Of a stretch of DNA of 64,000 bases, positions 1-64,000 are shown piece by piece. Under the pieces are notes generated by a model. That model worked only from the letters and a program-made list of their open reading frames with translations, did not search any database and had not been told where the DNA came from. Both the position numbers and the translations under genes were made by a program. Positions within the stretch are counted from its first letter, which is position 1, and each line of letters starts with the position of its first letter. The stretch spans positions 106,888,001 through 106,952,000 of the forward strand of contig OX597819.1 in NCBI GenBank assembly GCA_951406725.2, read 5' to 3'. The stretch comes from Octopus vulgaris. Its lineage: Eukaryota.

Positions 1-245
1 GCATAGTTAATGACTGGTATATATAATATATTCAATATATTATATAGAATATTCTATATTCTAATTATATGAATATATAGAATATTCAATGACTGGTATG
101 ATATAAAAGTACAATATCACAATCAGTGTTCCACTCTATCCTTCAGTATATCCTGAAGGGTAAGATATATTCATTTTTTAATTATTTCCCCTAATACATA
201 TGTGTGTATAACTTTGTGTGTTTTTTATGCATTTATATATACACA

Positions 246-298
<53 letters not shown>

Positions 299-302
<4 letters not shown>

Positions 303-1170
303 GGTCGCCCATGAATAATGCTGTTTATGTACTTTTATTTTTCAAAATTAAGACAAAGTTCTTTTTTTAATCTAAAATATACTCTCCTTCATTTTCTACA
401 ATGCTCTTTCATCTATCTGTTAGAAATGCAAGGCTCCTCTTCCAAAATTCACTTGCCCGTGACGAAAATCAATCTTCCAGTAGTGTTCTAACCTCGTCTA
501 CAGAATTCATACTTTTTCGTCCAAATGATTTAGAAGAATGCGGAATAAATTATAATCAGATAGGGCAAGGTCTGTCTAATATAGTGAGTAGCGCTTCGTT
601 TTGGAACTTAATCCTCGCAGTATGTGCCCGAGAATTATCCTAATGAAAGAACACCTTTCGTCTTGAAACCAAAGATGGTTGTCTTTCTTTTAGCGTGACT
701 TGAATGAGTGGTTGAATAACGAAATTCAAGTTTCTCTGCTAGTTCCTCAACATTTATGATGGGATTTTGCTCCACCTGGATTTGCAGGACGTCTTTGATG
801 TGTTCTACAGATCTTCTAGGACGAAGATCTTCTTCTAGGCAGTAGTTTCGGGCTCGGATTTTCTAAAGCCACAGTTGAGACTCGCTAACGTTTATTGTCC
901 GATCCCCTAATACTGCATTAATATTCTTCTTGCTTTCCGTTGCGTTGCTGTCTTTATTGAATTCATAAAGCCAAATATGCCGAATATACTCATTTGTCAC
1001 TTCCATTATCGCTTTGAAAAAATAACGGTTAAAATTGAACTGCACTCTTCAAAACTTGTACTAAGAATAAGCCCACGGTAAAATTTCTACTTGCTTTTAT
1101 AGCAAATTGATGCAGATAGTTTATCCGTTCCCCTCTGAATTTTATTTCATGCAATTGGTGAAACTGTCTA
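299..1170 (-). mobile_element. Degraded mariner (Mos1-like) DNA transposon
   Basis: ORF 863..1045(-) MEVTNEYIRHIWLYEFNKDSNATESKKNINAVLGDRTINVSESQLW matches the mariner N-terminal HTH pattern. TIR-like TGGGTCGCCCATGAATAATGC lies directly after the (TA)n tract at ~300. The remainder is broken by stops and frameshifts. Confidence 0.75.
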
Positions 1171-1499
1171 ATTTATGATATGAGAATGGTAGCGGTTTAA
1201 CGTGGTTCTCAAAGAGATTCAGTGTGACATACAGTGTGATATGTCTGGCCCGTTGAAATGCATGTAACACTCATTTTTGCCATCTGAGTAGACAACGCAA
1301 AATAGTGTTTGATTTAAAGAAAAAAAAATGTACCGCCAGAAAAGGGAACTCACGATCTTACGATCATGAACCAAATATCCTACCTATGTGCCTTCACAAT
1401 ATATGCAGATATGCATACACAGGCACAGACAAGCACACGTAATCACGCACACAAAAACACACACACGCGCAGATAAACAGACAGATAGCTACATAGCTA

Positions 1500-1640
1500 A
1501 CTATCTATCTAGCTAGATAGATAGAGAGACACAGATAGATAGACACAGATAGATAGAGAGACACAGATAGATAGACCGATAGATAGATAGATTGATATAG
1601 AGATAGATAGATAGATAAATAGATAGATACATAGATAGAT
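1500..1640. repeat. (AGAT)n microsatellite, imperfect
   Basis: Direct reading of tandem AGAT units. Confidence 0.9.
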
Positions 1641-3068
1641 AATCTAAGTAAGGAATGTTGCATTTCGGGAAGGGTAAGTTTGATTCTACCGATCTCAGTA
1701 TTTAACTGGCGCTATATTTTATCAGAAGATTGAAAACTCATTTCATATCAGGCTTATCCTCAATCACAACGTAACGGTTGGAGATTAAATACAACCAGTT
1801 CCGCGAAGACCGAAAGATAGACATCTGGTGGGGGGTGTATGTGTGTGTGTATTTGTATGCTTTTTCGCGTGCGTATGTATCTGTGCCTGTATCGGCGTCT
1901 TAGTGACCACGAAGTCGATAAATTGAACAGAGATTCATTGTGGTATTTAGTCCGGCGAATTATGTTTGCTAAGTACACTATTCAAACGAGGAGTATTATC
2001 AATACATTATACGCCAGACCATGCAATGGGAGTGATAAAATCGACTAGTAACAGTATAGTCGCATTCTGAATCTTAGCTAGTGACTTAATATCAGTATAA
2101 TGATTGTTTGTTTTTACTTAGACGCAAGGACATCGATTTTGATAGGGGTTTCGTCGCTTGCATCGACTATTGGAATTTTCAGGTACTTTCTTTGGTTTAC
2201 AAAGAAATAATGAAAGGCAGTATTAACCGCAACGGAATTTGGACACAGAAAATAAAGAGCAACAAATGATTTTTTTCCGACGCTTCAATGATATTTGCCA
2301 GCTCGCAAACGTAATGACGCCAAATGTATCTTTAAAATGTTTACAATAAAAAGAACATGAATGTTATTTAAACTCTTGTGAATTTGTTTTTAATATTACT
2401 TCTAAATTCAATTAAAAATTAAATAAACCTACATCAAGCAGTTGATCGTACTTTCAAGCTTTGATCCAAAACTACTAGAGAAACAACTGTTATTACTAAT
2501 AATCCTACTACTATTTCTGCTGCCATCAGGCCCAACAGATTCCATTGCATGATGGCGATGGTTAAAGATGTTGAATGGCCAATAAGACTGAGCAATTACT
2601 TTCCTTCTTGATTAAACGTTTACTAATTTTATTCAAGTACTTCTTGGAAAGGAATATGATAGGAAAGAGGAAAATAATGAATTCCCTCAAATTTGCTCAA
2701 ATTGGAAAGTATAAGCTAAGTCAATGTGCATAACTATCAGTTTTAGGCCTCGTGCAAAATATTTGATGTTAAGGGCAGTTCAATATTTATGTGTGCTACC
2801 TTAATGTTAAAAACGTGGTTTCTCTTTCCTAGTTTGAGGACCGTCATTTTATTGTATTTGTTTTTAATATCGCTTTCTGCATTGATCGGGTCTACTTTCT
2901 AATGTCTTCTCAGCCATCACTCTTGTTTGTTTTTTTTGTAATATTTGTTTTGTGTTCTTTAACTGCTGAATTTAAATTATATTATGTTCAACTTTGCCAT
3001 TCATCTGAATAATTTCGACCCAAAAGTTTAAACTGTGTGCCTTGTTTTCTGAAACAATTATTATTCAA

Positions 3069-3277
3069 GGCGGTAAGATGACAGAATATATAGACCGTTA
3101 GACAAAATAGCGGCATTTCTTCAGACTTTTTAGTCCTAAGCGCAAATCAAACCGCGCTCAACTTTATCATTCATCTTTGAGATATATAGAGTATCAGTTG
3201 AGCACTTGGATCGATGTAGTCGACTTCCCTTTCTCTTAAAATCGCTAGCTTTGCACCAAAATTTGAAACCATTATTA
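3069..3277 (+). mobile_element. Old tRNA-derived SINE (family A)
   Basis: Diverged match to the better copies at 42284 and 59297: GGCGGTAAGATGACAGAA head, ACTTT..CATTCATC central part, GATCGATGTAGTCGACT, and a CCAAAATTTGAAACC tail. Confidence 0.7.
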
Positions 3278-3329
3278 TCATTTCTATACTAATATTTTTG
3301 CATACTTTCATAAAAGAATCAAGAAAAAC

Positions 3330-4500
3330 TTCATTAATTTTTTTCCTGTTTCGGTTGTACTTCAAGTGCTCTATATATTAGGCTTTTGGGGTATAATATA
3401 ACAATTTCCATTATTACCTGTGCATAAATCCTCTTGAGTATGCATGTTTTCTAATAACCTCAAACCATGATGTAGAGTTTCATTATTTCCATATTTTATA
3501 TTTCGAAAATTTATTCAGAAATTATAATCTGCTGAAGGTGTTACTTCGGTGATGAGACACTTGTTATTGACAACAATATCTGGTTAGTTGCCTTAACCTC
3601 CACTTCAAAGCGGATTAGCATGCTCCAGGTTATGACTGCTTCGTCATTTTCCGAAAGATTTCCTGATGCGCATTTAAACCACTATTTTTTTTCTGTCAAA
3701 TTTCGTAATACTGGTATAATTTCCAGTATTTGGCTACATGTATTCTCTTTTGACAAAGTCTTAGTATTCAGAGGCGATGCCATTAATTGTCTCGTTCCAG
3801 CTTCCATCGATTTTGCTGCCAATTAATCTGTTCTATTTCATTATATTATTATTGTAGTTTCTTTTGAAAGAATTTAGAATTTTGTATTCCATTCACCTTC
3901 CTGCTCATCATTAATTGGTTCTCCAAATTCGCTATTGTTTTGAACGGATTCTCTAAAATATAGGGCGTTTGTGTATTGTAGTTATATGCATTAATTTTTC
4001 ATTATTCCTTTACTGGATATTTCATAATATTTTTCTAGCAATGAAGGCCCCACTTCTCTAACATCAGAACAAATATAAACTTACGTCGTCGTATTTCTGA
4101 TAGTGTATTCTACACGCAGTTATATTTCCGTTTCTTTCACTCTAATCTTGCTAACTCACTCTAGCTGCTTAAGTATTAATGTATTGCAACTATAATATTC
4201 TTTTCTAAGCTTTACTTATGTTTGCAAGTCATATTCTATGTACTCTCCTTCTTATGCATTTGTAAGTCTGCGCTTGATCTAATTCCGTTATGTATCTTTA
4301 CTTTTTCATCTAACGTTCTATTGGAATTCATTTTTTCTTTCTTCAATGTTTTTTCTAGTGCCGTAATGATTTCTCTTTTAAATTCGCGTAATGTTTAGCA
4401 GTTCCTGATTTCTTCTCACATGCATCTATTAACTTCCGGTCGTCTATATTCATATGTAGATTCTTCTTTTACGGTAGTTATATCTGATTTCAGTTTCATT
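3330..4500 (-). mobile_element. Highly degraded R4/Dong-like (RLE-type) non-LTR retrotransposon
   Basis: Minus-strand remnants occur in the expected order: IDDRKL (RT YMDDLKL-like, ~4430-4450), ITELDQAQTYK, KLRKEYY..LILK, then EVKA..PDIVVNNKCLITEVTP (RLE endonuclease RPD motif, ~3540-3610). Confidence 0.6.
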
Positions 4501-4597
4501 TAAAGTGTTTAAATACTACACCATGCAGAATAGGGGAAGGCAGAATAATATGTATGTATATATATATATATATATATATAAAAATATATACATATAC

Positions 4598-4694
<97 letters not shown>

Positions 4695-6749
4695 ATGTGT
4701 GTATGCATCTATGTATGTATGTATAAAACCTCGCAGTGCCTCCCCTAACTGAGGTTAGTGCAGTTCTTTCTCCACGACCTCTGCACTTAGTGGACCGATA
4801 TTTGTTTATGTAAAATATGAACGATTTAAACTTCTGCGACGGGTATTCGGAGACATCTAAGAATGGTATGGTAGCAATAACATTGAGGCCGTCTTGGTAT
4901 TTCTTACAAAATGGTTAATGCCTAATCGAGAATATACCGCTATCCAAAAATTTTCCGGACAAATATGATAACGAATATATAAGAACTAACTTTGGCACGC
5001 CAGTAGTATGGTGCAATACAACAGTGAGGCGGAGACTAACTCAACTATAAACAACCATAAAAGAAAAAGGGACTGCCCCCACCAACTCAATGACAAGTTG
5101 GCCCGACCACAGCATTGGGGAAAGGAAACGCCATTGCCAAAGCTCTCAATGTGAAAGCTGGCAACAGCATTTCTGGTAGCAACAGTATTAGTAAGAGAGG
5201 TTGAAGCGAACTGGCTGCTGGAGATGGCTCGTTGGAAAACATAGCAAAGGCTCAGCATGATTATTAATAGAAAGATCAAGATAACAACTACGAGGTCGTG
5301 CCTATGAAGATGATGAAATGTACTAAGAAACAAGTGGTAAAATATTGCTACAAAGTCAATAAAGTTCGGCACATAGAAGTAATATGGTACATTAAAAAAA
5401 AAAAGCAAAATACTTCCGAGGCAGCATGTTATACGGAACATTGGGTATAAGATTTTACATTAACAAGTGGTAAGGAATCATGTCAGTGCCTTGGGTAAGA
5501 ATGCGGAGTCCATTCTCGTCCTCTCACAAATAGTCCGACTGGCTGGGGAAGATAAGCGTTTTGTATATGCTGTGAGAAATATTTGATTTCTATAGTATTA
5601 GTTGTGGCGACGAAAATAAGGCAATAATTTTGAAGGTATAAAGGCTAAAGCTCAAAAACAATCCTGACGTGATCGTGCTGTTAGACCTTACTCATTCACT
5701 TTCAGGTTGAAAGGGACAAGATCTTAGCGGCACATATAATATAAAGGCCTTCTGGCTGCAGCAGTAGCAGCAACAACAATAGCAAGTATACTATATATAC
5801 CAATATCAACAGCAAGAGACGCAACAAGAGTATTGGCACCAATAACTGCAGCGACAACAACACTAACAAAACTAGGCATCAGAAAAATCAACGACTGAAC
5901 GTGACATGACATATATACATGGGAAAACATACCTCTCTTCCTCTTAGCGGTAATTGTCCAGACACAACGTCTCTCTAAATCGAGGAAAACATGTCGTAAA
6001 GAGATATTTATCGAAAATATTAGAGGCAGGGTAAGTCGCGACATAGTATTGGGAAGCAGACAAAGTCATCAACTAGGTAGACATCTAACTCACGATTCCT
6101 ACACCATCATATATATCACCACCAGTAACACATTAACGGGTAAACACAAGGACAACGAATAACAACATCAGTAACAACAGCAGCAAAATCAACAGCAATA
6201 ATGGTTAAAGGCAAAAGAAACAGAAACCTTTGGTAAACTTAACTTGCGAATAGAAACAAAAGATTCATAGAGAGTGCACAGAGTGAATCATTTTAGAAGT
6301 ATATCTCCAGAATTCAGACTCATATTATGCTGTTGGAAAAATTGAGAATGAATCTGTTTGCACCTAAAGAGAACATTCTTAGGTAATATGAGTATTTTCT
6401 ATTGTAGAACGGACAATAACATTTTGTAAGTGTCTTTCAAGGATTCCGTCTCAATGATAAGACTTGTACGCCTTTCGTATCTTTTCCTTTCGCCCCACTG
6501 CTCTAAACGCACAAGACGTAGGTCGTATAATGCTTGTGAATTGGATTCATTTTCGAAGCAAGTTTACCTGCCCCTGTGCTATCAAAGTGATTAGCCTTTC
6601 TCGTTATCACTGTAAACCGAAACGTGCACGATCTCGGGAAGTGCTATCTACGAGGAACTTTGTGAAATGTGGTACATTATTAAAGGCACTAGACAATATC
6701 GATAAATTGGAAAGTTTCGAGAAGATGGACCATTGATACTCGGTAACCA

Positions 6750-7400
6750 TCCTCCCTACTACTAGTCCAGGTCCCTTTCTTCAGAGGCTGTATAGTTTCA
6801 ATATGAAGTAACATAAGCTTGCTGGTCAGATTAAAGATCGCCGGTTTTGAATCTCTATCATCAATGTTCTTTGTCGGATTTTCTGAATAAACTAACTATA
6901 TTCCCACAGCCCTGAGAACTGATGTTGTTGATAGATATATCTTTCGGATACTGACGCAGGATTACTTTCAGGATATGCAGACGACGTCAGTGGAGTTAAA
7001 GTCGGACAACAAGCTGAAGATTGTCAGCACACTTCTAAAGAAATGCAAAGGTGTGACAAGAGCAAAGATTAACCCGGATAAACTCGACACATGCAGAACC
7101 GTGTTCCTATCGCCGGGCAGCGTCATAGGGAGGCAGTTAAGCTCCAACATAAAGTAATGATCAAAGTAGATCAGACCTAGGAATGTAATGAATGACTGTA
7201 GCTCTGAGAAGTCGGGCAGAGATCTCTTCGTAAATTGCTGCCATTGCAGTCTCGGCTGAGCATCGTGCCTTGCCTTAGATGGTTTTCTTTCACGATCCAT
7301 TCTAAAGTCACACATTTCATTGGTCAAGTAATCCATTTTCAGCCAACGCTTATTACGAAGAGTGCCCAGAATGCCGTGCTTGGTGGAGCTCGGATATACG
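6750..7400 (-). mobile_element. Degraded Gypsy/Ty3 LTR-retrotransposon pol fragment (RT thumb/RNase H junction)
   Basis: ORF 6968..7531(-) contains EMCDFRM..RKPSKARHDA, LQSFITFLGLIYF and SVLTIFSLLSDFNSTDVVCIS. These resemble the Gypsy EKCEF..GRRPDP, LQSFLGLANYY and VLTS..SL..FNP..DIIVASDAS motifs, but are very decayed. Confidence 0.4.
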
Positions 7401-8685
7401 CTAAAACTACGGCATCTCTGGAAATTCTTGCACGGTGGGCGTGTGTCGTCGTCTTTGACCAGACTTTTTTCCACTGTTCGTTTTCTCTTCATTTTCTCTA
7501 TTTTCCTTTTTAGCCAAGCTCTCACCGACAAATTTTAACTTGAACTTGCAAAAGAAACTATAGATAGAGACATGAATACAGCTGAAAGAAAGCATTTACT
7601 ACTGACACACATGGTAATCCTAGGTTTGTGAGGATTCTTAATTCGTTGTACATGGCCTTCTCTGTGAGGACCCTATCGTCTATAAATCATGCATACAATT
7701 CATTTCTATAGCTTCTCACCTTTTTGTAAAAGGCTGCTGTAATGCTCTCTCATACATCGTCCGAACCGTAAAAGATCAACTTAGCCTAATTCATGCGGAA
7801 TCGACGTAATATAGCACCCGTCAAATACTGGGGTAGATTTAGTCCACTTATTAATACATGATCTCCGAAATTTTGCCACCTTTAATGAAGAAACTAGTGA
7901 TGAGTATGATGTTGCCTTATTATTGTTGCTATTGTAGTTTAATCCAGCTCAGACCTCAACGTGATCTACGATAAAAAGCGATCCAATTTGGGCGATCCTG
8001 TTTTTTTTTTGTTCTTTAACTATACCTATAGTGTTTAATGCGTCCAAATACTCCTTTTTAAAAGCGGTGTACGTTTGGGTACATTTGATTGCTATCTCAA
8101 AAGACTCCAGTAACAGAGTAAAGGCTCCATAGTTGTTTTATGATGTTGATTGGTGTGGAGTGTTGATAAGAGTATTGGTGATGATGACGGGGTGGATTTC
8201 AGAAGAACAATAGTGGTAGGAGGAACACATGGAAGTCTAAGGAGAAGAAAAATGTGGAGACCTCAACTATGTTTTCTATATCATTAAACATTCTCTAATT
8301 CAGTTAATTATATTCTTGTCAACTCCAATACGGTGCTAACACCGCAGTACTGCAAAATCAAGAGCTTGCATTCATGTCTCTTCATAGTTTTCTTTGACTG
8401 GTGTAACATATAACATAACGAACGAAGAGGTGAAGATGTGTACAGGAAATTGCATTTATTTTACTTTATTTTATATCAAGCAATTATAGATACGTATTTA
8501 GTGCACTTGCGGAGACTTAATTATTCACTGCATTTCAGGTACGAAAAGTCTGCAACAGACGGACGGAATTTATACCACAACGTACATGTAATCGACACAC
8601 CGATTTATATGCAAATTTAGAGGAATTTCATGCCGTGTTTATGTGCGTTTGTGTATGTGTATGTGTGTATGTGTTTATGTGTGTG

Positions 8686-8754
<69 letters not shown>

Positions 8755-9622
8755 ACATATATATATATAGATGTGATATATGGGGCGTTTGGAAGCATCT
8801 ATCTATTCTACCCAAATTTCACTCACACATTACTGGTCATCCCGAGTGCTATATTTAGAAGAAACATGACCAACCTATTGAATTGTGCGCCCGAACGGTG
8901 TGAAACTTGAGCATGTTAACCACATGTTTACGTTTGCATTGCTTTGAATTATGCTTGCTATTAATAGGCATTGAGTACAATAATTTCTCTACGTGTTAAA
9001 ATATGATTGACGTTTTCAAAAGCTCTTTATTGCCTTGTGATATTTACTTTATTTTCTGTTGATATATTTCATTTCGCCGATATGATCTTTTTATCTCTCC
9101 GAAGGTTTGATGACGTAGGAACCACATGAATAAATATAATTCGAATATTCACCCTACTCTCAAATATTCGTGGTCTTGGAACTATCTATCTTACAAAACA
9201 TTACTAAACACAGAGGAGTCCGTCTTTTAATTTAGATATGACCATTAACTACAAAGACAATTTATTCCAAACAATAATCATAAAAATGAAATTTCATAAA
9301 ACGTTTATCTATTCTAAACACTTTTCGTTTTAAATATACGAATTTACGTCCCTGTCATATGACTTGATTAAATCGGGATTACATTCTAAATTAATTACAT
9401 ACAGAAGATTCGTCGTAGGCGAAAAGAAATAATAATATGAAGATATATCCGCCCTTCTTTTATTGATTGTATCGTTTATAGCGAAATATCGATCTGCGTC
9501 ACCAGACCTCTACTACCTGATCATTGACAAATATGCAATAGAATTTGTATCCTTGTCCAGGTCGTAGAAGTCAAAAAAATATACTGTATAATACCAGCAG
9601 AAAATACAAGAAAAAGACAATT

Positions 9623-9655
<33 letters not shown>

Positions 9656-9688
9656 TAGGTATAAATATTTATATGTGCATGTACATAT

Positions 9689-9734
<46 letters not shown>

Positions 9735-10274
9735 GCATGTATAAATATGTATATGTGCATATACATATATGTATGTATGTGTATGTATATATGTACATAT
9801 GTACAAGTACATATATGTATACACATGTTAGTGCGTGTATGTGTGTATGTGTGCGTATGGGTGTGTGCGTGTGTGTATCTGTTTGTATGTGCTTGAAATG
9901 ATGATCATGTTTATTTTCGACATAATCGTTCACAAACGGTACTGCAGTTTTTAAACCCCATATGGTTAAAATATGCTCTCATTATGAGGGAGGACATTGC
10001 TATATCATTCAATATTGCATGTTATATTTGTTTCGTATTTTTCTTTATTAGTGAGAATATATTTGTAATTTTGTACCTCACAAATTTATTTTTCGTTTAA
10101 AGTCGACCGATATGCTGGTTTGTTGACCAGGAAACTGAAATGACTGAATGACTGGCGTAAGAATGTCTACTGAAAGTGGACTAATCCTGTATTTGTCTAC
10201 TTTAAGCTGCTTAACTTTTCATCAAATCATAACTGTGCTCTTCGTTATGATATAACTGCACCAGGAGAGTTAGA

Positions 10275-11429
10275 TCATACTTCTGAGTACCTAGTAGCCT
10301 GGGTTGACACCAGCTGCAATTGGCCGACATCTGTAGCAATGAAAGATCTGAAAAATATTCTGATGAATGTCTCTCTAAACTGTTTACTCATTGTACAATA
10401 CAATACGAAGTTGATGCCGTTGTTAATGAGTGTGAGAATATCAAGGGTATCTCCCAAATATATGTAGTAATTCTTGAAGAAAGAGTTAAATGTTCCAATC
10501 AAAATAAATATACCATGTGGGGTTTCTGTTATAAGGAACAGCACTACAACTGTCAGTAACATCTTGGTAGTTCGATTAGTTTTCCTTTCTCGACCGCTAT
10601 CGTCATCTGTTCTGCCACTTCGACTTAACAGCCTCTTCCGTCTTATCTCGACCTCTTGCATGGTTTTCACAAGTAATATACTCAAAATTGTCAAGAGTAA
10701 GCTTGGTAACAGCTTAAGGATAAATGCATGCACCCAAAAGTTCATCTTCTTGAGAATTCTCTCAGCTTCATTATTCTCCCTGAAATCAACATACCACATT
10801 GTTGAATTATGTCCTGCATTGCACTTGATTTCTAACGTTGCACTATTAGGAACACATACTATAGTGGTAACTACGGTCACTAGAATTACTGCCAGTTTAG
10901 CTCTTGGTATACTGCACAAATAGGTGCCTTTGCGTGGATACCTAATGAAAATGTACCGGAATAGAGCCAATGTAACTGTCAACCAAATTGAAATGGAATG
11001 TACAACAACGCTACATACAGCGTAGGCAAATAAAAAGCGGGCATCACCAATACTGTCACGACTCTCCGGAGAATCTGGTCCATAGATGACATAATTGTTT
11101 AAAGCAAATGGGAAGTAGAGTGCCATTGTAAGTCCATCGCTAATGGCCAGTCCAGTCAGGATTATATTTGACGGAGAAATCATGTTTTTTCTTGTCAATA
11201 CAATAATGTTGAGAATATTCGTGATGACTCCAAATATGCAAACGATGGAAGCTACGTAGCCATGAATGCCTGCGTACCAGTAGTGGTAAGCCATTAATAA
11301 ATTATTTGTATCAAGAGGTAATTCATCTTCTGTTATGTTAGTGGCATTATCATAGAAAAGGATCTGCGTTGAATTATCTTCACTAAACATGTCTGATGGA
11401 TACATCGGAGAATGTGTTATGGCCGACAT
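10275..11429 (-). CDS. Class A (rhodopsin-like) neuropeptide GPCR, myosuppressin/DmsR/FMRFamide/sex-peptide-receptor-like; ~384 aa, single coding exon
   Basis: Uninterrupted ORF with 7 hydrophobic segments. Motifs: TM1 GIHGYVASIVCIFGVITNILNIIVLTRKNM, TM2 LAISD, TM3 HSISIWLTVTLALFRY (DRY position = FRY), TM5 KLLPSLLLTILS, TM6 RTTKMLLTVVVLFLITETP, TM7 INNGINFVLYCTMSKQFRETF. N-terminal N-glycosylation sequons NST, NAT, NIT. The first in-frame ATG (MSAITH) is at 11427-11429; the ORF-track start at 11465 is a GTG. Confidence 0.93.
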   Translation of the reverse strand: MSAITHSPMYPSDMFSEDNSTQILFYDNATNITEDELPLDTNNLLMAYHYWYAGIHGYVASIVCIFGVITNILNIIVLTRKNMISPSNIILTGLAISDGLTMALYFPFALNNYVIYGPDSPESRDSIGDARFLFAYAVCSVVVHSISIWLTVTLALFRYIFIRYPRKGTYLCSIPRAKLAVILVTVVTTIVCVPNSATLEIKCNAGHNSTMWYVDFRENNEAERILKKMNFWVHAFILKLLPSLLLTILSILLVKTMQEVEIRRKRLLSRSGRTDDDSGRERKTNRTTKMLLTVVVLFLITETPHGIFILIGTFNSFFKNYYIYLGDTLDILTLINNGINFVLYCTMSKQFRETFIRIFFRSFIATDVGQLQLVSTQATRYSEV

Positions 11430-11618
11430 AATTTCTTGATGGATGTTTTTTCTTAGAGTTATCACGCTTCTATCTCTTTCCTAATTTTCTTCGTGTCGCC
11501 AACAAACTTTTCTCTTTTCTTTTGGATATTTATATAAATACCAAGTTATTTTGCGATATATTTCCATGTGCAGAATGTCATATTGGCTGGAGGTTTTTAC
11601 TTGCTTTCATCAAGATAA

Positions 11619-11642
11619 CTGAAAAATATAAATAGAACAAAC
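11619..11642 (-). promoter_or_regulatory. Probable 3' splice acceptor for the GPCR coding exon (5'UTR intron)
   Basis: Minus strand reads TTGTTCTATTTATATTTTTCAG|TTATC, a pyrimidine tract plus AG about 190 nt upstream of the ATG. Confidence 0.55.
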
Positions 11643-12313
11643 ATAAGTTGTGTTAATTGATATAATAGTTTCTGAAAGTAGCAGAAAATCACATATTTTA
11701 AGCAAGAAGGATAATAAAAAATATCGATCAAATACATGTATAATACTTTACTTTTTCTTTTCAGCTGTGTAACAATAGATAGAAATAGACAGGCTACATG
11801 ATTTCAATCTAGAACGTTAAATGATGTAAGACTATATCACACATATTTGAGTCGACACTCTTTCGATTCTGCTCATCCATTTTACTTGACTACATGAGGT
11901 AATGGAAGCAGAAGAATAAATAATAGAAAAATATATGCTACGTATTATTCAATATTTAAAATAAAATTTCAAAATGCTTGGAATTTATTTCTCCATGATA
12001 TAACAAACACAGTTATCTGTTGCGTACATGCAATTCTCTAATTATTTATATATCTCGTTATTCACTGGAATGCATACATGCTGGTGAGTCGTGGTCAAAC
12101 ACACACACACAAACACACACATACACAAACACACACACACACACTCACATAATGGCACGCACACACGCATACATAAATATATACAGACTGAGAGAGAGAG
12201 AGAGGTAATGTATGTAGTATGAATATATATAAATACATAGGCACACAATTTTTATAATTATATATATATATAATATATAATATATAATATATAATATATA
12301 TATATAATATAAG

Positions 12314-13502
12314 GGTCGATCACAAGATCCTATTGAAAAAACTATCCAACATTGGTGTCTCTGGAAAGTTACTGAAATGGATCAAGTGTTTCCTCACAGA
12401 CAGATCTCAAAATGTTGTAGTTGAAGGGGTAAAATCAAGCCCAGCCAAAGTCAGTAGTGGTGTTCCGCAAGGCACTGTGCTGGGCCCATTTCTTTTCATC
12501 ATCTACATTAATGACATTAATGACATCATCAAGCACAGCAACATACAAATCTTTGCAGATGATTCCAAGCTACAGAAGGTCATAAATGAGGCGAGTGACC
12601 GGACATGCCTTCAGTCAGATCTACTGGCTGTTATCCAATGGGCAGAAAAAAACAATATGCTGCTGAACGAGGATAAATTTGAGTTAATCCACTTTGGAAA
12701 AGAGGATGCCCTGAAACTCCCATACACCCTTCCTTCAGGTGAAACTCTCGCGGCGTCCAACAACATCAGAGACTTGGGAGTAATTGTGGACAACAACATA
12801 AGCTGGGCCACTCATATAAACACCAAAGTGGACATGGCCCGCAGAATGTGTTCCTGGATTCTCAGAATTTCCAGTCGACAGATATCCACATCATTATCCT
12901 TCTCTTCTCCACTTTTGCCCGACCCCACCTTGAATACTGTTGTCCACTGTGGTCTCCCTACACAATACAAAGTATCATAAAAGTTGAAGCACCTCAAAGG
13001 GCAATCACAAAAAAGATAGATGGCATGACAGGCCTCGACTATTGGGGTCGACTAGAAAAGCTAAAACTTTATTCTCTCCAACGTCGTCGTGAGCGCTACA
13101 TCATCTGCATGATGTGGAAAATATTCCATCAGCATTGCCCAAATGATGTTGGCATCACCTTTAAGGTACATCCAAGGCTTGGGCCCCGTGCCATCCGCCC
13201 AAAACAAAAATCGCACTCTCATCTCATAACAACAATACGGCACAATTATTTCACCTCAATTGGCCCCGCTCTCTTTAACATTACACCAAAACACATTAAA
13301 ACAGAAACTGACCCTATAGGGTTCAAGAAGTCTTTGGACAGATTCCTTCAAGAAATCCCGTATAAACCCCTTACACCCGGATATGTCTCTGTAAACAATT
13401 ACTCTCTACTTGAGTGGGCCATAGTGCCCAAATTCTGACTTGAAAGACTTCACCAGGTGGTGCTATTAAGTTAGACATGGCCTGGGCCAATAATGGCCGA
13501 AA

Positions 13503-13504
<2 letters not shown>
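12314..13504 (+). mobile_element. 5'-truncated CR1/L2-group LINE (RT C-terminal half and 3' end), relatively young
   Basis: ORF 12333..12980 has SGVPQGTVLGPFLFIIYIND, IFADDSKL and RDLGVIVD. One frameshift near 12870 leads into ORF 12848..13438 (RPHLEYCCPLWSPY, LKLYSLQRRRERY, FKKSLDRFL). Flanked on both sides by TA-rich microsatellite. Confidence 0.92.
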
Positions 13505-13548
<44 letters not shown>

Positions 13549-13910
13549 TTCAAAGGACATACTAGGTATGTCAACCTGCTCGAAATAACAGTCAAAACTC
13601 TTATTAACTCGCCAAAAATACACCGATGAAAACTACAGAAATTAAACGAAGGCAAAATCAGGTTAAGACAATCTACAGGTTGGGGGTCTCTAATAATGGT
13701 AACACGTGCTGAAGAAGCTAAGGTTTTATTTTACCAATGCAGAAATCGATCTACGTGAGTCCAAATACTTAAATGTATGTTAGTAGATTGTCTTAACCTG
13801 ATTTTGCCTTCGTTTAATTTCTGTAGTTTTCATCGGTGTATTTTTGGCGATTTAATAAGAGTTTTGACTGTTATTTCGAGCAGGTTGACATACCTAGTAT
13901 GTCATTTGAT
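13549..13910. mobile_element. Foldback element: ~128-bp inverted repeats with a hammerhead-containing spacer (PLE pLTR-like)
   Basis: 13549-13676 is the near-perfect reverse complement of 13783-13910. The spacer carries CTGAAGA...GAAATCGATC. Confidence 0.85.
13703..13757 (+). ncRNA. Type I hammerhead ribozyme motif, stem II partly degenerate
   Basis: CACGTG-CTGAAGA-agc taa ggt..acc aat gca-GAAA-TCGA-TC-TACGTG. Stem I CACGTG/TACGTG, palindromic stem III ATCGAT, AUC cleavage triplet. Confidence 0.6.
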
Positions 13911-14024
13911 TAATTTAATCCCTTGGCTATTTAATGCTATCGCTTGTGTCATTGATTCTGTTATTATCATTTTAAAAATTGTTGCATTGGATAATAATAG
14001 AATTAATGACACCTTCGTAAATTA

Positions 14025-14071
<47 letters not shown>

Positions 14072-14119
14072 TATGTATGTATGTGTGTATGAGTATATGT
14101 ACATACAAACACATATACA

Positions 14120-14178
<59 letters not shown>

Positions 14179-14194
14179 TAGAAACAAATAACTT

Positions 14195-15750
14195 TTATCA
14201 ATTCAAATTGAACAATTAAATTGCACCATCTAGGAAATTACATATAAAAGAAATATAAAATATAAAATAACAATAATATACCGATGATTAAATATTGTGC
14301 AAAATGATAAATAGAACGTATATATTTGGTAAAATAACGAGACGTGTTTCGTTATTTAGTTAGTTTATATAATAGTTTTTTGTATATTTGAACCATTTCC
14401 TATTTTTGATTGTATTATTCATGATTAGTAATAGCATTGGTTATATTAATAAGACGCTAAAACCTATTTTTATACATTTAAAATCCAAATAGATTAAATT
14501 AATCGATAAACTTCGTAACGTAGTTTTGTTTATCAATGTCATTTGGATCTTGTATTATATTGAATTTGATTGTTGTTATTATTATTATTGTTATTGACTG
14601 GATCTGTAGTGCACTATCCGTTGTAGTTGAATGTCTTCATAGTGTATTGTTCTTTTGTTCTAATATTTTTCGCACCTTTCTTTAATTTATGGGGCTTAGA
14701 TGTTTTTCTTACTTTCATTAGTAAATAATTTTCGCCATTATATCATTTATATATATATTGATAGTTATAAGTTTCGATAGTTATTAATTATTATATCTAT
14801 TTATTTAGAATGATTTATTATTATTTTTATAAAGGGATCTAACGTATTACATTTAATTGAATTTGAGAATTAATTTTGTGAGACAATATATTATTTAATA
14901 ATTAGGTGGTATATTTCTTAAGTAGTATTAAATTTCAGTAAACTAGGTTTTATATTAATTGATATTTTGGTCAACTATATTTTTTAATGATATATTAAAT
15001 CTATAGAAACTAGACATATATATTAATTATATAGTTAGATTATTATAATGAGTGTGTCTATATTTGAACCATTTCTTATTTTGATTCCCATACTAATGGC
15101 TTGTACTAGCATTGTGTATATTAATCAATTTTAAGGTTTTAGTATTAATTGCTTAATGGGTATTAGACTGTATTTGGATGTTTATTAAAGAAATATATTA
15201 ATTAATAACGTGATTTAATGTATATAATTTAAAGTATTGTATTTAGTTTTCACTTAATGTATATATATATATCAAATAAAATTAAAAACAGAACACAAAT
15301 GACACAAAGGATATCGCGGTAATGTTTTTAATTTTATTTTATATATTCTCTCTCATCTCTGCCACTATCTGGCATATACAGGTGCTTACACTTATCAAGT
15401 ATTCACCCTAAATTTACAGTTATATATATATATATATATATGAATATATTTATATTTTATATTTTAAAAGATTATTTACGTATATCTATTAATTAATTAT
15501 TTTATTATTGTAGTTTATATTTAACCTGATGAGTGGCTATATTTATATCGAAGTGATTTTACTACTACTAATTTTTTTACTATATTCTTAAATATGGCCA
15601 CGAAGCACATGTCGTTATTCTACCAAATATATACGTTTTATTTATTATTTTGCTCAATACTTAATCATCGGTATATTATTTAATATTTAATATTTCTATT
15701 ATAGGTAATTTTCTGGATGGTGTAATTTAATGGTTCATTTTGAATTGATA
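14195..15750 (+). mobile_element. AT-rich non-autonomous Penelope-like element with inverted terminal pLTR segments
   Basis: ~14200-14350 is a diverged reverse complement of ~15600-15745. There is an internal diverged direct repeat (~14385-14450 vs ~15060-15125) and a hammerhead at 15521-15618. Confidence 0.6.
15521..15618 (+). ncRNA. Type I hammerhead ribozyme motif with long stem II
   Basis: AAC-CTGATGA-GTGGCTATATTTA...TAAATATGGCCAC-GAAG-CACATG-TC-GTT. Stem II is 13 bp; GAAA is mutated to GAAG here, but the inverted copy at ~14340-14350 reads CGAAACACGTC. Confidence 0.7.
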
Positions 15751-15831
15751 TATATATTATATTTTGTAAAATTTGATTTAGTATTTATAAATTGAAATTT
15801 TCCATGTAAGTTAGGAATAATATTCCCTCAA

Positions 15832-15896
<65 letters not shown>
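15832..15896. repeat. (ATT)n microsatellite
   Basis: Direct reading. Confidence 0.95.
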
Positions 15897-15903
<7 letters not shown>

Positions 15904-16189
15904 GTTGTTACATCTCAAATCAGAAGAACATACACTATAAAAAGTATAGAGCAGTTATTTATTTGTGTACGTGTAACGTAAGTTTAGAAAAAAAACCATT
16001 AGTTTCATATCTAGCGTGAACTAGACATCTCTGCAGTTTCTCTAAGCAGTAACCGTTCTCTGTAAAGAATGTGTTTTTTAAAACACAAGAACGCCGGTGA
16101 TATTTCAAGAAATAATCCTCATTAAAAATATAACCGGCCGAGTTGTCTTCCGTCACTTGATAGCTAGGTTTTCCAATTTTGAAGTAAAA

Positions 16190-17600
16190 AAAAAATTCCG
16201 AAAATGTGGGCAACTCCCCACGGCTTCTGCCCTGGAGTTAAGGTAGCCTCCTGGCTCATGTGAGTTCATGAGAATTGTAAATCTTTCAGCCAAACAGAAT
16301 TTACACAATCTTGTTCATTACGATAGGTTCACAAGTTTCCAGTAATTTCCACCTGATTGTTAATGGGCGTATGATCGTCCTTTAGGCGCCACACATATGC
16401 CGCAGGTGTTGTTGTGTTGCGTCCTTCCGGGACCCCTGAAAGAAGATCAGTGGTTATTCAGGCGAATTTCAAATCTGGATTCACAGGATATAACATAAGT
16501 TTTAGCTTGTGTCCCTGTGTTGGCATTGATGTTATTGATATTTGTGCTGCTTCCGTTGGAGGCTACCTATGCTTGGTACACTGTAGCGTCGGTGTTACAA
16601 TGGCCATCCACTGGGCATTCTTTCCTAATCGTGCATGAACAACCTACCTCTGTCCGTAAGTAATTTATTCTTGATACCAGGTGCACAACTGAAAGAGATT
16701 CTTAAACTATGCCTATTAAAGATCTTTCTATAGTTGTGTGATCACGTGAAATGCTTAACAACCAACCTAAGAAAAATCTTACCTATGCATGTCAGGACGT
16801 TTAGAGAGAATTGGGGAGCAAACCATAAGCCTTGCGGTGACGTTTCCTTTTATGGTTCATCAATCCAGGTACATATACTATATTCTCTTTGAACCCGCTG
16901 GCCGCTAACGCTTCATTGAAAGCGGGAGCCGCTGCGTCGAAAATATCTTTATTTGGAGATAAGATCGAAATCCGTTTACTGAAACCTTTTATTAATTTTT
17001 TTAACACTATGAGTGGATGGCCGGAGGTTTTATTAATGTACAATAGCCTATCATTCAGTTTACAGTGTGGTCTGTAGGTGCCACTATCTAGGTCCAGCGT
17101 GACATCCAAGAAGATCACCACGATGAGGTTAGTTTCAATGTTGATTTTAAGGTCGAGGTCGTTTAGGGTGTGTATGATGTCTTTTCTAAGCCAATCTAAA
17201 GTATGGCCGTTAGCGCCATTGGAGATGGATAAGGTATTATCTCTATATAAGCTGAAATGTACAGAGGAGAATTTATTAGCTAGGATGTCCAGAATGTAAA
17301 ACCATATAAGGTCGCAAATATCAGTGCTGTCAAACGAGCCTTCAGGGTCAGATCGTTTGACCCAGGTTGAATCCTGGTTGAAAACTAGGGTTTTCCTAGC
17401 TTGCATAATTATATGTATTTCTCTACCACTTATGTCGGTAATTCGTCTAGCATATATTAACGCCCTATCAAGTAACACTTTCGATATCGATGGATTAAAG
17501 TCTAATATATCGAATTGTATGAACTTAGCTCTAAAAGTGTTTCGTTTGGTCTCAAACTAATATAATACCTCGATTGCGTTAAATTAGATACCTTTCTTGT
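16190..17600 (-). mobile_element. Degraded Penelope-like element, Naiad-type (RT + CxC zinc-finger linker + GIY-YIG)
   Basis: ORF 16801..17478(-) has GSFDSTDICDL, LYRDN (YRDD) and FLDVTLDL..YRP. Downstream come ISFSCAP, GCSCTIRKECPVDGHC (CxC-x5-C-x5-C), VYQA, RFEIRLNNH, CKFCLAER and LNSRAE..CPH. Confidence 0.8.
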
Positions 17601-17632
17601 CTTTATTAACCATTTCTTACGTTACTCATACG

Positions 17633-17664
<32 letters not shown>

Positions 17665-19129
17665 GTATGCAGTTGGTATATTCTATACTCGCTACTTCAA
17701 TACTTATTGAGCTCAGTTCAAGTGGGCCAATCATTTAAAGGATTTTCCGGATCGAACTTGAGAAATGATTTTAATTCAAACCGAAGCCAGAAAAGTATCC
17801 AGGAATACAATGTCACAAGCTTTTGATATATCGTTTTTGTACTAATGTTGTTCCTGTGGTTAATCATTATATAAAATGTGATGATTATAATAAACCAGTC
17901 TGAAAAAATATATCGCTCATAACGCAATATGGACTGATTAGTGAAATGATGCTGCTAAACTATTTTGTACTATATATATATATATAGAACCGGATCATCC
18001 TAGCAATTTCGACTGATTAATCTTGAGATCACTCCGATCCGGCCAGCCCCAAGGAAAAACTAATCTATGAGCATTAGATTTCTTGGAAGAAGGATCGAAT
18101 GTATACGAAACAGGGACGGAAAAACGGACGATGCCACACGAATATAAAATACAAAAAACAATAATGGTAAAAACAGGACAAAAACAGCGGGTGTCTTACG
18201 ACTAATAAACAGTACAACAAGTTTAGCTGGCGTATTTTGAAAAAATGCCTTTATCGGCAGACGAAGACAACAGATGTTCTCACGGCGCTGTTCCAAGGCC
18301 AAAAGGCCGATTTTGACCAGCGGTCACGTGACAGAAGAAAGGGGGCAAAGGAATCAAAAAGAGAGAGAAAGAGGGACGAAGGCAACAAGGGGGGAGAAGA
18401 GAGAGAAAGAAGGAATTAAAGAGGGGAGAAGAAAGAGTGCGTGCCAAGGAAGGCTAGTGAGTGCAAGGTGAGAAAGACAGAGAAATGTGAGAAAGTGGGG
18501 GGAAAAGTACACCAAAGAATCAGAGGCAAGAAAAGAGAAAAGGAGAAGTAGAGGGAGAGAGAGAAAAGGGGACAGATCAAAGTAGAGTGCAAAGTGTGAA
18601 AGCAGAGAAATGTAGGAGAGAGAGACAGTGTGTAGAGTCGTACCAAATTTTATAGGAATATGTACTTACATATAAGGCCAACGAGGGTACGGACGCCGCT
18701 ATATATATTATTTTATGTAGAAAAATACAAACTGGGACAAGAACGTAAAACATTTAGAAGACGATACAAAAAACACGGACGGGACATTCGAAGCCTTCAA
18801 TCATATATATATATATATAATTGATACAAAAGGTACACTGAACTTGAAGGAATGAAAAGTAGAATGGTCATGTTAATTTGTTTCGCTACACACCAAAGAG
18901 ACATTTTTTTCTTGAACACGGGTCTCAAATGAAACCTTCAACTGTTGTAATGCATATACGAAAAACGGTGCAGCATGGATTAACGATAAACCTAGAAAAT
19001 AAACATTGTACCAACGAAGCACTCCTTTTGATATAATGGACGAACTTTCTCTCCACGTACTTGGCTTTATTTCTATGGAAACAGTATCATTTAAACAATA
19101 TCTTATATAGCCTGCCGATAAACTAGAGC

Positions 19130-19300
19130 GTCACAATGCCTCAAGATATTTCTTCTGACATTTTATCTCTTCAATTCAAATCCTGCTGGTGTGTATATTG
19201 CGTTCGTTGAAATAAGGTACCGGTTAAGTACTAGGGTTACTGATATCGACAAATCCCTTCCACTAAAGTTGCTGGCCTTGTACCTAAATCAGCAACAATT
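19130..19300 (+). mobile_element. Old SINE family A copy
   Basis: TTCAAATCCTGC (B-box-like), AAGGTACCGGTTAAGTACTAGGGTT, and TTGCTGGCCTTGTACCTAAA tail similar to other copies. Confidence 0.55.
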
Positions 19301-20181
19301 ATTAAAACATTTGAATTTGAATTAAATAATATTTGTAATATTAGCACAAAGACTTATTGAATCTACGATTTTGTTTTATCGTTTGCTCAACATGTATTAA
19401 TGTAATTTCAAAGAGCGAGGAAAGGAAACGTTATTTTCAATACAAGCTTATTAGGATTTGTTTAATTTCCTGTTTACCATTCAAGAATGACCTTTTCGTA
19501 AAACGAACAACAAAAATGAACGCAAATTACTTTACATTGCAGCATATGGACTAATCAACCAAGATTGATGAACTGAAGTTGACAAAGATCTGCTTAGATG
19601 AGCTATTCACATATTGTCGGATTTCACCACTGTTTTGTTGATTTTATTTTTTCATACAGTTGTTGCCGTCCATATCACTTCAAAATGATATTGTTGCTAT
19701 TTTAATCATGGAGAAATCGTTATCAGAGTTCGGTGCAATACTATACAAAGGTTTAATTAAATTTCTATTGTGGTGTTTATTCCACGTAGAGTTGGACTGA
19801 TACAATATTCGTGCGAAATTAATTTCGTATCTCTCATAATTTGCATAACTATGGTTTCACTTGTTTGTAATTCAAGGGCGGCGGTAAACGCTATACGTAG
19901 CTACACAGTGCATTTTTTCATCCTTTAATGCATCTCTTTAGATGCTTCATTCTTCTGAGTTCAAGCTTTGAGACGTTGCGCCTCATTTAGAAATCGATAT
20001 TTTCATGTGGATTCTAATCTTGGAGCAAACATGTTAATGGATGAAAATTGCTGCAGTTAATTTTGACTTTCTCTCGTAAACATTGGCTAAAAAAAGAGAC
20101 ATCTCTAATGTGATTCTGTTAATTTAATCAACTCTATGATGCACCCAAAATGTGTGGTTTTATTATGCTAATATTTGACCT

Positions 20182-20228
20182 CAATTTAATTCACACTGAC
20201 ACTTAATTGAATTTAATGAAAGAGGCTT

Positions 20229-20309
<81 letters not shown>

Positions 20310-20382
20310 CATACACACACACACACACATATATATAACGCCTTTCATTAAATTCAATTAAGTGTCAGTGTGAATTAAATTG
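20182..20382. repeat. Perfect 41-bp inverted repeat enclosing a (TA)n tract
   Basis: CAATTTAATTCACACTGACACTTAATTGAATTTAATGAAAG (20182-20222) is the exact reverse complement of 20342-20382. Confidence 0.9.
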
Positions 20383-20410
20383 CGGCCATAGATCTTCATA
20401 TCTTCATATA

Positions 20411-20471
<61 letters not shown>

Positions 20472-20735
20472 ATGCACATATAGTCTTACATACACACTTA
20501 AAACCATACATATATATATATATATTTAACAATTAAGGATAAAATCTTAATAAGGAATCTTAAGAAATTATCAGGTAGTTAGCGTGAAAAACCTCATAAG
20601 AGAAAAAATCCGAAAATAGTTTTTTTCACTTGAAAATATTTATTTATATCTATACAATATAAACATATATATATATTACGGAGATGTACTCGCATAGCAA
20701 GTAATTTGATCTGAGATCGTGTGCTGAAACGAAAA

Positions 20736-21035
20736 CAATTGCAGCGTGGAAGGTGTTTATAAGCCATTTAAGAAACACAAAAAAGCCGTTCGATTCACTT
20801 CAACATTTAAGTTTAATTTGTCAAAATATTTTCGTCGCTAAAATCCGCGACCTGTTCACTGACAAAAATCCGTGCTGCATCTCAGCACGGATGCAGCGCG
20901 GATTTTTGTCAGTGAACAGGTCGCAGATTTTAGCGACGAAAATATTTTGACAAATTAAACTTAAATGTTGAAGTGAATCGAACGGCTTTTGTGTGTTTCT
21001 TAAATGGCTTATAAACACCTTCCACGCTGCAATTG
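20736..21035. repeat. ~300-bp near-perfect palindrome (146-bp arms, 8-nt loop) carrying a hammerhead-like motif in each arm
   Basis: Arms 20736-20881 and 20890-21035 are reverse complements with only a few mismatches. The loop is TCAGCACG. Confidence 0.92.
20905..20954 (+). ncRNA. Hammerhead-like motif with G3:C8 swapped core (mirror copy on minus strand 20817-20866)
   Basis: TTTGTCA-GTGAACA-G-GTCGC-agatttta-GCGAC-GAAA-ATAT-T-T-TGACAAA. Stem I 7 bp, stem II 5 bp, palindromic stem III AATATT. The core is GUGAACA instead of CUGANGA. Confidence 0.65.
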
Positions 21036-21099
21036 CATATATATATATATATTTATATCTATACAATATAAACACACATATATATATATATATATAGGA

Positions 21100-22967
<1,868 letters not shown>

Positions 22968-23059
22968 GTATATTAATATATAGACATATACATTTATATA
23001 CTTATATTAATCCCATGATGAATTTAGCATTAAGATATTTAATTTCTTTACATGTTAAG

Positions 23060-23270
23060 GGCGGTGAGCTGGCGGAGTCCTTAGTACGTGGGACAAAGTG
23101 ATATAAAGAGTTTCTTTCGTCTTTACATTCCCAGTTCGAATTCTACCGAGGTCGACTTTGCCTTTCAATCCATTCGGGATTGATAAAATAAGTATCAGTT
23201 GAACACTAGAGGCGACGTGATCGACTTTCCCTCTTCTCCCGGCATTAATGGCTATGTATCAATATTTGTA
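23060..23270 (+). mobile_element. SINE family A
   Basis: GGCGGTGAGCTGGCGGAG head, GTTCGAATTCT B-box, and GAGGTCGACTTTGCCTTTC..GATAAAATAAGTATCAG central domain. Confidence 0.85.
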
Positions 23271-23534
23271 TCTGCGTTTCGTTCCCTGAAGTGTGAATAA
23301 ATATTTTGGTGAACGAAGAAGAATGACAACAACAATTATCCTTTCTCTAAGTAAAAAACTAGGGAGCTTCTATGTGGCCGTTTGCGCTGTTAGACCTTGC
23401 ACTCAAATCTTTTTCATCTTACACTCCAATGATAAATCGTTTGCATGATATCATCGAATGAACTAAAATTGTATCTATAAATAAGTGATCGTCACAACGT
23501 GGATACATTTGGTTTTTCAAACTGCTAGATTCCA

Positions 23535-26500
23535 ACACCTCGTCGTAGTTCCTGTGGTGATGGCAACAGTCTGATATTGCTTCATTAAGTTATACCGTCT
23601 GATGAAAGAGACGTTTTCCACCCCTGGCCATGGAAAGGAAGATAGACTCCGGTAATCTGGCAGTGTCACTCTAGGCGAGCTGCTTGATATTGTACCCAAA
23701 CTGGTTACTTGCATGGTGAGCAGCATAGCAGGTGTGAAACCTTGGAAGAAGAACAGTCAATCTAGTCAACGGTAAGGTGCACAAAATGCTGCACAGAGAA
23801 ATCCAAAACAGATCAATGGCCAGGGTCAACCAGTTCAGTCAGAGAAATACTGCGACCAATAATAGACATGGCTCACACTGATGATTATACCAAGCTATCG
23901 AAAGACTAGTCATGACTGTAGATGATTCCAGAAACTCATACCGCGTCGATCATTGCGCTGGTTACCAAGGGTCGTGACCAGGGGCGCCAGTTCTGGCACC
24001 TGCATAGCACCAGCTACAGAACCAAAACTAAATTCGATATTTGCATTATGCAACCATCCTTTTATAGTATCGACTTTCGATGTAACAACTTTGAAATTTA
24101 TATCTCAAATATGAGAACTTGCTGCATCGGCTATCAACTTTCATATTGACATCTTGTGAGTACAGGAACATCGTCTCTTCCATGATGATCACGATTTAAA
24201 GCATCATGAACACAATAACAACTGGACTTTGTGTCCGTGGAAAAATTCTATTAATAGCACCATCGGCGGTGTTGGTTTATTATTCAACCTGCGTACCCTG
24301 AAATCACTAAACAGCATTGAGTGGATAACGTCTTGAATAATAGTTGCCAATTTCAACGGTAACCCTTCTACTACTGCCACGTGCAGCAACAGCCCAAAAA
24401 ACGTCAGCGATGAACTAGAGGTCATAAATTTTTACAATGATTTATCGTCTCTTGTGCGATCTATACCAAAACACATCCTCATCAAGACGATGATATGAAT
24501 GCACAATACGGCCATGACAATCCCCATCATAAGAACGCATTCCATTAAACCTCAAACCGAAATGGAGTACACTTGGAGCACGTCTTGGTACAAAACAAAC
24601 TTCAATGCCTGAACACTCATTTTCAGAAGAGACCGAGAAAGAAGTGGACCCATACTTTCCCAAATGGATTCAAAGTTCAACAAACCATCTTATCATGAAC
24701 AAAATGTGGATTAACAGCTGCCACAACTGCGAAGCATACAATTTCTTTATTGCATCACCTGACCATCCAGTGGTAACGTCTAAACTTCAGTTAAGCCTCC
24801 AAGCAAATAAGATAAAAGAAACCTCAAGACCACCCTACAACTGGGCTATTCTGACATACAACAAGAAAGTCCGAAATGATTTCACTATCAAACTCAACAT
24901 GTAAACGAAAATCACACACCAAACAGAACATATCTCAACTGCATCCAAGCTCATTGTGAGACTGATGAAAGATGTATCTCTTTGAGACCAAAACTGAAAC
25001 AAAGAGTCCCCTGGAAAAGCGATACATTGCTCGCAAAAAGAATTACCTTGACGAAAATAACCAAACAACATATCAGGAGTCCTACGATAAGAAACTTAAG
25101 GCGCAGAAAGAACTTAATGTATTATATCAGAATGAATGTATTATATCAAAAATACATTCAAAGCCAAATCGACAAAACCAAAAACGCAGCAGACAACAAA
25201 CAATCTTCCTTGGTCTGGTGAGAGTAAATGAAGTGAGTGGTCGGAAGAAATCCTTCAAAACGAAATTGAAAGCGTCTAACTTACATGAGAGACTGAGTAA
25301 GTGGAAAGTAAGTGGAACCATTGAATTGTTAGAGAGGTCCTGGATATCAAACAGGGACCTTTCTCAATAGAAGAGCTTGAGTCGTACTGTGGAAGACCGG
25401 AAACCGAAAGGCTGCATGACTGGGTGACATCCCTCCTGAAGTCTACAAAACTGGCAATTTCAATGACATTATTCTCAAATCTTGCATCTCAGTATATCAT
25501 CAAAGCGAGATAAAAGTTGCAACAGAAGGATGTGTTCTACCTTTACCCCAAAAAAGGTTATCTAATCCTTGCAATAAACTACAGAGGAATTATTAACACC
25601 AATTTCAGCGAAGACTTACAATGCATTGCTACTCAATCGAATCCAACATCTAATTCAAAGAGTTCTTGGGAAAATATTCAAAATGGATTCAAGAAGAACC
25701 GCTATACATCTGGTGAAATTCTTACAGTTAGGACGATGTTAGAAGGAGTACGAGACAAAAGTCTTAATGTAGTTTTGCTCTTTATTGATTTCTCCAGGGC
25801 CTTTGACTCTTACACAGAGATAAGATAGCAGAAATCCTTAGGATATATGGAATCCCTGATGAAACAATAGAGGCAGTAATGATGCTGTATAGAAACATCC
25901 GAGTCAAAGTGCGGTCACTAGATGGAGATACTGGCTTCGATGTTTATGCAGGAGTATTGCAGGGTGACACACTTGTTCCTTACTTGTTTATCCTGTGTCC
26001 CGATTACGTATTGTGTACCTCAATAGGTCAATAAAATGATCTGGGTTTCACTCTACAGAAGTCTAGAAGCAGAAGATATCCGGCCTCCTACTTGACTGAT
26101 GCTGATTATGCTGATGATATAGAGCTTATCGCAGACAACACGAAAGATGCTGAACGTTTACTCTATCACCTGGAAAATGTTACTGCTAACATAGGACTAT
26201 ATGTGAATGAAAAGAAGGCAGAATTTTTCACCCTAACACAACAGGACCATAAAACAGAATCCCTAGAAAATTGTCAACGAGTTTACTTATCTAGGCAGCC
26301 TTATCGTGTCCACGGAAAAAGATATTAAATCTCCCGATGCTATAGTTTGGGCAGCTATAGACGGTCTTAGAACAGATAGTTTGAAGAGACAGTTCTTCAG
26401 AGCAGTTGCTGAATCTGTGCCTGTATATGGACTTCCGACTTGGACTCTCACCAAGAGACTCAGGTGCATGCTGGACGGCGCCTACACTAGAATGTTACGT

Positions 26501-26795
26501 GCAGTGTTCAACATCTCTTGAAAGAAGCACCTAACAAAACAACGGCTATAGGGGAATGTATCAACTTTCTCATCAACCATCCAAGGACGGAGATTGAGTA
26601 TTGCTGGTCACTACTGGAGAAGTAAAGAACTTGTGAGTAATGCGTTGCAGTGGACACCAAACCATGATACCACATTGGCTGGAGGACGTTGCAGAAGATG
26701 TTGGATGCCAAGATGAAGACCTAAAAGCAATAATGGATGATCGGGGGGGGGGGGTAGCCAGGGTGGCCCGGGCAATCGGTCTGAGTGGATGATGT
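23535..26795 (+). mobile_element. Near full-length but decayed RTE-clade LINE (APE endonuclease + RT)
   Basis: Endonuclease remnants (VQEHR, GGVGLL, SPDHPVV) at ~24100-24800. RT motifs NYRGI, QNGFKKNRYT, LFIDFSRAFDS, GVLQGDTLVPYLFIL, TDADYADDIELI, YLGS and LDGAYTRMLR. Many stops and frameshifts. Confidence 0.88.
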
Positions 26796-26904
26796 CTAGA
26801 TAAAAGAAACTGCTAGAAATAGGAGACAGACTTTCCTAAATACATTCGTTAACATCAATAGTAGAGGATGGGATAAAACATTCAGTAACTGAATAATATA
26901 AAGT

Positions 26905-26991
26905 GTTCACTGAAGATCCATTGCGGGTCACCATCTATATGCATTTAGAATGTCTATCGTAGGGCCATAATAGTGAAACGCGCGTAGAAAC
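26905..26991 (+). ncRNA. Degenerate hammerhead motif
   Basis: CTGAAGA (26910), imperfect long stem II, then GAAA-CGCGCG-TA-GAAAC (palindromic stem III ACGCGCGT, GUA site). Stem I is damaged. Confidence 0.4.
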
Positions 26992-29029
26992 TAATAATGC
27001 TAAAACGTGATTATAGTTAACTTTTCCAACTGTTGTTCTGTAGCTCAGGTATGGTAATACTACTTAGTATAATAGTTAATTAACAACAATGCAGCAAGCA
27101 GCCTAGATTATGAAAAACTACCTGGCAATGCAAACATCAAAGTAGTAGTCGTACATCTACTTGTACATATAAAGAATGAAAACGTTCGATAATATATTCT
27201 ATTAATTTTCTGACTAAAAATAAGGCAAATCCGCCAAGGATGGAAAGCATATATTCATTGATCTAGTCAGTTACAGCTAGTCTTACCTAATGACTTTCCT
27301 GATAGTGTCTAATGTCTTTCCTAATATTCTTTCCTAATAATTTTGTATCCATAGCAAAAACGTTCTTATCTAGTGCTAGAAAACACTTAAGCGTTGAAAA
27401 ACTGATTACGATCTACAAAGAACAGGTGAGGTTCACGATTAAATGATATAGCCATATTTGTATGGTGAACCTGATACACCAAAATTATTATAGTGTGCCT
27501 TTAATTGAAAACCACTCTTATGATTGGAACAATTTAATTACTCCCAAACAATCTATATTCTATCCAATCTATATTCTATCTATATTGCAGTTTTAAACCG
27601 TTTATATAGATTCTTAGCGGACTTCTCTTCTGCGAATGACCTCGTTACACACCAAATCAGCACAAGGTCATCTGTGACGTATGTTGCTTTTCCTCATGTT
27701 ACTTATTATGTCCTCATCTCTTCTTGACACTGCACTAATCAAATCTTTCGGTATTCACTTCTTAGAAGGCCAGTACACCAGAATTCACCTAAATGTGTCA
27801 TTAGAGATTATATTCACATTCATTTAAGTTTCTAAGCTATAGAAACAGTTCCTTTACAATGTTCTATTCTAAAATATTTATTTAGTTATTATTACTTCGA
27901 TACTCCCAGTTATCCTTGATCAAGTAGATATATAATTAAATGCCTTTTAGATATGGCCATCTCGTATTTAGGAACATTTTGACTTACATTACCCCGTATG
28001 TATGTGCCTTTTTTCTTTTCCTTCAGATGGCTGTGCTATTATGAGGGAAGACAAATTGATGAAATCTCGGTTATTGACAAATGTATGTCTTCTTTTTAAA
28101 TATTTGCTTTGTCTGGCACTCACCAGAATTTACCCATAGTTATTCCTCAGTTACATACACAACACCCCCTCAGTCATGCACATTCAGTCTTAGAACTGTG
28201 TTGAGGTTACCATATACGTGGAATACGCAACCACTTGCACGTTATTCATGGAACAATATATTCAGTTGTTTGAACAAGTGAATCTACATCAAAGAATAAC
28301 GGAGATCCACTATAATCCATTTAATCGATCTAAGTGAGTGACCGGTACTTCCTTCACTGGCCGTCTATTGAATGAATTAGAAAGTATCGTCGGTAAGATT
28401 TCAGCTCGGAATGTAATAATATGTAAGACAATAAGGTGTAGTATTATGTCTGCCGCTCTCCTGATTCGGCCAAAGGGAGATTTTGATAAATAAAGTATTA
28501 GAAGCAAAATAGCTGCATCCATACAGCATTTCTTTCGACAATTAGATTCTATGTGCCAAGTCACCAATTCGACGGAAATATTAATCAAACGAGACAGAAA
28601 ACCTTAGAAACCATTAGCAATATTAACAATATATGGCATTCAGGCGAATCTGACACCGTTAAGTATGCCATAGCAGCTAAATTAATAAATGCATGTAGTG
28701 GTATTGAAACGAAGACAGTGTTAACGTAAGTGCAGTACACAATATTCTTACTGGTGGAATATTCTCATTAGTGAAATTTTTAGCGAAATAGCAGCTGTTC
28801 GTTCATTCTTAATGAAACCTTACAATACGTTATTATTGCATATTATAAGCATCAACATTTACCAGCAAGTAACTAAGAATAGATTGTTACTAATAGGATT
28901 TTAGCATTTAGCTTTGAGAATAAATTTGAAATAAATAATATTGACTGATGTATTTGATAATAAAAAGACGAAACGAATAAAACATTGCAATTGAATGATT
29001 GCAACAGATGAATATTGAACAATACTAAG

Positions 29030-29420
29030 TTGATTTGGCATTCGATTTATATAAGATGGAAAAATATTCCAAATGCACTATACTGGATTTCCCATTAAGA
29101 TGTAAGCTAAATTCCTGTATGTGCACGCTGAAACAATTGTGGGAATACCATGGTAACGAACTAAGTAGAAAACCTTTGTTGGAGAATGGCATAATGCATC
29201 CTTCTGAGATGAACAATTTGAGAATAATGTCATTGAAATTGCTAGTTTTCCAGACTTCAGGAGGGATGTTATTCAATCCTGCAGCCTTTCGGTTTTGGTC
29301 TACCTCAGTACGACTCAAGCTGTTCCATTGAGAAAGGTCCCTGCTTGATATCCAGGACCTCCCTGTTATCCATAACGCAAATATCTCACTGACAATATTC
29401 TCAGACCATAACATGATAGA
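29030..29420 (-). mobile_element. RTE LINE fragment (same family as 23535-26795)
   Basis: Shares RSWISSRDLSQ and KAAGLNNIPPEVWKT..FNDIILK with 25330-25480 in the opposite orientation. Confidence 0.8.
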
Positions 29421-29559
29421 ATTGATAATGTATGGCCCGGAATTAACTAAAGATAAACTCCACGTAGATGGCGCTCAATCCCTATCCAGCCTAAACTTCA
29501 ATACGTTTGAGAGTTTGACTTGCCTAAGTGCCTCTCTATGCAAGGCATATATATGAAAC

Positions 29560-31440
29560 GCAATAAATTCATTTCAATAATGCGAGTTATATGTATTAAA
29601 TATGTCCCAGAAAAGGGAGCCAATACACACAAAATCATCATTCCCCGAAACAGGAGAATACTCATGCAGCGGAGAAGAAAGATCTCGAATCATTTAAACA
29701 AACACCTTAATGACAGTGTGAAATCCCACCTGACAGAGGAACTCCTCGAGATAGAAAGCAAATTCAAAATCTCCCATGAAAAAAAAGAGAAGAAAAAGAA
29801 ACCTGGGCAGTAGAAAATAGAAAAAGAAACAGTAAAGCCTTGGCAAAGGAATCTGCCTCAGTATGCTATAAGATACGTAGACTATTTGGTAAAAACGGCT
29901 CACTTATCAGAGACCCGGGGAAAATAAATGAAGCACTAAATAAACAATAACAAAGTGTTCTCACTTCTCGGGAAAATATGCAAATTAACAAGCCGAAGGA
30001 GTAATGAATCTATTCGGAAAAGAGGCAACCATTGATTACATCAATATAACAGAAGAGGATGTAATATCGGTCATTGATGAGATGAGATCAAACTCAGCAA
30101 CACGCGCAGGTGGATTACCGGCTGTTCTCTTAAAGACATTTTAAAAGGCTCTTAGAAAGCCCATGCAGATTCTCTTTCAGAGTTTCATTGCATGTGGTAA
30201 AATTCCCAACATACTAAAAGAGGATGTAATATACTCTGTCCATAAAGGATGGAGCAGAGCCGATGCTAAAAATTACAGGCCTGTCTCTCTGACCTCACAT
30301 GTTAGCAAGAGCATAGAAAGCATTCGTCAGAAAAGGGCTGATCACATTCCTAGAAGAATACAACCATCTCACTGAAGCAACAGCTAAACCAGTCAGCTTA
30401 GCCAAGGCCTTCGACAACGTTAATCATGGCATCATTTGTCACAAGCTGGGAAAGTCGCTGCATGATTTTCTGAAAGTCAGGAGTCAGACAGTTGTAGCCA
30501 TTCTGAAGAGACATCAATTCGCAGAGAGTCTCAGAGAAAGCTGTATTGGAGCCAATACTCTTTGTGGTGGCCCCCTCAGCCAATCTGACCAGTTATGCCG
30601 ACGACACAAAAGTATCGCAGGCATTCAGGAACCCAGAGGGCATCATAAAACTGCAGAAAGACCTGAACGAAATCTACAAATAGGCTAACAAAAACAACAT
30701 GGTTTTCCATGCCCTTAAATTGCAAGCACCCCAATATCGGTCCAACACCAGGCTAAAATAAGAATACACTGGACCAGAAGGTAATACGATCCCAGAGCCA
30801 GAGTTGGTGCGTGACCTGGGGGTTCACATGAGCAAAGATGCAACATTCCATCTGCATATTACCAAGATAGCAACACTGTGCAAGCGAGTGGCTGGATGGA
30901 TTCTGAAAACATTCAGATCCAGGGAAAGGGAAGCCCTGCTACTCTTGTGGCTGTGGAAGACTTTGATTCTCAGCTGCTTAGACTACTACTCCCAACTATG
31001 GTCCCTAGAAAGTGTGAAACAAACTGTGGAACTCGAAACAATCTAGCGCCAATACACATCGATGCAAAAGATGGGCTACTGGAGAGAAGACGAGAGACAT
31101 ATGCGGTGATATATATTTGGAAGATCTTGGAGGGTTTAGCTACCAATTTGGAACTGACTGCTATACAAATCCTCGAACTGGAGGGCACTGCATCATACCA
31201 AATAGCCCGTCTCCCATCTAAAATAAGGACACAGTATTGCAATAGTCTGGGTTTCAAGGGTTCGCAGTTTTTCAACATCCTTCCAGGAAACCTAAGACAT
31301 CTACATGGTGCTGATGGGGAAGTTTTGAAGGAACGTCTAGACAGGTTTCTATCTGAGATACCAGATGAACCCACATCGGGGCAGGAGACAAAAAGAAGAG
31401 CAGCTCGTTCAACTCGCTACTTCACCAAAAACAATATCGG
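29560..31440 (+). mobile_element. Degraded CR1/L2-group LINE
   Basis: HKGWSRADAKNYRPVSLTSH, KAFD, YADDTK, VRDLGVHMS, LDYYSQLWS, LERRRETY, LKERLDRFLSEIPDEP. Ends at (TA)n. Confidence 0.85.
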
Positions 31441-31480
31441 AAACAACACAGAAACCGGTAAAAATATATACGTGTATATT

Positions 31481-31561
<81 letters not shown>

Positions 31562-33342
31562 TTGTATGTACGCAAGTTTGTATGTATACATAACAATTTC
31601 ATATTTCTTAATTGCCCTGTATATTTACAAAGGATCATTTCACATTGGGCCTTAAACATTCTAATACTATAATAACAATAATATAGTATTACAGCGATAT
31701 AAACTAGTTTATGAATATTGTAATTTTCCTTACAAAATTAGATTTTATTGAGAAGGAAGTGCTCTCAAAGCTGACGTTACATCGTCATTGCCTGAGTGAA
31801 GACAACATTTGATATCGCGATATGTTCCGTTTTGATGTCATTGTTAAAATATTTGGCAGCTCACAAGTCAGAGTCAATGTTATTCACTGTAATCTAATGA
31901 GGTCAGCTATGAAAGTGAATATATATTCAAGCATTCACAGTGTAATGATTACATTGCACAATGGATGCTTAAATACCAACTTGGTTACATTTTAGAATTT
32001 ATTGAGTACTCAAGTGACACAGAAAGATATCTCCAGATGTTCTCCTCCTCAAATATAGAATATGTTTGCCCTGTATTCATAGCTTAACGATATCATTTAC
32101 TCTATTTTACAATTTCAAATGTGTAAACCAGGATCGGTTTTATTTTTCATCCTTTCAGAGTGGCTAAAACCAATTTGTATGGATGACAAAGATCTAATAC
32201 ATCAACGTTTTCCTCTTCTGAAATCTCTTGTCTTATGTTTATATAAATAGTTGTATCCTCTAAATTTGATGGAAATACCAGCCAAATTTCTTTAAAGTCT
32301 TACCCTACATTTTTATTTAAATGAAGAGAACATTGGACAATTCAGTGCTTTCACTATTTTTTACGCGTCTCAGTAGTCCTGATCAGATATAGACACACTT
32401 TCGTCCCTTCACTCTTTACCTATGGGAACATCGAGGATATGAGAAAACATTGCTCCAGTATTCGTCTGTTTCATAATTACAGCTCAAAATAGACGGGAAC
32501 AAAAAAGAAATGTATTGATTTCATTATAGGCTCAAGTGACTACCTTAAAATTGATCAACGAACTTATTACCCGGAGTCGAAGATTAAGCCACACGCTTCC
32601 AAGTCTCAGGAAGTATGAAACATTATTAAAAACGACTAATTGAAAGATATGCTAGAAATATGTGGATCTCCTAAATCTAATAAATTCGTTTCAATGCTAT
32701 ATTTCCCAGTACCGTGTACCTGTCAAAGGCTTCTAGAGACATGACGTTCTAATAATTGTTGTAATGATATCAAATTGGAAAAGATGACTTTCTTATGAAG
32801 CACTAACAATTCAATTTCAAAACTAAAAAGCTGATTTATGTTTGTGATGAAGATTAGAAAGCTTACGAGCATGAGGTAAACAATAAGAAATTGATCTATA
32901 GTTTAATAGTAAGACATTGATAAGTATTTGTCAAGAAACCCTATATATGTATGTACGGATGTCAGTTATATTTCAAGATTTCTTATTAATAGAGAAAGGG
33001 CCAGTTTCTAACGTAGATTCAGGGTATTTTGTATGTATGTATGTATGTATGTATGTATGTATGTATATATGTATGTATGTATTTAATTTTTATGCTCTAC
33101 AATGACTTGATTCCGAAACGTACGTCCGTAGGTAACTTAATATAGAATGATTTCAGTCATTTCTTTCTCTTTTGCCTGCGTCGTTTGTTTTTTAAGTGCT
33201 TTGGTTTTACTGGGATCCCCCTTTTAAGTAGAAATAATAGCCAAAACTTTTTGACTGCTATTTCTAAATTCGGTGTGTGGTGAGGCATATCGTTGCTGAA
33301 CCCTTAAGTAATTAATACATATATATATATAATTAAAATAAA

Positions 33343-33488
33343 CAACAAGAATAACGTCGGTAATTTGGGACGATCGTTTCACGCTACATTATTTTATTAA
33401 ATATTGTAACTGTTGTAATATTTACAATATTTAATAAAATGATGTAGCGTGAAACGATCATACCAAATTACCGAAATTATTCTTGTTG
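33343..33488. repeat. Imperfect ~67-bp-arm palindrome
   Basis: 33343-33409 vs 33422-33488 (GATCGTTTCACGCTACAT / ATGTAGCGTGAAACGATC). Confidence 0.8.
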
Positions 33489-34016
33489 CTTATTTTGATT
33501 ATAATCACCACATGGATTTATATGGATAACACCGGTATTTCGACTGTGTGTGTCACAAATCCGTATGTATGTATGTATTATATATGTAATTATGTATGTA
33601 TGTATGTATGTATGTATGCATGTATGTATACATGTATGTATAGTCAAACTAGGTTCTACAGGGAAGCTATTTGTGGTAACAAGCAATTCAATGAGATATA
33701 GTGCGCAATCTCTGCAACCACAGTAAGGCATTACTGAGGTGGTTGATTTACACTATGTAAAAACCTATGGTGGGTGGGGGGGGGGGGTAAAATCTCACTA
33801 CTTACCTCCCAAAATAAGGAAATAAGGGCCTAGATACATATAATACAGTTCAAGGAAAAAATTCTATTCCTCAAGCTACCAGGACTTGAAGAATAGAGGT
33901 GAGAATTATATAAGAGAAATATATAATAATACATTTATAATAATAAAGGGTAAAAATTATTAATGATTTTCACCAGGTGGTCAGCGTCGAAATAAAAACC
34001 TCATAAGTAAAATTTA

Positions 34017-34407
34017 CAAATATTTTATAATTATATACATAATTATAACAAGGGCTTGACTTGCGCCTCACCACGCACTGAAAAAATAGACGTCAAATGA
34101 CACTATTACTACCATAAATTCCCCGAGAATAACACACCACATAATAGGCTAGCAAAAGAAAAGAAAATGAATTAAAATTTTCGGTTAACCGCGTACAAGA
34201 TCCTGTTTCCAGCTTAAAGTAAAAAAAATATTACCTATTGCTTTCAACTGGAAACAAGGTCTTGTACGCTGTTAACCGTTATGTGGTGTGCAATTTTCGG
34301 AGAATTTATGATGGTAATAGTGTCTTTTGACGTCTATTTTTCAGTGCGTGGTGGGGAGCAGGCCAATCACTTGTTATAATTATGTATATAATTATAAAAT
34401 ATTTATA
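34017..34407. mobile_element. ~390-bp foldback (MITE-like or inverted pLTR) element
   Basis: Left half (ATAATTATATACATAATTATAACAAG..CACCACGCACTGAAAAAATAGACGTCAAA..GCGTACAAGA..TGTTTCCAG) is the reverse complement of the right half. Confidence 0.8.
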
Positions 34408-34619
34408 ATCATACACTTATATAATTGTAATTATATAAAAGCGAAAGTGCGAGAGGAGGACTGAAATAATGAAAGGGAAAGAAAGGAAACTGTAGATACG
34501 TCAAATACTATGAAAATATAACGTACGATGTAAAATAATGGCGTGGATTTTAGAACTATAAGCTGGATAAAGTATAGTATGAGAAAAAGTGAATGAAAAA
34601 AAGCGCGTGTGGATTAACC

Positions 34620-35225
34620 CAATAGAAGCGGCAGGTTTCAAGAACGAATGTAAAATGAGAAAACATATATATATATATGAGTATATATGTGTGAGTGTGT
34701 GCGTGTGAAAGAGTGTATGTAACGTCTTTCTATTCGAACAGAAGCTACACACTATTCCTTATTTCGTGCAAGAAAATCTCATTTATTTTTTCCTACCTAG
34801 TGGAATGATTACACTCAGTTTATTTTGTCGTTCAATTGTGTTACAGGTATCTTTTCCTTTAATTTCGCAATTTCACTCAGATTTTCTTGTCTGGTGTGTT
34901 CTAATAGTCTTTGTAATGCTCACTATCTCAGTGACGTTTATCAATGTTGGCACATCCAGTGGATAGTTCAATGAGATTTAATTCTCGGAACTCAAGCTGT
35001 TAGAAACTACGCTGATTCCGGTTCCAATAGCTAACGAGCGGTGTTCCATGTCAAGTTGTCTTTATACGTTAATCCTTTCTCCATTTCGTCTCACATTCTC
35101 TTGAGTACATTGTTTCTCTCTTCTTGCTATCTAAATATTTCTTCATTTTCTCTTGCCTTCTTTTTCTTTCCCTTTTCTATGTTTTCTCATTTTACATTCG
35201 TTCTTGAAACCTGCCGCTTCTATTG
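34620..35225. repeat. Perfect 48-bp inverted repeats flanking ~510 bp
   Basis: CAATAGAAGCGGCAGGTTTCAAGAACGAATGTAAAATGAGAAAACATA (34620-34667) is the reverse complement of 35178-35225. Confidence 0.85.
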
Positions 35226-35277
35226 TATGAATGTATGCATGCATGCATGTATGTAAGTATGTATGAATGTATTTATG

Positions 35278-35327
<50 letters not shown>

Positions 35328-36503
35328 CATACATAAATACATTCATACATACTTACATACATGCATGCATGCATACATTCATACATACATACATACATAT
35401 ATACATACATGTATACTTACATACACTCATACATACGTACATACATCTGGACATGACGACTTACTTTATGACTTCCGTTAAATAGATTTTTTTAATATAA
35501 TCCCAGCTTCACATAAATCAACTGCCGCAAACAGCTAAGTAGCCTTCAGTATTTTACATCTGCTCTGATAATCCAATTTGAAATTTCCATTCGTTCAGTC
35601 TTTTCCTTATTAAATACAGTCGATCAGTGTCTATCGCTAGATAATATATCCCCAATGCTAAATGCGATGTAATCTATGTAGTTCCTCACATGGTATCTGC
35701 TGTCATTTGTTTGCGGTATAGATGCTGTTATGGTATAAATTGCTAAAATTTAGAAACGTTGTCGTCTCACTCCAGGTAAATCCAAATTCAAAGTAAGTAT
35801 CATAACCTGTCAAAATTAATTTATTTTCAAAAAATACCTAATACGTATCAAATTGCCTCTCAAGTTGGTCCATATAGCTTGTCATGTGTTCGTGTACACC
35901 GTGATTGCTTAAGAAAATTTAATTTAGTTGTACATGAGTATTTTTTATTCATAACTTTCTTAAGTGTTTTTAAGAGTATGCAATGAAAAACGGCCATTTA
36001 AAAATAACCACAATATACAGGAAACAATGAAACTAGAAAGCTTCGATATCAGTAAAAATGATATAGCGAAATTAGGATAATTTGCACAAAACTGTGAGTG
36101 GAACATTGAAGTTTGATCGGGTGAAACCAGAACTTCAAGAATAAAGAAATATTTCTTCTCCAGAATTGGTGAATTTTGGAAGAATATATCAGGATTGTGA
36201 TGCTTTACATAAGTAGACTGAATGATCACTCAATATTTGGGAACCAAGGAGTTAAAGCTTTAAATATATTAGTAAAACAATATTTATATATATATATGTA
36301 TGTATATATACCAGAGTAAGCACATAAATGCAAAACAAGGTGAAAAAAATAGTACTCGAATACGAAAGTAATATGCTCTATCAAAAAGCACAAAAAATAT
36401 CACAAAAATTCTTAGTCAGAGTTTCACGGTCCTGTTCGTCGCACACACTAGCTTTTTACGTGATATTTGTGTTACTATTTAATAAAGTATATATATATAT
36501 ATA

Positions 36504-37370
36504 AACAGGGTGCGGTGAATAAATTATCGTCTAAATTACACAAAATTTTAAAAGAACACTAACATCTCATTTTAACAGATATATTTACCAAAGTTACATT
36601 AAAATATCTTGAAATACTAAAGAATACATTTATTCAATAAAATTGCCATAGGCTTCATCCACAGCCTACAGACGATTTCGGAATCTCCTGCAACTTTTCT
36701 GGATGGTCTCCTTGTTTAGGTTGGTGAATGCTGCCTTCAGTTCATCTTTGGTGTTACAAGGAATTTTGTTGGTCTCTCGCCTACCTGCGCCGCACACATA
36801 ATAATAAAGGGAATTTGCAGTCTTGGGAGTTAGGTGGCCAGATGTTAGGCGTGATGTGATCGCAGAAATTGTTTGACAGCCATGACTGGAGTCACTTGCT
36901 TTTGTGGCTTGGTACAGAGTCCTGTTGCCAGACATAGGGTCTTCCAACAGTTGAGTCTGAGACCGTGTGGGAAGATGAATGGAGGCATAACAGTATCACC
37001 ACTAGTGTTCACTCTGAACATCATAATGTTGACTAGATTTTTGATATTTATAATCTCAGATTTTTATCATTCCTCAGAGTAACACCCAAATATTCTGAAA
37101 TATTCATATTGGAGCTCCGGCACGAATGCACAACAGCAAAGCATGTCGTTTCCAAATTTCTGGCAGAGTGACTTGCGTCATGGCGGTTTTTTTCTCACAG
37201 ACGGTACCCAAAACGAAGACATTTGAAATATACCCCCGAATATAATTGATAGAACTGTATGCATGTTATTTATCGGGAGGACATCATGTGTATAGTTCTG
37301 TAAATTATATTTTCTATGACAGTCACACTGAGGATCTGCAGACATTTACGCAATGTAAATGGTAACAATG
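36504..37370 (-). mobile_element. Degraded IS630/Tc1/mariner transposon
   Basis: TIR-like CAGGGTGCGGTGAATAAATT after (TA)n. Minus-strand transposase remnants: WPPNS..C..LYYYVCG, PCNTKDELKAAFTNLNKETIQKSCRRFRNRL. Confidence 0.75.
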
Positions 37371-37552
37371 AAACCATGGTATGTGACTAATCACTTAATT
37401 TTGTATCTTTTCATTTGTCTTGCTCACTTAGAATTCTCGCGATTTGCTGAATTTTCTTAAAAACAATTTTCTTAGTGGTCAGACCATATGTGGTCGACAT
37501 CTAGCATATAGGAATCCACCTAGTGGCCATTCCTCTTATATGCATGTAATAT

Positions 37553-37593
<41 letters not shown>

Positions 37594-37712
37594 TGCCTGT
37601 GTGTCTGCGCGTGAGCACGTGTATGTGCGCTTGTGTCTGTGTGTTTGCACGTGTGTGTTTGCGTGTATATATGCGTATATATACACATGTAAGTGTATAT
37701 ATATATATATAT

Positions 37713-37749
<37 letters not shown>

Positions 37750-37794
37750 ATTTTTGAAATGATATACAGATATTGTATATTCTTTTCTACTCTA

Positions 37795-37980
37795 AGCACC
37801 AGGCCCTAAAAAAAATTTGGAGAGGCTGCCAGTCGCTTCTATCGACACCTATTACGTAACTGGTACTTAATTTATCGATCCCGAAATGATGAAAGGTAAA
37901 GCCAACCTCGAGGAAAGTTGAACACAGAGCATAGAGGCAGACGATATACCGCGTGCTAACGTTTCTGCCAGCTCGCAGAA
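37795..37980 (-). mobile_element. SINE family A
   Basis: Reverse complement of GCGAGCTGGCAGAAACGTTAGCACG...TTTCATCATTTCGGGATCGATAAATTAAGTACCAG. Confidence 0.85.
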
Positions 37981-38084
37981 TAGAAATATTTATTTATTTA
38001 ATTTATTTATTATATAATTTATTATATATATTTTATTATTTATTTAATTTTAGATTTTATAGTTTGCTTGAAGCATTGTACATG

Positions 38085-39480
38085 GAATATAATGCTGAAA
38101 GATTTTAAAGGCCAAACAATGCAAATAGATTTTAAGATGAGGTAACGTAAAATAAAACTGATGAAGTGATGATAAGCATATCATCTATGTATCTAATGAA
38201 GAAAACACAAGAGTGACAGCAGCTGAGTGCTCGACGTTCTAGAAACATAATGATATACTTATCATCACTTCATCACGCGAAGAGGCCGACAAAATATCCA
38301 CGACATTCTCAAGAATAGATAGTAACATAAGATTTATCACGGAACACTCCGATAAAGATGGTACTTTATCTCTACTAGACTTCCAACTTAAAATAACAAA
38401 CGGAGGTAATATATACACCAACTTCTATCAGAAAGCTGCCAGAAGAGAACTGTTTGCGAATTATAGGTCAGCCCTACCCCTCGGTGCTAAAACAAGATAC
38501 TAAGAAATGAACTAGCACGCCTCAAGAATAAATGTAGCAAAGTTGAGGACCAGAGTACTCACACTGCACACTTCACAGATATACTGAGGCTGAATGGATA
38601 CCCAACATCCACAATAAACTGAATTAAAAATCAAAAGCGCCGCAGACATAAGTCCTTCTGTAACACCTGCTTTATGAAATTACCACATTTCAATGAAAGC
38701 ATAACCACAGCAATTCGTAGAGTCATGTTCAACGAAGAACTAGACATATAATTATCACACTCCGTCCCCTCACTGCGCGGATACCTGAATAAAAAGCAAT
38801 CTAGAGACAGCAATCAATGCTCATTAACTCACTGTCCCATCCACGATACAGGTATGTGCCAGCGGACACATGTAGTATACCGAATAGAATACAACAAATG
38901 TAAGGCGTTTTATATAGGCAGCACAACTCGAACTTTGCATACTTCCATTAAGGAGCATCTCAACACACGCGCATCCTCATTCAAAAAACACATTGATAAA
39001 TGTAAAAGTGCCAACAAACAAATAAATATTACTATTGAAGCCAATGATAGAAATCTCAGCAGCTTAAGAATTAAGGAAGCTTTGATTATATATTAATTAA
39101 GCCCACAAATAAATAATAGATTGGAGCTAGGCACGCAATACATAACATCACACACACACACAGAGGCACATTTGCTACATATTAGAAAAGAGGTGATGAA
39201 AATTGATTTGTTGAGCGATAAGTTAATAATTGACGTCACTAACATTCACGAAGAAGAGAAACACTTGAAAATTCAAATATTATCATAGAATTATTTTATC
39301 TCCGACAAAAAAACATCTTACCAAGCACAGTTCCTTTTTAACCCTGAAGAAGGGACTTGTATATCCCGAAATATTGGATACATATAAGACCAAAGATTAC
39401 CATGTAACTTACTTTTAGTTTACGTTACCTCATCTTAAAATTTATTTGCCTTGTTTGGCCTTTAAAATCTTTCAACAATA
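38085..39480 (+). mobile_element. 5'-truncated Penelope-like element with inverted partial pLTR and hammerhead
   Basis: RT thumb remnants (LSLLDFQL..NFYQK, LRLNGYP) and GIY-YIG ORF 38854..39096 (VVYRIEYNKCKAFYIGSTTRTLHTSIKEH..IKEALII, P.IN). ~38090-38150 is the reverse complement of ~39415-39475. Confidence 0.88.
39339..39380 (+). ncRNA. Minimal PLE hammerhead motif
   Basis: TAACC-CTGAAGA-A-GGGA-cttgtata-TCCC-GAAA-TA-T-T-GGATA, located in the 3' pLTR of the PLE. Confidence 0.7.
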
Positions 39481-39494
39481 TATTTATTTATTTC

Positions 39495-39865
39495 CTTATT
39501 GCCCACTGGGGACTAAACATAGAGGGGACAAACAAGGACAGACAAACGGATTAAGTCGTTTATATCGACCCCAATGCGTAACTGGTACTTATTTAATCGA
39601 CCCCGAAAGGATGAAAGGCAAAGTTGACCTCGGCGGAATATGAACTCAGAACGTAGCAGCAGACGAAATACTTATTTCTTTACTACCCACAAGGGGCTAA
39701 ACACAGAGGGGACAAACAAGGACAAACAAACGGATTAAGTCGATTATATCGACCCCAGTGCGTAACTGATACTTATTTAATGAACCCCGTCAGGATGAAA
39801 GGCAAAGTCGACCTCGGCGGAATTTAAACTCACAACGTAACGGCAGACGAAATACCGCTAAGAAT
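39495..39865 (-). mobile_element. SINE family A with internal tandem duplication
   Basis: Two consecutive units of ACAAACAAGGAC..AAACGGATTAAGTCG..CGACCCCA..GGATGAAAGGCAAAGT.GACCTCGGCGGAAT. Confidence 0.85.
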
Positions 39866-39926
39866 TTCAGAATAGAAATATTTAGAATGAAAACGTAGTT
39901 ATGTAGCCTGACTACCTTATTATTCG

Positions 39927-39961
<35 letters not shown>

Positions 39962-40024
39962 TGCAAATGCATGCACAAGTATGTACATGCATGTATACAT
40001 GTTTGAAAACTGATTCACCAAGAC

Positions 40025-40071
<47 letters not shown>

Positions 40072-40824
40072 CTAAACGACGATTTTATTCACGCATTCAC
40101 ACATGTTGTTGGCATTATTCTACTTAGGAACAAGCAAATAGGCATTCGTCAACCTTAGGCTATGTTACATGACACTTGACTTGGATGCCACGCATCTGAG
40201 AACCGGAAACACGTGGTTATCAAACGAACTTTTTCGCCACAAGAGTGTCTTAATTTAAATTCTAATTACATTCTTAAACTAAATAATTAATTTCATACAA
40301 AGGAAATAAATATCTCTTTCATCATTACATGGAGCTAATTACAATTATTTCCTCATATTATCCCCGATTTTGTCTTTGCCCACTTTTTCATAATATTCTT
40401 TCTGTTATCTTTTCAATATTGTTTTCAGCAAATGAAAAAGTAAGATTAATTAGATAGGTGTTCTTTTAATTTTTTTTTACACCGTGTTACTTCGTGTCCA
40501 ATTTTACTTACATTGAAGAAGCTGTAATATATGAATATGTTGCCAGTAATTACACGGGATTTTATCATTCTTTTTATATTTAGTTAATTCTATTTTCTTG
40601 CATATTCTCATTAAATTTAAGATTCTTCCTATTCGTTACTTCAGCCGAAAGACTGACACACGTTTCAAAACCTATATTTCTCGTTCTGCGATTCTTATTG
40701 ATATATGTCGATATAATTTCATTAAACTTAACATTCTTTAACCTAGTTATAAAATACATAATTGTAGCGAATATGTGTGTGTGAGTGTGTGTATCGATAT
40801 ATATATATATATATACTTACATAC

Positions 40825-40855
<31 letters not shown>

Positions 40856-40916
40856 TATAAATATATATATATCTATGTATATATATACATATACATATAT
40901 ATGTATATCTATGTAT

Positions 40917-40980
<64 letters not shown>

Positions 40981-40989
40981 ATATATATA

Positions 40990-41044
<55 letters not shown>

Positions 41045-41232
41045 CAAGAGAGAGAGAGAGAATTACAGAAACTGAGAGAAAGTTTTCAATTTTGTTCAAA
41101 AAATTCTTCATGTGAAAGAACCTCCCCAAATATAACTGCATTTAGATAGCATATCCCGATAAAAGCATATACGTACACAACTCTAAATATACACATACTT
41201 AGTAATACATATCTATATACGTGCGGGTGTGT

Positions 41233-41234
<2 letters not shown>

Positions 41235-41316
<82 letters not shown>
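41235..41316. repeat. (AGAT)n microsatellite
   Basis: Direct reading. Confidence 0.95.
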
Positions 41317-41317
<1 letters not shown>

Positions 41318-41569
41318 CGTGTGTTTGCGTGTGTGATTATGTGGGTATATATTTTTTATCTCTTATCTTCTAATTGTTTCACTCATTAGAATGCATAATT
41401 ACTGGGGCACGGCCTTAATGTACTTTACTCGAATGAATAAATGTGATCCCAGTGTCAGAGAGAATTAAACAGGCCAACACCGCTAGTCAAGCGGTGGTGG
41501 GGGCCAAACCCAGACACAAGAACACAAATACGAAGACAAAGAGCTCTTGAGTAAAATGTTCAAATTAAA

Positions 41570-41785
41570 ATGGCGCAATGGCACAATGTTTTAGCACGAC
41601 AGACAAAAGGCTGAGCAGCATTTTGTCCATCTTAAAGCTCTCACTCCAAGTTCCGCCGAGGCCGGTTTTACCTTTCTTTCTTTCTTTCTTTCAGACCCGA
41701 TAGAATTGATCATTAAAGGCGATGTTATCGACTTACACCCTCCTCGGAAATTGCTGGCCTTGTGCCAAAATTCGAAACCTTTAAT
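41570..41785 (+). mobile_element. Old SINE family A copy
   Basis: TTCCGCCGAGG, and AAATTGCTGGCCTTGTGCCAAAATTCGAAACC tail. Confidence 0.65.
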
Positions 41786-42283
41786 AAGTGCAAGCTACAC
41801 AATACAAAGTTAGTAATATTCCTTTGGAACTTGAACATAGAAATATTATTTACTCTATTTCCTTTCCAGTTATTCGCACCAAACTTCTGTACAGAAGGTG
41901 GAGTTTGTAGTAATCTATTTTGCATGGCTGCACTTCAATTCCTAAGATGTAAATCTTAAATAATTGGAAAAAAAATAATGAGTTCTTCACACTAATTTAT
42001 TAAATCCTTTTAAAGATTCAATATAGGTAACTGACGTAAATTTATACATGCATTTCTAATGAATGCATTTCAATTCTGGTTGTTATTATCGTTCTTCGCT
42101 CATCTTTTTCTGTTTATTCTCTTTCAATCAATTATAATCTTCTTTAGTAGTATTTCCTATGAGATTAATTATCTGGTTAGTATCTTGTTACAGAGTCTCT
42201 TAATGATTCCCACTGATATTTTTGTTCTCTGTTATATTATTTATTTTGCAATAATCATGCATGTTAATATACTGCTACATTAA

Positions 42284-42560
42284 GGTGGTGAGCTGGCAGA
42301 AACGTTAGCACGCCGAACGAAATGCGTAGCCGTATCACGCCTGCCGTTACGTTCTGAGTTCAAATTCGCCGAGGTCGACTTTGCCTTTCATCCTTTCGGG
42401 GTCGATTAAATAAGTACCAGTTACGCACTGGGGTGGATATAATTGACTTAATCCGATTGTCGGTCCTTGTTTGTCCTCTCTGTGTTTAGCCCCTTGTGGG
42501 TAGTAAAGAAATAGGTATTTCATCTGACGCTACGTTATGAGTTCAAATTCCGCCGAGGCC
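42284..42560 (+). mobile_element. SINE family A (young)
   Basis: GGTGGTGAGCTGGCAGAAACGTTAGCACGCC, GAGTTCAAATTC B-box, GCCTTTCATCCTTTCGGGGTCGATTAAATAAGTACCAG. The start of a second unit is truncated by SINE B. Confidence 0.9.
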
Positions 42561-42564
42561 GCTC

Positions 42565-42981
42565 TTATACTCTTACTCTTTTACTCTTTTACTTGTTTCA
42601 GTCATTTGACTGCGGCCATGCTGGAGCACCGCCTTTAATTGAGCAACTCGACCCCAGGACTTATTCTTTGTAAGCCCAGTACTTATTCTATCGGTCTCTT
42701 TTACCGAACCGCTAAGTGACGGGGACGTAAACACACTAGCATCGGTTGTCAAGCAATGCTAGGGGGACAAACACAGACACACAAACACACATACATATAT
42801 ATATATATAGATATATACGACAGGCTTCTTTCAGTTTCCGTCTACCAAATCCACTCACAAGGCATTGGTCGGCCCGGGGCTATAGCAGAAGACACTTGCC
42901 CAAGATGCCACGCAGTGGGATTGAACCCGGAACCATGTGATTGGTTAGCAAGCTACTTACCACACAGCTACTCCTGCGCCT
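42565..42981 (-). mobile_element. tRNA-derived SINE family B
   Basis: Reverse complement of 46690-47112: GGCGCAGGAGTAGCTGTGTGG A-box, GGGTTCAATCCC B-box, TTGGGCAAGTGTCTTCTGCTATAGCC, and AAGTAAAAGAG tail. Confidence 0.9.
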
Positions 42982-42994
42982 ATAATAATAATAA

Positions 42995-43039
42995 TAATTA
43001 TTATTATTATTGTTGTTATTCTTATTATTATTATTATTA

Positions 43040-43100
<61 letters not shown>
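42995..43100. repeat. (ATT)n microsatellite
   Basis: Direct reading. Confidence 0.9.
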
Positions 43101-43101
<1 letters not shown>

Positions 43102-44194
43102 CGAGCCAATACCCTGAATTTCAACTTGTCCTTAGATAGTAGAGCATCTTCCCTTTACACAAGTAACCCACGTAAGACAGATAGCTGCAACTGTCGGTCA
43201 GGGACCGAATGCCTGCTGCAAGCCCATTGTAGATGGTTTAACGTGGTATAGAAATGCATTGTCCGCAACATATTGCACAATTCTATTAGCCATTACATCG
43301 AGTCTACTATTAATTTTAAACAGAAATATTCTGCACACCTGCACTCATTTAAATATGAGGAGCATAGCAATCCACGTCCCTAGTCAACAAAATACACCAG
43401 CTGATAAATAGCAAGATGCTATAAAGGATATAATGAGCCATAATAGATTCTGGTGTCCCATACGAAGGCCAGTGCTCCACATGTGGACTCTGCCTTAAAG
43501 AAGCCCTCCAGATATTAATTCATAAATCGCCACAATTACTCAATAAACAGCACGCAGTATTTTCTATAAATACCCAGTCATAGAGGAGAAACAATGCAGA
43601 AAATATTTTCCGTTTGTGTGTGAGTGAGTGAGCGTGTGTTTGTTTCTGTGTGTTTGTGTCTGTCTGTCTGTCTGTCTGTGTCTGTGTGTGTATATATTTT
43701 GCCATCAATAGAATCCTGGTGAAAAATAATGTTTTCAGAACCTTGCCAGTTTAAAGGTATCGTGAAAGACCTGATTGCAAGCTCAACCTTCCGAGTTCAA
43801 TAAAATCATAACTAATTGAACCTCCTTTATTCTATTTTATCCAAGTTTTCAGCACCCTCTCGTAAATGTAAAGTACCAAACTTTTTTGAAAATACCGTAG
43901 CAGTAAACGAAGAACAAAATTAAACTAATACATACCACGAAGAAAAATAATACAACATAAAACGTAGAAAACTATTACTTAGCAATTCAAATACCCGGTG
44001 TCAGCTATTGCATAGGAATTATCGGGAGAAATTCTGGTGAAAATTCGAGCTCATCTAAGACCAATGTTGTTCTAAAGAAAGGTTAGCAATGCCACTTTGA
44101 TAGGCTACGTGAAGAGCCTAAAGAAATATTGTGAAGAAAAGTGCAAAAAAGTCTTCAAAACAAACATATATACACGCATATTCATACATCCGTA

Positions 44195-44330
44195 CATGCA
44201 TACATACAAATATGCATACATACATACATACATACATACATACATACATACATACATACATACATACATACATACATACATACATACATACATGCATACA
44301 TACATACATACATACATACATACATACATA
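44195..44330. repeat. (ACAT)n microsatellite
   Basis: Direct reading. Confidence 0.9.
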
Positions 44331-44622
44331 GTATTTAGGTATATATTGCACATAGTCCATTTAATAACGGCGGCAATGAACTGAGAAAGATTTGGCAAAT
44401 ATTTTTTACATGACAAACGGACTTGAATAGGCTTCTACGTTGTCACGTTTGGTTGCTGTTGTGGATGTGATGATGGTGCCGGTGGTAATGGTGGTGGTGG
44501 TGGGGGTCTTGGTGATGATGGTTATTGTAAAATTGTATTATTATGGTAAGTTGATTTCGTCACAAACACAACACACACACACACTTATATGTCTGTGTGC
44601 ATGTATATAAATTTATGCATGT

Positions 44623-44663
<41 letters not shown>

Positions 44664-46519
44664 TTGTGTCAAGGGGACGTAGCTAAATACCGACGTCTTA
44701 GACCCGATTCTCTACTTAATTAGTTCTGCTACTCCCTGCCACTTATAGTGCAGTGTTTTCAGCAATATTTATATAAGACTTACATATCAGGTTATATATC
44801 TATATGAGACTTACATATATTTACATATCAGGTTACATCATCCAACATCTCTCCGTATAAATAATATTTCAGAGATTAATGAAAATTTTCAACGTGTGAC
44901 ATGTTAATGAAATACGGACACTAAATAGTCAATAGCGATCTAAATCCTTCATGTCGGTATAAAAAATATACAGCAAGAATAAAAAAACGTATGAAACTTC
45001 ATTGCCTAAGAGATTGCTTAAAATCCTTTTTTTTCTTTTTCTTGTATCCATATGTATTTAGAAGACACAACATATGAGCATCGTTATTCAAAACGAAGAT
45101 GTTGAGAAAAACTCATATAAATATCAATCATAATAGAAATGTTATTATCTACCTGAGGAAAATTAACAACAGTTTAAGTTTTCCAACATCTGTAACTATA
45201 GTTAATATTTCAGCGATTAATGAAACTTTTCAGGGCATGTCAAGAGAAAAAATATAAAAATTCTTAACTAAACTGTTAATAATTATCTAAATACTTGCTG
45301 TCGGTATAAGAAAACTAAATAATAAATAATTGTAAATACATGGTATGAACATTTTGTACTCCCACACAGTCACCACATTACTATTTAGAAGAAGGAGAAT
45401 AAGAGTTGCATGATTCATTTCTCAAAATGTAAACGTTGAGAAATACGAAAATAAATACCAACGATGTTATGATCTACTGGATGAAAATTAACAACTATCA
45501 TCTCGTTTTCATTTAAAAAATACATAAATAAACTTTGCTTTAAGCACCAGGTGATATCGCGCCGAGAATAATATAATGGATATTCTAAGGAAGTAATAAA
45601 CATTCAAGCAAAAAGTTTTAGGAAGAAAGCATCGTGTCTCGAGCAAATCTGCAATTCACAATTCAAGTGAGAGGTGTTGTGTGGGGTCTTAAAAAATTAT
45701 CGTAAAAATACATTCATTTCTTTGTGACTAACTACAGTTGGATTAATTTCCTCTGGGTGTAGATGAGAGATAGAGAGAAAAGAACATGTATTAATTTATT
45801 TATATTTCTTTACAGTTTCTTTGATTAATAACACATACAAAATAGGATAAATGCCGAATTAAATGTATTCGAAGTAAAGAAAACATAAAATCAATCTACT
45901 GTCGAGCAACAATATATTTTGCAGTAAACCCCTTGAGATTTAAGCATGACGCTTCAACTGCAAAATACAAAAGCGAAAATGTACTACAGCGCATAAAATA
46001 TAAATTCTCTCAAAAATGAGAACAAAATCAATATAAATTTTGTATCCAATGTTCTATGGTTTAGATATTTCTTTTCTGAGCACTTGGTCCAAAGTACCAC
46101 CTCAATACATAGCAATATGTCAAATGCTTCGTATCATATATGTTATATATATATATAGTCAATTCATATAATGGAAGAAAAAAAACGGAGGACGTGCATA
46201 AGAAAAGTATTAGCTTGATACTCGGTGAATGGAGAGAGTATGACATTTCGAGCATAGCTCTTCGAAAGGAGAAGGGGAATGAAAGTAAGTCGCCAATGGC
46301 ACACATGTAGTTACATTGCTGAAGTGACCAGAAGTAGAAAGAGATAGAAAAAGTGGATTTTAGGACGGGAGAATGTGTGTGCGCAGACTTGTGCTTTTGT
46401 GAGTAGTATGTGTATGTATTATAGCATTTGTATGTGTGTTTTTTTGTGTTTGTGTGATTGGTATGTGGTATTTGTGTGATAGTATCTGTGTGGCGTGTAT
46501 GGTTGTGTTTGTGTGTGTA

Positions 46520-46572
<53 letters not shown>

Positions 46573-46596
46573 TGGATAGATATATGCATGTATATT

Positions 46597-46661
<65 letters not shown>

Positions 46662-46689
46662 TATATGTATACATATATATTTATATATA

Positions 46690-47112
46690 GGCGCAGGAGT
46701 GGCTGTGTGGTAAGTCGCTTGCTAACCAACCATATGGTTCAGGGTTCAGGGTTCAGTGCCACTGCTTGGCATCTTGGGCAAGTGCCTTCTGCTATAGCCC
46801 TGGACCGACCAATGCCTTGTGAGTGGATTTGGTAGACGGAAACTGAAAGAAGCCTGTCGTATACATGTATATATATATATATCTATGTGTGTTTGTTTGT
46901 GTGTCTGTGTTTGTCCACCTAGCATTGCTTAACAACCGATGCTGGTGTGTTTATGTCCCCGTCACTTAGCGCTTCGGCAAAAGAGACCTATAGAATAAGT
47001 ACTGGGCTTACAAAGAATAAGTCCCGGGGTCGATTTGCTCGACTAAAGGCGGTGCTCCAGCATGGCCGCAGTCAAAATGACTGAAACAAGTAAAAGAGTA
47101 AAAGAGTAAAAG
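46690..47112 (+). mobile_element. tRNA-derived SINE family B
   Basis: GGCGCAGGAGTGGCTGTGTGG A-box, GGGTTCAG, CTTGGGCAAGTGCCTTC, GGATTTGGTAGACGGAAACTGAAAGAAGCC, and GACTGAAACAAGTAAAAGAGTAAAAGAG tail. Confidence 0.9.
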
Positions 47113-48575
47113 AGGTATATGGCCTGCTCGCTTAGCCAGCGGGATGGTGTCATTCGAAGGCTAAAAGAATGCGAACGCATTGTGACCAGCGATGTGTAAC
47201 AACATCTGATGGTCTGGTCGGTCACGTGATCACGTGATATATATATATATAGGTATATATATGTGTGTGCATAGATAAATATATATATATATAGCATGCA
47301 TATAAATGTGTGTAAAACACATATATATTCAATATATATTATATTTAGAAAATCCATACTCTTTCTCTTTTACTCCTTTTCATATATATTTCTAGATTAA
47401 ATCAATTATTTGCATATCTAATTTCTAAGATATATTCGAGATACCTAATTTTCAGTAAACATTTTCTTATGTAAATGCTACTAGAAAACTAATTAATATT
47501 ATTTAAACAAAATTCTACTGACACCACTCGACATATCTGTCTGGTGTTTTAAATAAGATCTAGGCCCAAATATGAATACACACACACGCGCGCGCATACA
47601 TACACAGTTGTTCTAGTATAATACTTGAAAGAAGGAAAAAGAATGCTTAACGTTTCGGACGATTGACATTCACCAGAAAAAGGAAAGAGGGAAGAGACTG
47701 GGAAAGAAGGATGGAAAATGAAAGATCGGGGTGCTATACCTAACTACATACAAAAATACATACTCATATGCATGCATATAAATACATACATGCATGTATA
47801 CATGCATAGATATTTGCAGCAGAGAGAGTGGAGTTTACCTATTCATATGATCAGCTGGAAGTAGCATCGAACTTTTCGATTGGTACCCTAATCTTTTAAA
47901 ATGTAAAATATGAGTAGAATACCATGCATATTTTGTTGGTTAGACTAATAAGTTGGATATCAACGAGAACATCATCAACAATCACACTAAGACTATTACT
48001 CTAGTAAGCATTTTGGGAATCGTAACGTTATATTGTGATTATCTTGTTAGCTCTTATGACCTACAAGTAACTCTCACTTGCAACTGAAGATATACTACAG
48101 AACTATGTGGAGTTATTGAATTCGCGGCTTCTATAATGAAATCCGTGCAAGTAAACAATTGTAAAACAAATGACAGACAATAACAAAAAGAAACAATTCC
48201 CTATAAATCGATAAATAATATTTGTTCGTCTTTTTAGTAACCGATGTGCTTATTCACTTGAAAAGAAGAACGCTATCTATGACTATTTTAAATATATATT
48301 TGTTAGTTTTTCTGCTGAAATCAACAAACGATTGACAAACGAAGAATGCGACACATGACTGATATCTCTCTCTCCCTTTCTCTTTCTCTCTCTCTCATAT
48401 GTTTACTGCATATGTATATATAATATATAATACATATATATATATTTTATAAATGTAAATATCATTTGTTGCTGTATTTGTAGGAATCTATTGAGAAAAA
48501 AAAATCAATATCTGAACAATAACTGTAGGTGGTATTGACAATGCGTGTTTATGCGCGTATGTTTGTATGTATGTG

Positions 48576-48638
<63 letters not shown>

Positions 48639-48759
48639 TTGACGATGTCAACTGGTATTTTACTGCTTAGTGCTCTCGATCTTACTTGCCGTGGTTGATT
48701 CTGTGAGAGCGGAAAGCAATCTGTTTCAGTGGTCACAAAGGTTCTGTTTGCCACAAATT

Positions 48760-49395
48760 ATAAACTTTGGTACTTGGATGCTAACTATCGTGGAAGAATC
48801 TCACACACAAGTATTAATCTGAAAATCTTAGTTGTCCCCAGCAGAACATTTTTTTTAACCTGCCCTGTCCACATGTCAATTCTAACTTCTTCATCGTATT
48901 TCTGGAACTTGGTTGAGAGTGCTCCCAATCCCCTGAAAATTTCTCCAATAACAGTTACCCTCCTCAGTGCCCATAATTCTTGTAATTTCTTCTTTTAGTG
49001 GTTGCTATTTTCCCATCTTTTGCAGCTCTTTGTCACCTATCCGTGCATCCCAGGGTATGGCAATATCTATGATCTTGGTTTCCCTTTTTCTTCTATCTGC
49101 CACGACAATCTCTGGTCGCCAAGGAATAAATTAGGGAACCACAGTCGATTTTCAAATTCCAAAGGATCTTATTGTCATTGTTCTCAGTGACGCTCTCTGG
49201 TTCCTGTTTGTACTATTTCGGTACACTGCCCAGACAGTACTTTTCACATAGTCTCCAGTGAACAAACTTACCAACACTATCGTATCTCAATTCCTAGTGC
49301 TTTTGGGCCACGATATGTAAGATTGTTTTGGTTTTTGCTGCTACACATCCCACAAAGGGACGATTCACTGCACTTATCTATTTGGAGTTTGATGC
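48760..49395 (-). mobile_element. 3' end of an R4/Dong-like RLE non-LTR retrotransposon
   Basis: Minus strand reads C.MC.., RYDSVGKFVHWRLCEKY, EPESVTENNDNKILWN, RPEIVVADRRKRETKIIDIAIPWDARI, VLLGTTKI (zinc knuckle plus restriction-like endonuclease). Confidence 0.85.
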
Positions 49396-49404
49396 TATTA
49401 TATA

Positions 49405-49581
49405 ATTTACGTTATTTACATTTGACGGATATATGTCCTCATCTTGTTTGTTGTTAAAAACTTTTCGACTGATATACCCTCCATGCTTCATCAGTTGTCT
49501 TGAGGAAATTTCGAACCAGGTTTCTCATTCTTAAGGTATTTGCCGATGTTGTTGTTGTTGTCGTTGTTGATGTTGTTGTTG

Positions 49582-49671
<90 letters not shown>

Positions 49672-49805
49672 TGGTCACTGCTTGGAATCGAACTCGGAAT
49701 CTTGGGGTTAATATCCCGCGCCCTTAACCATTACGCCATATGGCGTCGTGGTTAAGCGCGCGGGCTACTAACCTCAAGATTCCGAGTTCGATTCCAGGCA
49801 GATAC

Positions 49806-49863
<58 letters not shown>

Positions 49864-50050
49864 GCAACAACATCGAAAACTACTTCTAGAATGAGAACCC
49901 TGGTTCGAAATTTTCCCCAAGACACCTGATGAAGGCTGGAGGGTATATCAGCCGAAACGTTGTGTTAACAAACAAGATGAGAACAAATATCCGTCAAATG
50001 TAAATAATGTAAATAATGCACATAATTCCTCATAACCATAAATATAGAAC
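49405..50050. mobile_element. Head-to-head inverted pair of a tRNA-headed element with a hammerhead-bearing PLE-like tail
   Basis: Palindrome centred at 49739/49740 (GCCATATGGC). Each arm has a tRNA-like head (A-box TGGCGTCGTGG, B-box GAGTTCGATTCC), then (AAT)n, a unique body, a hammerhead and a TGTAAATAA tail. Confidence 0.85.
49921..49966 (+). ncRNA. Minimal type I hammerhead motif (decayed mirror copy on minus strand ~49453-49500)
   Basis: GACAC-CTGATGA-A-GGCTG-gagggtatat-CAGCC-GAAA-CG-T-T-GTGTT. Confidence 0.8.
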
Positions 50051-50380
50051 TTTATTGATTTTTGTAGGCGTTGCATATCAATGCCTCAGTATATCCTTTC
50101 AGATCACTATTTCTTAGCCAACTTCAAATGTTGCTCTTGTCTTTTCCTTCAATTTCTCTGGGGTATTGCCCATGCATTGTATTCATTTTCCAATTGTTTA
50201 TTCTGCGACAATTATTGGTACAACTCCTACCTTTTTCATCGACCACAACTGCTTAACTTCCCAAGCAAACCTGTCATATCTCTCGACTTTTCTTCCTTCC
50301 TTATACACACATACATGTATGCATACATACATACATACATACATACATACATACATACATACATACATACATGCATGCAT

Positions 50381-50466
<86 letters not shown>

Positions 50467-53049
50467 ATGCACACATTACACTCCAACATACTCATATATA
50501 TATACACATATATACACTGATGCAAATTTATACAGTGTAAGATTTTTGTTTAAAATTATCTCTCTGCTTCGTAACTTCATAACTTACATAATCGAAATCA
50601 GCTCAGCAGTATATTCTAAAGTCAGTTACCTCGGCAAGAACCTGCAATTAATTTGCTTTGTCGCTTATGTGGTTGACAGTCACTTTTCAGGATACTGCTA
50701 CTCTAATAAATGAAATATGTTCCCTAAATTCATTTCTTGTTGGTCAGTGCATGACTTGTATTTAGTGATTAAAGCCATCATCTGAAACACCTAATCTATG
50801 AGATGCTAGATAATTATAAAGTAGTACGATGCCCTATTACTTTTTGTAGGTCTGTCGAAAACGTGTAAGATTCCTCTTTGGCTCTATATACAACTTAGTC
50901 ATCGATCTGCCAAGAACCTGCATTAGTATTAGGCCGGATCGTGTTCCAGCTTCCGTATTGTGTAAGCGATCGAGACTACATTAGGTCCACCTAAAGGGGA
51001 CACCAATCCCTGACTAACCGGCCGCTGCTACTCTGTTCAGAAACGTGAAACGTTCTGGTTCAAAAGCTTAATGCCCTGACTGATCTGTGAATTGAACCAA
51101 CGATGTTGAGTCCCACAACCTAACCACTAAGCAAGGCAAACCTCAGACCTCATACGTCTGGTAAGATGTATATATATAGAGAGAGAATAATACACAAACA
51201 CACACACTCTCTCTCACACACATACAGACACACACGCACACACATGCATACACTAGTTTATATATAGTAATAGTTCATTCGCGAATAAACCGAATTTTAA
51301 TCAGACGCCGTCTAGTTATGTCCTTCGCACTTTTCATTCACACATAGTGTTTTTTGAACACAAATTTCTATTGTACCCTTCGGCAATTTTGTTTAGAATT
51401 AAGTGCGCTCCTGTCAAGTAAAATTAAGTTTATAAGTATTCTAGTCATGGCTATCTCGTTTTGTTTTCAAGCATAGTATATCTAGAAATACATTGTCCAC
51501 TCTATCTTCACCTTGTGTCTAGCCACCGAAAGTCTTGAATAGACATGATGAAAAGTGTATCGGCCGTGAAATATCTATCATTCGTACATATGCCTGCGGA
51601 CAGTTCATCTCCCCATGTGGTTGTATAGCCACGAATCATAACCGATGAAGCAGATTAATTATAACTGGTATTCTAGATTTCAGTATCATATTTGTTCATG
51701 CACCTACTTTATCCAGTTAATTTTGTATCCTCAAATTGATGCTGGTCTAGTAGACATATGCCCGGAAATATTTTTCAGTTGGTATGGAGTAAACAAAAAG
51801 CTACAGGATTTGTAAATGGTTTCTCTACATACATTGTATTAATTGTTAACGTGTTGCAATAAGTTTAGACTATGAAGTCTGGATTATAGAAATCAAAAGA
51901 TTAAAGGGAATACGAACTGATATCATTACTGGATTTGAAATGCAATACAATGAAGGTGATGAGTTTACTGAAGTGACATATTTTCCTGTCCAAATTCAGA
52001 CGTTAGTTAGTATCTTTAAGAGGAGAAATCAAAATAGTGAAATGTCTGAAAATTGGTCATATTTTCTTCAGCATGCCGACTTTTTAGGAAAGTGGAGTTA
52101 ATGAATCAAGCACACAATAGAGAATGAATATTCTATGCACAGAAAAGTGGAGAGAATTACGTAATTGAATTTCTGAACGTAGTAACCAACAAAAATTGAA
52201 TTACGTACCATGAAGAAGAATGCTATATCAAAGAATTCAGTTAAATTGATGCACTGGCCATATTCTTCGTTAAACAGATTGCAACAGAGAATACAAATTA
52301 GATTGATAGTCTACACTGTCTTGTTTTGCTCTTTTTGTATGAAAAGATGGTTTTTATTGCATGGTATTTCTCATATGACATGTATTGTTTACAATGATAC
52401 CTTGCTTGGACTCTTTGAACTTTTGTCTCATTCAAATTCCATACATTTAGTTCATGCCTCGAACAACAAGACAGAACATGAGAATGGAAAAAGATTGCAT
52501 GGACATTGTTCTTCAGCTCAGTTACAATATGAACATTTTTCTCAATGATTCGACCGGCTCTGAGTGATCAAAGAAAATATATTTTAACCATAATGGATGC
52601 ATCATGGACCCGCTGATGCATATGGCACAACGTTTATCGTACGTTACCTTATCGTGCTTCACCTTGTCGTACGTTACCTTCTTTCGAAGCTTTATGTAAT
52701 AAAAACAAAACGTCTTACCATTGCCAAACAGATGGAGAAAGCATTTTTGTAAACATATCGTGTTCTTGGAAACAAGAATATGTAAACAGTACCAATTTAT
52801 CTACCAGGTAAAAAAAAAAATGTAAAAAGGATAGAACTTATCGAAGACTGCTGACCACTATCCCCATTATATATGTCATACATTGCATGCATGTGTTCGA
52901 TTCAGATTTACAAACTATACAATTTCAAGTACTATAAGAAAGCTTTCACGTCACGATTGAAACAAGAACACTCTAAAAAAGAGTACAGCGAAAACAAAAT
53001 TCTTCTGCCAATCACAGTACAGAAAATCGCAATGCTGTCCTTAGTATTT

Positions 53050-53262
53050 ATTTATTACCCACAAGAGGCTAAACATAGAGGAGACAATCAAAGGTATGAA
53101 GTCGATTACATCGACCCCAGTGCGTAACTGGTACTTAATTTATCAACCCCGAAAGGATGAAAGGCAAACTCGACCTAGGCGGAGTTTGAACTCACAACGT
53201 AACGGCAGACGAAATACCGCTAAGCCTTTCGGCCGGCGTGCTAATGTTTCTGCCAGCTCGCA
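53050..53262 (-). mobile_element. SINE family A
   Basis: Reverse complement of GCGAGCTGGCAGAAACATTAGCACGCCGG..GAGTTCAAACTCCGCC..GCCTTTCATCCTTTCGGGGTTGATAAATTAAGTACCAG. Confidence 0.9.
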
Positions 53263-55039
53263 ACTTTTGGTGTCATATTGGCCCTTCGAAGTCTTTTGAG
53301 TCTTAATAATAAGTGAAATAAAAATTTCAATTAACAATGCATGAAATAACAGCAGCTATTGAATATATGTCCTCTCTCTGACACGTACTCACGCTATCTG
53401 CCTGATGTAACATTTTTACTGTCATTCATATTCGCACTATATTGTAACATACAAACGATATCACTGTTGATACTGAAGTGGGCAACACTGAATGTTTCAT
53501 TTACTCTCCAAATCAAACTCAAGTCTTCTCGCGCGCAGTCTGCTGGTAGAAACAAAACTAAAAGCTAATGACAGATACTAAAAAAGAAATTAAGGAAATG
53601 AAGTCAAATGATGAGATGAGCCCTGGCACACATATGAAATCGTTATTTCTTAAATTTTTTATATTGTCGCCTTTACTAGAGTATTTGAAACTGCTGATAA
53701 AATTCCGCTGGCAATAATTGGCTATATTGGAAATTCTTATTTTAGTGTAAAGAGCGTGTCAGTTGCAGAAATTTACAGAGCCCCATTAAGTGAATTTATT
53801 GACATGAAATCTATGATACGCATTTGCAGCATTGAGAATGTACGACATAAGCCCATGGATATATTTAACAAAATATATAACATGTTAAAAAAACATCATT
53901 TTCTCTAGATATCTGCAATAGCTGACTTTGCAGAAAAATTCATTCCATAAACTTAAGCTGATAAAAAAATATCTCAGAACAAATTATTTACCGAGTCGTC
54001 TGATGGCTTTAGCTCGACTCAGCATCGAAATATTGATTTCAAGCACAGGGAAAATTTTGCAAGGAAGGAAGCATTTAAACGATGTCTGAAAATGTAAAAA
54101 CTAAGTTAGACATACAATGGTATGTATTAATGAATGAATATTTAACATTATATCATTTCTCGTTAATTAACTGGTGGTGTGACGTAATTGCCAGCCATTA
54201 AGATACCACTTTAGAATTAACAAAGAACACACGTGCAGTGGAGTCTCCTGGAGATGTGGAGCCATCTTCAAGGATTGACGGCTAGTGAAGTTTTAATTAT
54301 GTGCTGGGTTGTGTCTATCTAGAAATCACAGGATGTGCTGGCTACAACTCTTAAGAAAACATCTTGTTCTCATTCAATATATAGTTGACTCGTTGGATAT
54401 AGCATAGCATGGTATTGATATTTATGAAAGTACTGCTTCAATTTTCTGGTAGTAGTATGTTGAATGTGGTTTCCGTTATTAAAATTATATAACTATAAAT
54501 CCTAGTAGATTTAATGATATAGTCTTTGCGTTTGATGTATTCGTGTGGTTAATTGAAGTTTGTAGTTTGCTTTTACGAAAGCCTCTATAGTTATTTTACA
54601 AATGATTTATGGCATAATTCACAGGAATACATACATGCGCGCCTACGCACATACACACATATACACAAAGGGGGGATATATACATATATGTATGCGCATA
54701 GACACATACTGATATATATAAATATATATATCATACATATCAATACTTACACATATATAGATAAAAACTATTTGAAGATAGCTTTTTATTTGAAACACTG
54801 AAATCAAGTAGCATTCATTTTGAAAGTAACTGAAAGCATGAGTAATGTTAGAATATTCTACTTCAGGAAAATTAGGCCAATAAGTTTCTAGCAATATGTT
54901 AAGTAAGATTCTAAAAGAAAAATCTTGTAGAATGCTATACAAAGTTAGTCCACAGTTTTTCGCTACCTGATATCATCATGCTTCTCCAAATGGATATACA
55001 TAAGAAATATCTTAATATCTGTAGAGTTTATATAAATTG

Positions 55040-56346
55040 ATAAATGAGAGGAAATGGAATGAACGACATACTTTATTTAAAAACCACTGCAATTGTTTCG
55101 CCATCACAACTTTCTCTATCATTGTCACTGAGACGGTCACACGCTACACACCCTCCTTTCAAGCAACTGTGCGTAGGCCTCTGAACAAGTATCATGTTCA
55201 GACACCTACGGAAAGTTGCAAAAAATGTATGGAGAGAAGTCTATGAGCCGTACACAAGTGTACGAGTGGTTCAGACGTTTCCAAGATGGCCGACGAAATG
55301 TCGATATTGACGAACGTTGTGGGAGACCTGCAACCAGCAAAACTGAGAAAAGTATTGCAGATATGCGTGCAGATGTGATGGGTAATCGTCGAATCACCAC
55401 CCGTGAGTTATCAGAGGATGTGCAAATTAGTTACGATTCAGTTCAGTCCATTATCACTGACGATTTCGATATAAGATGCGTGTCCATACATTGGGGTTTC
55501 AGTTGCATAAAATCTCCTTGATTGCGTCAAAAATGATGAACACGTTTTAAAATTTACTTAGGCCTCTGAGGACGTATCGCCAAACCTTTGGCACAATTTG
55601 ATATATTGGGTTGTCCAGAAAGTTCGTACCGATTTATAGTAGCTTACCTTTCGACTTATTTTAGAACGTGTTTCATTCCATAAAATAGGATTTGACTACA
55701 CCTCCATTTAGAGCACAGTTTAAGCTATATATTCGTGGAAGGTTTATGTTCCTATAACTTGTGTTAATTCTGTAACCCTTTAAAATGGAAGATAAGAAAG
55801 TTCATTTTTGGCACTCGGTGCTTTGGGAACCAGACAAAAATTGCTGCAGCTCGGCTGGGATGTGTTACCCGACCCTCCATATTCACCAGATATTGCTCCT
55901 TAGGGTTTCCGCTTATTGAGGTCTCTGCAGAATAGTCTTACTGGTAAAAACTTTAATTCCTTGCTTGACGTTAAAAGATATCTTGATGGATTCTTTGCCA
56001 TAAACCACCTCAATTCTGGGAAGAGGGTATTTTCAAATTAAAGGAAAAATGAAGACGCATTATGCAACAACATGGTTCATATTTAGTTGATTAAAAATGT
56101 AATGGCAAGTATTTATTACCTTTTTCTTTCCTTTAAAAATCGGCACGAATTTGCCGGACAACCCAAAAGATTCTCTGCTCAAAGTTCTCTGTCATGGTTA
56201 GTGTCGTGATCATACGCAACACACCTTCCTTCCAACTCAAATAAGCAGAATTGAGGTAAAACACTAGACAACAAAGCAGCTTCATTCTGCGTGCATTAGA
56301 GACTAGTTACTATAGAAATAGTCCCAATACTTATTGATCGGACCAC

Positions 56347-56349
<3 letters not shown>
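55040..56349. mobile_element. Rearranged mariner remnants (mixed orientation) interrupted by a nested mariner MITE
   Basis: ORF 55216..55521(+) KMYGEKSMSRTQVYEWFRRFQDGR..DERCGRP..RRITTRELSE is a mariner HTH region. The minus-strand 5' end MTENFEQR|IKLCQRFGDT is split by the insert. TIR-like TACGTGGTCCGATCAATAAGTATTGGGACT ends at ~56349. Confidence 0.75.
55606..56166 (+). mobile_element. Internally deleted mariner (MITE-like) with TIRs
   Basis: TTGGGTTGTCCAGAAAGTTCGTACCGATTT / AAATCGGCACGAATTTGCCGGACAACCCAA, with TA on the left. Internal GWDVLP.PPYSPDIAP motif. Confidence 0.88.
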
Positions 56350-56413
<64 letters not shown>

Positions 56414-56414
56414 T

Positions 56415-56720
56415 GGCATTATTACACATACATGCCACACGCTAAGAGGGACATTAGTCATTTCTACCAAAAAATTTTACTAATCATACCCAATGCAATT
56501 TTTCAAAGCAAGACATTTAAAAGACGTTTATTTATGATATGTTCAGAATCAGTCTTGCTGATGAGTACGGTCGCAACTGCGGTAAGTACGAAATCACAGG
56601 TGATACAAGACTAAATTCATTTTTTAAATGTCTTGCTTTGAAAAATTGCATTGGGTAAAATTTTTTGGTAGAAATGACTAATGTCCCTCTTAGCGTGTGG
56701 CATGTATGTGTAATAATGCC
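56415..56720. mobile_element. Foldback element: ~100-bp inverted repeats with a canonical hammerhead in the spacer
   Basis: 56415-56522 is the reverse complement of 56622-56720 apart from one ~9-nt indel. It lies between microsatellite/TA-rich flanks. Confidence 0.9.
56551..56612 (+). ncRNA. Canonical type I hammerhead ribozyme
   Basis: AGTCTTG-CTGATGA-GTAC-ggtcgcaactgcggtaa-GTAC-GAAA-TCAC-ag-GTGA-T-A-CAAGACT. Stem I is 7 bp, the core is intact, and stems II and III are complete. Predicted cleavage is after A56605 (AUA). Confidence 0.88.
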
Positions 56721-56853
56721 CTCTATATATAAATTAATATGTTCAATAAGAAAGAATTATTTTCGAAATTTTTCTCTTATGAGGTTTTTCACGCTATCTA
56801 CCTGATAATTTCTTCTTAAGATTCCTTATTAAGAAGTTATCGTTAATTGTTAA

Positions 56854-56904
<51 letters not shown>

Positions 56905-57394
56905 CATACAACATCCTATACTGGACGAGGTTACTTCATTTTAGCCCCAGGAAAACATCTTCTCCAGCAGGGTACCGACACATGGTCTGTAGTAACATCG
57001 ACCTTTGTAGTACTGCCACATTGTGTTGGCAAAGAGATTTTACCTGTTCGGTACTGTTAATACGTATTTCTCTCTCAGTGACTTAAAACTATTAATCTTT
57101 TTGTCATGAGCAAGGACGAGTGATTGTCCGGTGATTCTCCTGTACCGCAGAAGGGGGTCGAAGAGCGTAGGCTCGAAACATTACAGACTATTTCACTTCC
57201 CGAGTGTTAAACTAATAAATCAGTTTGTTGTCTACAACACCTGTCTTAGTATTTTGCTTTTTTGTGAATTCTCCCTATATATATATATGTGTGTGTGCGT
57301 GTGCGTGTGTGTGTGTGTATGTGTGTGTACACATATGCATGCATGTATCTATCTATGCATAGTATGAATGTATAAAACTACGTTACCCTTATAG

Positions 57395-59094
57395 TTCGCC
57401 CACGTGGACGCACCAGTTGATCCTGACTCCTCTCATCACCCACGAACTTCTACGGATTCTCTACTGGATTTTCTACACTTCAGCTGCACCTCTCCTGTCC
57501 ATGGATTGCACTGGACTCCTCTGTTGATTAAAAATCGCCCCAATACACCACGACGTTCGAAGCTTGTAAACGTTTTGAACTTTTCGTAACTTTTTATACT
57601 TTCTAAAATTTTATTGTACTTTCTGCTTTTTCTTATTGTCGTTTATTCCCATTCTGTTTGTTCTTACTCCGTTTTCTCTATTCCGCACCTGTTACCTTGC
57701 CCTTCTCTCCCTCCTTTCTTTTCCCTTTTTGTCCTCTCTTCTCCCCTTCCTCCCCCTTTTCTCTTTGTTTCTTCCGTCTTCGTCCTTTCTTCTCCCACCT
57801 CTCATATATACTTTTTCTCATCACGCCTTTTGCATTTATTCTCCTCACGCGTTTTGCTTTTTATCTCCCCACACCTTTTGAATTTTCCCTCCAATGTCTT
57901 TATTTACCTTGTCCCTCCCCCATTTCCACTGTTTTTTCTCTTTTCTTTCTCTTCTCCTCTCGTTTTACAATCATGACCGATTACATACCTTTCCTCCTCC
58001 TCCTCCATTACCATCTAAAACATTACCTTTGCAGACTTCCTTTCCGCTGCTTTCAGCCTTCTATTAACCTTTCCCTACTAATTTTCAAAAAAACTCGTTT
58101 CTGTAGTCACATTTCCTTTCTCGGTCGCTGCTTACATAACCACCCCATCCCTAAAGGTTTCCGCCTCCATTTCCACCCCAATCTCCTCTCTGCTACAACC
58201 ACCCTACCCATACTCTGTACTACATCCTACCCATACTCCGTGCTACATCCTACAGCATTATGCGTACCACCATTCGCTCTAATCTCTCCAAAATACACAC
58301 CATCGACTGTCTTCTCCCTCTCGTTTTTTCCATCTTCTTCTACTCTCAGTGGCCCTCCCATGCAAAAACTACGTTACGTTACATAATTCAATTAAATCAA
58401 CTCGTTCATCAATTTCTTGCTCACACCAAACAACGTAAACTCCACTCACTCCTCCATTCCATCACACCCGGTGCCACTACCCCAGCTCCTCCACTACCTC
58501 TCTCTCCCTCTCTGATACGCTCCGCCCACTCTGACACAGCTTTCCACCATCCCCACCTCCCCTCCTCCTTCTTTCCCATCCACCCCTTCTCCACTTCAGT
58601 CTGTTGTTACCATTGCTCCAGATATTCCCCTCTCGGAGGCGGAGCGCTCCCTCCTCAGTAGGGGGTCTGCGCTCCATCCCCCTGACTCCATCCAGCAACG
58701 AATTTCAGATTCGTGCCGATATCTACAGTTATGTGCGCCGTGTTAGGTTGTGTGCACTTTTCTACGGCACTCTACCTACATCTAATGAGGAGAACTGCTT
58801 CATCGACCTGGGCCGCCGACCATCCGGTGGACGCCGGCTCCTGGCCAGTTCCAAGGAGTCGATTTCTTTGCAGATGCCTGCAAGCGCGCTGTAGACCGGT
58901 TTAACTTTTCCAGACGTCCCCGTCATCTGAACATCTCCCCAGCCGAACTCTCGGACCTTCAATGTCACCGACTCCGCACTGACGTCATCATAAAACCAGC
59001 CGACAAGGGTGGAGCCGTGGTGTTGTGGCGCGTGGACCTCTACAAGGCAGAAGCTCTCCGCCAACCTCAAGACACCTCCTTCCTCACGCCCAGC

Positions 59095-59095
<1 letters not shown>
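57395..59095 (+). mobile_element. 5' portion of a Neptune-type Penelope-like element (degraded, 3'-truncated)
   Basis: SHISFLGRCL..H.IPKGFRLHF, TKQRKL, LS.AERS.LS.GL..IP, DVIIKPADKGGAVVLWRVDLYKAEALRQ.QDTSF. A pLTR-like piece with GAGCGTAGGCTCGAAAC lies at ~57160-57275. Confidence 0.85.
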
Positions 59096-59191
<96 letters not shown>

Positions 59192-59296
59192 ATATATACA
59201 CACACATATGCAAGCATGTATGTATCTATCTATGTATGAATGTATAAAACTATGTTACCCTTAAGTCCTTCCTTTCTTAATACAGTAGGATGCTAA

Positions 59297-59697
59297 GGCG
59301 GTGAGCTGGCAGAAATGTTACACACCGGGCGAAATGCTTGGCGGTATTTCGTCTGTCTTTATGTTCTGAGTTCAAATTCCACCGAGGTCGACTTTGCATT
59401 TCATCCTTTCGGGGTCGATTAAATAAGTACCAGTTACTTACTGGGGTCGATATAATCGACTTAATCCGTTTGTCTGTCCTTGTTTGTCCTATCTGTGTTT
59501 AGCCCCTTGTGGGTAGTAAAGAAATATGTATTTCGTCTGTCTTTATGTTCTGAGTTCATATTCCACCGACGTCAACTTTGCCTTTCATCATTTCGGGGTC
59601 GATAAATTAAGCACCAGTCGCTTACTGGTGTCGATCTAATCGACTGGGCCCCTACCTTCAAATTTCGGGCCTTGTGTCGAGAGTAGAAAAGAATATA
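59297..59697 (+). mobile_element. SINE family A with internal tandem duplication
   Basis: GGCGGTGAGCTGGCAGAA head, two B-box/central-domain units, and GGGCCTTGTGTCGAGAGTAGAAAAGAAT tail. Confidence 0.9.
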
Positions 59698-60673
59698 GTA
59701 GGATGCTACCTGAGACAGATTTGTCTGTAATATCTTGCTGAACGACCGCCTCAAACATGCTATTTTGTTTCCCTGACTCACACAGCCTTCTATTATACTT
59801 TTTCAATCGTGCATAGAATAAAGGGAGGAACACATTAAACTATATAAAAAAAAAAACTTTATATACTGAAGTTATCTATGTCAAAATCAATTTGATAAAA
59901 ATATTATGTTCACTGTAATGTGTTAAGTTAATAAAAAAGCGAAATAACGAAGAAGTGGTAACATGTTAGATATCTACATCTTTTCAAACGGAAAATGTTT
60001 AAAAAAACACTGGAACTCAATCTTACGTTAAATCTCTGTAAATATTTTGAAATATAGAACTAATTTGTATTCGAACTGTGAAAAGCGATCTGATAGATTA
60101 TGATATTTTCTACAACATAAAATCCAATTTCATTCTGATAAGTAACTGTTTATTCATTTGCTAACATTTACTGCCAATAACAGAATCGTAACAACATAAT
60201 TACTTTCTATATATGTGTTTGTTACAATAAGTAAATTAAATTAGTGAATAGTAAATTATATCCACGTACATTCAACAAATGGTATTTTTTCTTACAGTAT
60301 CTATTGTTTATATACATTCTCGGAAAGCAAAAGAAATAATGGTGTGATGATACTGTAAATAATCACAATATTAGAATATCTATAAATCAATGAAGAGTGA
60401 TATTATTATACACCCGCCAACACATACTGAGTTGCTTAGATTGGCAAACACACGCCTCCACAAACACTTATAAAAAATTCATTGTCAGTGAAATCGCACT
60501 AACGGCGCGATACAGTTTATTCAAATAGTGACTATAAGCCACGTACACGAAAACCTTCGACACCTCTATGGATAAAGTGATATTTTCTATTAAAATTTAC
60601 ATGAAAATTGAATCGTTTATTTAGTCAAACATTATTGGCTTTATGTATATAAGAACAAAAGCAATTTTAATTT

Positions 60674-60731
<58 letters not shown>

Positions 60732-60751
60732 CAAAAGCAATTTTTATTTAT

Positions 60752-60787
<36 letters not shown>

Positions 60788-61202
60788 TTTATATATATAT
60801 GGAAGGGATGTTTGTGTAGTAACTTGTAAGTACCCCAATACCTCACAAGAGAACATGATTCATATATCTAAATATTTAAACTTACTTGCGTTCGTTTCAA
60901 GAATGTCAAGAAATGTGAAAAGAAAGTCAGAAGGTAGGCCGAGATTCACGTCAGCAACTAGAGCAGAAAAAATTATACCATTTACTAATCGCATGTAAGG
61001 TTCAAGGTTTACATACATATATGCAGATACAGGTATTATATATATATATATATATAATTCATGTTTACAGAAAACAAAAGACGATGATAGTTGTAGGATG
61101 AACAAGCAGGTGTATTAGTTTAAAGCACAGGAAGAATGAAAAAATCTTTTCTTTGACACAAAGGATTAAGAGGAGAGAGAAGGAGAAAAAAAACGGAATA
61201 TA

Positions 61203-61735
61203 CAGGGTGTCCCAAAAATCACTATATACTTTTTTCTATTTCGTTTCATGCATCATCCGGTGAGAAGGGAGGCCATCAGCATTTGACATCGTAGACTTCG
61301 CAACTTTTGTAAGTGTATCATTCCCTTGCCCTTGGCACACCATACCACCAGATTCGGAGAGACTCACTGATGTTCGAAAATTTATGCTGGTTTTGATTTT
61401 CGCCAAATTCAACACTTGTGTCGGTGTACCCGTCCAGAGAGGTGAAAGACTCATCTCTGAACCATTTTGGCAATGTTAGAGGAGTGATTCACACATTTAC
61501 ACACGAGCATCACTTGCAATGAACTGCAGTAGGACAATGAAAAAATTCTTTCCAGGTGGCAATTTTGCAAGGCTGCTTTAATGTCAATTGGCAAGCCATG
61601 GGCAAGGAAATGATACATTTACACAAACTGCAAAGTCTAAGGTGTCAAATGCTGATGGCCTCACGTCTCTCTGTATGATACTTGAAAATGAAATTAAAAA
61701 AAAAGAAATTGTATAGTGACTTTCGGGGCACCCTG
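61203..61735. mobile_element. Tc1/mariner-type MITE
   Basis: TA|CAGGGTGTCCCAAAAATCACTATA ... TATAGTGACTTTCGGGGCACCCTG|TA, plus internal inverted segments (GGCCATCAGCATTTGACA / TGTCAAATGCTGATGGCC). Confidence 0.88.
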
Positions 61736-61748
61736 TATATATATATAT

Positions 61749-61975
61749 GGAGGCGCAATGGCCTAGTGGTTAGGGCAGCGGACTTGCGGTCGGAGGATCG
61801 CGGTTTCGATTCCCAGACCGGGCGTTGTGTGTGTTTATTGAGCGAAAAAAACACCTAAAAGCTCCTCGAGGCTCCGGCAGGAGGTGGTGATCCCTGCTGT
61901 ACTCTTTCACCACTCTAAAGGCGGTGCTCCAGCATGGCCGCAGTCAAATGACTGAAACAAGTACAAAAAAAGAAA
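61749..61975 (+). mobile_element. tRNA-derived SINE family C head joined to a family B 3' tail
   Basis: A-box TGGCCTAGTGG and B-box GGTTTCGATTCC. From ~61916, TAAAGGCGGTGCTCCAGCATGGCCGCAGTCAAATGACTGAAACAAGT matches the tail of 46690-47112. Confidence 0.8.
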
Positions 61976-62039
61976 AATATATATATATATATATATATAT
62001 TTAACGGCGGTGTATCAGCATGGCCACAGCTCTGGGTGT

Positions 62040-62910
62040 CAAGAGCAATACATTGGCCAAACAAAAAATAGCATTCAACCAACACATAGACATTTGCGCC
62101 AACAACAAAAATCCAAGCTTCAGAATATTTCCCCTCTACCAATTCAGGGACGATACAGCCTGGAACCAACGAATTAGTAAAGAAACTCTGTTTATTACAA
62201 AATACAGTCCCCTTCCGAACAGGTCTACGACAAAGGACATGTCCACCTCGGCCTTAGAACAACACAAATACACACGAAAATATTTAAAATGATACACTCA
62301 AGAGATTCCCAAGAATTCATTAAAAAACAGTGCTAATCACTGCTATAATCCTTAACGTGCCAATTTTAAGTCATTTAACACTTTACTACTTTCTACATTC
62401 ATTCTTATTCTCCCTTCTCTTTCTTCTTCTTCTTCTTCTTCTTCTTCTTCTTCTTCTTCTTCTTCTTCTTCTTCTTCTTCTCCTTCTCCTTTCTCCTTCC
62501 TAACTTTATCACAAATGCTTTTTAGATAACACCGACTCAAATTCTATAAACAAAACATTCTAAAGAAATATTTTTATGAATTGAACAGCGACTGCTGCCA
62601 TCTACTGACCATTCAAAATACTACTATCATGGCACTCCCAATTATTCCCCTCCTTCCCCTTCTCCTCCTTAATTTTTTTCTTCTTCTTCTTCCCTACCAA
62701 GAATTCACAAGAACCTCGAACCCATAAGAGTAAACAAGAGTCACAGAGAGAGGCAGGAACAAGAAAATGCCATTTGTATTTGAACACTATGCAAATATTC
62801 ATTTAAAAAATTTATCTTTTAATTTTTCTAAATTTAATTATTTAATTGTTACAGTTGAAAAAGTCTCAATGACTGAAACCGGTACTGAAATGTATTTTAT
62901 AAAATTATTT
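62040..62910 (+). mobile_element. 3' remnant of a Penelope-like element (GIY-YIG C-terminus and pLTR)
   Basis: FNQHIDICA..FRIFPLYQF..QRISKETLFITKYSPLPN resembles the PLE endonuclease C-terminus (R..E..FI....P.LN). It is followed by (CTT)n and a hammerhead. Confidence 0.65.
62849..62890 (+). ncRNA. Minimal hammerhead motif with U3:A8 core variant
   Basis: TTACAG-TTGAAAA-AGTC-tcaat-GACT-GAAA-CCGG-T-A-CTGAAA. Palindromic stem III ACCGGT and a GUA site. Confidence 0.7.
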
Positions 62911-63033
62911 TAGCATTTTCTATCTTGACTTTTTTTTCCATATATATATGTGTGTGTGTGTGTATATATATACTTATATATGTTGTGTATGTGTGTGTGT
63001 GGATAGACAGACATGCAGACAAACAGATAGATG

Positions 63034-63107
<74 letters not shown>

Positions 63108-63202
63108 AAACAACGTTAATTTATTTCTATTGTAGTAGAAATATAGGAAAAATAGAATTTGAAAATGCTCTGGGAGTATTTAAAATATATTTTTTATTAT
63201 TA

Positions 63203-63439
63203 CTAGCTTAAGGTGACCCGCTCTACGCGCGGGTAAGAGTGTGGTTGTTACTTTCTGTTGCTTCCTTTCTGCTTTTTATCACTACATTCTCCCTCTTTCT
63301 TTCTCTCTCATTTCTCTTTCACTTTCCCACTCTCTTGCTCTTCATTTTTCTCGGACTCTCCTTCGCTTTCTCTTACTCTCTATTTTTCTCTATCTATCTA
63401 TCTCCCATTTATAAACAACAAAAGATCTTGCAGACAGAC

Positions 63440-63480
<41 letters not shown>

Positions 63481-63917
63481 TGGTGAAGGAAAGATAGTAG
63501 ACGCTATCAAATGACGTTATACAGAGAATGTGAAAAGAAGGGAGGAGAGAGAGAGAGAGAGAGATGGAGGAAAACAAGCAGACAATAGAATGCGATGGCG
63601 GCGAGGGTAAGATAATAGACGCTGTGAAACGACGTTATAGATAGAAAGTAATGGGAAGGGAGGAAAGAGAGTGAGTGATGGAGGAAGACAGATACATAAA
63701 AGAATGAGAGTAGACTTGTCAAATTGCGTTTTTGGCCCTAGCAACGACACTTTTTAAAATGAGGATTTCTAACGTAGCCCACTCGCATCCTCACCTCACT
63801 TTACATGTTCCTGTAAATTTTGGAGTCAATCCGACGGGATCTAGTGGCATTTAACCTGTTCTCAATACCAAAACCAGACAAACAAACTTTTCGCATTTCA
63901 GAATTATAATATAGAGA
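63203..63917 (-). mobile_element. Non-autonomous Helitron
   Basis: Minus strand A|TCTCTATATTATAAT ... GC-rich hairpin ACCCGC-gcgtaga-GCGGGT (63216-63234) about 10 nt before a terminal CTAG|T. Inserted between A and T with no TSD. Confidence 0.82.
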
Positions 63918-64000
63918 TATTTAAAGGTTTAACTGGTTTCACAGTGTGCACTAATTTTCAAAAAGTTGAAATAGAAAGATGTGGCTTACGTCGCAGCTCT

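Follow-up and report, generated by a model that had tools for sequence, protein, structure and literature searches.

Stubs of a Penelope-like element form a palindrome in Octopus vulgaris and carry probable hammerhead motifs with a flipped 3:8 pair

The window analyzed here is a stretch of 64,000 nucleotides from Octopus vulgaris (GenBank assembly GCA_951406725.2, contig OX597819.1, positions 106,888,001 to 106,952,000). It contains a palindrome with arms at 20736-20881 and 20890-21035, each 146 nt long, 98% complementary to each other and 8 nt apart. A sequence-only reading of this DNA had described the arms correctly, but its 300-bp palindrome is not the whole unit. The complete insertion covers 20677-21035 (359 bp) in a TA tract, and it is longer than the palindrome because a 59-nt tail (20677-20735) is present on a single side. 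A 13-bp target-site duplication flanks it, with identical letters in the TA tract on the left (20664-20676) and on the right (21036-21048). The arms differ from each other at three positions (20780, 20846, and 20873). Position 20846 is G in 115 and A in 39 of 156 arms compared, a common subfamily variant, so this difference probably did not arise by divergence after insertion. We agree with the earlier view that the copy is young.

Several other features lie close by. A 41-bp imperfect direct repeat (93%; 20636-20676 and 21045-21085) brackets the insertion outside the 13-bp duplication and is probably an earlier target duplication. We also considered a long shared flank as part of the element, but this was ruled out; the likeness is due to the TA tract. 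The palindrome is located in the TA tract behind a neighboring Penelope-like element (PLE) of another family, which is 5' truncated, occupies about 21105-22845 of the window on the minus strand, has a GIY-YIG-like ORF end, and adjoins the palindrome. The minimal hammerhead of this neighbor (21117-21154) has U at position 6 (CUGUUGA), as do at least five other arms.

The larger part of the insertion (20677-20883, minus strand) is a sense stub of a PLE pseudo-long terminal repeat (pLTR). It is colinear with the pLTR of ORF-bearing copies. It likely begins at a capped RNA start, where an extra G at 20883 is followed by AG, and ends at the distal reverse transcription start site. A G excess at this place is family-wide; in the copy at this locus, templating of the extra G by the opposite arm is also possible. 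The tail (20677-20735, minus strand), which is absent in the other arm, belongs to the beginning of the PLE reading frame. It runs into the ORF in two other copies (L137 and L138) and fits the tail concept of Craig et al. (2021) and Frangieh et al. (2024). The first 30 codons of the RT-endonuclease ORF are likely at 20677-20767 on the minus strand, with a presumptive start codon at the first in-frame ATG (20767), in frame with the ORF of the tandem copy L137. An ORF from the ATG directly after the start AG was ruled out by a stop within about 22 codons. The junction between the arms (20882-20889) repeats a short segment of the 5' leader and is different at every locus compared. Beyond it lies an inverted second stub (20890-21035, plus strand), which by arm comparison ends at the proximal reverse transcription start site and has no tail. 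Just as had been described, each stub has a hammerhead motif, predicted from motif match and fold to be of minimal type I with G3:C8. The minus-strand motif is at 20866-20817 (core 20859-20853, predicted cut 20824/20823), and the plus-strand motif is at 20905-20954 (core 20912-20918, predicted cut 20947/20948).

A pattern for the 5' half of the motif had 7,536 matches in the 2.8-Gb genome and its reversed control had 1, so chance does not account for the motif. A pattern spanning the core had 8,131 matches versus 7 for the control. In two longer copies (L031 and L032), an RT-like ORF (YVDD), a CX3CxxC linker, and a GIY-YIG domain are upstream of the motif in the same sense. Open frames in longer copies reach 1,025 amino acids, and their GIY-YIG domain match had an E value of 2.3e-5. 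RVT_1 was weak, matching 4 of 30 homologues and leaving the query itself unmatched, and a PDB sequence search gave a single weak RT match. The best named homologue of the element protein is from Octopus vulgaris (54%). The motif lies about 1.2 kb past the endonuclease domain; at 27 of 30 loci retrieved with that domain, it was in sense orientation 1.1 to 1.5 kb downstream, and several of these loci also bear, upstream, a truncated copy in inverted orientation. The copy L137, a tandem of the form pLTR-ORF-pLTR, has the motif on both sides of the ORF, and in it the one-sided tail sequence continues into the ORF.

These copies have the features by which PLEs with an endonuclease (EN+ PLEs) are recognized. 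Longer copies contain a single ORF with RT plus a GIY-YIG domain at its C terminus, which the stub itself lacks. There are pLTRs from partial tandems, inverted 5'-truncated copies with a one-sided tail, and AT-rich or microsatellite targets with duplications (10-13 bp, TA targets). A CX3CxxC linker lies between RT and EN, and a Zn-finger-like linker in this place is one of the marks of Neptune and Nematis; the protein tree contained no named reference elements of either clade. Because the motif stands at element ends, the tail reads into the ORF, and both layout and tail have been published for PLEs, we regard it as nearly certain from sequence that the palindrome is an insertion of a PLE terminal repeat stub together with an inverted, shorter copy of it. 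Therefore, the palindrome at 20736-21035 is ordinary, and its layout is one already published for PLEs. The Neptune/Nematis architecture as described by Craig et al. (PMC8557442) shares the partial tandems, the inverted 5'-truncated copy, the one-sided tail, the microsatellite bias, and the C-terminal GIY-YIG domain with a Zn-finger-like linker, although the tail is 59 nt here and 30-40 nt there. A non-LTR retrozyme was also considered and rejected, because there is no head-to-tail array and only one inverted pair at the locus. In the part of the preprint describing them (bioRxiv 10.64898/2026.07.22.740005), non-LTR retrozymes are likewise short noncoding repeats with a type I hammerhead and a relation to PLE pLTRs. 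However, the unit studied here is an inverted pair and a truncated product of an autonomous family.

The genome searches gave additional observations. A sister PLE family (L160, L162, L165, and others) has many intact open frames of 1,310 amino acids and a hammerhead with C at position 9, and it was likely active recently. At about 158615764-158615953 of G000:C4, at least seven tandem 25-bp copies of the element's 5' leader lie beside an insertion. Some insertions share flanks in pairs that are a few kilobases to hundreds of kilobases apart (L107/L108, L053/L054, L011/L020, and L351/L352), pointing to local segmental duplications.

Each arm reads through a 7-bp stem I, GUGAACA, an extra G, a 5-bp stem II, GAA, a palindromic AAUAUU, U17, and the strand that closes stem I. 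The literal CUGANGA core is absent, and a search for it misses the motif, as had been pointed out. Also as had been proposed, GUGAACA is the consensus of the family that gave the 7,536 matches. In the 156 arms, a set partly chosen by likeness to the arm at the locus, its letters are kept in 151 to 155 arms per position (G3 in 151 and C8 in 154), and subfamily changes inside the motif are confined to loop II. The other expected elements are all in place: U4, G5, A6, and A9; G12, A13, and A14; A15.1-U16.1; H17; stems I and II; G10.1-C11.1; the extra base after position 9; and a palindromic stem III. The 3:8 pair is Watson-Crick, G:C here and C:G or U:A in relatives. The predicted folds consist of stems I and II, with z scores of -3.8 and -3.5 and none of 200 shuffles equally good. 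Stem III is unformed in the monomer fold, where a G3-U17 wobble is added to stem I. A stem III dimer was not seen when two monomers were cofolded. The palindrome in stem III agrees with the dimer model in the literature. Rfam gave no hammerhead match across the window or the 421 bases around the feature, and it likewise missed the hammerhead of the neighboring PLE. Two other RNA classes were considered. A SECIS element was ruled out on inspection, as no long helix follows the UGA/GA pair (a criterion from general knowledge), and pre-miRNA scores in Rfam were far below gathering and reflect the hairpin.

Minimal type I hammerheads are known from the pLTRs of metazoan PLEs (Cervera and de la Peña 2014, PMC4209133). 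As far as that source describes them, they share the pLTR position, the extra base between positions 9 and 10.1, G10.1-C11.1, the palindromic stem III, natural U3:A8 covariation, and opposite-strand motif pairs 100 to 700 bp apart. In contrast, the motif studied here has G3:C8, G as the extra base (H in their consensus), and a 7-bp stem I. The text accompanying their Fig. S3 describes U17 as common among PLE minimal hammerheads, so the U17 found here is not special; the sequence-only reading had suggested that it may lower activity.

We compared positions 3 and 8 among copies and relatives. When both were left free, 93 of 100 matches listed had G:C and none had C:G. An older decayed family, of which 30 of 43 matches were read, has G3 in 20 and C8 in 15 of the 30 (T in 10); its N7 and loop II have changed, and its stem III is shorter but still palindromic. 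A third family, with four loci, is also G3:C8. Other G3:C8 families with C or G at 15.2 gave 584 matches against 366 for the control, mostly noise. In the sister lineage, 59 of 70 matches with positions 3 and 8 free were C3:G8, with similar stems. [quoted passage not shown] More distant relatives came from metagenomes, where we examined 11 of 19 loci. Four of the 11 had a readable motif, beside the ORF, with U3:A8 in L200 and L201 and C3:G8 in L199 and L202, read by scan and by eye, a procedure that favors pairing. The remainder had little flank or no motif apart from L215, which has a motif with unpaired A3/G8. L200 has C at position 9, as in the youngest sister family. At 4967-5016 of L199, the hammerhead has a U15.1:A16.1 swap and a palindromic stem III.

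In the protein tree, the palindrome family groups with its C3:G8 sister (100/100), and G:C occurs in no other row, so G:C is likely derived. The families compared are related and few, so the 3:8 pattern is not a formal significance test, but it is the pattern expected of a conserved pair where PLEs keep a hammerhead (PMC4209133). The C3:G8 sister lineage and U3:A8 metagenome relatives indicate that this is very likely a true hammerhead whose pair has flipped naturally. The suggestion that the change at 3 and 8 is a compensatory swap is borne out by C:G, U:A, and G:C at the homologous place in relatives, and we are confident, judging from sequence, that the motif descends from a hammerhead. The natural core variants of Perreault et al. 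(2011, PMC3088659) include U3:A8 and U15.1:A16.1, both found here in relatives; G3:C8 is absent among the variants named in the relevant text section. Nor did we find a natural G3:C8 in the texts of the literature searched. There it appears only in laboratory mutants, in the portions consulted of PMC11167929, PMC8495972, and PMC3884650. Contigs from four sequencing runs (three from organism A and one from organism B) cover the unit and vary in loop II letters. They list no variant at core position 3 or 8 and no splice joint, and they are not informative on expression.

The ends of short copies bear on how stubs form. Their 5' ends cluster 23 nt before G3, about 60 nt upstream of the predicted cut. 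The base preceding the start AG was G in 775 matches, A in 119, and a templated C or T in 1,038; one position later, G was found in 19 of 100 matches listed. We fetched 20 junctions with the extra G. The G was clearly nontemplated in seven, could be taken as microhomology with the other arm in eight and as target sequence in one, and was unclear in four. Reverse transcriptases add a base opposite the cap. The extra G at the 5' end is probably such a cap signature, from stubs copied from uncut RNA. If this is right, the templates of these stubs were RNAs left uncut at the hammerhead, in agreement with the in vitro findings on the anole element. For Drosophila Penelope, a promoter within the element that includes an initiator has been reported, in the part of PMC2377424 consulted. 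The start AG also looks like a 3' splice site, a reading that rivals the capped start. No shared upstream exon was attached at the 20 extra-G junctions. A putative second start at the TCAG of stem I had 120 matches, mostly point mutations, and showed no G excess. In L199 and L200, a pyrimidine-rich stretch ending in CAG directly precedes stem I, as in the palindrome family; it may be an initiator or a splice acceptor that has been conserved.

Arms with different multibase loop II types, which represent subfamilies, are combined in 5 of 43 palindromes. Mixed arms can arise from two cDNAs made from two RNAs, which fits a dimeric enzyme able to nick both strands, whereas fold-back copying of a single arm cannot yield them. 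Later gene conversion could also produce mixed arms. Together with the locus-specific centers, the mixed-subfamily arms make two separate cDNAs likely, rather than a switch.

Such a switch, self-silencing or conformational, had been suggested as a possibility by the sequence-only reading, with the ribozyme and its antisense in the palindrome acting as one functional unit. Read-through RNA would form a 146-bp hairpin (computed at about -251 kcal/mol) that buries both motifs, and in an unselected set of 22 distinct insertions, 13 have the inverted form. However, the other 9 of the 22 are single, the centers and arm lengths differ from locus to locus, and there is no sign of selection for a hairpin. 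In addition, the inverted arm is a standard inverted 5'-truncated PLE copy, a published by-product of PLE insertion (described in part of PMC8557442). A functional switch is therefore quite improbable, and any double-stranded RNA effect would be incidental. Even less credible, and close to being dismissed, is the idea of a DNA transposon, either a MITE or a foldback element, that has long terminal inverted repeats and resembles a hammerhead by chance. Such an element would be short, high-copy, noncoding, and TA-targeted, as the palindrome is, and the lack of an Rfam hammerhead match would suit it. It should also have fixed symmetric terminal repeats, a constant interior, and a short fixed duplication. 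Instead, the ends are asymmetric because of the tail, the duplications are 10 to 13 bp, the same sequence terminates RT-GIY-YIG elements at the 27 of 30 loci, and comparison of families shows covariation at the 3:8 pair as well as in all three stems.

The more serious alternative accepts the PLE insertion and the hammerhead ancestry but holds that cleavage has been lost, with the fold kept as a protein-binding or translation element or as a passenger. Truncation ends had no peak at the predicted cut: in the first 100 of 338 matches, 28 arms were dropped as mutated full copies, and the 72 kept were spread over 22 positions, including +57, the first base after position 17 (6/72), +61 (9/72), and +53 (7/72). 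The abundant stubs likely come from uncut RNA, and hammerhead mutants of the anole PLE had no effect on in vitro insertion in the experiments consulted (PMC11167929). The G3-U17 wobble in the modeled fold extends stem I and could trap an inactive form. Relatives also deviate in the core, and C9 in the youngest sister family and L200, U15.1:A16.1 in L199, and unpaired A3/G8 in L215 suggest that constraint in the clade may be loose. Against this, G5, A6, A9, G12, A13, A14, and a Watson-Crick 3:8 pair are the majority in three G3:C8 families, whereas N7, loop II, and stem III vary. The flip also requires two transversions, and in a PLE hammerhead, engineering C3G and G8C together brings back part of the cleavage, according to the sections of PMC11167929 consulted. 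From the sequences, we lean slightly toward a G3:C8 motif that still cleaves and consider loss of cleavage a somewhat doubtful but substantial competitor. The two motifs in the palindrome are on opposite strands and could not pair with each other as a dimer within one transcript. In a tandem transcript, the second pLTR supplies the natural dimer partner.

A close experimental comparison is Poseidon PAc of Anolis carolinensis (Frangieh et al. 2024, PMC11167929). In the parts of that study consulted, its hammerhead cleaved only in the presence of the element's protein. Shared with the palindrome family are two internal reverse transcription start sites in the ORF start that give rise to a tail, AT-rich targets, nicking of both strands, and an uncut RNA template. 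In PAc, G3:C8 is an engineered and partly active control, whereas it is the wild type in the palindrome family. The palindrome family also differs in having a Zn-finger-like linker before the endonuclease and an ORF that starts about 55 nt past the predicted cut rather than within the motif.

We propose the following explanation for the locus. The motif in each stub would be the element's own minimal hammerhead, in which C3:G8 likely flipped to G3:C8 in an ancestor of the lineage. Transcription by Pol II would begin 23 nt before G3, where the pLTR has an initiator-like site, and the RT-EN protein would nick both strands of AT-rich DNA. Reverse transcription would begin inside the ORF start at either of two sites 59 nt apart, leaving the one-sided tail. 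RT, having set out close to the 5' end of a capped RNA, would pass the uncut hammerhead and add a base opposite the cap, giving 205-bp stubs with an extra G. Two cDNAs, one per nick and sometimes from different RNA molecules, would then anneal by microhomology at their ends to make the palindrome. Slow cleavage by the hammerhead likely persists, in a dimer joined through the palindromic stem III and with protein help, and it would serve a step other than production of the insertion template. We give this whole explanation, a two-stub PLE insertion with its own flipped-pair hammerhead and five inferred steps, a probability of about 0.7.

Natural U3:A8 is already in print, and so are the stubs, tails, and inverted copies of PLEs and dimeric hammerheads of the minimal type. 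A broader proposal is more tentative, and we hold it at somewhat less than even odds. It is that a long-lived PLE lineage uses a natural hammerhead with G3:C8, which still cleaves when dimerized and assisted by protein and belongs to a whole ribozyme class invisible to CUGANGA and Rfam searches. The thousands of stubs would also record, in vivo, a dimeric RT-endonuclease copying two separate capped, uncut RNAs up to their caps, with head-to-head joining of the cDNAs as the origin of PLE inverted repeats. Should the motif cleave, the 3:8 pair would have its third Watson-Crick form in nature, fixed in about 8,000 copies, and hammerheads would be undercounted by descriptor searches. Whether or not it is active, the family is relevant to two PLE questions, the purpose of the hammerhead and the origin of the inverted repeats. 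A model that was developed in vitro with one lizard element, as far as that work was consulted, gains genome-scale support from the probable cap signature, from the missing peak of ends at the cut site, and from the arms of mixed subfamily.

Follow-up and report, generated by a model that had tools for sequence, protein, structure and literature searches.

The window analysed here, a 64,000-nucleotide stretch of DNA from Octopus vulgaris, contains two copies of a short repeat that combines a tRNA-like promoter with a hammerhead ribozyme, arranged head to head. A sequence-only reading had proposed a non-autonomous SINE or a Pol III retrozyme that parasitises the reverse transcriptase (RT) of a Penelope-like element (PLE), and the locus raises the question of what this unit is, which polymerase would read it, and how the palindrome came about.

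The palindrome is indeed centred at 49739/40, with 0 nt separating its arms, and at the junction both arms share CATATG, a self-complementary microhomology on neither strand in particular (49737-49742, head positions 4-9). Both arms read outward in the order head, (AAT/AAC)n linker, body, hammerhead and tail. The right arm, on the plus strand, consists of a head derived from tRNA-Arg(ACG) (49737-49806, head positions 4-68, with an A box at 49741-49751 and a B box at 49784-49795), the linker (49807-49869), the body (49870-49920), a minimal type I hammerhead with an intact core (49921-49966), and a long 3' end made of an AT-rich terminal-repeat end and an optional PLE 'tail' of ~30 nt, with which the PLE main body begins (49967-50051). 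Its body includes the ATG at 49891 that starts an 835-aa PLE frame in tandem copies, and a slipped TTTT at 49911 that represents private decay. The left arm, on the minus strand, consists of a tRNA-derived head (49671-49742, positions 4-72, A box 49738-49728, B box 49695-49684), the linker (49550-49670), and a body with a decayed hammerhead and a short 3' end devoid of the optional tail (49405-49549), so that a long 3' end is paired with a short one. Mutations are more numerous in the left arm, as had been noted, with matches to the family majority of 64/69 (left) vs 62/65 (right) in the head and 132/148 vs 161/171 in the tail.

The pair had been said to abut or interrupt an R4-like element, of which the interruption holds and mere abutting does not: a single R4/Dong-like LINE frame on the minus strand, outside the element, is split by it into an upstream half (50052-50200) and a downstream half carrying the zinc knuckle and the restriction-like endonuclease (48640-49400, ending at an (ATT)n run). 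The split falls between two motifs that in loci L050 and L224 are separated by about ten residues. No target duplication is recognisable at the window pair. Just beyond the interrupted fragment lies a separate short piece of an R4-like endonuclease C-terminus (50200-50300), and at 46690-46715 of the window another abundant repeat begins with an A-box-like motif; it is present in several loci and is probably a different tRNA-type SINE family.

The head had been thought reminiscent of tRNA-Asn. Comparison of the head majority with tRNA genes from this genome (G000; seven amino-acid types sampled) points elsewhere, tRNA-Arg(ACG) matching at 52/75 letters and Arg(TCG) at 49, followed by Asn at 46/75 with a lower score. 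The A and B boxes are intact and at tRNA spacing and positions, and the tRNA stems are decayed and pair poorly. Rfam reported neither a tRNA nor a hammerhead, either in the window at the gathering threshold or, with E<=1, in a further four copies, and ARAGORN called no tRNA, so that both identifications rest on the position of motifs and on alignment to real tRNAs; minimum free energy folds of the head and of the ribozyme were no improvement over shuffles. Elsewhere in the genome, motif matches to tRNA-Arg(ACG) (~19) and tRNA-Asn (~20) form clusters (C2:211887000-211908000 and C20:52848000-52928000), and many of those on C2 are spaced ~206 nt.

The right-arm hammerhead has the architecture first described, and in addition an extra A after CUGAUGA and a palindromic AACGUU. 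Stem I (49921-25/49962-66) encloses the core (49926-32), the extra A (49933), stem II (49934-38/49949-53) and the palindromic stem III (49956-61), with a predicted cut after 49961. Every mark given for minimal PLE hammerheads, namely the core boxes, an extra base 9/10.1, G10.1-C11.1, a palindromic 15.2-16.2 and a short helix I (PMC4209133), is present in this arm, whereas the left copy (at about 49499-49455) has broken stems II and III; helix II is 5 bp here, compared with the 7-8 bp that the same source gives for Schistosoma. The predicted active folds are not the lowest-energy ones (-20.7 kcal/mol for the dimer hammerhead vs -29.2 kcal/mol for the best inactive dimer), and an in-frame ATG lies upstream of the predicted cut. 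The hammerhead is inherited PLE equipment, and its cleavage is unnecessary to explain the pair. In the related PLE proteins P0011 and P0077, N-terminal peptides also read through the hammerhead, in P0011 in the same frame as in the octopus family.

The unit belongs to a large family. The 34-nt hammerhead core has 1,690 exact copies in the genome and 0 in a reversed control, indicating that the pattern is not due to chance, and a 37-nt stretch of the head has 654 (control 0). Given that exact matches made up 10/184 (ribozyme) and 3/129 (head) of unselected copies, these counts scale to ~31,000 and ~28,000 copies, respectively, with wide intervals. Head and hammerhead tail were linked, as the sequence-only reading supposed, at 26/30 head-selected and 20/30 hammerhead-selected loci (the first 30 matches on C1 for each), which rules out chance nesting; the unlinked cases inspected were 5'-truncated or had another element inside the linker. 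An inverted piece lies on the 5' side of 19/30 head-selected and 22/30 ribozyme-selected loci, and an inverted head on that of 6/30 and 8/30. Copies are mostly single or inverted, head-to-tail neighbours being rare (L043 and deletion derivatives). The (AAT)n linker is a frequent landing site for R4/Dong-like LINE ends and for a recurring non-coding repeat of ~600 nt, in the same orientation, and insertions there separate head from tail in L005, L014, L018, L020, L023, L026, L050, L078 and L086. The unit occurs under seven organism labels, and contigs from organisms E and F bridge the junction between ORF and head (L227:2826-2980).

The proposal of a separate non-autonomous SINE did not survive extension of these copies: the whole unit, head included, is the terminal repeat (pLTR) of an autonomous PLE. 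At 4/30 ribozyme-selected loci, common upstream DNA translates as a PLE thumb and endonuclease. A 30-mer across the ORF-end junction has 550 exact copies (~1,700 estimated in total), and by BLAST the head lies directly 3' of the ORF end at 28/30 junction-selected loci, with partial heads in the remaining 2 (L094/L095 and L096/L097 being counted as separate loci). Full-length copies were recovered by walking upstream; in these the tail continues directly into the ORF start, the order ORF end, head, tail, ORF start is seen in L168, L173 and L176, and a pLTR stands on both sides of the ORF, as a partial tandem, in L122, L168, L173, L176 and L180. An autonomous PLE sharing the tail had been predicted and does exist, but it shares the head as well. 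The expectation that the tail is a PLE rather than a LINE end was also correct, and a LINE-derived tail is ruled out, since the tail runs into the PLE ORF start. Two near-identical large inverted PLE structures (the pairs L094/L095 and L096/L097, C1, 8.94 and 9.05 Mb), ~105 kb apart, are probably a segmental duplicate, and L024 resembles another PLE end.

The majority of 17 long copies has an open frame of 784 aa, or 835 aa counted from the ATG upstream of the ribozyme. It matches RVT_1 (E=5.8e-8), and its endonuclease region is 29% identical to an Anolis PLE protein (E=6e-22), with a YKG motif instead of YIG, as in the relatives P0002 and P0011; no Pfam profile for the GIY-YIG domain matched the frame. 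The protein has 799 relatives, the named ones from beetles, coral, urchin and Anolis, with pairwise identities of 33-48% over the best segments. Judging from pairwise identity and domain order, we class the element as an autonomous Poseidon-type PLE with a single ORF that encodes an RT and, at its C-terminus, a GIY-YIG endonuclease. All 30 loci fetched from this genome with the PLE protein belonged to the headed octopus family, and a second, headless PLE family, sought as a control, was not among them.

As had been anticipated, the copies also bear the insertion signature of PLEs; it consists of long and short ends and short target duplications in divergent pairs. Such pairs numbered 84, of which 58 combine a long with a short 3' end; flank repeats of at least 9 nt, mostly 11-14, occur in 28, vs 1.4 in shuffles. 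The 3' ends cluster at tail positions ~150 and 175-181, that is, 60 and 85-90 nt downstream of the ribozyme cut. Bearing on whether a pair stems from one template by fold-back or from two, arms share 39 private variants, of ~330 each, vs 18 +/- 4 in shuffles, and 13/18 head pairs agree at the sole polymorphic site. Inverted arrangements with long and short ends are known for PLEs (PMC8557442, PMC8969392, PMC3846280), and the palindrome is an ordinary PLE insertion scar made of head-to-head solo pLTRs. The back-to-back promoters noted earlier are real as a layout and not as a design, being a by-product of the usual inverted insertion. For the Poseidon element of the anole, two internal RT start sites have been described, together with a protein that nicks both strands and extends them; the template must include the first 172 nt of the ORF, and ribozyme cleavage is dispensable in vitro (PMC11167929). 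The two clusters of 3' ends in the octopus family resemble these two start sites as given there.

At the other extremity, the start lies at head positions 1-9 in 26 of 30 head-selected copies, 2 others start inside the head and 2 run into the ORF; for the 20 heads in the hammerhead-selected set the corresponding numbers are 9, 8 and 3. The 30 copies that enter the ORF run on for 39 to >1,549 nt (median ~400), so that the loss per 16 nt amounts to a few per cent in the ORF vs 75-90% at the head start. The commonest palindromic junction, a fold-back at -6 (224 exact copies, control 0), is the one expected if a cDNA whose end lies 6 nt upstream of the head snaps back, and this is also where the template jumps of L163, L165 and L166 arrive. 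This position is a purine after a pyrimidine, 13 nt upstream of the A box, as is expected for a Pol III start. The pile-up of 5' ends points to an RNA 5' end at the head.

A Pol III transcript of the full element would have to be free of internal terminators, and TTTT runs are scarce in it. The majority body contains 0 TTTT in 2,383 nt, vs 29 runs of A, the head and tail majorities contain none, and individual long copies (n=17) have 0-2 each. The full-length copy L122 has 0 TTTT in ~2,620 nt, and six occur within the 180 nt of flank that follow. In synonymous shuffles, the absence had P=0.037 (own codon use) or 0.006 (composition); GGGG is likewise absent from the body, with 3.6 expected. The observed/expected ratio of TTTT was 0.26 in 30 decayed copies, along the whole body, vs 1.37 in 80 related PLE stretches from metagenomes, these controls being at most 50% identical and from other hosts, to the exclusion of the nearest relatives (53-65% identity). 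Control stretches matched in composition (T content) also had no TTTT in 2/55 cases, and near-intact relatives in 0/28 (P=0.010 in an overdispersed model). Four other RT families in this genome, one representative each, have 25 TTTT runs in 6.8 kb (3.7 per kb), and TTTT is the first T run after 21/34 of its tRNA genes, many of them from one cluster. The signal is modest, suggestive of a link with Pol III reading and not proof, as it concerns one lineage and the test was chosen after L122 had been seen.

The best counter-example to the terminator argument is a related PLE ORF that has no TTTT over 1.9 kb, with a T-rich pLTR and no tRNA head (L251:3001-4906). Of the 80 related metagenome PLEs, 19 bear a hammerhead, and none of these 19 had A and B boxes within 400 nt upstream of it. 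An unrelated case of the same layout occurs on another metagenome contig, where two head-to-head tRNA-like sequences detected by ARAGORN (L307:1710-1880) lie ~400 nt after a PLE ORF fragment that has TTTT runs and no visible hammerhead.

Three RNA-seq runs from organism B yielded 6,434, 5,291 and 4,802 reads on a tandem copy, distributed symmetrically over both strands, of which 78-79% continue into unlike sequence. No start or end peak, cut-site peak or intron joint was seen in the three runs, and no circular joint bounded by the cut site was among the joints listed from them. The reads look as if they represent read-through copies only, the library apparently being unstranded or consisting mainly of read-through. 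We considered a short intron within the tail, by which the ribozyme ATG would be linked to the ORF, and rejected it: no joint supported it, at low depth, and the unspliced frame matches P0011.

The head is likely to be a Pol III promoter, as had been suggested from its boxes, and the indirect evidence for this lies in the 5' ends at the head start and in the lack of TTTT. With a promoter head, most copies starting there and no terminator, the element is likely to be read, possibly in full, by Pol III. We consider it probable, from the sequences of these copies, that the pair represents two solo pLTRs of an autonomous Poseidon-type PLE, reverse-transcribed from an RNA that Pol III would start at the tRNA-Arg-derived head. 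Transcription would begin 13 nt ahead of the A box, at a point ~6 nt before the tRNA-like sequence, and, the unit having no terminator, Pol III could read on into the ORF. By analogy with the in vitro behaviour of anole Poseidon, the PLE protein would nick both target strands in AT-rich DNA, and at the ORF start it would initiate reverse transcription internally on the RNA, from two sites separated by ~30 nt. As this is only ~250 nt from the RNA 5' end, the cDNA would run off at the head and leave a solo pLTR, and two cDNAs, or a cDNA and its snap-back copy, may then join through the self-complementary microhomology at the head to form the palindrome. Solo copies, from which the ORF start required by the protein is missing, are predicted dead ends.

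A bolder version, which we advance tentatively and rate somewhat below an even chance, is that an autonomous PLE has switched entirely to Pol III, having captured a tRNA-Arg promoter and purged TTTT from a 2.6-kb unit with an 835-codon frame, and that its uncapped RNA is translated, perhaps with help from the hammerhead. The internal start of PLE reverse transcription would free such an element from the need for a defined RNA 3' end. Its weak step is translation, since Pol III RNA is uncapped. For viral hammerheads, ribozyme-dependent and cap-independent initiation has been reported (PMC13725137), but in the octopus PLE the in-frame ATG is upstream of the cut.

The translation problem disappears if two polymerases are involved, Pol III making short templates from the pLTR to the ORF start and a capped Pol II RNA making the protein, with the TTTT gap due to chance or to another cause. 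This alternative, which shares its first steps with the preferred reading, is possible, if rather doubtful. It agrees with the published view on Pol III mini-elements, there the TRIMp3, whose autonomous partners would have to rely on Pol II and have no long repeat sequence in common with them (PMC10886601), and the P values for the TTTT gap are only 0.01-0.04. Nevertheless, nothing in the unit would stop Pol III ahead of the flank, and TTTT is depleted along the entire body in 30 copies.

The solo copies might instead be an independent PLE-dependent SINE, that is, Pol III masters borrowing the PLE protein. Heads outnumber ORF-head junctions ~16 to 1 (~28,000 vs ~1,700, with wide intervals), and solo copies are slightly younger, with a median head identity of 0.931 vs 0.923 (P=0.05) and tail identity of 0.951 vs 0.942 (P=0.03) and better kept B-box CpGs (P=0.004-0.006, uncorrected for 75 tests). 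There are also internally deleted derivatives in 4 loci (L163-L166), consisting of a pLTR, the first 235-263 nt of the body and a new pLTR, two of which (L163 and L165) have one common breakpoint; these may represent a genuine non-autonomous master of TRIM-like type, carrying two ribozymes in tandem. In contrast, no diagnostic non-CpG allele separates solo from ORF-linked copies (46 vs 78 heads, 36 vs 70 tails; 75 head and 175 tail columns, corrected). Moreover, solo copies end within ~10 nt of the ORF-start tail, whereas anole Poseidon requires the initial 172 nt of its ORF (PMC11167929), and internal RT initiation on the autonomous RNA predicts an equal excess of solo copies. We consider a lineage of this kind unlikely. 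Like a SINE2, the unit begins with a tRNA-derived A/B-box head; its 3' end, however, is a PLE pLTR and ORF start instead of a LINE-borrowed end with an A-rich or repeat tail, and no non-autonomous lineage of its own was apparent in the 36-78 copies per class.

An explanation of comparably low probability holds that the head is a captured, promoter-dead fragment of a tRNA SINE, that Pol II transcribes the element from another pLTR promoter, and that RT stalls or snaps back at head hairpins. The Penelope of Drosophila uses an internal, LINE-like pLTR promoter (PMC2377424), in Adineta, palindromes have been described at the 5' ends of pLTRs (PMC3846280), and the RNA-seq data contain no head-anchored start. 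In the octopus family itself, fold-back occurs at an internal head hairpin, where a second pile of 5' ends (head positions 15-19; 14 of the 86 head copies listed end at 14-19) indicates that structure alone can stop or redirect RT. Yet only a 4-pair hairpin around 2 nt is present at the head start, and ~90% of arriving copies stop there, many of them joining flank or an inverted tail with no fold-back; the boxes are intact where the tRNA stems are not, and TTTT is depleted.

Finally, a tandem hammerhead retrozyme replicating through self-cleaved circular RNA is very improbable, even though a minimal hammerhead is present, the pLTR-short body-pLTR derivatives (L163) carry two tandem ribozymes and animal retrozymes are described as related to pLTRs (bioRxiv 10.64898/2026.07.22.740005), because the arms are inverted with their ribozymes on opposite strands, tandems are rare throughout the family, neither copy end falls at the cut site (the 3' ends being 60 and 85-90 nt downstream), and the ribozyme core is kept no better than the remainder (0.97 vs 0.96) and is intact in 41/163 copies.

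The element characterised here has much in common with described endonuclease-bearing (EN+) PLEs, namely PAc, an anole Poseidon (PMC11167929), and Adineta Pen2a (PMC3846280). As in the accounts of these, there is a frame of ~835 aa for RT and C-terminal GIY-YIG, a pLTR formed by a partial tandem, an inverted 5'-truncated copy, a 30-nt tail on one end only, a short target duplication, a hammerhead overlapping the ORF start, and AT-rich targets. The octopus family alone among them has a pLTR head with tRNA-derived A and B boxes, an (AAT)n linker, 5' ends at the head and a TTTT-free body; the PLE pLTR promoters described so far are TATA/Inr-like or LINE-like according to PMC3846280 and PMC2377424. 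A search of openly available full-text papers found no PLE with a tRNA-derived pLTR promoter.

Partial parallels exist in other systems. The TRIMp3 elements Cassandra, Helenus and Ajax likewise have a Pol III promoter derived from a small RNA in their terminal repeat and many solo repeats, but these are non-autonomous LTR elements of at most ~1.3 kb, whereas in the octopus the head is carried by the autonomous element itself (PMC10886601). Sm-alpha and Sj-alpha of Schistosoma similarly join a tRNA-related Pol III promoter and a hammerhead in a short repeat; as described in PMC6765202 and PMC2770079, they form tandem arrays with a canonical-type ribozyme and a tRNA-Gln-related promoter, and these accounts name no autonomous partner. 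In the octopus, in contrast, the ribozyme is of the minimal PLE type, the pairs are inverted and an ORF is physically linked to the unit. MRC1 of Chlamydomonas (PMC8557442) and the animal non-LTR retrozymes (bioRxiv 10.64898/2026.07.22.740005) are also short, share a PLE end and are moved by PLE enzymes; the retrozymes are tandem, and a tRNA head or Pol III promoter goes unmentioned in the available text of both sources, the terms 'tRNA', 'Pol III' and 'promoter' having 0 occurrences in a term search of the latter.

In its head, the unit resembles tRNA-derived SINEs (SINE2), including the octopus OK, OR1 and OR2, which likewise have a tRNA-Arg-type head with A and B boxes; the octopus unit differs from SINE2 in having no LINE-derived 3' end and no terminal A or repeat tail, its microsatellite being internal. 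OR1 and OR2 we take to be of tRNA-Arg origin. OR2 has been termed a CORE SINE (PMC4758252). Penelope families and numerous unclassified SINEs figure in the available text of an octopus repeat annotation, from which the word 'hammerhead' is absent (PMC13282606); the present family could have a catalogue entry or be included in that repeat library.

The transcription of PLEs and the origin of their pLTRs and inverted ends are open questions that the octopus family addresses, as thousands of its copies define one sharp RNA 5' end, which can be counted, and two 3' ends. The pattern of ends fits and extends the internal-initiation model derived from anole Poseidon. It also offers a route to SINE-like repeats that involves no LINE, and many of the sequences called 'tRNA SINE' in genomes of this kind may represent PLE ends. 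Reading of the whole ORF by Pol III, if it occurs, would contradict the expectation that autonomous retroelements must use Pol II; it would also provide a long Pol III mRNA of natural origin, and PLE hammerheads would gain a function. A Pol III-driven PLE of this kind would, if true, unite a LINE and a SINE in a single element and release SINE-like solo repeats by the tens of thousands.

Follow-up and report, generated by a model that had tools for sequence, protein, structure and literature searches.

A hammerhead motif in the loop of a 99-bp hairpin of Octopus vulgaris: probable head-to-head insertion of a Penelope-like repeat

Layout of the locus and anatomy of the hammerhead

The 64-kb stretch of Octopus vulgaris DNA analysed here (GCA_951406725.2, contig OX597819.1; the window) contains a hammerhead motif and a 99-bp hairpin, both of which are genuinely present in the sequence (Table 1). 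Along the locus, a (TA/GA)n tract is followed by an inverted truncated copy, a forward copy (56525 to ~56858) with the hammerhead, and a (TA)n tract. The left arm of the hairpin (56415-56522) comprises 108 nt and the right arm (56622-56720) 99 nt. Upon alignment, the paired positions proved to be identical at 99 of 99 sites, and the remaining 9 nt of the left arm form a bulge. The hairpin loop (56523-56621) also has 99 nt. These data bear out the near-identical enclosing inverted repeats and the hairpin of ~100 bp reported in a first-pass annotation of this DNA. The hairpin folds with -182.1 kcal/mol (z -24).

The right arm carries a 9-nt deletion with 3-nt direct repeats on either side. Because other copies of the family have these 9 nt, the deletion is private to this arm. 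The arm terminates at the base of a small stem-loop (56699-56720), and a 12-bp stem-loop is found close to the end of the 56721-56858 extension. In the window, (TA)n runs are frequent: 76 were counted, and 10% of random 300-nt segments lie within 45 nt of such a run. Therefore, the TA flanks are supporting, not decisive. The locus has no notable coding frame, in agreement with the earlier annotation: the sole listed reading frame over the element passes through the flanking microsatellite. About 900 nt upstream of the hairpin, a fragment of a mariner transposase (Mos1-type HTH; PF17906, E 6e-8) is encoded at 55177-55521 (+); no link between the two was seen.

Table 1. Features of the hairpin locus (positions in the window)
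Feature	Positions	Strand	Evidence or remark
Left flank, (TA)15, AA, (GA)16, TAT; likely microsatellite target site	56348..56414	.	sequence
Inverted 5'-truncated copy of the downstream part (= 56622-56720), retains the 9 nt of the family	56415..56522	-	alignment, contigs
Head-to-head junction, 2 nt, unlike the upstream letters of other copies	56523..56524	.	alignment, contigs
Family sequence 5' of the ribozyme; the forward copy starts here, 33 nt upstream of C3	56525..56550	+	contigs
Type I hammerhead ribozyme motif	56551..56612	+	sequence, descriptor, folding; predicted cut after A56605
Stem I, AGTCTTG / CAAGACT	56551-57 / 56606-12		7 bp
Hammerhead core CTGATGA	56558-64
Stem II, GTAC / GTAC, plus inner helix	56565-68 / 56586-89		spans 56565-89
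Hammerhead GAAA	56590-93
Stem III	56593-56604		palindromic
Right arm, usual downstream family sequence	56622..56720	+	alignment, contigs
Second copy of the stem I 5' strand (GTCTTGC)	56630..56636	+	partition-function folding, predicted only
One-sided 3' extension, 138 nt, high-copy	56721..56858	+	alignment, contigs, folding
Right flank, (TA)n	56859..56897	.	sequence

The motif at 56551-56612 displays the attributes of a type I hammerhead: a CUGANGA core, GAAA, an NUH cleavage triplet, stems I to III and an open end at stem I. The 7-bp stem I, the CUGAUGA core, GAAA and the GTAC/GTAC stem II with its inner helix, for which folding yielded pair probabilities of 0.84-1.0, were all located as annotated. 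The cleavage triplet is AUA, and its position agrees with the cut that was predicted after A56605. A strict type I descriptor has a single match on both strands of the window, 56551-56612, and 0 of 200 dinucleotide-shuffled windows contained any match. At the gathering score, Rfam yielded no match for the hammerhead region; the best sub-threshold match was RAGATH-1-hammerhead with 16.5 bits compared to the 56.3 bits of the gathering score (E 4.3).

The repeat family and its neighbours in the window

Part of the 306 bases of the hairpin was found in 20 of the 24 public sequencing runs listed (8 studies, three organism labels, none recorded as RNA). Four runs (X1, X2, X4 and X5) were aligned on 56480-56860, a region with one full arm, and contained 1099, 65, 1190 and 44 matching contigs, respectively. 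Of 2410 pieces and 173 loose ends, 32 and 24, respectively, were inspected individually. The summed depth is ~1e5 on the spacer 56525-56550 and up to 6e5-8e5 downstream (X1, X4); it is not equivalent to copy number, and contigs of a repeat family may be mosaics of several copies. The hammerhead repeat is a high-copy family that occurs under three organism labels. It is not single-copy, the outcome that the first-pass annotation had named as speaking against its proposal. The description as young, multicopy, non-coding and retro-mobile stands as well: the arms have 0 substitutions, and exact matches to the hammerhead are found in contigs of other runs.

Contig 25 of X5 comprises 56525-56611 with 0 differences and 69 unrelated letters upstream. 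The matches of X2 contig 9 (exact, 56525-56639, 115 nt) and X1 contig 1 likewise end at 56525, and five X1 contigs have loose ends there. Since the X5, X2 and X1 contigs diverge upstream of 56525, the ribozyme occurs without the left arm. The upstream sequence of this linear form was sought in the window at 3 mismatches, with 0 matches.

On the other side, position 56720 is marked neither by a collapse of depth nor by common ends tabulated in the contigs of the four runs. Six listed pieces cross it (X2 11, 12 and 13; X4 21; X5 28 and 29). Among them, X2 contig 13 (56713-56767) reaches a depth of 427, whereas the contig with the exact hammerhead has ~10. Out of 2410 pieces, 32 are listed, and none of these has at least 31 letters on both sides of 56720; with 30 and 33 letters, the best one narrowly misses this strict bridging rule. 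The originally proposed element of ~305 bp in total does not agree with these boundaries, as the family sequence passes 56720 and other copies differ upstream of 56525.

In the contig alignment no joints were tabulated, and the junction of the locus itself is spanned by none of the 32 listed pieces. In X1, a loose end that precedes 56755 corresponds to the spacer 56525-56547 in reverse complement, with 20 of 23 letters matching on visual comparison, and includes 7 letters from upstream. This single contig therefore suggests a second head-to-head junction with another breakpoint. Contig 29 of X5 starts at 56691 after a simple-repeat flank, as expected of a 5'-truncated copy. Altogether, 5' ends were observed at 56525, 56622 and 56691 (X5), plus one at 56755, in a few pieces that do not amount to a census.

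The 9 nt deleted in the right arm are retained in the family, as seen from loose ends at 56656 (X1, X4) and an insertion at 56654 (X5). An extra T at 56681 is present in 92% of the X1 depth (120,542/131,562) and absent from both arms, which are therefore derived from one template. In X1, X2 and X4, G prevails over A at 56608 (A56608G); with it, stem I stays paired as U-G. The variable stem II confounds a step in depth on the immediate 3' side of the cut site. Loose ends in X1, X2 and X4 suggest that the small terminal stem-loop unit (56698-56720, ~22 nt) is present in tandem in some family copies.

Pattern scans for the hammerhead and the 3' extension yielded 0 loci in metagenome and viral contigs, which is uninformative for an animal repeat. 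Neither a described family nor a hammerhead displayed in such a loop was found in full-text literature searches, and supplementary repeat libraries may contain the family. The main text of a recent octopus repeat annotation does not mention ribozymes according to a term search (PMC13282606).

The window harbours further foldbacks and hammerheads. The foldback at 13544-14028 (+) is unrelated in sequence to 56415-56858 and equal in layout: (TA)n, a 133-bp arm, a 106-nt loop, the second arm, a 113-nt extension and (TA)n. Its loop contains a decayed minimal hammerhead (core 13709) with a broken stem II, and the forward copy begins 32 nt before the core compared to 33 nt at 56525. At the 13544 and 33328 foldbacks, the left microsatellite adjoins the arm start, as judged from the flank letters. 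Two foldbacks, 33328-33503 and 61198-61740, lack a hammerhead; the TA-flanked ends of the latter resemble those of a Tc1/mariner-type element. The foldback 34014-34408, part of 33971-34408 (-), is followed by a stretch weakly similar to the core of the 3' extension (nhmmer E 0.07). At 49402-50017, an inverted pair of a repeat end with a minimal hammerhead (core 49926) encloses (TTG)n/(TTA)n tracts as well as a tRNA-like segment that is palindromic (49678-49801).

Minimal type I hammerheads are also located at 37318-37375 (hit at 37328) and 39340-39385 (hit at 39344), both on the plus strand. The second one lies ~250 nt downstream of the frame 38752-39096, which has a GIY-YIG match (PF01541, E 6.5e-4). 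Another GIY-YIG match is found at 21790-22200 (E 0.006). Both are below the Pfam cut-off and represent remnants of endonucleases of the type encoded by Penelope-like elements (PLEs). On the minus strand, 23001-20524 comprises a PLE-like ORF with a weak GIY-YIG match, a simple-repeat spacer and then a decayed minimal hammerhead (~21150). It is accompanied by a nested foldback (21035-20736) with 25-nt direct repeat flanks. Beyond this foldback, 20652-20523 is 86% like the 56721-56858 extension. This stretch may be a shared 3' module, and the 23001-20524 PLE a candidate autonomous partner. The related hammerhead remnant at 57157 does not have this module. The sole host gene noted in the window is an intact single-exon frame for a 401-aa GPCR of the rhodopsin family (10275-11480, minus strand; PF10324, E 2e-41).

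Predicted folding of the ribozyme

The ribozyme was folded alone, in linear forms, in the foldback and as two molecules; the energies disregard Mg2+ and tertiary contacts. As proposed in the first-pass annotation, the strands of stem III, ATCAC/GTGAT, are present, but they enclose only 2 nt. Therefore, stem III of a monomer has at most 4 bp, and a 5-bp monomer stem is impossible. The stem III 12-mer is a palindrome with a hairpin energy of 0.0 and a self-duplex energy of -11.2 kcal/mol, and a sister form with a 1-nt centre is represented by loose ends in X2 and X4. Across five of five contexts folded, the pair probability of stem III was 0.02-0.06. The catalytic monomer fold lies 2.1 kcal/mol over the minimum in both the isolated motif and the foldback, and 4.4-5.9 kcal/mol over it in linear forms. 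In the two-molecule fold, the double hammerhead reaches -42.6 kcal/mol compared to -35.6 kcal/mol for two monomer minima, a gap of 7 kcal/mol. The unconstrained co-fold minimum (-43.4 kcal/mol) has stems identical to those of the double hammerhead.

Consequently, the view that the motif, unlike PLE hammerheads, folds as a monomer is weakened: four base pairs are possible, but stem III is palindromic and the dimer is predicted to be favoured. For metazoan and PLE hammerheads, palindromic helices III and action as dimers have been described (PMC4209133). According to the folding model, the ribozyme is predicted to cut better paired than alone, and most likely the family ribozyme would cleave in its double form, within tandem transcripts or between paired ones.

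The sequence GTCTTGC occurs twice, at 56552-58 and 56630-36. In linear RNA, the second copy is predicted to capture the 3' strand of stem I with a probability of 0.73-0.99 once it has been transcribed, and stem I itself has a probability of 0.00-0.09 (0.04 in linear single-copy RNA). In the foldback, the left arm is predicted initially to trap the 5' strand of stem I (0.99-1.0). Past 56636, the left arm would pair with the second GTCTTGC, and stem I would be released to 0.56. This computed release is partial because stem III stays at 0.02. Three cases, the 56525-56858 locus, 13677 and one X1 contig, share a 5' start 32-40 nt before the core. It is conceivable, albeit improbable, that the downstream GUCUUG (18 nt 3' of the ribozyme) acts as an off-switch which a head-to-head insertion turns on. 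Foldbacks would then be self-nicking long dsRNAs that PLE insertion remakes repeatedly with this fixed 5' start and that might spread as a separate hairpin subfamily.

Origin of the hairpin and comparison with known systems

The locus is probably one recent insertion of a high-copy PLE repeat, composed of two 5'-truncated copies head to head, and the hairpin a by-product of the insertion. Published PLE insertions (PMC8557442) often have a 5'-truncated copy in inverted orientation next to their 5' end and a tail at just one side, and they favour microsatellites. Head-to-head is described as the commonest inverted form of PLEs and has been explained by self-priming (PMC3846280). Features of EN+ Penelope-like insertions recur here: an inverted 5'-truncated copy adjoins the 5' end of the forward copy, the repeated part contains a hammerhead with a palindromic helix III, and (TA)n microsatellite, the likely target, is found on both sides.

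In the proposed mechanism, a PLE reverse transcriptase/GIY-YIG endonuclease would act in trans and cut the (TA)n tract. On both cut strands, cDNA would be primed; its synthesis would begin at two sites within the family RNA, ~56858 and 56720, each located at or just 3' of a stem-loop. The first cDNA would extend from ~56858 through the uncleaved ribozyme to 56525. The second would run from 56720 to 56622 and halt 17 nt before reaching the position of the ribozyme cut. Joining of both cDNA ends would yield the hairpin; a self-priming fold-back would have the same product. The ribozyme sits in the loop because the inverted copy halts downstream of it. We infer the mobilising enzyme, since no PLE coding sequence is linked to the family in the data: the locus has no ORF for an RT or GIY-YIG protein, and the upstream sequence of the linear form was viewed over 30 letters. 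A ribozyme cut as determinant of the inner end of the inverted arm was considered and rejected; it fits the ends 17 and ~31 nt downstream, but not the X1 junction (150 nt).

At the locus, a cut would do no more than open the loop that the 99-bp duplex closes. Since one hammerhead can only nick the loop, no unit-length or circular RNA would be released. Strand exchange between two closed loops would presumably be hard, so that, if the plus strand is transcribed, only the weaker monomer fold would be open to this copy.

Alternatively, although this is unlikely, a linear hammerhead copy might have been there first and the left arm might have been added later or separately by local inverted duplication in DNA repair. 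Such an event would be in line with arms that have private variants in common and 0 substitutions. An assembly error is a less likely form of the same explanation. Both gain from the observations that none of the listed contigs (32 of 2410) spans the junction and that the best run contains only 0.71 of 21 sampled words. However, the 9-nt deletion by which the arms differ argues against an artefact of mirrored reads, and the equal layout at 13544-14028 and the other breakpoint in the X1 contig speak against this explanation. In addition, the literature describes head-to-head junctions as a hallmark of PLE insertions (PMC8557442, PMC3846280).

Still less credit is given to a DNA transposon (MITE or Mutator/foldback) with terminal inverted repeats of ~100 bp that captured the hammerhead and inserted into a TA tract. 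TA-targeting Mutator-like families exist (PMC4486113), the arms are long and near-perfect, and with the (GA)n run included, the outermost letters of the element are GAG...CTC. The sequence TATATATAAA is present on both sides (56370-79 and 56724-33), but the second TATATATAAA is family-internal sequence in high-depth contigs. Furthermore, arm sequence continues into 56721-56858 in other copies, and there are hammerhead copies without the left arm. Among the contigs inspected (32 of 2410), the arrangement of a MITE, with inverted repeats as both termini, ends shared by the copies and a target duplication, was thus not found.

The rod-like retrozyme- or viroid-like unit that the first-pass annotation had proposed, i.e. 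a foldback that itself moves or replicates as a rod-like RNA able to cleave as a monomer, has the least chance: the core is intact, the family is young and high-copy, and the active monomer fold is closer to the minimum in the foldback (+2.1 kcal/mol) than in the linear form (4.4-5.9), but retrozymes, as defined in the literature, need tandem units with at least two ribozymes (10.64898/2026.07.22.740005; PMC7229834), the locus has one unit whose single nick leaves both halves joined by 99 bp, no second copy of the junction is present among the listed contigs (32 of 2410), the hairpin is not the structure of the family, and the layout is that of a PLE head-to-head insertion.

Read as a head-to-head PLE insertion, the locus would be the smallest form of this type, young and with an intact hammerhead: an ordinary but clean example. 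The architecture is an already known PLE pattern; the hammerhead family was not found described. Hammerhead-in-a-rod structures of animal genomes can be insertion scars and not viroid-like units. Moreover, the locus offers a compact test set (linear vs. foldback vs. dimer) for the role and control of hammerhead cleavage in PLEs.

With head-to-head insertions of EN+ PLEs (Craig et al., 2021, PMC8557442; Arkhipova et al., 2013, PMC3846280), the locus shares the adjacent inverted truncated copy, the one-sided extension, the TA-microsatellite flanks and a type I hammerhead in the repeat. Unlike the insertions described there, it comprises ~440 bp in all, has no ORF, and its inverted copy halts 3' of the ribozyme, which is thereby placed in the loop. 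The extension has 138 nt instead of the 30-40-nt tail of the published insertions, and a clear target duplication is not seen here.

Metazoan type I and PLE hammerheads, as described by Cervera and De la Pena (2014, PMC4209133), have the type I topology and the G10.1-C11.1 pair in common with the octopus motif. The palindromic helix III and the action as a dimer, which is predicted here, are also alike. The palindrome differs in length: it has 5+2+5 nt here, whereas helix III of those hammerheads usually comprises 1-2 bp. Stem II of the octopus motif is long and variable, and a loop-loop contact was not recognised.

Animal non-LTR retrozymes (Cervera and De la Pena, 2020, PMC7229834) are likewise non-coding and high-copy and have a type I hammerhead. 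Their unit of a few hundred bases and their probable derivation from PLEs are further similarities, and solo copies are known among them (PMC7229834; Li, Clavereau and Pollet, 2026). In contrast to them, the locus has one ribozyme and no tandem units, and its long hairpin results from inverted duplication and not from the fold of the unit itself. No tail-to-head joint was tabulated in the contig alignment; tandem arrays may exist elsewhere.

Poseidon PAc of Anolis (Frangieh et al., 2024, PMC11167929) comes close to the mechanism suggested above. Its protein is reported to cut and extend both strands of AT-rich DNA, to start reverse transcription near a stem-loop, at two sites within the RNA, and to use mainly uncleaved RNA as template, as we infer for the octopus repeat. 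Poseidon PAc is autonomous, a distance of 30-40 nt separates its two start sites, and its ORF begins inside the ribozyme. In the octopus hammerhead, by contrast, the ATG of the core meets an in-frame stop at 56612-14.
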